In this document: piece by piece, positions 1 through 35,467 of the stretch
Layout: each line of letters begins with the position of its first letter
Position numbering within the stretch: position 1 is the first letter of the stretch
Assembly: GCA_963980225.1 (NCBI GenBank)
Contig: CAXBYW010000006.1
Location: 1 to 35,467 of the forward strand
Source: an uncultured bacterium
GTDB taxonomy: Bacteria > Patescibacteriota > Microgenomatia > UBA1400 > MFAQ01
Length of the DNA: 35,467 nt
Direction of reading: 5' to 3'
Program-made: the position numbers and the translations under genes
Notes under the pieces: generated by a model
Told to the model about the DNA's origin: nothing
Seen by the model: the letters and a program-made list of their open reading frames with translations, nothing else
Databases searched by the model: none

Positions 1-2
1 CT

Positions 3-434
3 CTTCAAACCCCTCTGGCAGCTAATGATACTTACTATTGGCGTTCTTATGCCATCGATCCGGGTGGTAGCAATACCTGGAGTGGAACTCAAACTCCCTA
101 CTCATTTACCACTGCCGTTGTTAACTCTCCGTCAGCCTGCACCATAGAGGAAGCAGACGACGACAGTTCCTTAACCTTAAGCTGGACAGACACTTCAGAC
201 AACGAAGACGGCTTTGATATAGACAGGAGTGTAAATGGTGGTGCTTGGGCAGATCTAACCACTAAAGGAGCTGGAGTCACCTCCCACCAAGACTCCACTA
301 TTTCCCAAGGAAACACCTACCAATACCGAGTCGCCTCATACATTACTGGCGTTATTTACAGTGAATGGTGTTATGCCAGTACTTTAGATGTTCAATCGGG
401 CTCTTTCCAGTTTGAAAACATCAATTTCAATTAA
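3..434 (+). CDS. C-terminal part of a surface protein with fibronectin type III domains (5' truncated by the window, missing from the ORF track)
   Basis: Frame 3 is open from the window start to TAA at 432-434: ...DTYYWRSYAIDPGGSNTWS...LTLSWTDTSDNEDGFDIDRS...TISQGNTYQYRVASY..., matching FN3 LxW and YxYRV signatures. Confidence 0.85.
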   Translation, partial: LQTPLAANDTYYWRSYAIDPGGSNTWSGTQTPYSFTTAVVNSPSACTIEEADDDSSLTLSWTDTSDNEDGFDIDRSVNGGAWADLTTKGAGVTSHQDSTISQGNTYQYRVASYITGVIYSEWCYASTLDVQSGSFQFENINFN

Positions 435-441
435 TCTACAT

Positions 442-491
442 AAAAAACCGAGTGGTCTCAAACTAAAGTATTAAAGTTTGATTCCACTCAG
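442..491 (-). terminator. Intrinsic terminator closing the tRNA-like transcript (may also act on the FN3 gene)
   Basis: Minus strand CTGAGTGG-AA-TCAAACT...AGTTTGA-GA-CCACTCGG followed by TTTTTT. Confidence 0.7.
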
Positions 492-504
492 AATAATTTT
501 TTAA

Positions 505-653
505 GAGCCTGAGAACCATGCAAACTTGGCGGGAAAGCATATTGGAGGAGAAAAATATTTTCTCAAGTTCTCAGACTCATATTAACCGACAAGACAAAAC
601 TGATCACCTCCTTTATGTATATAAAAGAACCTCTCTTGTTTTATCTTGTCGGT
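505..653 (-). ncRNA. Two long hairpins (505-578 and 585-653) forming a structured 3' extension of the tRNA-like element
   Basis: GAGTCTGAGAAC/GTTCTCAGGCTC and CCGACAAGATAAAAC/GTTTTGTCTTGTCGG; the single non-Watson-Crick position in each stem is G-U on the minus strand. Confidence 0.55.
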
Positions 654-656
654 AAG

Positions 657-730
657 TCGGCCCGATGGGGTTTGAACCCACGACCTTGAAGATATCATCT
701 TCACGCTCTCCCAGTCTGAGCTACGGGCCA
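657..730 (-). tRNA. Atypical tRNA-Ile(GAT)-like cloverleaf
   Basis: TGGCCCG-TA-GCTC-AGACTGGGA-GAGC-G-TGAAG-ATGATAT-CTTCA-AGGTC-GTGGG-TTCAAAC-CCCAT-CGGGCCG-A; U1:G72, A32-U38, no encoded CCA. Confidence 0.75.
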
Positions 731-748
731 TTCTTAAAGTGCTTTGCA

Positions 749-778
749 AATATAGCACGCACCTTGAGCCTACGTCAA
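749..778 (-). promoter_or_regulatory. Sigma70-type promoter for the tRNA-like RNA
   Basis: TTGACG-N18-TATATT with a TG extension, 18 nt upstream of the tRNA 5' end. Confidence 0.6.
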
Positions 779-785
779 CAATCAC

Positions 786-814
786 TTGACTTTTCTACCC
801 TATAATAGTATAAT
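786..814 (+). promoter_or_regulatory. Near-consensus sigma70 promoter
   Basis: TTGACT-N17-TATAAT; AAGGAG SD precedes the ATG at 896. Confidence 0.8.
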
Positions 815-895
815 ACACCCTACTTACAAACCTACGCTCTTTACCATTTTTTTAAAGTTTTAAAACCAAAGAAGGGAGACCTTCAAGGAGAAAAA

Positions 896-1534
896 ATGAC
901 CGAAAATAGCAATAGTAATATAAAACGTGTTCAAAAGAAACAGCTACATATACAGAAATATTTGATTGGGCTATTAACCATTGGTGGATTGATAGCTTTC
1001 GAAGTCTTCAACTACTCTACCACACAGTTTTCCCTTAACGACTTAATAGGTAACCTGAGTTTTGCTGGGGTTAGTTGGGCTACCATACTGGCAATCGCCT
1101 TTTGTGGTATCGATGTAGCCGGCGTCGCTCGTATATTCACTCCAGAGACAGGCAAAAGTGAACCACTCGAAGTCTGGTACCTCTTAGGAGCTTGGTTACT
1201 GGCCGCCACAATGAATGCTGTTTTAACCTGGTGGAGCATATCCATTGCCGTAGTCAATAACCAAACACTAGGCAATGCAATTGTCTCCCGCGAAAGCTTG
1301 GTTAAATGGGTGCCAATTTTCCTAGCAATTATGATCTGGGTCATCCGGGTCTTACTCATTGGAAGTTTCTCCATTGCTGGAGACAGAATGACTGCACAAA
1401 ACAGAGTTCCTTCCTCCAGACCTCAAGCAATCAGTAAACCTTCTTGGTTAGAAAAAATACAAGCTCGCTTTAATAAGAAGAAAAGCTCTAGCCCTACACA
1501 GAGACATACCTCCACTTCTTCTCCTTCAAGGTAA
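896..1534 (+). CDS. Hypothetical membrane protein with about 4 TM segments and a basic Ser-rich tail
   Basis: 212 aa, four hydrophobic stretches, own promoter, SD and terminator. Confidence 0.85.
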   Translation: MTENSNSNIKRVQKKQLHIQKYLIGLLTIGGLIAFEVFNYSTTQFSLNDLIGNLSFAGVSWATILAIAFCGIDVAGVARIFTPETGKSEPLEVWYLLGAWLLAATMNAVLTWWSISIAVVNNQTLGNAIVSRESLVKWVPIFLAIMIWVIRVLLIGSFSIAGDRMTAQNRVPSSRPQAISKPSWLEKIQARFNKKKSSSPTQRHTSTSSPSR

Positions 1535-1550
1535 TAGTCTCTATTTCCAC

Positions 1551-1588
1551 ATCCCTTACACCACCGTCTCGGTGTAAGGGATTTTTTT
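1551..1588 (+). terminator. Intrinsic terminator
   Basis: ATCCCTTACACC-8 nt loop-GGTGTAAGGGAT followed by a T run. Confidence 0.9.
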
Positions 1589-1638
1589 ACCTCTTCACGT
1601 CTTTATTCTCCACTCCCTTAACCATCACTGAATCCATC

Positions 1639-2310
1639 CTACGTTTTCATTACCAAAACCAATCCCCACACAAAACTAGCTCCTGCCTTTTTTAAAACCT
1701 TACTTACCTCCCGCATCGTTGCTCCACCAGAAAACACATCATCGACCAACAAAATCGCTTTACCTTTTACCTCACCAGCCTCAAACATTCCCTTCACATC
1801 TCTTATCTTACCCTTTCTATTTTTTATCTTTAACTGCTGCTTAGCACCTCCAACTCGCTTCAATACTTCTACTACCGGCACACCTAACTGTCTACCTACC
1901 TCATCGGCAATTACCCTATTTTGATTGAAACCTCTCCAGTTCCTTCTATATATACTAAGTGGCACAGGCACGACTACATCAAACTTCTTACCCATACTAA
2001 AATCAAGTAGACTCACTAACTCCTCCAGCATTTCTTTATTAAACTCAAACTTAACTTTAAAAATTAAACTCTTCATTACTCTTTCATCGTATTCATAAAC
2101 CACAGTCAAACCATCCATTCCTAGCTTTTTAGAACACTTTTTGTGTACATAACCACCAGCGCTTTTCCTGCCACACACTGGGCAAATCTGCTCCACTTCT
2201 TCAAATTCTACCCTACATTTACCACACAACCACTCCCCTGACTTCCCACAACCAACACAATCTTTAGGATAGACAAAATCAACTAACCAATCTCCAATCT
2301 TCCCCCACAT
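1639..2310 (-). CDS. comF: ComF family protein (zinc ribbon plus phosphoribosyltransferase domain)
   Basis: CxxC motifs, VPVPLS, RGFNQ, ILLVDDVFSGGATM. Confidence 0.92.
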   Translation of the reverse strand: MWGKIGDWLVDFVYPKDCVGCGKSGEWLCGKCRVEFEEVEQICPVCGRKSAGGYVHKKCSKKLGMDGLTVVYEYDERVMKSLIFKVKFEFNKEMLEELVSLLDFSMGKKFDVVVPVPLSIYRRNWRGFNQNRVIADEVGRQLGVPVVEVLKRVGGAKQQLKIKNRKGKIRDVKGMFEAGEVKGKAILLVDDVFSGGATMREVSKVLKKAGASFVWGLVLVMKT

Positions 2311-2334
2311 TAATTCCTACTATATACTAAACTC

Positions 2335-3000
2335 ATGAACCATAAAAAAGGGTTTACTTTAATGGAAATGGTCGTAGTTGTCGGAGTTATCCTCGTCCTA
2401 ATTCTCCTGGCTCTCTTGGTCATAAACCCAAAATCCAGTATCGACAAAGCTTTTGATGCTCACAGAAAAAGAGACCTCGAAAGCCTTAGAATAGCCTTTG
2501 AAAACTACTACTCCGACTACTCTTGCTATCCCACCCAGGAACAAGTCAATAACTGCGACTCCGAGGATCTCGACCCCTACATAAAAGAAATCCCCTGTGA
2601 CCCAGTTAGTACTGCCCCTTACGAAATTGTAGCCTCTCCCGCAGTCTGCCCTCAAAACTTTGTCACCTACGCCTGGCTTAAAAAAGACTCTAGCTGCTTT
2701 TCTGTAAACTCACCCAACGCCATTGACGATCCCGACCATGACTGCACCATCTACTTTGACTCTTTAATTCCCATCAGTACACCTACGCCATCCCCAGATC
2801 CTTCTGGTGCCCCTACTCCTTCTGGTACCCCTACTCCTTCTGGTACCCCTACTCCTGGTATTAACTACTACTACTGTTCCAGCTTCAACAACTGCACCCA
2901 GCTACCAGTTGGTAAGTCCTGCGATCCAAACTTCCCCTGGCCTGACGTAAACTGTTCCGGTACCTGTATTAACCCCTTTAATATCTGCACTCCCCAGTAA
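2335..3000 (+). CDS. Type IV pilin/pseudopilin-like protein with a Pro/Thr linker and Cys-rich C-terminal domain
   Basis: KKG|FTLME class III signal peptide, hydrophobic helix, AFDAHRKRDL...YYSDYSCYP. Confidence 0.9.
   Translation: MNHKKGFTLMEMVVVVGVILVLILLALLVINPKSSIDKAFDAHRKRDLESLRIAFENYYSDYSCYPTQEQVNNCDSEDLDPYIKEIPCDPVSTAPYEIVASPAVCPQNFVTYAWLKKDSSCFSVNSPNAIDDPDHDCTIYFDSLIPISTPTPSPDPSGAPTPSGTPTPSGTPTPGINYYYCSSFNNCTQLPVGKSCDPNFPWPDVNCSGTCINPFNICTPQ
2800..2860 (+). repeat. 18-bp tandem repeat (about 3 copies) encoding PSGTPT
   Basis: CCTTCTGGT(G/A)CCCCTACT repeated in tandem. Confidence 0.9.
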
Positions 3001-3019
3001 AAAAAGGTATACTTAATGC

Positions 3020-3880
3020 ATGGTTATAGAGTCCAGTACTACCAGCAAAACACCAGCCAAAAACATCGCTAAAAAAGCTTTCACTTTCACCGCTTACAGC
3101 CTCCTAATTGTATTTGGTGTTGTTACTACCATTGCCGCTATCGGATCAGGAACTAAAACCCCAACTGGCAGCTATCTTTCTCCTTTACCCCAAGGTGAGC
3201 TGGCCCAAACCACTCCTTCACCTACTCCTGTACCCACTTCCCCAACCAAATCTGCTCCTGAACTCATCAATCTAGCCCAAAACTATCTAGACAAAGCCTT
3301 CAATCTAGCTAAAGTAAGTAATCAAACAAAAGAACAAAAAGACAAAATAATAGACAACCTGGACCAAAGTCTAAGTTTCACCACCCAAGCTATCAGCCAA
3401 GAACCTAGAAATCCCAAGGCCTACATCCTACGTGCCCAAATACTCACTGCTGTCAGCAAAACCAATCCCAGCGCCTTAACTCAAGCTCAAAAAGACCTAG
3501 AAACTGCCCAAGGCTTAAGTCAAGGACAACCCATCACCTTACCTGAGTCAATTAACCCTCTAAACCTCTTGCCAGACCAACAAGCTTTAGCCAGCTCAGA
3601 CTTAATCTTAGCCGCTCCAGAAGACACCGCAACAGGATCCGCCTCAGGCGAAATAAGCTCCAACAGCTTCACCACTAAAGTATCTCTACTGGCCGGTCAG
3701 ACAGAGTTGCAAGTAGACGATAGTCGAATTACCAGCTCTTCCTACATCTACTTGATTCCAGAAACAGACACTAATACTTCTGTGTTTGTTAAAGCCAAGG
3801 GTGAGGGTCAATTCACTCTTTCAGTCTCTACCGCATCAGACAATGACCTAATCATAAACTACTACATCATAACTCCCTGA
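3020..3880 (+). CDS. Membrane-anchored TPR-like protein with a C-terminal beta domain
   Basis: N-terminal TM, Pro/Thr linker, QAISQEPRNPKAYILRAQIL TPR-like pattern. Confidence 0.8.
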   Translation: MVIESSTTSKTPAKNIAKKAFTFTAYSLLIVFGVVTTIAAIGSGTKTPTGSYLSPLPQGELAQTTPSPTPVPTSPTKSAPELINLAQNYLDKAFNLAKVSNQTKEQKDKIIDNLDQSLSFTTQAISQEPRNPKAYILRAQILTAVSKTNPSALTQAQKDLETAQGLSQGQPITLPESINPLNLLPDQQALASSDLILAAPEDTATGSASGEISSNSFTTKVSLLAGQTELQVDDSRITSSSYIYLIPETDTNTSVFVKAKGEGQFTLSVSTASDNDLIINYYIITP

Positions 3881-3924
3881 CTCCTTCTTGACTTGTCTAA
3901 GGTAATTCCCTAATATAAAAACAT

Positions 3925-6003
3925 ATGAGACAGACCCTAGACAAAATTGCTACCCAAACTCTAAAGTTCATCCTGCCTTTAACCGCCTTTTTAATCCCCC
4001 TGTTCTTCCTCACCATAACTCCAGACTTCTTTTCCTTCAACAAACGCTTCCTTCTATATATCTTAGCTTCCGTCAGTCTAATTGCCTTTTCCATAAGAAC
4101 CATAACTAGACGCAAGCTCCAACTCACCCTTTCTCCAGCTAGTGGACCACTTCTAGCTTTAGTCGGTATCTACATTATCTCTTCCATCGTCCAGGCACCC
4201 AACACCACTCAAAGTCTTTTTGGTCAGACATCACTCATCACCGCTCTCACAGTTATCTTTTTAACCACTACTTCCAGCCAAAAAAACGACTTCATTGTCA
4301 AAACCACCATCTTCTCCCTTATTACCTCAACCTTCATCGTAAGTCTTTTAGCCATCTACCAAGCCTTAGGACTAACAGGAAACATGGCTGGCCCAGCTTA
4401 CCTACAGTCCAAAATCTTCAACCCAACCGGCGGCCCACTACCCCTACTTACCCTAACCTTACCCTTAATCCCAGCCGTCATCTACTTAGGTTTTAAAACA
4501 TCTAACGGGTTAAACAAACTACTAATGTTCACGGCAGCTACAGTCCTTACTGTCGCTAGTATATTCCAGATCAACTTCCTTTTACCTTCTACTCCAGAAG
4601 CTAATCTAGTCCTTCTTCCTCTATCCGCCGGCTGGTCAATTGCCATAGACATCTTTAAAAACGCTCGAACTGCCCTTTTAGGCACAGGTCCAGGCACTTT
4701 CCTTACCGCCTTTACTAGGCTAAAACCAATTAACCTAAACTTCACTCCAATCTGGAATGTACGTTTTTCCAACTCATCAAACGAACTCCTAACCATCCTC
4801 ACAACTACCGGACTACTAGGCTTCCTTTCCTTTATTTTCTCCTACATCAGAACCTACTCTACCAGCAAAGACGCCCTTAAAGGACTAACAAAAAAAGATC
4901 CCTTCGTCGTCTTCAGTCAATTAATCCTTCTCTTTTCCTTCATTACCTTTGCCTTAGTCCCTTCTACCCCCGTACTACTTACACTTAGTTTTTTAGCCCT
5001 AACCATGGTCACCATGAATCTAAAACTTCAAGATAATAATAAAATAAAAGATGTAGTAATAAACTTAGTCGCTGCTCCTAAAAACTCTACTACTTCTACT
5101 ACCGCCAACGCCATCCTACCTTGGGTCTATACTGCTTCTACAATAGTCCTTTTAGGCTTCTTCTGGTTCTTCTCTGGTCGCTCTTACGCTGCCGCCACCA
5201 ACACCAAAAAAGCCATAGACACACTAAACACAGAAGCTATCTCCTCTTACAACTATCAAGCTCAAGCCTACACCCTAGATCCAACCAACCCCACCTACCG
5301 CATCAACTTCTCCCAAACATCCCTCGCCTTAGCTAACTCTCTAGCTCAAAATGAGAATCTATCAGACCAAGACAGACAAGACTTAACCCAACTAGTAGAA
5401 CAAGCCATCAGGGAAGCCAAGAATGCTACTCAACTAGACCCAGCAAACGTAATCGTCTGGGAAAATCTAGCCAACACATACCGTCAATTGATTAACTTCG
5501 CAGAAGGCGCACCAGACTGGGCTATCGCTTCTTACTCACAAGCTATCAACCTTGACCCCGCTAACCCTACCCTAAGACTCGATCTAGGTGGAGTCCTATT
5601 AACACTAGGAGATTTCGATGGGGCAATTAAGTTATTTGAACAAGCAGTAGACAGAAAATCAGACTGGGCCAACGCTCACTACAACCTTTCTTCCGCCCAC
5701 AAGGCCAACAAAAACTACTCTAGAGCCTTAGCTGAAATGAGAATAGTCGTCCAACTTCTAGACCCTACTACTGAAGACTATCAAAAAGCTCAGGATGAAC
5801 TCAAAGAACTAGAAAGAATGGCTCCCACCGCTCCAGTCCAGAATCCACCAGCAGCCGATCAACCAGTCCCAGAAGACATCCAACTAGTCACTCCTACTCC
5901 AATCCCTTCCCCAGTCGAACCAGTTGAACTACCAGCCGATGCCGGCCCAGACATCCCTGAGCCTACTCCAACACAAGAACCTACTCCCACCTCAAAAATC
6001 TAA
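3925..6003 (+). CDS. O-antigen ligase (Wzy_C)-like polytopic membrane protein with C-terminal TPRs and a Pro-rich tail
   Basis: About 12 TM segments, LLGTGPGTF loop, NELLTILTTTGLLG, several AxxLDPxN TPR units. Confidence 0.8.
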   Translation: MRQTLDKIATQTLKFILPLTAFLIPLFFLTITPDFFSFNKRFLLYILASVSLIAFSIRTITRRKLQLTLSPASGPLLALVGIYIISSIVQAPNTTQSLFGQTSLITALTVIFLTTTSSQKNDFIVKTTIFSLITSTFIVSLLAIYQALGLTGNMAGPAYLQSKIFNPTGGPLPLLTLTLPLIPAVIYLGFKTSNGLNKLLMFTAATVLTVASIFQINFLLPSTPEANLVLLPLSAGWSIAIDIFKNARTALLGTGPGTFLTAFTRLKPINLNFTPIWNVRFSNSSNELLTILTTTGLLGFLSFIFSYIRTYSTSKDALKGLTKKDPFVVFSQLILLFSFITFALVPSTPVLLTLSFLALTMVTMNLKLQDNNKIKDVVINLVAAPKNSTTSTTANAILPWVYTASTIVLLGFFWFFSGRSYAAATNTKKAIDTLNTEAISSYNYQAQAYTLDPTNPTYRINFSQTSLALANSLAQNENLSDQDRQDLTQLVEQAIREAKNATQLDPANVIVWENLANTYRQLINFAEGAPDWAIASYSQAINLDPANPTLRLDLGGVLLTLGDFDGAIKLFEQAVDRKSDWANAHYNLSSAHKANKNYSRALAEMRIVVQLLDPTTEDYQKAQDELKELERMAPTAPVQNPPAADQPVPEDIQLVTPTPIPSPVEPVELPADAGPDIPEPTPTQEPTPTSKI

Positions 6004-6065
6004 CAAACACCTCTCTTGATTATTCTATTAGCTAGTTGTTTAAAAAACATTCTCGCTTTATATTG

Positions 6066-6138
6066 TGGACCCGAGGGGGATCGAACCCCTTGCCTCTTCC
6101 ATGCCATGGAAGCGCTCTACCAACTGAGCTACGGGCCC
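6066..6138 (-). tRNA. tRNA-Ala(GGC)
   Basis: Full cloverleaf GGGCCCG/CGGGTCC-A with G3:U70, anticodon loop AT-GGC-AT, T loop TTCGATC. Confidence 0.97.
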
Positions 6139-6184
6139 AAAGATCCACATATTTTATCACCAAATATACTAAAATACCCACAAA

Positions 6185-6255
6185 GGACCTGTAGGCAAAC
6201 GGTATACCATACCCCTCGCACGGGTAAATTGGCGGCTCGATCCGCTTAGGCTCCA
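6185..6255 (+). tRNA. Deformed tRNA-Ala(CGC)-like element (pseudo-tRNA or non-canonical tRNA)
   Basis: Perfect anticodon arm TACCC-CTCGCAC-GGGTA; T arm GGCGG-CTCGAT-CCGCT with a 6-nt loop; acceptor GGACCTG/TAGGCTCC-A needs a bulge; weak D stem. Confidence 0.6.
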
Positions 6256-6275
6256 CCCTGATATAATCTCTATTC

Positions 6276-6467
6276 ATGACCGATCAAACACTAAAATGCC
6301 AAAACTGCCAATCTGAATTCGTTTTTTCTACCCAAGAACAACAAAAACTTGTTCCCACACCTCAGTACTGCCCCATCTGCAGCTCCATTAAATCCCAAGA
6401 ACTTAAAACGCCTCCAAAACCAGTTTCTTTAACTCCTCCACCCCCACTATCGTCCCACAAGAAATAG
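6276..6467 (+). CDS. Small zinc-ribbon protein (zf-trcl-like)
   Basis: DQTLKCQNCQSEFVFS...EQ...PQYCPIC; TATAAT 8 nt before the ATG. Confidence 0.75.
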   Translation: MTDQTLKCQNCQSEFVFSTQEQQKLVPTPQYCPICSSIKSQELKTPPKPVSLTPPPPLSSHKK

Positions 6468-7377
6468 GTAGTATTTTTATCTTTTTCCCTTTAAAAAACT
6501 TAACTACTTCCTTCACCTGTTTCTCATTAAGTAAATCAATCTTGTTTAAAACCACAATCTCTTTCTTTTTTTCCAATCCCGCTCCAAAATCCTCCAACTC
6601 TTTTCTAATCGTCTCATATCTCTTCCACATCTCTAAACCTGAAACCTCCAAATTAGAAGACACCAAATGAACCAGTACCGTGGTTCTCTCTACATGTCTC
6701 AAAAACTGATCTCCTAAACCCTTACCTTTACTTGCACCTTCAATAAGCCCAGGAATATCTGCCAACACCAAAGATCTCTCGTCCTTTTCCATCACTCCTA
6801 AATTAGGCTCTAAAGTAGTAAATTCGTAGTCAGCAATCTTTGGCTTAGCTTTAGTAAGAATAGACAAAAGAGTTGACTTACCCGCATTAGGTAACCCCAC
6901 CAAACCCACATCAGCCAGTAGCTTAAGCTCTAAGTCAAGTTCTAACACATCACCTTCTCCACCCTCAGTAAACTCCATTGGTGTCCGGTTACTAGAGCTC
7001 TTAAAGTGATCATTCCCCAAACCTCCCCTACCTCCACTAGCCACTAACTCTCTCATCCCTATCTTGTCCATATCCAGTACCCGATCAGGAAACTTAACCA
7101 ATGTTCCTACCGGAACCTTTATCACTAAATCATCACCTGCTTTCCCACTTTTCAAAGACCCCATACCATGCTGCCCTCTTTCTGCCTCATACTTTTTTTT
7201 GTGGGCAAAATTACTCAAAGTAGACAGATCTTTATCTACTTCCATGTATACATTACCACCATCTCCACCATCTCCACCATCAGGGCCACCCTTGGGATTG
7301 TACTTCTCTCGCCTGAAATGAGCAGAGCCATCTCCACCATTCCCTGCCTTTATAATAATCTGCGCACTATCTACCAT
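6403..7377 (-). CDS. obg: GTPase Obg/CgtA, short form without the C-terminal domain
   Basis: Gly-rich Obg fold, GLPNAGKS, YEFTTLEP, DIPG, NKID. Confidence 0.98.
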   Translation of the reverse strand: MVDSAQIIIKAGNGGDGSAHFRREKYNPKGGPDGGDGGDGGNVYMEVDKDLSTLSNFAHKKKYEAERGQHGMGSLKSGKAGDDLVIKVPVGTLVKFPDRVLDMDKIGMRELVASGGRGGLGNDHFKSSSNRTPMEFTEGGEGDVLELDLELKLLADVGLVGLPNAGKSTLLSILTKAKPKIADYEFTTLEPNLGVMEKDERSLVLADIPGLIEGASKGKGLGDQFLRHVERTTVLVHLVSSNLEVSGLEMWKRYETIRKELEDFGAGLEKKKEIVVLNKIDLLNEKQVKEVVKFFKGKKIKILPISCGTIVGVEELKKLVLEAF

Positions 7378-7414
7378 GCCTATATTCTACCTTACTTGGT
7401 ATACTTTAAGTCTC

Positions 7415-8803
7415 ATGAGAATAGCTATCACCTATCCACCACTAGAATCAGAAAAAGGAAGAGCCCTACTGTCCCAAAACAGGCAGTTCCAGTGGTCTAA
7501 GTCCCCAACCATCGCTTTCCCCGTTATCCCTGCCTCTGCAGCCACTCTACTCAAGCAAAACGGCCACCAAGTCCTCTGGCTAGACGCCATCGCCGAAAAA
7601 CTCTCCTACTCTAACTGGTTAGAAAACTTAAAAGCCTTTAAACCCGACCTCATCTTCATGGAAACCAAGACCCCAGCCATAAAAAAACACTGGCAAGTAA
7701 TAAAAAAACTAAAAAGATCTCTACCCAAATCTAAAATAGTCCTCGCCGGAGATCACGTCACCGCTCTACCCCAAGAAAGCAAAAAAAACTCTCCCGTGGA
7801 CCACATCATAAAAGGAGGCCACTACGATCTAGAACTGCTCGCACTTTGCCAAAAAACCTCTGTCCCCACCAAGGTCGACCTAGACAAACTTCCCTTAATA
7901 GACCGTAACCTAACCAAATGGCATCTATATAGCCAAGATAATGGCAACTTTAAACGTACTCCAGCTACCTACACCATGTTTGGTCGTGACTGTTGGTGGA
8001 GAAAAGATGGTGGTTGTACCTTCTGCAGCTGGACCACCATCTTCCCTAGATTCTCATTAAGATCAGCAGAAAACTGCCTTGACGAGGTCGGCCAGTTAAT
8101 AGATTTAGGTGTCAAGGAAATCTTTGACGATACCGGGACTTTCCCAGCCGGTAAATGGCTCCAGGATTTTTGTAAGGGAATGGTAAAAAAAGGTTACAGT
8201 AAAAAAATCAGTATCGGCTGTAACCTAAGGTTCGGCCACCTACAAAAAAAAGACTACCAGTTAATGAAAGCTGCCAATTTTAGATTCCTTTTGTTTGGTT
8301 TAGAATCCGCTAATCAAAAGACAGTAGACAAACTAAATAAGGGTACAAAAATGGATAAAATAGAAAAAGAACTAGAAATAATTAAAAAAGTGGGTGGTCT
8401 AGAGCCTCATATTACCTGCATGATTGGCTATCCCTGGGAGAGTAAAAAAGATGCTCAAAATACCATTAATCTAGTCAAGAACTTCTTTAAAAAAGGTTTG
8501 ATCAGCTCCCTTCAAGCTACCATAGTTATTCCCTATCCAGGCACAAAACTCTTCAAACAAGCCAAGAAAAACGGTTGGCTAAAAACACTAAACTGGGATA
8601 GGTATGACATGAAAGAACCGATCTTAAAAACCTCGCTCACAAACAAGCAGATACACCAACTTACCCAAAGTCTTTACACCTCAGCCATAACCCCCAACTT
8701 TATCTTAAGAACCCTAAAAGACTTAATAAAAAACCCAACCCATCTACCTTACTACCTAAAATCCACTACCCAATATATCGCCAGACTACTAGACTTTAAC
8801 TAA
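7415..8803 (+). CDS. Cobalamin-binding radical SAM protein (start reassigned from 7376 to 7415)
   Basis: N-terminal B12-binding-like region (LAGDHVTALP), CWWRKDGGCTFC cluster motif, FGLESANQ, IPYPGT; TG-G-TATACT upstream of ATG 7415. Confidence 0.9.
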   Translation: MRIAITYPPLESEKGRALLSQNRQFQWSKSPTIAFPVIPASAATLLKQNGHQVLWLDAIAEKLSYSNWLENLKAFKPDLIFMETKTPAIKKHWQVIKKLKRSLPKSKIVLAGDHVTALPQESKKNSPVDHIIKGGHYDLELLALCQKTSVPTKVDLDKLPLIDRNLTKWHLYSQDNGNFKRTPATYTMFGRDCWWRKDGGCTFCSWTTIFPRFSLRSAENCLDEVGQLIDLGVKEIFDDTGTFPAGKWLQDFCKGMVKKGYSKKISIGCNLRFGHLQKKDYQLMKAANFRFLLFGLESANQKTVDKLNKGTKMDKIEKELEIIKKVGGLEPHITCMIGYPWESKKDAQNTINLVKNFFKKGLISSLQATIVIPYPGTKLFKQAKKNGWLKTLNWDRYDMKEPILKTSLTNKQIHQLTQSLYTSAITPNFILRTLKDLIKNPTHLPYYLKSTTQYIARLLDFN

Positions 8804-9588
8804 CCTACTCTCTTAGCTACCACACAGACCGCCGCTCCACCTTGCTTCACCACCTTTGCTTTTTTGTAATAACCGTAAATACTCTCCCTCAACCACTTGT
8901 CGTATATCATTTGCCTCAATCCTGAAGAAGGCCCTCTAACTAAAAGTCTCAATTTGTGCCCCCAAGACAATAGGTCCCAGTACTCAATAGTTTTTCTATC
9001 TAAATAATAGTATCCATCCACCACCTGAAAACCATGTCTTTTTAACCGTTTCGTCCACTCCCCTAACGAATAGCAATGAAAATGATCCAACCTTTTATCT
9101 CGCATCTTCCCATATATCCTAGCCAAACGCTTAAGACCCAAGGAAGAAAACACACTATATTTCTTAAAATTCCCGGTAGGCACGGTAAAAACCAAGAAAC
9201 CACCTTTTTTACTTACCCTTGCCGCCTCACTTAACACACCGTCAATATCTCTCATATGTTCCATAGAAGAGTTAGAAAATACCAATCTGACACTCTTATC
9301 CCCCAAAGGTATCTTGGTTGCACTCGAACAAAACACTTTTTTGTAAACTCCATTTTTCTTCGCCTCCTCAAGTGCCAATTTATCTAGATCCAACCCATAC
9401 TCCATTTTCCTATTAAATATCGTTTTTGCCGCCACTCCATCACCACAACCTAAGTCAATCGCTGGTTTTAAGCTTAAGACTTTTCCAAACTTCTCAATTA
9501 AAAACTTAAATTCAATCGCTCTAAATATAATAGTAGAGGGGTAAACATATCCTTCCGTGTTGGTAAAAAGCTTATCTTTAATTTTCAT
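8800..9588 (-). CDS. Class I SAM-dependent methyltransferase
   Basis: IDLGCGDG, YGLD, SSMEHM, RVSKKGG. Confidence 0.9.
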   Translation of the reverse strand: MKIKDKLFTNTEGYVYPSTIIFRAIEFKFLIEKFGKVLSLKPAIDLGCGDGVAAKTIFNRKMEYGLDLDKLALEEAKKNGVYKKVFCSSATKIPLGDKSVRLVFSNSSMEHMRDIDGVLSEAARVSKKGGFLVFTVPTGNFKKYSVFSSLGLKRLARIYGKMRDKRLDHFHCYSLGEWTKRLKRHGFQVVDGYYYLDRKTIEYWDLLSWGHKLRLLVRGPSSGLRQMIYDKWLRESIYGYYKKAKVVKQGGAAVCVVAKRVG

Positions 9589-10617
9589 TTAAAATGGTTT
9601 TCCTGTTAAATAGGCCAGGGCCTTGCCTAGATAATACCCTAAACCTCTCTTAATACCCACCCGCAAAAATAAGTCCTCATCAGAAATTTTTCTCCCACTT
9701 TGCACTAGACTTCTTTTACCAAGTACTTTATAAAAATTCAAAACATTCCATCCCACTCCGGCAAACATCGCCCAACCTCGCTTAAACTCACCCTTCAAAA
9801 AAAAGACTACTCCCAACAATAACCAGCAAAAAACATTCACTGGCACCACCCACAATGCCCTTTTCCAGCCCAAATTCTTCACTAAGTTCATTACTGTATT
9901 TCTAGCTCCTCTGTAAAAAACCCTATTTTGAACATAATGATCAAACGATTTCTCTTTGGTTAAATATGCATGCTCCACCACTACTCTCGGACAAAATCTT
10001 ACCTCCCACCCCAAAAGCCACACCCTCCAAAATAAATCAGTATCTTCCAAGAAAATCTGGTAATCTATGTCAAACCCTTCCAATTTTTTAAACACCTCAC
10101 GCCTAATAATCATCCCTGCTGATTTACCAGAAAAAATCTCTACTTCCTTATCAAACTGTCCCACATCTTTAGCTCCCCTAGCCCTTTCAACCAAAAAACC
10201 AAACTGTCCCATGTGCTCCCCAGCAGAGTCAAACTTTTTAGTCCCCATCGTCAAAAGCTTCACCTGAGCAGCTCCAGTCTTCTTGTTTCTTTTGAAAAAA
10301 CTCAAAATCTCCTTGTACCAGCCAAGATGAATCTTGGTATCAACATCCAAAAACAAAACATACTTACCTGTTGAGTTTTTAACACCAACATTTCTGGCTT
10401 CTGCTGCTCCCACACTTTTATCCAACCTAATTACCTTAACTTTACCCAACGTCACCACACCTCCCAAGGAAACAGCTAAATCAGACCCATCATCAACCAC
10501 AATCACCTCAAAGTTTCCTTTCTCTACCAAAACAGAGTCCAAACATCTCTCTAAAAACTTCTCCCCATTCTTATTAGCAATCACCACTGAAACTAAAACT
10601 GAAGCTTTTTTAGTCAT
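9589..10617 (-). CDS. Glycosyltransferase family 2
   Basis: SVVIAN, VVDDGS, ARNVG, FLDVD, LEDTDL. Confidence 0.93.
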   Translation of the reverse strand: MTKKASVLVSVVIANKNGEKFLERCLDSVLVEKGNFEVIVVDDGSDLAVSLGGVVTLGKVKVIRLDKSVGAAEARNVGVKNSTGKYVLFLDVDTKIHLGWYKEILSFFKRNKKTGAAQVKLLTMGTKKFDSAGEHMGQFGFLVERARGAKDVGQFDKEVEIFSGKSAGMIIRREVFKKLEGFDIDYQIFLEDTDLFWRVWLLGWEVRFCPRVVVEHAYLTKEKSFDHYVQNRVFYRGARNTVMNLVKNLGWKRALWVVPVNVFCWLLLGVVFFLKGEFKRGWAMFAGVGWNVLNFYKVLGKRSLVQSGRKISDEDLFLRVGIKRGLGYYLGKALAYLTGKPF

Positions 10618-11305
10618 TTTTTACATAAACCGCTTCATAATTTATCGTCAACTTCTTCTCTCTATCAAACTTATCCAAAAACACCGCCAGTAAATTACCC
10701 AAAATAATTACCGGTGAAAAAATAACTAAATACAAATAGTAAAGCCACTTATTTTTTTCCAATCCCAATCTCAATGGCAACGTCACCAATACATACACCA
10801 AAACCGAGAAAATCCCTCCCTGAGGCTTAACTCTTTCCACCTTAAAACCATTTTTTTCTCCTAAAAGGTTCAAACCATACTTAGTAAAACGAAAGTAATC
10901 AACCGGCTCCATATGAGTCTGGTAAATAAAATTCGTCGTCAAAAACAACCTTCCACCCGGCTTTAGTACCCTATTAAAATGAGAAAAAGCTGTCTTGGGA
11001 TCCGTAAAATGCTCCAGCACCTGGATGCACAAAACGTAATCATAATCTTCTTTTTTAAACTTTTTAGGCTCATCTATAAAATCACCCACTATATCAATCG
11101 TCCTTTCCTTGTTTTGTGAAACATCACAAGCTGTATAACTAATCTTTTTAAAATATTCCTTGTGTTTCCCTGTCCCCGCCCCAACATCAAGAATTTTCTT
11201 TCCCTTTTCGTCATACTTGTCTGCCATTTCCACCACAAACATCTCTATTTGATAATAAAAATTCATAAATAAATACCTTAAAATCAACTCAAATCGTCTC
11301 CTCAT
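10610..11305 (-). CDS. Class I SAM-dependent methyltransferase
   Basis: ILDVGAGTG, QVLEH, RVLKPGG, DYFRFT. Confidence 0.92.
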   Translation of the reverse strand: MRRRFELILRYLFMNFYYQIEMFVVEMADKYDEKGKKILDVGAGTGKHKEYFKKISYTACDVSQNKERTIDIVGDFIDEPKKFKKEDYDYVLCIQVLEHFTDPKTAFSHFNRVLKPGGRLFLTTNFIYQTHMEPVDYFRFTKYGLNLLGEKNGFKVERVKPQGGIFSVLVYVLVTLPLRLGLEKNKWLYYLYLVIFSPVIILGNLLAVFLDKFDREKKLTINYEAVYVKND

Positions 11306-12048
11306 AAAATATGCCTCCTGTAAAACTTAAAGTAATTACTAAATCTCTCCTTTAGCCTTCGTCTGTCTGTATATACTCCTGCCTGACTAACCATGTGTTT
11401 CAAAGACACATCTTTATTCCACACCAGCCTATGGCCCAACTCCTTCACCCTCATGGAAAGATCCACCTCACACCACTCACCCGTACCCTTAAATCCCAGA
11501 TCATACCCACCTACCTTTTTTACTAAACTTCGCCTCAAGCTCATATTGCACGCTTCCAGATAATCAACCTCCACCAAACCTTTAATCTTAAGGCATCTCT
11601 TAAAGTTCGACCCCGGTGACCACCAACCAATCCCATAGATTCTTCCCACCTCAAACGGTTTCCCGGCAAGCATTATCCACTTCCATAAAAAAGCCAATGG
11701 TCTCTTCCAACCTGAAGCTCTATACCACCAAAATACCATCCTATTTTTAAGTAACCTTTCTGGCACAATCGTCGGACCACTCACCCCACCCACATCTTTT
11801 TCTTCGTCAAAAATCTTAACCAAATTTTTGGCCCAGTTTTTACTCAAAACAACATCATCATCAATCCATGCCACAATCTCTCCTTTAGCTCTTCGCCAGC
11901 CCAAGTCACGAGCATAAGACAGAGGAGTCTCTCGAATCACCACCAACTCCCAATCCTTAAAGCTCTGCTTTTTTAAGCTATCTACCGTCTCCTTTAGATC
12001 CTCATCTCTTCCTTTTGTGCAGATAACTATCGATAATTTAGGCTTCAT
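11302..12048 (-). CDS. Glycosyltransferase family 2
   Basis: SIVICT, WIDDD, CNMSLRR, EVDLSMR. Confidence 0.92.
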   Translation of the reverse strand: MKPKLSIVICTKGRDEDLKETVDSLKKQSFKDWELVVIRETPLSYARDLGWRRAKGEIVAWIDDDVVLSKNWAKNLVKIFDEEKDVGGVSGPTIVPERLLKNRMVFWWYRASGWKRPLAFLWKWIMLAGKPFEVGRIYGIGWWSPGSNFKRCLKIKGLVEVDYLEACNMSLRRSLVKKVGGYDLGFKGTGEWCEVDLSMRVKELGHRLVWNKDVSLKHMVSQAGVYTDRRRLKERFSNYFKFYRRHIL

Positions 12049-13031
12049 TTTATTCTCACTTTATCTCTTATAACCACTCCTGCATACACCCAAAACATAC
12101 TAAAACACATCAACGGATGAATAAACCAAGCCAAATCTCGTTTCTTTGTAAAACCCCAAACAGACGTCATCACCGGCCCCACCACACTCAATGCATACAA
12201 AGAAAACAAAACAATCTTCCACCCATCTCTACCTGGTTGATAAATAAAATATCTTCTTCTGGAACTATCCCTCAAATAAAGCTCCCTCATATATCTGCTC
12301 CGTTTCTTTAAAAAGTTAATCAAACTCCCACCAGTTTTATGAACAATATCATTCTTTAAAACCACAAACTGCCTCTTTTTTTCTTTTACCAGATCAAAAA
12401 CAACATCTATATGAAAGTAATCCTTCTCTCCCACCCTAGCTTTAAGTAGATCTTTTCGTCTAATCAAAAACCCATTTGCCCCCACCGTCGGCAAGTTATC
12501 CTTGTCATACTCCACCAAAAAATACTTACTAGTTTCTTTAATCAACTTACCTCCCAAATTCCAGTTACTAGATAAGTAAGACTGTCTGTCTGCCTTACCC
12601 AAAAACCACACCACCGGATCATTGGCTCCAAGTAAAGCAAAATACCTGTTTAAAAAACCATCACCTTTTCTATACGTATACCTTCTCGGATAACTAGCTA
12701 AAGACAAAGGCTCGCTCCCAAATCCATCAACCATTTTTTTTAAAAAAGTTTTACTAGGCCATATATTATCCGAGTCCCCAATCAACACCAACTCTCCAGT
12801 AGCTTGTCTTAGAGCCACCGCCTTAGCTCCTTCCGGACTACCAGTACTTTCCGAGATCACCTTACAACCATACTTCTTCGCCAAATCAACCGTTCCATCA
12901 CTTGACCCTCCATCAGCTACCAAGATATCGACCTTTTTCTGATCATAGTCTTGATTCCTAATACTTTCTAAATACTCACGAAAAACCTCTCCGGCATTAA
13001 AAGTAGCTATAATCACACTTACAGTTTCCAT
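12045..13031 (-). CDS. Glycosyltransferase family 2 with C-terminal TM helices
   Basis: SVIIATFN, VADGGSSDGT, DSDN. Confidence 0.92.
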   Translation of the reverse strand: METVSVIIATFNAGEVFREYLESIRNQDYDQKKVDILVADGGSSDGTVDLAKKYGCKVISESTGSPEGAKAVALRQATGELVLIGDSDNIWPSKTFLKKMVDGFGSEPLSLASYPRRYTYRKGDGFLNRYFALLGANDPVVWFLGKADRQSYLSSNWNLGGKLIKETSKYFLVEYDKDNLPTVGANGFLIRRKDLLKARVGEKDYFHIDVVFDLVKEKKRQFVVLKNDIVHKTGGSLINFLKKRSRYMRELYLRDSSRRRYFIYQPGRDGWKIVLFSLYALSVVGPVMTSVWGFTKKRDLAWFIHPLMCFSMFWVYAGVVIRDKVRIK

Positions 13032-13045
13032 AGTCCAGATTGTAT

Positions 13046-13786
13046 ATGAAACCAGAAACCCTTTTATCAGTCATCATTCCCGCCCACAAACAAGCCCGCA
13101 CTATCACTGGTGATCTAAAACACATTCATCAAGTCCTCAGACAATCCCCTCTGCCCTTTGAAATCATCGTCGTAATCGATGGTTCTCTGGACTCCACCTA
13201 TAAAAAAGCCAAGAAGTTTGCTCAAAATAAAAAAAATGTCACCACACACTTACTAAAAACCAACCAGGGTAAAGGCCACGCCGTCCGTTACGGTTTTACC
13301 AAGGCCAAAGGTGATTTAGTCGCTTTTATTGATGCTGGCAGGGAAATAGACCCAAACAGCCTTTCACTGGCCATAGAACACCTTAACTGGTACAAAGCAG
13401 ACGTCATTATCGGCTCCAAACGTCACCTTGCCTCCAAAGTTAATTACCCACTAGAAAGACGCATCCTAAGTTTTGGCTACCAAAAACTTGTCAAGCTTCT
13501 TTTTGGCCTCAAACTTACCGATACTCAAGTGGGTCTAAAACTATTCAAACGCCAAGTTTTAAAAAAAGTCCTTCCTCGTCTAGTAGTCAAAAGATACGCT
13601 TTCGACATAGAGATGTTGGCCGTAGCCCATTCTTTAGGTTTTACCCGTATATACGAGACTCCTATCAAAATAAGTTTTAAGGCTGACCAACTAACCGATG
13701 CTGCTACCTTAAAAACAATCTCTAGCATGCTCTACGAGACCATCGCCGTCTTCTATCGTCTTAAAATCTTAAGGTACTACTCATGA
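13046..13786 (+). CDS. GT2 of the polyprenyl/dolichyl-phosphate glycosyltransferase type
   Basis: IDGSLD, NQGKGHAV, IGSKRH, TDTQVGLKLF, FDIEML; ATG 13046 preferred over TTG 13040. Confidence 0.88.
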   Translation: MKPETLLSVIIPAHKQARTITGDLKHIHQVLRQSPLPFEIIVVIDGSLDSTYKKAKKFAQNKKNVTTHLLKTNQGKGHAVRYGFTKAKGDLVAFIDAGREIDPNSLSLAIEHLNWYKADVIIGSKRHLASKVNYPLERRILSFGYQKLVKLLFGLKLTDTQVGLKLFKRQVLKKVLPRLVVKRYAFDIEMLAVAHSLGFTRIYETPIKISFKADQLTDAATLKTISSMLYETIAVFYRLKILRYYS

Positions 13787-14706
13787 AACCAAAAACAATC
13801 TTTTCCATCATCATTCCTTGTAAAACAAAAAAAGATCTCTGTCCAGAACTTCTACCAGCCATAAAAGACCAATCCTACAAAAACCTTGAGGTAATCATTG
13901 CAACAGACAAGCAAGCTGGTAAAAACCCTGCCCAAAAAAGAAACTGGGCCAGCAAAAAATCAAAAGGAGAATACTTAGCTTTTATAGACTCCGATGCATA
14001 TCCAGATCAAAACTGGCTAAAAAATTCCTTAAAACTACTAACAGCTCCTCACCTCGCTGCCGTCTGCGGCCCCAACCTAACCCCACCCAATGACAACACA
14101 GGTCAGCAAGTATCAGGCTACGTCTGGTCCACCTTCATTGGCGCTGGTGGTGCAGGTGTATATAGAAACAAAGAAAAGAAACAAAGGTTCGTAAAAGACT
14201 TCCCCTCATCAAACCTTATCGTCAAAAAAAAAGACTTCAATAAAATCAAAGGCTTCAATACTCACTTTTGGCCAGGAGAAGACACTAAGCTTTGCCACGA
14301 TCTAGTCTTTACTTTAAAGAAAAAAAATCTCTATCATCCTAGTATTAAGGTCTTCCATCACAGACGCCCCATCTTCATTCCCCACCTAAAACAAATCTCT
14401 CGCTTCGGTTACCACCGTGGCCTATTTACTAAAATCCTACCCAAAACATCACGTCTCCCCGGCTATGTTGCTCCTGCACTCTTCCTTCCTTGGTTAATCC
14501 TTACCTTCCTCTTTTTACCTCCAATTTTCTATCTAACTGTAAACACATATTTTTTAGTTACAGCCATCACCACCATAAGCTTAATCTTCAAATCCAATAA
14601 CCCAATCACCGGTATCTTGTTTTTTGTTACCATTCCTCTCACTCACCTAGTCTATGGTTTCTTCTTTCTCAAAGGTTTTTTCTCTCGTACTCCTCAATCG
14701 CCTTAA
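13783..14706 (+). CDS. Glycosyltransferase family 2 with C-terminal TM helices
   Basis: SIIIP, FIDSDA, GEDTKL, HHRR. Confidence 0.9.
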   Translation: MKPKTIFSIIIPCKTKKDLCPELLPAIKDQSYKNLEVIIATDKQAGKNPAQKRNWASKKSKGEYLAFIDSDAYPDQNWLKNSLKLLTAPHLAAVCGPNLTPPNDNTGQQVSGYVWSTFIGAGGAGVYRNKEKKQRFVKDFPSSNLIVKKKDFNKIKGFNTHFWPGEDTKLCHDLVFTLKKKNLYHPSIKVFHHRRPIFIPHLKQISRFGYHRGLFTKILPKTSRLPGYVAPALFLPWLILTFLFLPPIFYLTVNTYFLVTAITTISLIFKSNNPITGILFFVTIPLTHLVYGFFFLKGFFSRTPQSP

Positions 14707-16093
14707 GTCGTTCTTCAGACTGCCATAACTTAGGATTAACCTTCAAAGCCTGTTCATAACTCTCTTTCGCCTTATCAATCTCCCCCATCTGCAAGTAAGT
14801 ATTGCCTAAGTTATGCATTGCATCTGCATACCTAGGATTAAGTTCAATCGCCCGTAAAAAATGGTCTCTAGATAACTCCAGTCTCCCTCTCCTACCATAA
14901 GCATCTCCTAAATTATTATGATTCTGTGGACTCAAAGTAGAGTATCTTTCGGCCGAAAACCATAGCTCATCTGCCGTCTGCCAATTATTGTTTCTCAAAA
15001 CAGTCCTCAACATTAACATACTCACTAATAAAATCAAAATAAAGTTAACTCCATCCACACCAAACCGTGTATTAAGGTAACTAAATCCCATACCTGTCAC
15101 CACACACAAACCGATCATGGCCATGTATACATACCTTTCTGCCACAATCCAAGATAACCCAAAAGGCAACAAAGTAGGTGACAAGCAAATAAGAAAAAAC
15201 AAAAGCCAGAAAAATACCTGCCTATTCTTGAAAAACCCCCAAACAACACATCCCAGGTAACCCAAGGTCACCACAACCTTAAGAAAAAAAGACAAACCAG
15301 TAAAAAATAAATCAGAATGATAAAGAGTTAAGCCAATCGGCCAAACAAATAACTTCAAATACTCACTTATCGCTACGGGCAACTGTATAAAAAAATTAAT
15401 ATTCTCCGGATTATTGTAATAATTTACCTGCAAAACTTCCTGTCTAACCCCAGCTCCCAAAACACTTACTCCCAACCAAACCAAACTCAATCCTGCTGGC
15501 ACCAATAAATACTTCCAGTACTTCTTCAAGTCTCCAAGCAAAAACGTAACTACCACCATTATTCCCACCACCACAACTGATCGCTCCATACTAAACAATG
15601 CCAAAAGCAAAAGTAACACACTCCAAACATAGTATTTTTTCTCACCCCTAATAGTCAGTACATAAAAAACCAAGCTCCATATAGATAAAGCCGTCATCTG
15701 CACATACACTCCAGCTGAAATCCAACTAACTGCTTCTGCTCCCAACGGATGTACCGCAAAAAGCATTGCCGCTATAAATCCAACATACTCACTTACCAGT
15801 AACTCAACCAGAGCATACACTCCCCACACTGCTAGTAAATGAAACACAAAGTTAATTAACCTAAAATAAATCGCCTGTTTTCCAAATAAAGAAAACACAA
15901 CAAAGTACTCTAACTCTCGTAAAAAATAAAATGGATTACTAAAGACTTGACTAAAATCTCCCAACGAATCACTATTCACAATAGCAAAAATGTCATCACT
16001 TACAAACTCATTGTTTAGTGAATTAAAGTAAGCAAGAACCACCAAAATTGCAAGAGGGATAAGTTTCCCCTTGTGTCTTCTAATCCATTTCAT
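14669..16093 (-). CDS. TMTC-like GT-C glycosyltransferase with TPRs
   Basis: NSLNNEFVSDD acidic motif, LFAVHPLGAEAVSW, AERYVY, RNNNW, C-terminal TPRs (HNNLG, AIELNP). Confidence 0.85.
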   Translation of the reverse strand: MKWIRRHKGKLIPLAILVVLAYFNSLNNEFVSDDIFAIVNSDSLGDFSQVFSNPFYFLRELEYFVVFSLFGKQAIYFRLINFVFHLLAVWGVYALVELLVSEYVGFIAAMLFAVHPLGAEAVSWISAGVYVQMTALSIWSLVFYVLTIRGEKKYYVWSVLLLLLALFSMERSVVVVGIMVVVTFLLGDLKKYWKYLLVPAGLSLVWLGVSVLGAGVRQEVLQVNYYNNPENINFFIQLPVAISEYLKLFVWPIGLTLYHSDLFFTGLSFFLKVVVTLGYLGCVVWGFFKNRQVFFWLLFFLICLSPTLLPFGLSWIVAERYVYMAMIGLCVVTGMGFSYLNTRFGVDGVNFILILLVSMLMLRTVLRNNNWQTADELWFSAERYSTLSPQNHNNLGDAYGRRGRLELSRDHFLRAIELNPRYADAMHNLGNTYLQMGEIDKAKESYEQALKVNPKLWQSEERLKAIEEYERKNL

Positions 16094-16107
16094 GGCTTAA
16101 ATATACC

Positions 16108-17271
16108 CTACTTTAAGTAATCGAATGGGTTGACATTACCCCCAGACGTCCTTATCTCAAAATGCAAATGGACACCAGTAGATCTTCCAGTTGAACCCAT
16201 CGACCCTAAAACATCTCCACGTTTCACACTTTGCCCAACCTTAACACTAATTTTAGACATATGAGCATATAAAGTTAAGTATCCATTACCATGGTCCACC
16301 ATTACTCTATTTCCATAACCAGCATTATCTATCCAACCAGCCACCACCACTCGACCACTATCCGCCGCCAGAATCGCTCCACCAGACTTATTTGCAATAT
16401 CAATTCCCTTATGCCATGCCAGATATCTTTGAGTGATTCGTCCAGAACCAGGCCAAATCCATGATCCAGTAGCCGACACAGATCCTGCATCAGGCGTTAA
16501 CACTCTAGCTAAACCAGACGTAGGTGACCATGGTTGTACATCTGGCACGACTCCATCTGGCACCATCAATGTCTGTCCAACAGCCAAGGCAAAGGTTTCA
16601 TCATTAGAAAATTCATTAAACGGAAAATCTACAATTCCTTGAGCAGAAATATCATATTTTTTAGCGATAGAATAAACCGTCTCTCCACTTCTAACTTTAT
16701 GTACCACTCCTGTCACGGGTGGAATCATTAATGTGTCACCCGCCTTCAAAACCGTTTTTACAGACTTGATCTTATCGGAATTAGACCATCTGATTGTGTC
16801 CATACTCACCCCAAACTTATCAGCTATGACCGACAACGTATCTCCATCTTGCACACTGTACTCAAGATCTTCCGCCCTAGGTTTATCAGACACCTCTGTC
16901 AATGGCTGCACATAAGCAGAATCCGTCACGATACCCAAGACCTTACTCTCTATCTCTTGCAAGTCTTCACCTATCACTACCGATCCACCCACTCCATTAG
17001 ATATCATATTTTGTGCCCCAACCTCTTCAACAACTAAAGATGGTCCCAAGGCCACCCCCAAAGACATTACCATTGCCACTCCACCATGAACAAAAAGCTG
17101 AGCATACTTACCTCTTTGTTGGTACATTTTCACTACCACCAAAGATTTAAGCTTCTCAAATCTAGAAAAAGCCATCACCAGATAACGCCTAAATGCATGA
17201 CGAAACAAGGCTCCAACAAAACGCCAGAAATCTGTTATCCAGTAGTTAAGAAAATCGTTTATTTCTTCCAT
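16108..17271 (-). CDS. LysM x2 plus M23 peptidoglycan endopeptidase
   Basis: YSVQDGDTL, HKVRSGETV, HKGID, YAHM, HLHFE. Confidence 0.95.
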   Translation of the reverse strand: MEEINDFLNYWITDFWRFVGALFRHAFRRYLVMAFSRFEKLKSLVVVKMYQQRGKYAQLFVHGGVAMVMSLGVALGPSLVVEEVGAQNMISNGVGGSVVIGEDLQEIESKVLGIVTDSAYVQPLTEVSDKPRAEDLEYSVQDGDTLSVIADKFGVSMDTIRWSNSDKIKSVKTVLKAGDTLMIPPVTGVVHKVRSGETVYSIAKKYDISAQGIVDFPFNEFSNDETFALAVGQTLMVPDGVVPDVQPWSPTSGLARVLTPDAGSVSATGSWIWPGSGRITQRYLAWHKGIDIANKSGGAILAADSGRVVVAGWIDNAGYGNRVMVDHGNGYLTLYAHMSKISVKVGQSVKRGDVLGSMGSTGRSTGVHLHFEIRTSGGNVNPFDYLK

Positions 17272-17328
17272 AAAGCCCCGCTTGAAAAACGGGAAACTGT
17301 GTCAAACATTTTATCATATACTTGAGCC

Positions 17329-18525
17329 ATGATCCCAAAGCTCCTAATTATTCTCTTCAGCCTATTTTTTAAGTTTTTAAACACACCTGAACCACAAAGC
17401 GCCATCATTCTACTTCAAAACAACCACGAACTAAGAGCTACTGGTGGTTTTATGGGTTCCTACGCCAAAATAGAACAGGGTCCAACTATCTCCATTCAAG
17501 ACATATACGTCCCTGACGGCCAACTTCCAGGCCACGTTGAACCACCACTAGCCATTCAACAGGCTTTTAGTCAGGGTTGGTATAAGTTGCGAGACGCAAA
17601 CTGGGAACCAAACTTCCCTACCAGTGCTCAAACCATTCGCTGGTTCCTAGAAAAAGGCAAGGAAATAAATCCAGACGTCCTCATAACCATAAACCTTTCT
17701 ACCATAGAAAACATCCTTTCTATCACCGGACCAATAGGCATAGATTCTTTAGGTCTTACTCTAGAGCCGGACAATATCTCCCTCATTCTACAAAACCAGA
17801 TTAAACAGAATTTTTTTCCAGGCTCTACCAACAAAAAGGACCTTTTAACCAGCCTTAGTCAGTCATTAACCAACAAACTTTCCTCTCTTAACACACGCCA
17901 AAAACTAAAGGTCGCTCACCTACTTTACCAAGATCTAAAAAATCAAGACATATTAATAAACTCTCAAGACCCCAAACTTCAAACATTTCTAGAAAAAAGA
18001 AACTGGGCTGGCCAACTTACCAAAACCACCTGCAAAAAATGTCTCTCTGACACCATCGCTATCATAGAATCAAACCTAGGTTCCAATAAGGCCAATGCCT
18101 TCATCACCCGCCATACCACCCACACTATTCTTAAAAATGCAGCCATCACTCATCAAATCACCATAGACTATAAAAATACTTCACCATCAGAAGACCCAGA
18201 TCCCCCATACCACCATGGCGGTAACTACATAAACTATCTGCGATTCTTTATTCCTACTTCAGCTACTAACATCCAAGCATCTAAAGACTTCTCTTTAAAC
18301 ACAAAATATGGTTTTCAAGAACTTGCTTTCTTTCACACCACTCCTCATCAATCCACCTCATCCGTGAACATCTCATACGAAATTCCAGTCACCAACCAAA
18401 AAACATACCAACTCTCAATCCTTAAACAATCAGGTATAGGTGAATCTCCTCAAACAATAAACCTATTCAATAAAAGCCAGGAGATCAACCTCACTCAAGA
18501 TATAACTTACTCTACCCCTCTTTAA
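17329..18525 (+). CDS. DUF4012-family protein
   Basis: LLQNNHELRATGGFMGSY, RDANWEPNFP, NLGSNKAN, KQSG. Confidence 0.85.
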   Translation: MIPKLLIILFSLFFKFLNTPEPQSAIILLQNNHELRATGGFMGSYAKIEQGPTISIQDIYVPDGQLPGHVEPPLAIQQAFSQGWYKLRDANWEPNFPTSAQTIRWFLEKGKEINPDVLITINLSTIENILSITGPIGIDSLGLTLEPDNISLILQNQIKQNFFPGSTNKKDLLTSLSQSLTNKLSSLNTRQKLKVAHLLYQDLKNQDILINSQDPKLQTFLEKRNWAGQLTKTTCKKCLSDTIAIIESNLGSNKANAFITRHTTHTILKNAAITHQITIDYKNTSPSEDPDPPYHHGGNYINYLRFFIPTSATNIQASKDFSLNTKYGFQELAFFHTTPHQSTSSVNISYEIPVTNQKTYQLSILKQSGIGESPQTINLFNKSQEINLTQDITYSTPL

Positions 18526-19723
18526 GAGAAGCTAAAAACTCTTTATTCGTCTTTGTCTTCTTTAGTCTGTCCAGAATCAATCCCATTACCTGATCTCTGT
18601 CGCTGATCTTACTCATCATATTACGCATCAACACAATACTTTGATACTCACTACTGTTAAACAACAGGTCATCTCGTCTTGTACTGGATCTCAAAATATC
18701 TACAGCTGGATATATTCTTCTCTCTGCCAATTTTCTATCAAGTACCAACTCCATGTTACCGGTACCTTTAAATTCCTCATAAACCAGGTCGTCCATCCTA
18801 GAACCAGTATCTACTAAGGCTGTACCAATAATAGTTAAACTACCTTTTTCTTCAAAATTTCTAGCAGCACCAAAGAATCGTTTAGGTGGGTACAAAGCCG
18901 CTGGGTCAAATCCACCACTCAAAGTTCTTCCTGAAGTAGGCATAGCCAAATTATATGCCCTAGCTAAACGAGTAATCGAATCAAGTAAAATAACAACATC
19001 CTTACCTTGTTCCACCAAACGTTTGGCTCTCTCCAAAGCTATCTCAGCCACTCGAGTCTGATCTTCTGCTTTTTCATCAAAGTTGCTAGCCAAAGTTTCT
19101 CCAGTCATTTTTGAGTCTTTAGTTACCTTCTCTATATGCCTAGTAATATCAGTTACCTCTTCTGGGCGTTCTCCGACCAATACAGCCATTAAATGAATTT
19201 CTGGATGATTCTTGGCCACACCAGTAGCAATTTCTTTTAATATGGTCGTCTTTCCGGCCTTAGGGGGGGAAACAATCAAACCTCTCTGTCCCATACCAAT
19301 TGGAGCCATCAGGTCAATTATCCTATTAGATAAAACGTCTTTTCCTATCTCTAAGGTAATTTTCTTATCAGGAAATACCGGGGTTCCCTTATCAAACTTA
19401 GGTCTATTACCCAGTTTTCCAGGTAAAACACCATTAATCTTTTCTACTTTATTCAAACTCCAGTAACCAGTCTGGCCTCCTGGCCTCTGGGCAATTCCAG
19501 TTACCATATCTCCTGCTCTTAATAGATTATTTCTCACTATCATGCTCCCAACCATGACATCATCTTCACCAGGCTTCAAGTTCACTCTAAGCATGCCTCT
19601 ACCATCTCGAAACGCTAGATCCAAGACACCAGAAACCTCCTGTTCCTCCATGTTGCTAGGTCTATTAAAACCTGGAGTAGGTTTTCCTACTCGCGCACCC
19701 GCGATCATTTTACCGTTGTTCAT
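18512..19723 (-). CDS. rho: Transcription termination factor Rho
   Basis: [36 protein letters not shown]. Confidence 0.98.
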
Positions 19724-19797
19724 ATATTCTTTGAAAAAACAAATAATTTCTAAAACACAAACTCATTAAGAAATACTATTAAAAAATCTCTAATCTA

Positions 19798-19827
19798 AAG
19801 ATATCAATCATTTATGGTCTTTGTCAA
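19798..19827 (-). promoter_or_regulatory. Proximal rho promoter
   Basis: TTGACA-N18-TATCTT with a TG extension. Confidence 0.55.
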
Positions 19828-19833
19828 GAATCA

Positions 19834-19929
19834 AAAAGTTAATTAAGGGTGGAGCGCGTAGGACCTACAAATACAGTGCTTTTTTTCTTGCGCTGCCAGC
19901 CAAACCCATTCCACCTTTAATTAACTCTT
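19834..19929. ncRNA. Long hairpin element upstream of rho
   Basis: About 21-bp stem AAAAGTTAATTAAGGGTGGAG/TTCCACCTTTAATTAACTCTT enclosing a ~54-nt loop. Confidence 0.5.
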
Positions 19930-19952
19930 GTCAAAATATCAAACTAATGGTT

Positions 19953-19981
19953 ACTATATCACTTAAGCCTATATTTGTCAA
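19953..19981 (-). promoter_or_regulatory. Near-consensus promoter firing into the hairpin element
   Basis: TTGACA-N17-TATAGT with a TG extension. Confidence 0.75.
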
Positions 19982-20082
19982 TAGTTTTACTACAAGTCGT
20001 CTTTTCTATATCTTACTATAGACTTTCATATCCTCACCACAAATTCTATTTTACCCAAGATTCGTCCGCTATAATTAAAACA

Positions 20083-20697
20083 ATGAAACGTCCATATCTA
20101 GTACTAGGTTCCATTTTATGGTTATCAGCCCTCGCCTTTACCTTTCTCCCCTCCTGGCCACACATATACTACAGACTATCCCCACAAACCCCCGAAGTAC
20201 TGGCTCAAACCCTCTCTCAAACCCAAGATGCACCCTCCGATAGACCAACTTCCGATACAAAAGCAGAATCACCTCTTCCTCCTGTTGACCTATCTCTACC
20301 TAAAGAAAACGGTCTCATTATAGAAAGCATTGGAGTCAGAGGAGAAATTCATCAAGGAGATGACTGGGAAGAAATACTTAAAACAGGCATCTGGCAAGTA
20401 CCCAATTTTGGCTCCCCTAAAGAAAACGATCAACCAATTATCCTAGCTGCCCATCGTTGGGGCTACTTAGACTGGACCAGCCAATTTAGGCACCTAAACT
20501 CCTTTTACAACCTACCTACACTAAGTATTGAGGATAAAATCATAATAAACTGGAATCAGCGTCAGTACATATACGAAGTGTATGAAGAAGAAGTAGGTGA
20601 AAAGATCACCAACTACTCTGCCGATCTCATTCTATATACTTGCCAACTTTGGAACTCACCCATCCGCATAATCAAATATGCCAAAAGAATAAACTAA
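20083..20697 (+). CDS. Sortase (start reassigned to 20083)
   Basis: N-terminal TM, LAAHR His, LILYTC Cys, downstream IR Arg; TATAAT 7 nt before the ATG. Confidence 0.9.
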   Translation: MKRPYLVLGSILWLSALAFTFLPSWPHIYYRLSPQTPEVLAQTLSQTQDAPSDRPTSDTKAESPLPPVDLSLPKENGLIIESIGVRGEIHQGDDWEEILKTGIWQVPNFGSPKENDQPIILAAHRWGYLDWTSQFRHLNSFYNLPTLSIEDKIIINWNQRQYIYEVYEEEVGEKITNYSADLILYTCQLWNSPIRIIKYAKRIN

Positions 20698-21824
20698 GCT
20701 TTTTTCTTTATCCGTCCTTTTATAGCCATACTCCCAAACAATCTCCGCCAGTCTTCAGGACTACTTGTAGCATCAACTGACATTCCATTTAAACTCCAGT
20801 GCCACTTACGATTCTCATCTATCATACTACTCACCTCTGGAATAACTCTCATTAAATCTTTTACATTAACTTCTTTAGACATGGCACCCCCATTTTCAAC
20901 CTTAACTACCAACTTCCCATCAACTTCCTTGACCTTAAAACTAGGCTTACCGGATCGCATCTCCATTAAACCAATCGCTCTAGCCACCTCTTTTCTTGTC
21001 TTGTTTCTTTTACTTCCTCCACCCAACATGTCCAAATTCACCGCTACTTTATACTTTACCTCTTTTTTAGCTTCCACAACAGGTTGTTTATTCTTCTCTT
21101 TGTCCCAAGGACCTGTTAACTCAACCTTAATTTTAGGTCTTCTTACTTCATCGATTACCAGTCTATTTATCAACTTCTGCCACATTGATTGAGTAGCACT
21201 TCTATTCACACTAGCAAATTCACCCTCTTTAATAGTAACCTCAGTCTCAGGAGTACGCTTCCTACCTACATTCAGAACCTTAGTCAACATCCAAACAGGA
21301 AATTTGTATTGTTTTCCATCTCTGTCAGTTTCTACCCACAACTTACCATTCTTATCAGCATTCATCTCCACCACAAAGTCGGCATCAGGTAACTTATTAT
21401 CCTTCCAGTTACTAATAAAGGCATTAACTGCCTCTTGACGCTTTCTGCTCCTTATTTCTCTGTATCTAGTAGGTTTCACATCAATCAAACCATCACCGCT
21501 CCAATCATCAAGTTTCGTGTCTTTTTCCGGTCCGTCAACCACTCCACCACTCATGTCACCAGTGCCATACACCAAGTTAGTTACCGCTCCATCTAAACCT
21601 CTAGATGTCGTAATACCTCCACCAGCACCAGCCTCAAACCAGGCTCCTTTTTCCACTTCTGGGTCTCGTACATCCAAGGCCAACTTCTCCCCCTTCGAAC
21701 CCTTAACCACACTAGCTTTTTCTCCAGAAACTGGTTTCCTATATCTCGTGCCTTCTGGTCCTAAAACATTACCCATCTCACTTCTATGCTGCCTCTCAAG
21801 ATCTTTTAATCCTCCATCGCTCAT
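20694..21824 (-). CDS. Hypothetical protein with a probable internal domain duplication
   Basis: 376 aa ORF with strand-typical composition; TG-A-TATAGT 6 nt before the ATG. Confidence 0.8.
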   Translation of the reverse strand: MSDGGLKDLERQHRSEMGNVLGPEGTRYRKPVSGEKASVVKGSKGEKLALDVRDPEVEKGAWFEAGAGGGITTSRGLDGAVTNLVYGTGDMSGGVVDGPEKDTKLDDWSGDGLIDVKPTRYREIRSRKRQEAVNAFISNWKDNKLPDADFVVEMNADKNGKLWVETDRDGKQYKFPVWMLTKVLNVGRKRTPETEVTIKEGEFASVNRSATQSMWQKLINRLVIDEVRRPKIKVELTGPWDKEKNKQPVVEAKKEVKYKVAVNLDMLGGGSKRNKTRKEVARAIGLMEMRSGKPSFKVKEVDGKLVVKVENGGAMSKEVNVKDLMRVIPEVSSMIDENRKWHWSLNGMSVDATSSPEDWRRLFGSMAIKGRIKKKA

Positions 21825-21921
21825 ACATTCACTATATCAGTAATAAATCAACAAACTCAAGCAACATACCATCTCACCCTATAACTTGACTTCTTCTACC
21901 TCAACTGGTACAATTCCCAAC

Positions 21922-22359
21922 ATGAAACAAAATATCCTTAGGTTCTTACCCCTATTTATTATCTTCTTCTCTGTTGTCGGAGTACTTTCTTGGTACGCCA
22001 CCAACAAAAAAGACGCAAAAGAAATAAAACCTGAAGTAGTTAATCCTTCTAGCCTAGGCTCAAGTGACATAAATACCTCTCCCACTCCTTCATCCTTCTT
22101 TTTTTCCGACGAACCAGCCACGATTCCCGAAACCACTCCTTCTGACCAGGAAGAAGCCGACCCAGCCGTCACCACCAACACTGCTATTTCTACCACCACT
22201 AGAAAAACTACCATCTGCACACCTGTATATGGAATGGCCGACTCTTGTACTGAACATATAGTAGTAGACACTGGTGCAGAAAGTGCCGTAGCCTACTCAC
22301 TTTCCGCCTTATCACACCTTGGTGGACTTATCGCTTTTGTAAAATCTAAAAAGGCTTAA
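21922..22359 (+). CDS. Small exported Ser/Thr/Pro-rich protein with a sortase-like C-terminal sorting signal
   Basis: N-terminal hydrophobic segment; VVDTG + hydrophobic stretch + KSKKA; TACAAT 7 nt before ATG 21922. Confidence 0.8.
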   Translation: MKQNILRFLPLFIIFFSVVGVLSWYATNKKDAKEIKPEVVNPSSLGSSDINTSPTPSSFFFSDEPATIPETTPSDQEEADPAVTTNTAISTTTRKTTICTPVYGMADSCTEHIVVDTGAESAVAYSLSALSHLGGLIAFVKSKKA

Positions 22360-22375
22360 CTTAAGGCCCCCAAAC

Positions 22376-22404
22376 TTGACTTTTTCACTTATATAGGGTA
22401 TAAT
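22376..22404 (+). promoter_or_regulatory. Near-consensus sigma70 promoter
   Basis: TTGACT-N17-TATAAT. Confidence 0.8.
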
Positions 22405-22434
22405 AACCCCTGTTGCACATTCACAAGATACCGG

Positions 22435-22559
22435 AAGAGTACCACACAGTGTGGACCAGAAATCTATTGCTAATTTAAGAGTTTTTCAACTTTAATTTAT
22501 TTACATAACCAGAAATTAGTACATTAAGAACCCTCTAGTTCCCACTCTGTGGTACTTTT
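22435..22559 (+). ncRNA. Structured 5' leader or small RNA (rod-like hairpin)
   Basis: AAGAGTACCACACAGTG/CACTCTGTGGTACTTTT closing stem, inner TGCTAATTT/AAATTAGTA stem. Confidence 0.5.
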
Positions 22560-22610
22560 AAATCACAAAAAAATCAAAATCAATCTTTTGCCCATAGGAG
22601 GTAAAAAATC

Positions 22611-23228
22611 ATGACTATTGATAGACCAAACGAAAGAAGAAGATGGCCATATGTCCTGGCTGCACTATTCATTGTTGCATTAATCCTTTGTGCGTTTTTC
22701 TACTGGCCAGGTTGGTTCAAATCTGAGCCCGTCATTGGGTGTACCTCACCTCAGTGGACAACTCCAGCCGGAGATCTCGAAGTTTTTAACGACAAAGAGA
22801 TATCCCCCGACAACATCTGGTTATGCAAATTTGCATCACCAACTGGCCCGTTTGATTGGGAGCGTAACGACATCACAACCGAAACTGGTACATGTTTCAC
22901 TTGCAACGAAGGACCCACTCTATGTGATACTTGTCAAGAAATCACCACAAAAGAATGGGAAGGCGATAATTTTGGCCCTGAAATGGCTCTACCAAACCAA
23001 ATTAATAACGCATACGGCGCTATCGCCGAAATTTGGGATGGAGGAGATTACTGTGCCTTAGTTGCCATATTACCTGGTGAAACTCTCGACAACCCCATTT
23101 ATCGGGGCGCCTACTGGGAAGCAACTACCGCCAACGCAGTTATGGATCGATTCAATCACCATAGGCAGGAATACCTGACAAACAACAACAACTGTCATGT
23201 TTTAGAATCTGCCGCCCTCGTTCCTTAG
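22611..23228 (+). CDS. Hypothetical membrane-anchored Cys-rich protein
   Basis: AGGAGG SD, RRRW followed by a TM segment, CFTC and CDTC motifs. Confidence 0.85.
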   Translation: MTIDRPNERRRWPYVLAALFIVALILCAFFYWPGWFKSEPVIGCTSPQWTTPAGDLEVFNDKEISPDNIWLCKFASPTGPFDWERNDITTETGTCFTCNEGPTLCDTCQEITTKEWEGDNFGPEMALPNQINNAYGAIAEIWDGGDYCALVAILPGETLDNPIYRGAYWEATTANAVMDRFNHHRQEYLTNNNNCHVLESAALVP

Positions 23229-23254
23229 TTCTGCAACCCCTTATCCGGTATCAA

Positions 23255-23310
23255 CCTTGACCAATTCTTTCCTCACAATTTCCGTGAGATGTTTAAAGAA
23301 TTGGTCGAGG
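23255..23310 (+). terminator. Long 3' hairpin (terminator or processing structure)
   Basis: 16-bp stem CCTTGACCAATTCTTT/AAAGAATTGGTCGAGG with one plus-strand G-U; inner CTCAC/GTGAG hairpin. Confidence 0.55.
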
Positions 23311-23363
23311 GTAGTTTTAAGTAATTAAAAATTGATTCCTTAAAAATACCTCCATACTTTAAC

Positions 23364-23687
23364 AAGACACAGTTAGTCAATGCCCCTTAAGGAGGTGGCA
23401 AGATGAAACTTACATTCGGAAGAATCGTGCTTGGTATTGGTATTATCGTGGGGATTATAGCCACAATGTTCGAAAATCCTCACACAGCAGTAGCCCACCC
23501 CCTACAGGGTAATTTCCTCATCATAAGTCTTTCCTTGATCATTGTTGGCGGAGCCATATTCTTCATCGAAAACTTTGTTGCTAATACAAAAAAGAGAAAA
23601 GAATAATCCTTAATACTCAGGGCACTTATCCACCAGTTTTATGGTGCCCTGAGGTTTCAACCTTTTTCAACTTTCTAACTGTGTCTT
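23364..23687 (+). repeat. 13-bp perfect inverted repeat bracketing the small ORF
   Basis: AAGACACAGTTAG (23364-23376) / CTAACTGTGTCTT (23675-23687); internal hairpin CTCAGGGCAC/GTGCCCTGAG (23616-23653). Confidence 0.8.
23403..23606 (+). CDS. Small 2-TM membrane protein (67 aa)
   Basis: AAGGAGGT SD, two hydrophobic helices, basic tail KKRKE. Confidence 0.8.
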   Translation: MKLTFGRIVLGIGIIVGIIATMFENPHTAVAHPLQGNFLIISLSLIIVGGAIFFIENFVANTKKRKE

Positions 23688-23704
23688 TATTTTTTTAAAC
23701 AAAA

Positions 23705-24604
23705 ATGAAAAACAAACAACCACTCATATCCATCGTTATGCCGGTTTACAATGCCGGAGATTTCCTGCATCAAACCATAAAAAGCATTCTAAACCAAACC
23801 CACCAAAACTGGGAACTAATCGCCATAGACGACCATTCCAAAGACAACTCTCTGGAGATCCTAAAAAACTATGCTAAAAAAGATAAGCGTATAAAAATAC
23901 TTACCCAAAAAAGAAACCTTGGTGTTAGCTCCACTACCAACAAAGGTATTAAGCATGCCAAATCTACCTGGATTGCCCGCATGGATGCTGATGACATCAT
24001 GCACAAAAATCGCTTAAAGATCCAACTAAAAACTCTACAATCTCACCCGTCAGTCGTAGTCATAGGTTCCCAGTGTAAGCTTATCGACCAACAGGGTAAA
24101 AGAATTGGTGTCAAGAACTTCCCTACCTGTCCTCAAGACATCCACAACATGCTCTTTTGGGCCTGTCCCGTTCAGCAACCATCCATCATGGTTAACGCCA
24201 GCAAACTACCCAAAAACTTCATCTGGTACAACCCAAAAACCAAGACTGGAGAGGAAATAAACTTCCTTTTACGTATCAGTAAATTCGGGTCCATAGTCAA
24301 CTCCAAACAAACTCTTTTAGAGTACCGTCTTCATGATAACAACCTGTCCTTAAATCAAAACCAAAAAAAGGTTTTCTACAACCTTTTCAAAACTCGCTTA
24401 AGAGCTATTTTTTCCGGTCAGTACCAACCATCACTAGCCAGCCTTATCCTTGGTTTATCAGAATTGGTCATAGTAACCTTACTCCCTCAAAGAGCCATTG
24501 CTCCTGCCTTTCATTTCATTAGAGGAATGCGCAATCTAAAAATAAGACTTAATCTATTCCCCAACTTCCCTAACTTGCAAACCATCCACCTAACCACCAA
24601 CTAA
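23705..24604 (+). CDS. Glycosyltransferase family 2
   Basis: ISIVMPVYN, IDDHSKD, ARMDADD. Confidence 0.95.
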   Translation: MKNKQPLISIVMPVYNAGDFLHQTIKSILNQTHQNWELIAIDDHSKDNSLEILKNYAKKDKRIKILTQKRNLGVSSTTNKGIKHAKSTWIARMDADDIMHKNRLKIQLKTLQSHPSVVVIGSQCKLIDQQGKRIGVKNFPTCPQDIHNMLFWACPVQQPSIMVNASKLPKNFIWYNPKTKTGEEINFLLRISKFGSIVNSKQTLLEYRLHDNNLSLNQNQKKVFYNLFKTRLRAIFSGQYQPSLASLILGLSELVIVTLLPQRAIAPAFHFIRGMRNLKIRLNLFPNFPNLQTIHLTTN

Positions 24605-25113
24605 TCCCTGTTCAAAAATTTATCTAACGCTTTTTCTCCATGTTGAGCTATAAAAAGCTGTTGATACATATCCTTCCACCTATCTCTTGCTACCTTACTT
24701 TCTCTTACAAACCAGTCCACCTTACCTTTAGAATCATCTCGTCTTTCTTGCGACCTAATCTCCGCTATCCCAACCGGACGTCCATTTTTAGATCCATCCC
24801 CTTCAATTAGTTTGATTAGGTAAAACACTCCCTCACCATTAGCATTAGACGGCTCATCTCTCATATATATCACCACGTCATCTCCATATCTCTTCCTAGC
24901 AAACTTAACCATATCAGCCGGTACTTTATGTTCTTTTGAAACTGCCAGCTCACCTGGCATGGCTCTGGTTTTTCGGTCATCTTTCTCCCCACCCGGCAAC
25001 CGCCTTACTTCCGGCACAGGATTCAAAACCAAAAGTTCAGGAGACATATCAAGCAGCCATCTACCTATCCACTTTTTTGCTGATTCAATCTCGATTTTTT
25101 CTTCATCATTCAT
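24601..25113 (-). CDS. Hypothetical protein (probable start 25113)
   Basis: ~170 aa ORF filling the gap; the ATG at 25125 overlaps a TATAAT box. Confidence 0.7.
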   Translation of the reverse strand: MNDEEKIEIESAKKWIGRWLLDMSPELLVLNPVPEVRRLPGGEKDDRKTRAMPGELAVSKEHKVPADMVKFARKRYGDDVVIYMRDEPSNANGEGVFYLIKLIEGDGSKNGRPVGIAEIRSQERRDDSKGKVDWFVRESKVARDRWKDMYQQLFIAQHGEKALDKFLNRD

Positions 25114-25185
25114 ACTAAACCACATTATACTAGCTTTGACCCACCCACAGGACCTTAAACACCTCTCCTCTGTTAAACTAGAATC

Positions 25186-28100
25186 ATGTCCAACAAGCTT
25201 TCTTTTAAGAAATTCAAGCGCAAGAAGCTTCTCTCTAAGTTACGATCCAAAGCCGCAAATCTCTGGGCCCCTCTTATCCTCATTTCCATCTCCTTAATCC
25301 TAGCCTTTCTAAACTACCAACCCGACACTTGGTTAACTGGTTGGGACAATCTTCATCCAGAATTCTTCTTTAAATTAAACATCAAGCGTTCCCTCTTTGC
25401 TGTCTGGCAAGAGTACCAAGGCCTAGGACTCCTGGGTGGCATGGCTCATGCCGCCGACCTACCTCGCCAACTCATCCTTTACTCCCTTAATCTAATCGGT
25501 ATCCCCACCCAAAACCTGCGCTATCTATGGACCTTTGCCATGCTTATCCTTGGCCCCTTAGGAGTCTATTTCTTCATCAAGGATCACCTTTTAAAACAAA
25601 GAGGTATCAAGTTACCCTTCGACAGAAACACCAAAACATTCGCCGCCCTTCTAGGTGGTCTTTTTTATCTTTTAAATCTCTCTACCGTACAAAACTTCTT
25701 CGTTCCTTTCGAAACCTTTACCTCCTTCTATGGATTCTTTCCTTGGCTTTTACTAGTCACCATTACCTATCTTAAACAACCAACTAAACGTAACTACCTT
25801 CATCTTGTCCTTACCTATCTTTTAGCTGCCCCAGCCTTTTATGTAGAAACTCTTTTCATCGTTCTCTTCCTATGTCTTATCCCCTTTATCAAGAAAAACA
25901 AAAAAACATTCACCACCTTTATCACCATCCTTATCACCCAAGCTTACTGGCTTTTACCAGTAATCTTCTTTGTCCTAACCAACGGACATATCGGTCAAGA
26001 AGCAAAAATAAACTTGATCTCCACCCCAGAGACCTATCTTAGAAATCTAGAATTTGCCAACATTAAAAGTCTCAGTTTACTAAAAGGCTACCTACTAAAT
26101 TTTACTGACTTAGGGCCAGGTCAAAAATTCACCTATCTTTTCCTCCCCTGGCGTCAGCACTTAGAAAACCCACTTATCAATCTAATTGGCTACTTAAACT
26201 TTATTTTAATCCTAACCGGTATCTACTACGCCTTCAAAAGAAACTTAAAGCTTGCCCCTAAAATTCTCTCCATCACCATCATCTGTCTCTTCTTTTTACT
26301 AGGTGGAGGACTCTTAATTAACAACCAAATCCCTTTAATAGGTGAGCTTTTTCGCTCTCCCTTCACCAAATTCTCAACCCCCCTTGCCTTTACTTACTCT
26401 CTTTTCTTCAGCATTGGTTGTATCTTCATCCTAGATCTTTTTTCTTTTCTTGACACCAAGCTCACCTATATCTTCACTCTCTTTACCATTACTCTTTCTC
26501 TTCTCATCTTCACCTCTCCTGCTTTTTCCGGTCAGTTAATATCCTCCAACATGAGGCAGCAAATCCCAGTCGAATACTTTGAAACCTTTGAATTCTTTAA
26601 AAACCAGGACCCCAACACCCGCATTGCCAACTTCCCTCAACATACCTTCTGGGGATGGAACTTCTACTCTTGGGGTTACCGCGGTTCTGGCTTTCTATGG
26701 TACGGTATCAAACAACCAATCTTAGACAGAGCCTTCGATGTCTGGGAAACAAAAAACCAAGACTACTACCAAGAAATAAACGCCGCTCTTTACTCAGCAG
26801 ACCAAAAAAAGTTTGAAAACATAGTAGAAAAATACGCCATCAACTGGATATTAATAGACAAATTTGTTATCTCTCCTCAGGAAAATCAAGACCTGAAGAA
26901 CCAAGACCTAGTGAACATGTTAAACGCTTCAGACAACTTTAAACTAGAAAAAAACATAAACAATAATATATTGATATATAAATCCAACACAGACAAACGA
27001 GTAGACAACTTCCTCTCTATCACCCCCAATAAAAATACCCCAAGCTTACCCAAAAAAGACTCTTCTATATACTTCCCTTCTTACACAGAAACAGAAAACA
27101 TCGTTCCAGTAGAAATATCCTACAAAAAACTCCCCAGCCAAATCCTACTAAAACTTTCTCCCCTACTTCCTTCTGCCAACTCCATTACCCCAGAATCAAC
27201 CCCAAACTACGTTTACTTGAATTTACCTTCATTTCAATCTAGTTTAATTTTAGAAATAGACAACCAGTATTTCGAGTTGGTACTCCCCGGTGAACTAATA
27301 AATCAACCTGAATTCTATCCCCTAAACACCGTCTATCTTCCCACTAAAGAAACCATTAAAGTGAATGTTTACACTAATTCACCCACCCAAGTAGTCAACG
27401 TCACCAGCGCCCTAAAAGACGCCACACCCTACCAATGTTATACAAACAAAAAAGATCGTGATATAGAGAAAATTACTTTTTCAAACTCCATTTCACTCCT
27501 AGGAACAGACGTGGTCGGATGCCTATCTCTACCTCTACCATCCTTTAACCCACCCGGCCTTATCTCCACTCAATACACTTACTTTTCATCAACCTCAACT
27601 CCAGCTAATAGCAACATCACCACCAAAAACTTCGCCTTCTCCACCACCCCTCCCCAAGCTCTCTCTCCCCAAATACTTCCTTTCACTACCCGTCAATTTT
27701 CTCCCCTCACCCTAGAAAAACAACAACTAAATTTAATTCTAGAAGCTAACAACACCAACTCCATCCAGGAAATTACCTTTTCAAACATCGTCACCAACTT
27801 CCATCCTTTACTGGCAACAACCACTCTTACCCTAAATCACATTCCCTCATCTTCAGTTCCCCTAAAAGAAGCCCCATCAGAAGAATTATCTTTTTCCTTT
27901 CCCACCATCAACTCACCTCTAAACATCACCCAAACCCCAGGAAAAAACCAACTTCTTCCACAAGCCATAAACTGTAATCAGTTCCGTACTGGTAACTCTC
28001 TTAAAACTATTACCGATCAAACCATTAACTACTTCGCTCAAGACGCCACCACTTGTGACTCTTTAGATTTAAGACACCTTCCTCACTCCACCAACTACCT

Positions 28101-28692
28101 CATTCAAATAGACCAGCAACATGTAAAAGGACTTCCCATGACCATATGTCTAGAGAACCACTCCACCAACCGTTGTGACATCTTTGAGCGCCTTCAAGAC
28201 ACATCCTCAACTCAATCAATCATCCAGCCAATTAGTAATCCTCAAGAACCTCCTGGTTACACCCTTCATCTCTACAATCAATCTTTTGGGAAACGTTCCA
28301 CCACTAACAACGTCAACTCCATCTCCATCCAACCCTATCCCCTAAACTTCCTACAAAACATTCTAATCAACAACTCCAAACCTTCTTCCACCATCAACCA
28401 ATCAAACTCCATCATAGAAACAACTCACCCAACAGAATTCCTCTACACCATATCAACAACCTCAACAGAAGACTCTAGTTTAAATCTTTATCAAACTAAA
28501 TCACCCTACTGGTTGGCCATAGAAACAAAAACAAAACTATCACCAAACAACATCGGCTGGCATAACTCCTGGCAACTTCCAGCAGGAGATCATCACACCA
28601 CCATTATCTATCTTCCTCAGTACCTAGAATTTCTTGGCTTGCTTCTTATTCTTATTATCCCCGTAATTTATTTCTTCTACCGCAAGAAATAA
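25186..28692 (+). CDS. Large polytopic membrane protein, GT-C-like (AftD/YfhO type), with extended extracellular domains
   Basis: About 12 N-terminal TM segments, WLTGWDNLHPEF loop, FRSPFTKF, long beta-rich region, GWHNSWQL and a terminal TM. Confidence 0.75.
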   Translation: MSNKLSFKKFKRKKLLSKLRSKAANLWAPLILISISLILAFLNYQPDTWLTGWDNLHPEFFFKLNIKRSLFAVWQEYQGLGLLGGMAHAADLPRQLILYSLNLIGIPTQNLRYLWTFAMLILGPLGVYFFIKDHLLKQRGIKLPFDRNTKTFAALLGGLFYLLNLSTVQNFFVPFETFTSFYGFFPWLLLVTITYLKQPTKRNYLHLVLTYLLAAPAFYVETLFIVLFLCLIPFIKKNKKTFTTFITILITQAYWLLPVIFFVLTNGHIGQEAKINLISTPETYLRNLEFANIKSLSLLKGYLLNFTDLGPGQKFTYLFLPWRQHLENPLINLIGYLNFILILTGIYYAFKRNLKLAPKILSITIICLFFLLGGGLLINNQIPLIGELFRSPFTKFSTPLAFTYSLFFSIGCIFILDLFSFLDTKLTYIFTLFTITLSLLIFTSPAFSGQLISSNMRQQIPVEYFETFEFFKNQDPNTRIANFPQHTFWGWNFYSWGYRGSGFLWYGIKQPILDRAFDVWETKNQDYYQEINAALYSADQKKFENIVEKYAINWILIDKFVISPQENQDLKNQDLVNMLNASDNFKLEKNINNNILIYKSNTDKRVDNFLSITPNKNTPSLPKKDSSIYFPSYTETENIVPVEISYKKLPSQILLKLSPLLPSANSITPESTPNYVYLNLPSFQSSLILEIDNQYFELVLPGELINQPEFYPLNTVYLPTKETIKVNVYTNSPTQVVNVTSALKDATPYQCYTNKKDRDIEKITFSNSISLLGTDVVGCLSLPLPSFNPPGLISTQYTYFSSTSTPANSNITTKNFAFSTTPPQALSPQILPFTTRQFSPLTLEKQQLNLILEANNTNSIQEITFSNIVTNFHPLLATTTLTLNHIPSSSVPLKEAPSEELSFSFPTINSPLNITQTPGKNQLLPQAINCNQFRTGNSLKTITDQTINYFAQDATTCDSLDLRHLPHSTNYLIQIDQQHVKGLPMTICLENHSTNRCDIFERLQDTSSTQSIIQPISNPQEPPGYTLHLYNQSFGKRSTTNNVNSISIQPYPLNFLQNILINNSKPSSTINQSNSIIETTHPTEFLYTISTTSTEDSSLNLYQTKSPYWLAIETKTKLSPNNIGWHNSWQLPAGDHHTTIIYLPQYLEFLGLLLILIIPVIYFFYRKK

Positions 28693-28695
28693 CCT

Positions 28696-28753
28696 TAACT
28701 TCTAAATTGCGAGCAGTGGCCTGCCCAACACACTGCCCGCAACTTAAAAGTCA
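28696..28753 (-). other. 23-bp RNA hairpin with minus-strand polarity
   Basis: All four apparent mismatches are A-C on plus and G-U on minus. Confidence 0.65.
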
Positions 28754-28762
28754 ATTTCTCTA

Positions 28763-28792
28763 TTGACATCATCTCTAAAAAAATGTTAATCT
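28763..28792 (+). promoter_or_regulatory. Promoter for a candidate sRNA
   Basis: TTGACA-N18-TAATCT with a TG extension. Confidence 0.6.
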
Positions 28793-28798
28793 GCTAGT

Positions 28799-28883
28799 TA
28801 GATTGTCATCACCTGTCCTGATGAAAATCTAAAACTGAAGAGCTTTGTCGTTCGAGTTCGGCTACGGCGATAAAGCTCTTTTT
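28799..28883 (+). ncRNA. Candidate ~85-nt sRNA: 5' hairpin plus intrinsic terminator
   Basis: TAGATTGTCATCA-CCTGTCC-TGATGAAAATCTA, then AAGAGCTTTGTCGT...GCGATAAAGCTCTT-TTT with plus-strand G-U pairs. Confidence 0.55.
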
Positions 28884-28924
28884 GTACCTATTTAGTTGTC
28901 AAAACACCACCAATTATTCCCATC

Positions 28925-29062
28925 TTACCTACTCATTACCAATAATTTTTGTTTTAAATTAGCCATTTTTATCAGCTGACCGGCAAATGACTGGACGTCA
29001 CTTAACACATCTTGTCTAATCGTTCTGTTCTTTGTTTTGTTTGCTTTCAGTTTTAATTTCAT
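28925..29062 (-). CDS. Candidate small basic protein (45 aa, below the ORF track cutoff)
   Basis: MKLKLKANKTKNRTIRQDVLSDVQSFAGQLIKMANLKQKLLVMSR; upstream TTGACA and TG-A-TATATT elements. Confidence 0.45.
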   Translation of the reverse strand: MKLKLKANKTKNRTIRQDVLSDVQSFAGQLIKMANLKQKLLVMSR

Positions 29063-29306
29063 ACCTTTGACTTAATCTAATAATAAATATATCATTTTTT
29101 GTCAAATTATTCAACCTATATTAAAGCAATACCTTCTTTCTAACATAACTTATAAAATCAAATTGCCTATTTTTAGCCTTAAAAAACACCTTTTTACTCC
29201 CCCATTACCCTTTGTGGAAAACTATGGGAAACCAACACAACACACACCAAAAGAGAGTTTACCCTTAAGACATGTCAAAACACTTCTCCTCTGCTAAACT
29301 GTTCTC

Positions 29307-30629
29307 ATGGCAAAAAAAACCAATGTCTTTATGTGCACCAGTTGTGGCAACGACTTCCCTAAATGGGCAGGACAGTGCCCGGCATGCAAGGAATGGAACA
29401 CACTATCACTAGTAAACACCTTTTTAAAATCGTCTCCTGGCCAAAAAAGACCCAAGCTAAACAAGGTTAAGCCACAAAATCCAAAAAAGACCTTAGAATC
29501 AGTCCAACATAGTTACTTGGCCACCTCAATCAGTGAAATAGACAGAGTGCTAGGCCAAGGCCTAACTCCTGGTGGAGTTTACCTATTAGCAGGCCAACCA
29601 GGCATAGGTAAGTCTACTTTACTCACCCAACTTGCTATCAAACTATCTCAAAAGGCAACAAAATCAAAAGGAGTCCTTTACGTGTGCTCAGAAGAGAATT
29701 CCACTCAAGTAGCTACTAGAATTAACCGGTTTACAAAGAAGGACACCACCCAGCTACACCTACTCAGTACATCAAATATAGAATCTATCCTTGCCCAGAG
29801 CTCATTAACTAAGTACGATTTAGTAATTATCGACTCTGTCCAATCAGTTCAGACAGACCTAAATCCAACTTCTCCAGGGTCCCCGTCCCAAATAAAAGAT
29901 AGTGCTAACTTAATTATTCAGATGGCAAAAGAAACCCAAACACCTGTCATCCTCGTGGGTCATGTAACCAAAGCAGGCTCCATAGCTGGACCAAAATTAC
30001 TTGAACACATGGTAGACTCAGTTTTAGAGCTTTCTGGCGATAGACAGCACAATTTAAGATTACTTAGAAGTGTAAAAAATCGCTTTGGTCCCACTGATGA
30101 AACCGGAATCTTCAAAATGACCAACCTTGGACTAGAAGAAGTAAAAGATCCTAGTAAATTCATGTTAGAAGGTAGAGTAGAAAATGCTCCAGGATCTTCA
30201 CTTTGCTTAATCATGGAAGGAACTAGACCACTAACAGTAGAAATCCAAGCCCTTGTCGTCCCTTCTAACTTAGCTATTCCCCGTCGAGTTGCCAAAGGTA
30301 TCAATATTAATCGCTTGCAATTAATCTGCGCCGTCTTAACCAAACACCTAAAACTACCCTTAGGTAATAAAGATGTGTTTGTGAATGTTACTGCTGGATA
30401 CAACCTAACCGAACCCGGAGCAGACCTAAGTATCGCGCTAGCTATTTTAAGTTCCACAAAAAACAAACCCCTACCTCAAAATACCATATCTTTTGGTGAA
30501 CTAGGACTATTAGGCGAAATCCGCTCGGTTGCTTTCCAAGAAAAAAGAGTTAAAGAAGCCAAAACCTTAGGCTACAAAAAAACCTTCTCTCCTCAAAACA
30601 CTCCACACTTAAAACAAATAAAACTTTAA
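29307..30629 (+). CDS. radA: DNA repair protein RadA/Sms
   Basis: C4 zinc finger, GQPGIGKST, KNRFG, Lon-like C-terminal domain. Confidence 0.98.
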   Translation: MAKKTNVFMCTSCGNDFPKWAGQCPACKEWNTLSLVNTFLKSSPGQKRPKLNKVKPQNPKKTLESVQHSYLATSISEIDRVLGQGLTPGGVYLLAGQPGIGKSTLLTQLAIKLSQKATKSKGVLYVCSEENSTQVATRINRFTKKDTTQLHLLSTSNIESILAQSSLTKYDLVIIDSVQSVQTDLNPTSPGSPSQIKDSANLIIQMAKETQTPVILVGHVTKAGSIAGPKLLEHMVDSVLELSGDRQHNLRLLRSVKNRFGPTDETGIFKMTNLGLEEVKDPSKFMLEGRVENAPGSSLCLIMEGTRPLTVEIQALVVPSNLAIPRRVAKGININRLQLICAVLTKHLKLPLGNKDVFVNVTAGYNLTEPGADLSIALAILSSTKNKPLPQNTISFGELGLLGEIRSVAFQEKRVKEAKTLGYKKTFSPQNTPHLKQIKL

Positions 30630-31795
30630 CGATATCCTACTGGAACCTCTGTTAAGACCATTCCCAAACTCATTCGTCTGTTTTTACCATCTATCTTCTC
30701 TACGAATACTTCTACTTCATCATTCACCTCAAACTCCTTACCGGCTGGCTTATTAGTCACATGAATCAAGCCATCTATGCCAGGCTCAAAGTTAACGAAC
30801 ACGCCATAAGGAGCTGAGCGCACCACCTTACCTTTGTGTTTCGTGCCAACTGCATAGTTCTTTTCAATATTATCCCAAGGATCATCACTCAATCGTTTTA
30901 TAGACAAATTTAACTTTCCTGCTTTTTTCTCGATCCCAATTACCTGAACATCTAGTTCTTGACCAACTTTAAACAAAGTATTAGGATCATCAACTTTTTT
31001 CCAACTAATTTCACTAATATGAATCAATCCTTCAACTTTAGCTCCAACAGACTCTTTCTTACCTTTGGCCATAGGTACGCTTACCGTTACAAATACTCCA
31101 AATGGCATAATTCCCGACACAGTTCCAACTAATTTTGCATCCATCTTAACACCCTCCAAAGCTTCATGTCTCTTGGCCATTGCCTTAGAATCAGACACCA
31201 ATTTTTCACTAAAAATCAATCTATTTTGTTCTTGATCCACCTCTATTATCTTTACCTTAAACTTGGTGTTCAAAAGCTCTTCCATCTTACCCAAGTACTT
31301 TTCACCAAACTGGGAAGTGGGCACAAACCCTCTCATCTCTCCAGACGTTACTACCATTCCACCTCTATTTACTTCTAATCCTGTTACTTCGGTCTCTGTC
31401 TCTTCCGCCATCATCTTGGTGTATTTCTCCCATCTTCCAGATTCCGCTGCTTGACTCAACGATAAAACAATCTGCCCTTGATCATTCTCTGGATGTTTCA
31501 CAAACGCTTTTATCCTATCTCCCACCTTCAACGTAGCCAATAAATCAGCTGCCTCTGCAGCATCTTCTCCCGTCACTATTCCTTCTGTCTTTGCCCCTAT
31601 ATCCAAAAGCAACAACCTTTTACCTAAACTTGTTATTACACCTTCAATTTCTTGCCTGCGTTTTAGTGTTGTAGGTTCAACCTTAGATCCTGCCAAAAGC
31701 CTATCCATTAAAGACATTTTCTCACTCGATTTTACCCCAGAAACTTTTTCTTTCTTAATTTCTTTCTTAGTTGATACTTTCTTTTTTGTTGCCAT
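30626..31795 (-). CDS. rpsA: 30S ribosomal protein S1 (four S1 domains)
   Basis: DIGAKTEG, RGFVPTSQ, EGLIHISEISW, DGLIH; AAAGGA SD. Confidence 0.92.
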   Translation of the reverse strand: MATKKKVSTKKEIKKEKVSGVKSSEKMSLMDRLLAGSKVEPTTLKRRQEIEGVITSLGKRLLLLDIGAKTEGIVTGEDAAEAADLLATLKVGDRIKAFVKHPENDQGQIVLSLSQAAESGRWEKYTKMMAEETETEVTGLEVNRGGMVVTSGEMRGFVPTSQFGEKYLGKMEELLNTKFKVKIIEVDQEQNRLIFSEKLVSDSKAMAKRHEALEGVKMDAKLVGTVSGIMPFGVFVTVSVPMAKGKKESVGAKVEGLIHISEISWKKVDDPNTLFKVGQELDVQVIGIEKKAGKLNLSIKRLSDDPWDNIEKNYAVGTKHKGKVVRSAPYGVFVNFEPGIDGLIHVTNKPAGKEFEVNDEVEVFVEKIDGKNRRMSLGMVLTEVPVGYR

Positions 31796-31919
31796 TCATG
31801 TGTTTCCTTTCAGTCGTCAAGACTAATCCGTATTCTACCACAAACCACACTCAAGTACCCATCGACCTCCCCATCTAAGCTTCATTAGCCTATACCGGTG
31901 GTTTTTTATGGTCAAAAAC

Positions 31920-32663
31920 CTACTTTAATCTAAAACTCACCACCACACTCTTACTTACCATACTAGACCCAGGCTCAATTGGTATTCCTCCACCCCCACC
32001 CATCTCAGACATCGCCCTGTAAATACTTGTAGGCGAAGACCCCTCAACCACACTTACTACTTCACCCAAACTGCCACCAGCAGCTTCTGCCATGATCTCT
32101 GCCTTTTCTCTAGCATCTTCTATTGCACTAGCTAGTAGCTCATCTCCAGCCTTCTGGCTATCGTCCAACGTCAACATCGGCCCATACACATTGGTCGCCC
32201 CATTCTTAGTTAAAATATCAGCTAACTGTGAAGCCTCATCCACATTCCTCAAAACCACTTCCACATTATTACTCACCCGCCACTGCCCTTTTCTTCTCTT
32301 TTGGACACCTTCTTCATAATAGTTCTCCTCTTCTTGATAAATACTTAAATTAGAAGTCTTGATATCCTCATCCTTAACCCCAAATGTTTTAACTGCCTCA
32401 GTAATCTTGGTAACGATACCATTAACCTCATTCACCGCAGTATCCCTGTCATCATTAACTGCGCTTGCCCCAGCTGTAAACCTAGCTATCTCATTTCTTT
32501 TTTGTTCTTTAGAGGTTCCTGTTACAACAATCAGATTATCTTGAATCAAACTCACCTTCCCCCAATCAACATTACCCCATGGAAATATATAGATAGCACC
32601 TAAACCAACCGCAAAGAAAAATAATATCGCCGCCAATGCATTTATAAAATAGTTTTGTTTCAT
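31920..32663 (-). CDS. SIMPL (DUF541) domain protein
   Basis: IVVTG, DIKTSNLSIY, AIEDAREKAEIMA, IEPGS. Confidence 0.92.
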   Translation of the reverse strand: MKQNYFINALAAILFFFAVGLGAIYIFPWGNVDWGKVSLIQDNLIVVTGTSKEQKRNEIARFTAGASAVNDDRDTAVNEVNGIVTKITEAVKTFGVKDEDIKTSNLSIYQEEENYYEEGVQKRRKGQWRVSNNVEVVLRNVDEASQLADILTKNGATNVYGPMLTLDDSQKAGDELLASAIEDAREKAEIMAEAAGGSLGEVVSVVEGSSPTSIYRAMSEMGGGGGIPIEPGSSMVSKSVVVSFRLK

Positions 32664-32720
32664 AACCTATTTATAGCACAATCAATAAAGGTAGTTGGTG
32701 TGTACTGATATACTATATCT

Positions 32721-32885
32721 GTGGGCCGCACAACAATTAGAGGAAAATTTAAGCATCTAGGCTTTAGAAACCCTCGTTGGTTCATCGGTAAAATATTTTC
32801 AAAAACCAAACTCATTAATCGTTTCAAAAAAGTTAGACCCCAAAAGAAAACAGATACTCCATGGAAATCAAAACCCTCAGTCTAG
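32721..32885 (+). CDS. Uncalled small, highly basic protein (54 aa, GTG start)
   Basis: MGRTTIRGKFKHLGFRNPRWFIGKIFSKTKLINRFKKVRPQKKTDTPWKSKPSV; TG-A-TATACT exactly 6 nt before the GTG; overlaps the next start. Confidence 0.65.
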   Translation: MGRTTIRGKFKHLGFRNPRWFIGKIFSKTKLINRFKKVRPQKKTDTPWKSKPSV

Positions 32886-33478
32886 GAGCACTCCAAACCA
32901 ACTGCTATCTAGTCTGGTGTTCAAAGACACAAGAAGCAGTCATTATCGATCCAGCCGACGAAGCTGGCTACATCACCCAGGAGATACTAGACCTTAAACT
33001 TAAACCTAAATACATCATCCTAACTCATGGGCACTTTGATCACGTCTTAGGAGTCTTAGAGTTAAAACTAAACTTTAATATTCCAATCCTACTTCACAAA
33101 AAAGATCTAACCCTATACCAGCAGACCCAAAAATCAGCTCAGTACTGGCTAAAAATACAAGTAGATCCAACTCCCCCACCAGATCAATTTATAAAACAAA
33201 ACGATCAAATCAAATTTGGTGAACAAACTTTAAAAGTCATAGAGACACCCGGCCATTCACCTGGATCTATCTGTCTCTACTCACCACCAACCCTCTTCTC
33301 TGGCGACACTCTTTTTAAAGATGGTATTGGCAGAACAGACTTTAGCTACTCAAACCCAAAAGACATGCAAACCTCCCTAAAAACTCTTTTCAAACTTCCC
33401 CAAGACACCAAAGTCTATCCCGGTCACGAAGACCACACTACCATTGAAGATGAATCTGGTATATTGACTAATATCTAA
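32861..33478 (+). CDS. MBL-fold metallo-hydrolase (glyoxalase II/YcbL-like)
   Basis: THGHFDH, TPGHSPG, FSGDTLF, GRTD, YPGH. Confidence 0.95.
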   Translation: MEIKTLSLGALQTNCYLVWCSKTQEAVIIDPADEAGYITQEILDLKLKPKYIILTHGHFDHVLGVLELKLNFNIPILLHKKDLTLYQQTQKSAQYWLKIQVDPTPPPDQFIKQNDQIKFGEQTLKVIETPGHSPGSICLYSPPTLFSGDTLFKDGIGRTDFSYSNPKDMQTSLKTLFKLPQDTKVYPGHEDHTTIEDESGILTNI

Positions 33479-33502
33479 TATTAAAAATATTATTAAAAAA
33501 AC

Positions 33503-33964
33503 ATGGAAATAAACGGAGAAGCAACACCTAAAACTATCAAAGAAAGAATAGAAGCAAATCGCTCCAAAGAAGATGACACCACATTACCATACATGCTAAG
33601 ACTAGATGATCTTGGTGCAGATCCAATAAACGCCACCATTAAACCAGCAAAAATAACTGGATTCACCCAGTCATCAAAACAGATGTCAAAAGCCCTCAGA
33701 GAACAGGCAGTCTCAGCCACTCTTGTGGTCACAGAGAAAATTTCTCCAGACACCATCATCAAGATTCCAAGGGTTGAAGATTTTTCTTTTTATCGTGTCT
33801 TGAAAGCACCTCAAAAATACAAAAATCCTCAAAGGTTTCCAAACAGCATCTGGGTTCAAAAAATACCAAACAGTGAAATCAAAAAAGCCATTAAAAACAA
33901 TTCTATCGCCACATTAGAAAATCTTTCTTTAACAGATAATGTCAAAGAAAAACTAGGTATATAA
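33503..33964 (+). CDS. Hypothetical protein
   Basis: 153 aa ORF filling the gap, strand-typical codon usage. Confidence 0.7.
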   Translation: MEINGEATPKTIKERIEANRSKEDDTTLPYMLRLDDLGADPINATIKPAKITGFTQSSKQMSKALREQAVSATLVVTEKISPDTIIKIPRVEDFSFYRVLKAPQKYKNPQRFPNSIWVQKIPNSEIKKAIKNNSIATLENLSLTDNVKEKLGI

Positions 33965-35005
33965 AGAACCACCTTCTTTTAAAACCTTCTTTACTTCACT
34001 AGCCGAATTACAAACGACCAACTTTCGCCTCAACTCAGAAGCATCATCAAACCCTTTTGCGTACCAACTTAAATGTTTTCTGACAGCAAGAAACCTATCA
34101 TCAGGATAATACTCTTCAAACTTCTCTGCATGTTCTAAAGCCACCTTAAGTCTTTCTTTAACCTCTACCTCTCCCATATTTTTCACAAACACCCAAGGAT
34201 TTCCAAACGAAGCCCTACCAACCAAGAAACCATCTCCTCCGTACTTCTTAATTTTTTTCTTTCCATCTTCAACTGACCCAATATCTCCATTCCCTAATAG
34301 CAACGTATCTGTTTTTTTACAAAGCTCTGCTGCTTTTTTAATCTCTTTCCAATCAGCCAAACCACCATACCCTTGCTTCAAGGTTCTCCCATGCAAACTA
34401 ATTACAGCCGGTTCACTCGATAGCAAAACCTTTATCCAATCCTCTGTCACTGGCTTACTATACCCCACCCTAGTTTTAACACTCACCGGAATTTTCTTTC
34501 TCTCTACCACCCCAGACTCACCAACACTTACTATGTAATCAACAATCTTCTTATGTACACCCTTATCTTCCAAACTAACTCCACTAACCCAATCATCCAC
34601 AGCTTTTTTTGTCTCCTTGATTATCTCAACCGCTAGCTTAGGTGTCTCAATTAAACCAGCTCCTTCCCCTCGATTAGCTACCTTTCTAGCCGGACAACCC
34701 ATGTTAATATCCACTCCATCAAACCCTAAAGCACAAACAACCAAAGTAGCTAAATAAAATGCGTTTGGATCTTTACCAAAAAGCTGAGCCACCACTGGAG
34801 ACTCAATCTTGTCATATTTAAAATCACGCATTAACTTAACAGCTCCTGCTCTTATTCCTTCCGCACTCACAAACTCAGTAAACACCACATCAGGGTTTCC
34901 ATGTTTCTTAGTGATAAACCTCATAGCAGCATCCGTCACCCCATCCATTGGTGCCAGTCCCACAATCGGTCCTTTAATATTTTCCCAAAATCCTTTATAA
35001 ACCAT
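33953..35005 (-). CDS. dus: tRNA-dihydrouridine synthase (Dus family)
   Basis: LAPMDGVTD, QLFG, DINMGCP, SVKTR, HGRT, GNGDI, RKHL. Confidence 0.95.
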   Translation of the reverse strand: MVYKGFWENIKGPIVGLAPMDGVTDAAMRFITKKHGNPDVVFTEFVSAEGIRAGAVKLMRDFKYDKIESPVVAQLFGKDPNAFYLATLVVCALGFDGVDINMGCPARKVANRGEGAGLIETPKLAVEIIKETKKAVDDWVSGVSLEDKGVHKKIVDYIVSVGESGVVERKKIPVSVKTRVGYSKPVTEDWIKVLLSSEPAVISLHGRTLKQGYGGLADWKEIKKAAELCKKTDTLLLGNGDIGSVEDGKKKIKKYGGDGFLVGRASFGNPWVFVKNMGEVEVKERLKVALEHAEKFEEYYPDDRFLAVRKHLSWYAKGFDDASELRRKLVVCNSASEVKKVLKEGGSLYT

Positions 35006-35039
35006 ACATCAAAAAAAAATAACCAACTTAACAACTTTG

Positions 35040-35113
35040 TGGGCGAGCCTAGATTCGAACTAGGGACCTCAGTCTTATCAGGACTGCGCTCTAACCAACT
35101 GAGCTACACGCCC
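35040..35113 (-). tRNA. tRNA-Ile(GAT), canonical
   Basis: GGGCGTG...CAGTC-CTGATAA-GACTG...CCTAG-TTCGAAT-CTAGG-CTCGCCC-A. Confidence 0.97.
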
Positions 35114-35143
35114 GCCAGGCTTAATTTTAACATAACTGATACC

Positions 35144-35166
35144 AAAAACCCGCCTTTTATAGCGGG
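35144..35166 (-). terminator. Intrinsic terminator between 16S and tRNA-Ile
   Basis: CCCGCT-ATAAAA-GGCGGG-TTTTT. Confidence 0.7.
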
Positions 35167-35294
35167 ACTTAAGGTAAAAATCATCTCAATAGTGATAGGA
35201 AGTTTTTTTGGGTGTTGATTTCTTTTATTACTTAATCAACCAAAAGTAAAGCGTTCATACATTACTCGAAGCTCGTGACGCTCCGAGATCTCCT

Positions 35295-35467
35295 AGAAAG
35301 GAGGTGATCCAGCCGCTCCTTCCAGAACGGCTACCTTGTTACGACTTAGCCCCCATCACCAACCTTACCTTAGGTGGTCCTTCCCAAGTAAACTTGGTTA
35401 AGGATACCAACTTCGGGCACTGCTGATTTTGTTGACTTGACGGGCAGTGTGTACAAGATGCGAGAAC
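35295..35467 (-). rRNA. rrs: 16S rRNA 3' end (partial)
   Basis: Minus strand AAGTCGTAACAAGGTAGCC...GGATCACCTCCTTTCT and the GTACACAC conserved region. Confidence 0.99.

Follow-up and report, generated by a model that had tools for sequence, protein, structure and literature searches.

The window analysed here, a stretch of 35,467 nucleotides, is the entire contig C6 of a marine, very small genome (683 kb in seven contigs, 99% complete). The stretch is present in 19 DNA runs from 17 studies (all listed runs that contain it are DNA), and the region of interest, positions 433-778, is identical, with zero differences, in contigs of four independent marine runs; the DNA of the feature is thus real. 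On the minus strand of this region the parts are arranged in the order promoter, tRNA-Ile(GAU), hairpin 1, hairpin 2, A-rich linker and nested terminator, so that the tRNA is a stand-alone gene followed on its 3′ side by a long folded RNA tail. The sigma-70-like promoter at 749-778, first proposed in a preliminary description of this DNA, is composed of TTGACG, an 18-nt spacer and a TG-extended TATATT (10 of 12 matches), and would leave the transcript a leader of about 12-15 nt. It stands back to back with a plus-strand promoter at 786-814 that belongs to a membrane-protein gene at 896; between 380 and 920, four promoter-like sites were found versus 1.1 expected.

The cloverleaf at 657-730 was recovered by the Rfam tRNA model (RF00005) at 53.5 bits, against a gathering score of 29, and ARAGORN assigns positions 656/657-730 to tRNA-Ile(GAU). 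With residues numbered by the standard tRNA convention, a by-eye check found the invariants U8, A14, G18G19, U33, A37, G53-C56, A58 and C61 to be present. The anticodon loop is a canonical one of 7 nt, with U33 and a purine at position 37, and the molecule has U1-G72 and A73, CCA not being encoded. Judged by these residues, the cloverleaf is a complete, canonical-looking tRNA and not a mere mimic; the preliminary description was right about the cloverleaf itself but not in calling it a tRNA mimic. It is a second, divergent tRNA-Ile(GAU) copy: the other one in the genome is rRNA-linked and lies after the 16S gene (35039-35113), and the closest tRNA within the genome is 73% identical. Whereas the rRNA-linked tRNA-Ile was matched in all 30 relatives searched, with 96-100% identity in the two that belong to the same genus, no orthologue of the 657-730 tRNA was found in any of the 30. 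Matches at E<=0.001 were obtained in three of them; the best, 76% to a tRNA-Ile(UAU), was the sole one spanning most of the tRNA, and a partial match of 30 nt reached 87%.

Hairpin 1 (585-653) begins 3 nt after the discriminator of the tRNA, in agreement with the earlier account, and forms a 69-nt rod with a 16-bp basal stem (including one G-U pair), internal loops including tandem G-A/A-G, a 9-bp upper helix and an AUAC loop. Its calculated energy is -32.0 kcal/mol on the minus strand (z -7.4) versus -19.6 kcal/mol on the plus strand. The triplet TTA occurs on both of its flanks. Hairpin 2 (505-578) is a junction domain that aligns to the junction domain of two paralogues on contig C2; it was expected at this position with a 12-bp stem, but its basal stem measures 13 bp with two G-U pairs, and it carries two inner hairpins. 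The sequence CUCCUCC, which had been placed in its loop, does lie at 550-544, although only half of it is exposed (3 nt paired and 4 nt free). The A-rich linker UUAAAAAAUUAUU (492-504), similar in all three paralogues, leads into a nested intrinsic terminator at 442-491, with an outer stem of 8 bp, an inner stem of 7 bp (hairpin 448-491) and U6 at 442-447, where a terminator had already been recognized.

Taken as a whole, the trailer (436-655, 220 nt) folds at -79.8 kcal/mol on the minus strand (z -7.9; none of 100 shuffles as good) and at -59.4 kcal/mol on the plus strand (z -4.3). All G-U pairs of its stems fall on the minus strand, namely four in hairpin 1, which has no A-C mismatch, and six more in hairpin 2 and the terminator; the strand assignment proposed earlier on the basis of such pairs is upheld by these counts and by the far better fold of the minus strand. 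Among the 46 tRNA trailers of the genome, the 150 nt downstream of the 657-730 tRNA are the most structured (z -6.1), and the trailer of unit A on contig C2 ranks second (z -5.7). A search for targets of the free loops returned best complementary matches of 15 nt, which is the chance level.

The 13-nt SD sequence and its reading frame

In the upper helix of hairpin 1, the 3′ strand carries, at 602-614, the 13-nt SD sequence AAAGGAGGTGATC, and the claim that it is a perfect complement of the 16S tail is correct (13/13, against 35297-35309). By our own composition-based arithmetic, approximately 0.02 such 13-mers are expected genome-wide. With both strands counted, the genome of 683 kb has three occurrences of the 13-mer: here, as the complement of the 16S tail itself, and at C2:160052, where it is a working SD located 3 nt before the ATG of an 87-codon ORF. 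A derivation of the 13-mer from a 16S fragment was rejected, since its flanks are no closer to the 16S 3′ end than are shuffled sequences; for the 60 plus-strand nt that precede it, a score as high was reached by 445 of 500 shuffles.

Contrary to the first impression that the SD is displayed in a hairpin loop, the calculated ensemble has 10 of the 13 nt in pairs at P>=0.97, AAAGGAG being paired with UUCUUUU in the upper helix. Opening it would cost 9.85 kcal/mol, versus 4.67 kcal/mol for the SD of the gene at C2:160052, and the calculated duplex with the 16S tail amounts to -20.6 kcal/mol, which is larger than the opening cost. The distance from the cloverleaf to the SD is about 46 nt.

As stated in the preliminary description, no real ORF stands behind the SD. 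The only frame is UUG UCU UGU CGG UUA AUA UGA (577-597, read on the minus strand from 597), a UUG-SCRLI-UGA frame of six codons that falls within the 3′ arm of hairpin 1; the paralogues on contig C2 do not conserve it. The UUG of the frame follows GGAGG at a distance of 9 nt, close to the 8 nt seen for the gene at C2:160052. A 53-codon ORF obtained by reading through UGA was ruled out because the genome uses code 11, in which UGA is a stop: RF2 is encoded (437.9 bits versus a cut-off of 370), and TGA terminates 122 of the 483 long frames. Nor does the region resemble a decayed SD-led gene, given that tblastx against the genome itself detected no coding remnant and that the trailer is the most structured of the 46.

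Related units on contig C2

Two tandem units on contig C2, A (approximately 80505-81077) and B (approximately 81099-81645), were noticed from long inverted repeats and odd tRNA calls. Each begins with a consensus promoter and a structured leader of about 140-170 nt, followed by a tRNA-like cloverleaf with an aberrant anticodon loop. Directly after the cloverleaf comes a hairpin with the 5′ strand AAAGGAGG (A) or AAAGAGGGUGG (B), the partner strand of which is CUCCUUU or CUCUCUUU. Further 3′, after additional helices, each unit continues with a junction domain, then an A-rich linker, and ends in a nested terminator. A and B share 77% identity by column, their stems are compensated, and together they represent a tandem duplication of an entire unit of 550-600 nt.

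R2, a covariance model for which only the 3′ domains of A and B were used, matched the window at 433-587 on the minus strand over its full length, with 46.6 bits (E 1.1e-6 per genome); with filters off and the whole window searched, the next best of 24 listed matches reached 11.2 bits. The same model had no match at E<=0.05 in 40 other genomes of the family, and it is therefore not merely catching terminators. A model of all three sequences (R3) matched nothing in the genome at E<=0.01 except A, B and the window locus, and it found nothing in 150 other genomes of the order. In the three-sequence alignment 97.1% of 104 cells pair, versus 29-49% in slid controls, and 18 of 37 pairs are altered on both sides, although this alignment was fitted to the model and thus leans towards pairing. 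The bit score of R2 and the empty searches in relatives are sounder evidence than these pair counts. On this sequence evidence, the part of the window locus that spans hairpin 2, linker and terminator is homologous to the 3′ domain of A and B.

Common to all three loci are a promoter, a cloverleaf, an SD/anti-SD-like helix, a junction domain and a nested terminator. Between the cloverleaf and the 3′ domain, each of them has an AAAG(G)AGG tract whose pairing partner is a CUC(C)UUU-like strand. In other respects the window locus differs from its paralogues. Its SD matches the 16S tail at 13 of 13 positions, A has AAAGGAGG, and B is degenerate (9/13 ungapped); the SD tract occupies the 3′ strand of the helix in the window locus and the 5′ strand in A and B; and about 46 nt separate it from the cloverleaf, versus 3-5 nt in A and B. 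The conserved box CGCACTTATTGCACATTT of the long 5′ leader of A and B and the long-range helix GAAGACGAC, which is present in both, are absent from the window. Hairpin 1 has no counterpart in A or B by model or BLAST, and the cloverleaves show no specific similarity (BLAST with unit A did not return 657-730).

By our own arithmetic (46 x about 100 nt in 683 kb), a third copy of the domain would fall within 100 nt downstream of any of the 46 cloverleaves by chance with a probability of approximately 0.7%. Because the 3′ domain is shared with two cloverleaf-headed genes and such a coincidence is this improbable, the newly found paralogy of hairpin 2, linker and terminator (R2, 46.6 bits) supports a single composite RNA gene, and it strengthens the earlier proposal that the cloverleaf and hairpins belong to one minus-strand RNA gene. 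The three loci are best described, from their sequences, as a three-copy, genome-specific family of structured, tRNA-headed RNA genes for which Rfam has no matching family.

Distribution and likeness to known RNAs

At the gathering threshold, Rfam recognizes no family but tRNA at the locus, and nothing besides tRNA was returned for C6:1-2290 at E<=1, in accord with the original remark that no known family was recognized. BLAST searches with the DNA of 440-790 gave only the self match in the genome, weak matches to the tRNA part and nothing else in 3 of 60 relatives, and no match in 50,697 phage records. Covariance model R1, made from the single sequence of hairpins 1 and 2, found nothing in 60 relatives. 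Pattern searches were equally sparse: a T-loop followed by 11 nt of the SD was found in none of 285 other genomes of the order; the T-arm plus acceptor gave no match in the collection of genome contigs; the T-loop plus the 13-mer gave none in viral contigs and otherwise appeared in three unrelated genomes; the anticodon arm gave no viral match and one chance match, inside a coding region; the two arms of hairpin 1 gave none; and the terminator motif of A and B gave no viral match and one archaeal match, which R3 did not confirm.

The neighbouring membrane protein (896-1531) has homologues in 6 of 40 relatives, and no tRNA was found at these six loci. Likewise, no tRNA-Ile was found at the best 80 of 283 metagenome loci of the membrane protein; divergent tRNA-Ser genes were observed at 9 of these 80. 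Conservation of the SD or of the stems beside the tRNA was thus not found in relatives (R1 0/60, R2 0/40, R3 0/150), and, as the family was not found outside its own genome, the covariation is not independent but comes from three paralogues, which are few, two of them being tandem. In the literature, at the level of titles and abstracts, no description was found of an RNA in Patescibacteria that combines a tRNA-like part with an SD decoy.

Several known RNAs resemble the locus in part. In E. coli, 3′ETS-leuZ is described as being freed from a pre-tRNA and working as an sRNA sponge in trans (PMC8383071). The likeness lies in an RNA segment transcribed behind a tRNA, whereas release and independent action are reported features of 3′ETS-leuZ (PMC8383071); moreover, unlike 3′ETS-leuZ, the tail at the present locus is about 215 nt long, highly structured, equipped with a 13-nt SD and part of a paralogous family. 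The t-elements are reported to shape RNA ends (PMC1920247), and they share with the locus a cloverleaf placed beside another RNA in one transcript, RNase P and RNase Z being used by t-elements to set the ends (PMC1920247; PMC4326828). The aberrant anticodon loops of the copies on contig C2 would also fit a non-decoding cloverleaf of this kind, although the cloverleaf in the window, unlike t-elements, looks like a usable tRNA. In haloarchaea, t-elements flank 5S rRNA; more generally, they are plant-mitochondrial (organellar) or archaeal and flank mRNAs, 5S rRNA or engineered crRNAs, whereas the present locus is bacterial.

The STAB-SD of cryIIIA is an SD that acts as a 5′ stabilizer without a productive ORF. 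The locus is reminiscent of it in its extended complementarity to the 16S 3′ end (13/13), in having just a six-codon frame and in the fact that RNase J is encoded in the genome. For the strong SD of B. subtilis hbs, binding of the ribosome or the 30S subunit is described to block 5′-to-3′ decay by RNase J1 (PMC5737220). However, STAB-SD and hbs elements are accessible and lie in the 5′ UTRs of mRNAs, whereas the SD at the locus is located about 46 nt from the predicted processing site and inside a helix (10/13 paired, 9.85 kcal/mol to open), in an RNA without a gene.

The locus also recalls tmRNA, which acts on ribosomes, in joining a tRNA-like part to an mRNA-like part; by contrast, in tmRNA the tRNA-like domain is built by the two ends of the molecule, 5′ and 3′, and the tag frame has neither an SD nor a start codon. 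Neither ARAGORN nor Rfam assigns the locus to tmRNA, and the genome has a normal tmRNA at C4:20951-21356. A T-box leader (RF00230) was likewise rejected, with no match at E<=1 in C6:1-2290 in a search that finds the T-box on contig C4 at 89.6 bits, as was a bacterial Y RNA (YrlA), for which there was no Rfam match and no TROVE domain (PF05731, Ro60) in the genome, the control being positive in two genomes.

Proposed processing and alternative readings

The reading that we favour, with a probability of roughly 0.45, is that the locus is a genome-specific, tRNA-headed RNA gene whose transcript would be processed to yield a tRNA and, as a second product, a stable 3′ RNA. Positions 433-778 of the minus strand would then constitute one RNA gene from promoter to terminator, the third member of the family. 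The cloverleaf would draw on the tRNA-processing enzymes, RNase P cutting at U1 and a 3′ endonuclease after A73, and the products would be a tRNA, which is then given its CCA, and a 3′ RNA of about 215 nt. In this 3′ RNA, hairpin 1 would shut the 5′ end, 3 nt from the cut, and the terminator hairpin would shut the 3′ end; with both ends closed by hairpins, we propose that it would resist RNase J and 3′ exonucleases. On this view the family has the 3′ RNA, rather than the tRNA, in common, and the 3′ RNA is probably the functional product, working along the lines of the 3′ external transcribed spacers of tRNAs or of t-elements. The 13-nt SD is predicted to be mostly closed in hairpin 1; any action of it would follow the opening of the helix, when it may pair with the 16S tail (calculated net about -11 kcal/mol) or with a C-rich partner. 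It might also bind a 30S subunit and thereby stabilize the RNA, much as strong SDs in B. subtilis protect against RNase J1 (PMC5737220). The genome encodes RNase J (470.5 bits versus a cut-off of 400) and RNase III (248.3 bits versus 166.25). A canonical RNase Z was not found in it above the cut-off, the best match being a metallo-beta-lactamase-fold ORF (C4:93869-94453) with 46.8 bits versus 292.95, and this weakens the step of the 3′ cut.

The tRNA at 657-730 looks fully functional, and the unit could therefore simply be a tRNA gene. It is possible, if on the unlikely side, that it represents an ordinary extra tRNA-Ile(GAU), recently acquired or fast-evolving, with a trailer that serves as a structured spacer and as a terminator shared with the convergent gene, and with an SD left over from the ribosome-binding site of a gene once located behind the tRNA. 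The canonical cloverleaf, with an anticodon loop able to decode, and the strong promoter that the unit has of its own are what such a gene would show; the same 13-nt SD serves a real gene at C2:160052; and the lack of an orthologue in relatives fits a recent arrival, as does the finding that the same genus keeps the rRNA-linked tRNA-Ile at 96-100% identity but was not found to hold the 657-730 copy. However, the trailer is the most structured among 46, and its 3′ domain is paralogous to that of two other cloverleaf-headed units. Tblastx against the genome did not detect a coding remnant, and decay would not place an SD and a start codon inside a rod of 69 nt (z -7.4) whose pairs include four G-U but no A-C mismatch.

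It is improbable that the RNA acts as a ribosome decoy, in which an unprocessed transcript of about 290 nt would bind ribosomes with its SD on the 16S tail and its cloverleaf in a tRNA site, and would sequester 30S subunits or bias initiation. Such an RNA would be a counterpart of the proteinaceous hibernation or anti-initiation factors. The full 13/13 complementarity to the 16S tail, far above the approximately 0.02 occurrences expected, a duplex energy that outweighs the opening cost by calculation, the absence of a real ORF behind the SD and the recurrence of an SD-like tract after the cloverleaf in all three paralogues speak for it. On the other hand, most of the SD is paired, its position and helix strand differ among the paralogues and it is degenerate in B, the spacing to the cloverleaf varies widely (about 46 nt against 3-5 nt), a complete tRNA is normally excised from its transcript, and the element is not conserved in the relatives searched. 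The ribosome-hibernation factor HPF/RaiA (PF02482) was not found in the genome, which might seem to leave room for an RNA substitute; yet HPF is patchy, being matched in 20 of 40 relatives, and the relatives that have no HPF do not have the RNA either, so that there is no complementary pattern and the absence of HPF carries no signal. Sequestration of 30S subunits by a tRNA mimic with a displayed SD, as first envisaged, thus finds no support in a mostly paired SD, in paralogues whose SDs differ and in relatives in which the element was not found. A broader variant appears equally doubtful, namely that all three chimeric RNAs, each with a cloverleaf, an SD/anti-SD mimic helix and a conserved 3′ domain, would dock on the 30S subunit via the 16S tail, with the cloverleaf in a tRNA site, as an RNA-only regulator of initiation or ribosome storage.

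There is also little likelihood that a repeated extragenic structured unit, such as a terminator cassette or a MITE-like element, landed three times by tRNA or tRNA-like genes, in which case the link between cloverleaf and tail would be positional only. This would explain why the window locus and A/B detectably share only the 3′ 155 nt, why TTA flanks hairpin 1 on both sides and why the distribution is restricted to one genome. However, the copies number just three, two of which stem from tandem duplication of the whole 550-600-nt unit; the 18 of 37 pairs changed on both sides with pairing kept argue for long constraint on the RNA fold; all G-U pairs are on the transcribed strand; and the third copy would lie within 100 nt downstream of a cloverleaf by chance in only about 0.7% of cases. 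Least probable is an attenuator in which ribosomes at the SD translate MSCRLI, melt hairpin 1 and govern read-through of the terminator into the antisense of the convergent gene: the UUG is placed 9 nt after GGAGG, near the 8 nt of the gene at C2:160052, and the mini-ORF falls in the 3′ arm of hairpin 1, but the frame is just six codons long and A and B do not conserve it, the minus strand has no gene downstream, and UGA is a stop in this genome.

Of the preliminary description, the coordinates of the locus largely stand, while its loop-borne SD has become a paired one and its mimic a canonical-looking tRNA. If the RNAs are silent or mere terminators, the finding reduces to an ordinary extra tRNA gene. 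Under the favoured reading of a tRNA-headed RNA gene, a genome of 683 kb devotes about 1.5 kb to three strongly promoted, highly folded RNA genes outside Rfam, each with a tRNA-shaped head and a tail that contains a sequence like a ribosome-binding site. Should the docking variant be true, they would amount to an RNA-only regulator of initiation or storage in an organism in which no HPF-type protein was detected. The perfect 13-nt SD without a gene offers a direct handle on whether such RNAs touch the ribosome. If these genes are expressed, tRNA-linked RNA production, following the logic of 3′ external transcribed spacers or t-elements, would make dedicated structured RNAs in ultra-small bacteria.

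Tandem RNA genes on contig C2

Two tandem, paralogous RNA genes whose 3′ domain is homologous to that of the tRNA-Ile unit (window 433-778, minus strand) are located outside the window, on contig C2 of the same genome (C2:80505-81645, corresponding to positions 1506-2646 of the extracted locus L012). These genes, A and B, are approximately 550-600 nt each, share 77% identity, and are flanked by rpmE/prfA and an EamA-type transporter gene. Both have a consensus promoter and a nested terminator, and carry the conserved box CGCACTTATTGCACATTT within a structured leader. In addition to an SD-like hairpin and several helices, each contains a tRNA-like cloverleaf whose anticodon loop is aberrant; the cloverleaf of gene A includes a G3-U70 pair. 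Neither gene matched any Rfam family at E<=1, and a comparison with 60 relatives yielded matches to the tRNA part only.

The site of the tRNA-Ile unit in relatives

In 9 of the 80 metagenome loci encoding a homolog of the membrane protein at 896-1531 (L048, L053, L065, L071, L075, L077, L083, L088, and L099), the place occupied by the tRNA-Ile unit in the window is taken by tRNA-Ser(UGA), which lies upstream of the homolog on the opposite strand; in some of these nine loci, tRNA-Ser(GCU) is likewise found there. Sequencing runs X17 and X18 contain a contig that is related to, but distinct from, window positions 1-407, with 18 differing letters and 12 gaps. Beyond position 407 this contig continues in a sequence unlike that of the window; in this relative, the region just past the 3-434 ORF is different.

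tRNA, tRNA-like, and rRNA genes of the genome

A GC-rich, 72-nt orphan tRNA-like gene (40.1 bits) with a GUA anticodon, a short variable arm, and its own promoter and terminator was found on contig C4 (C4:92318-92389, L013 1319-1390). Downstream of it lies a T-box leader (C4:92514-92774, L013 1515-1775) that scores 89.6 bits, slightly below the gathering score of 93, and has a UUA (Leu) specifier; it precedes an ORF of 319 aa that matched no Pfam family, and a metallo-beta-lactamase-fold ORF comes next.

Among the 46 tRNA genes on all contigs, tRNA-Asn(GUU) was detected by neither ARAGORN nor the Rfam tRNA model, despite the 99% completeness rating of the genome, and may fall in an assembly gap. 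A weak tRNA-Ala(CGC) call in the window (6185-6254, plus strand; 70 nt, 34 bits) contains mismatches in the acceptor- and D-stems, and a normal tRNA-Ala(GGC) lies divergent from it (6065-6138, minus strand).

At window 34990-35467 (minus strand), tRNA-Ile(GAU) lies downstream of the 16S 3′ end; after it come a T-run and then a protein gene whose translation appears to resemble a dihydrouridine synthase. Because there is no 23S gene next, the rRNA genes are either unlinked or divided between contigs.

Hibernation factor and second perfect SD

Matches to the ribosome hibernation factor family PF02482 were detected in 20 of 40 relatives, with none in the present genome or the two genomes of its genus. 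Apart from the perfect 13-nt SD at window 602-614 (minus strand), the only other one in the genome occurs within C2:159600-160330, upstream of an 87-codon ORF, the predicted product of which appears hydrophobic and membrane-protein-like. Since this ORF is immediately 3′ of an apparent truncated reverse-transcriptase-like frame, the region may represent a prophage or retroelement remnant.
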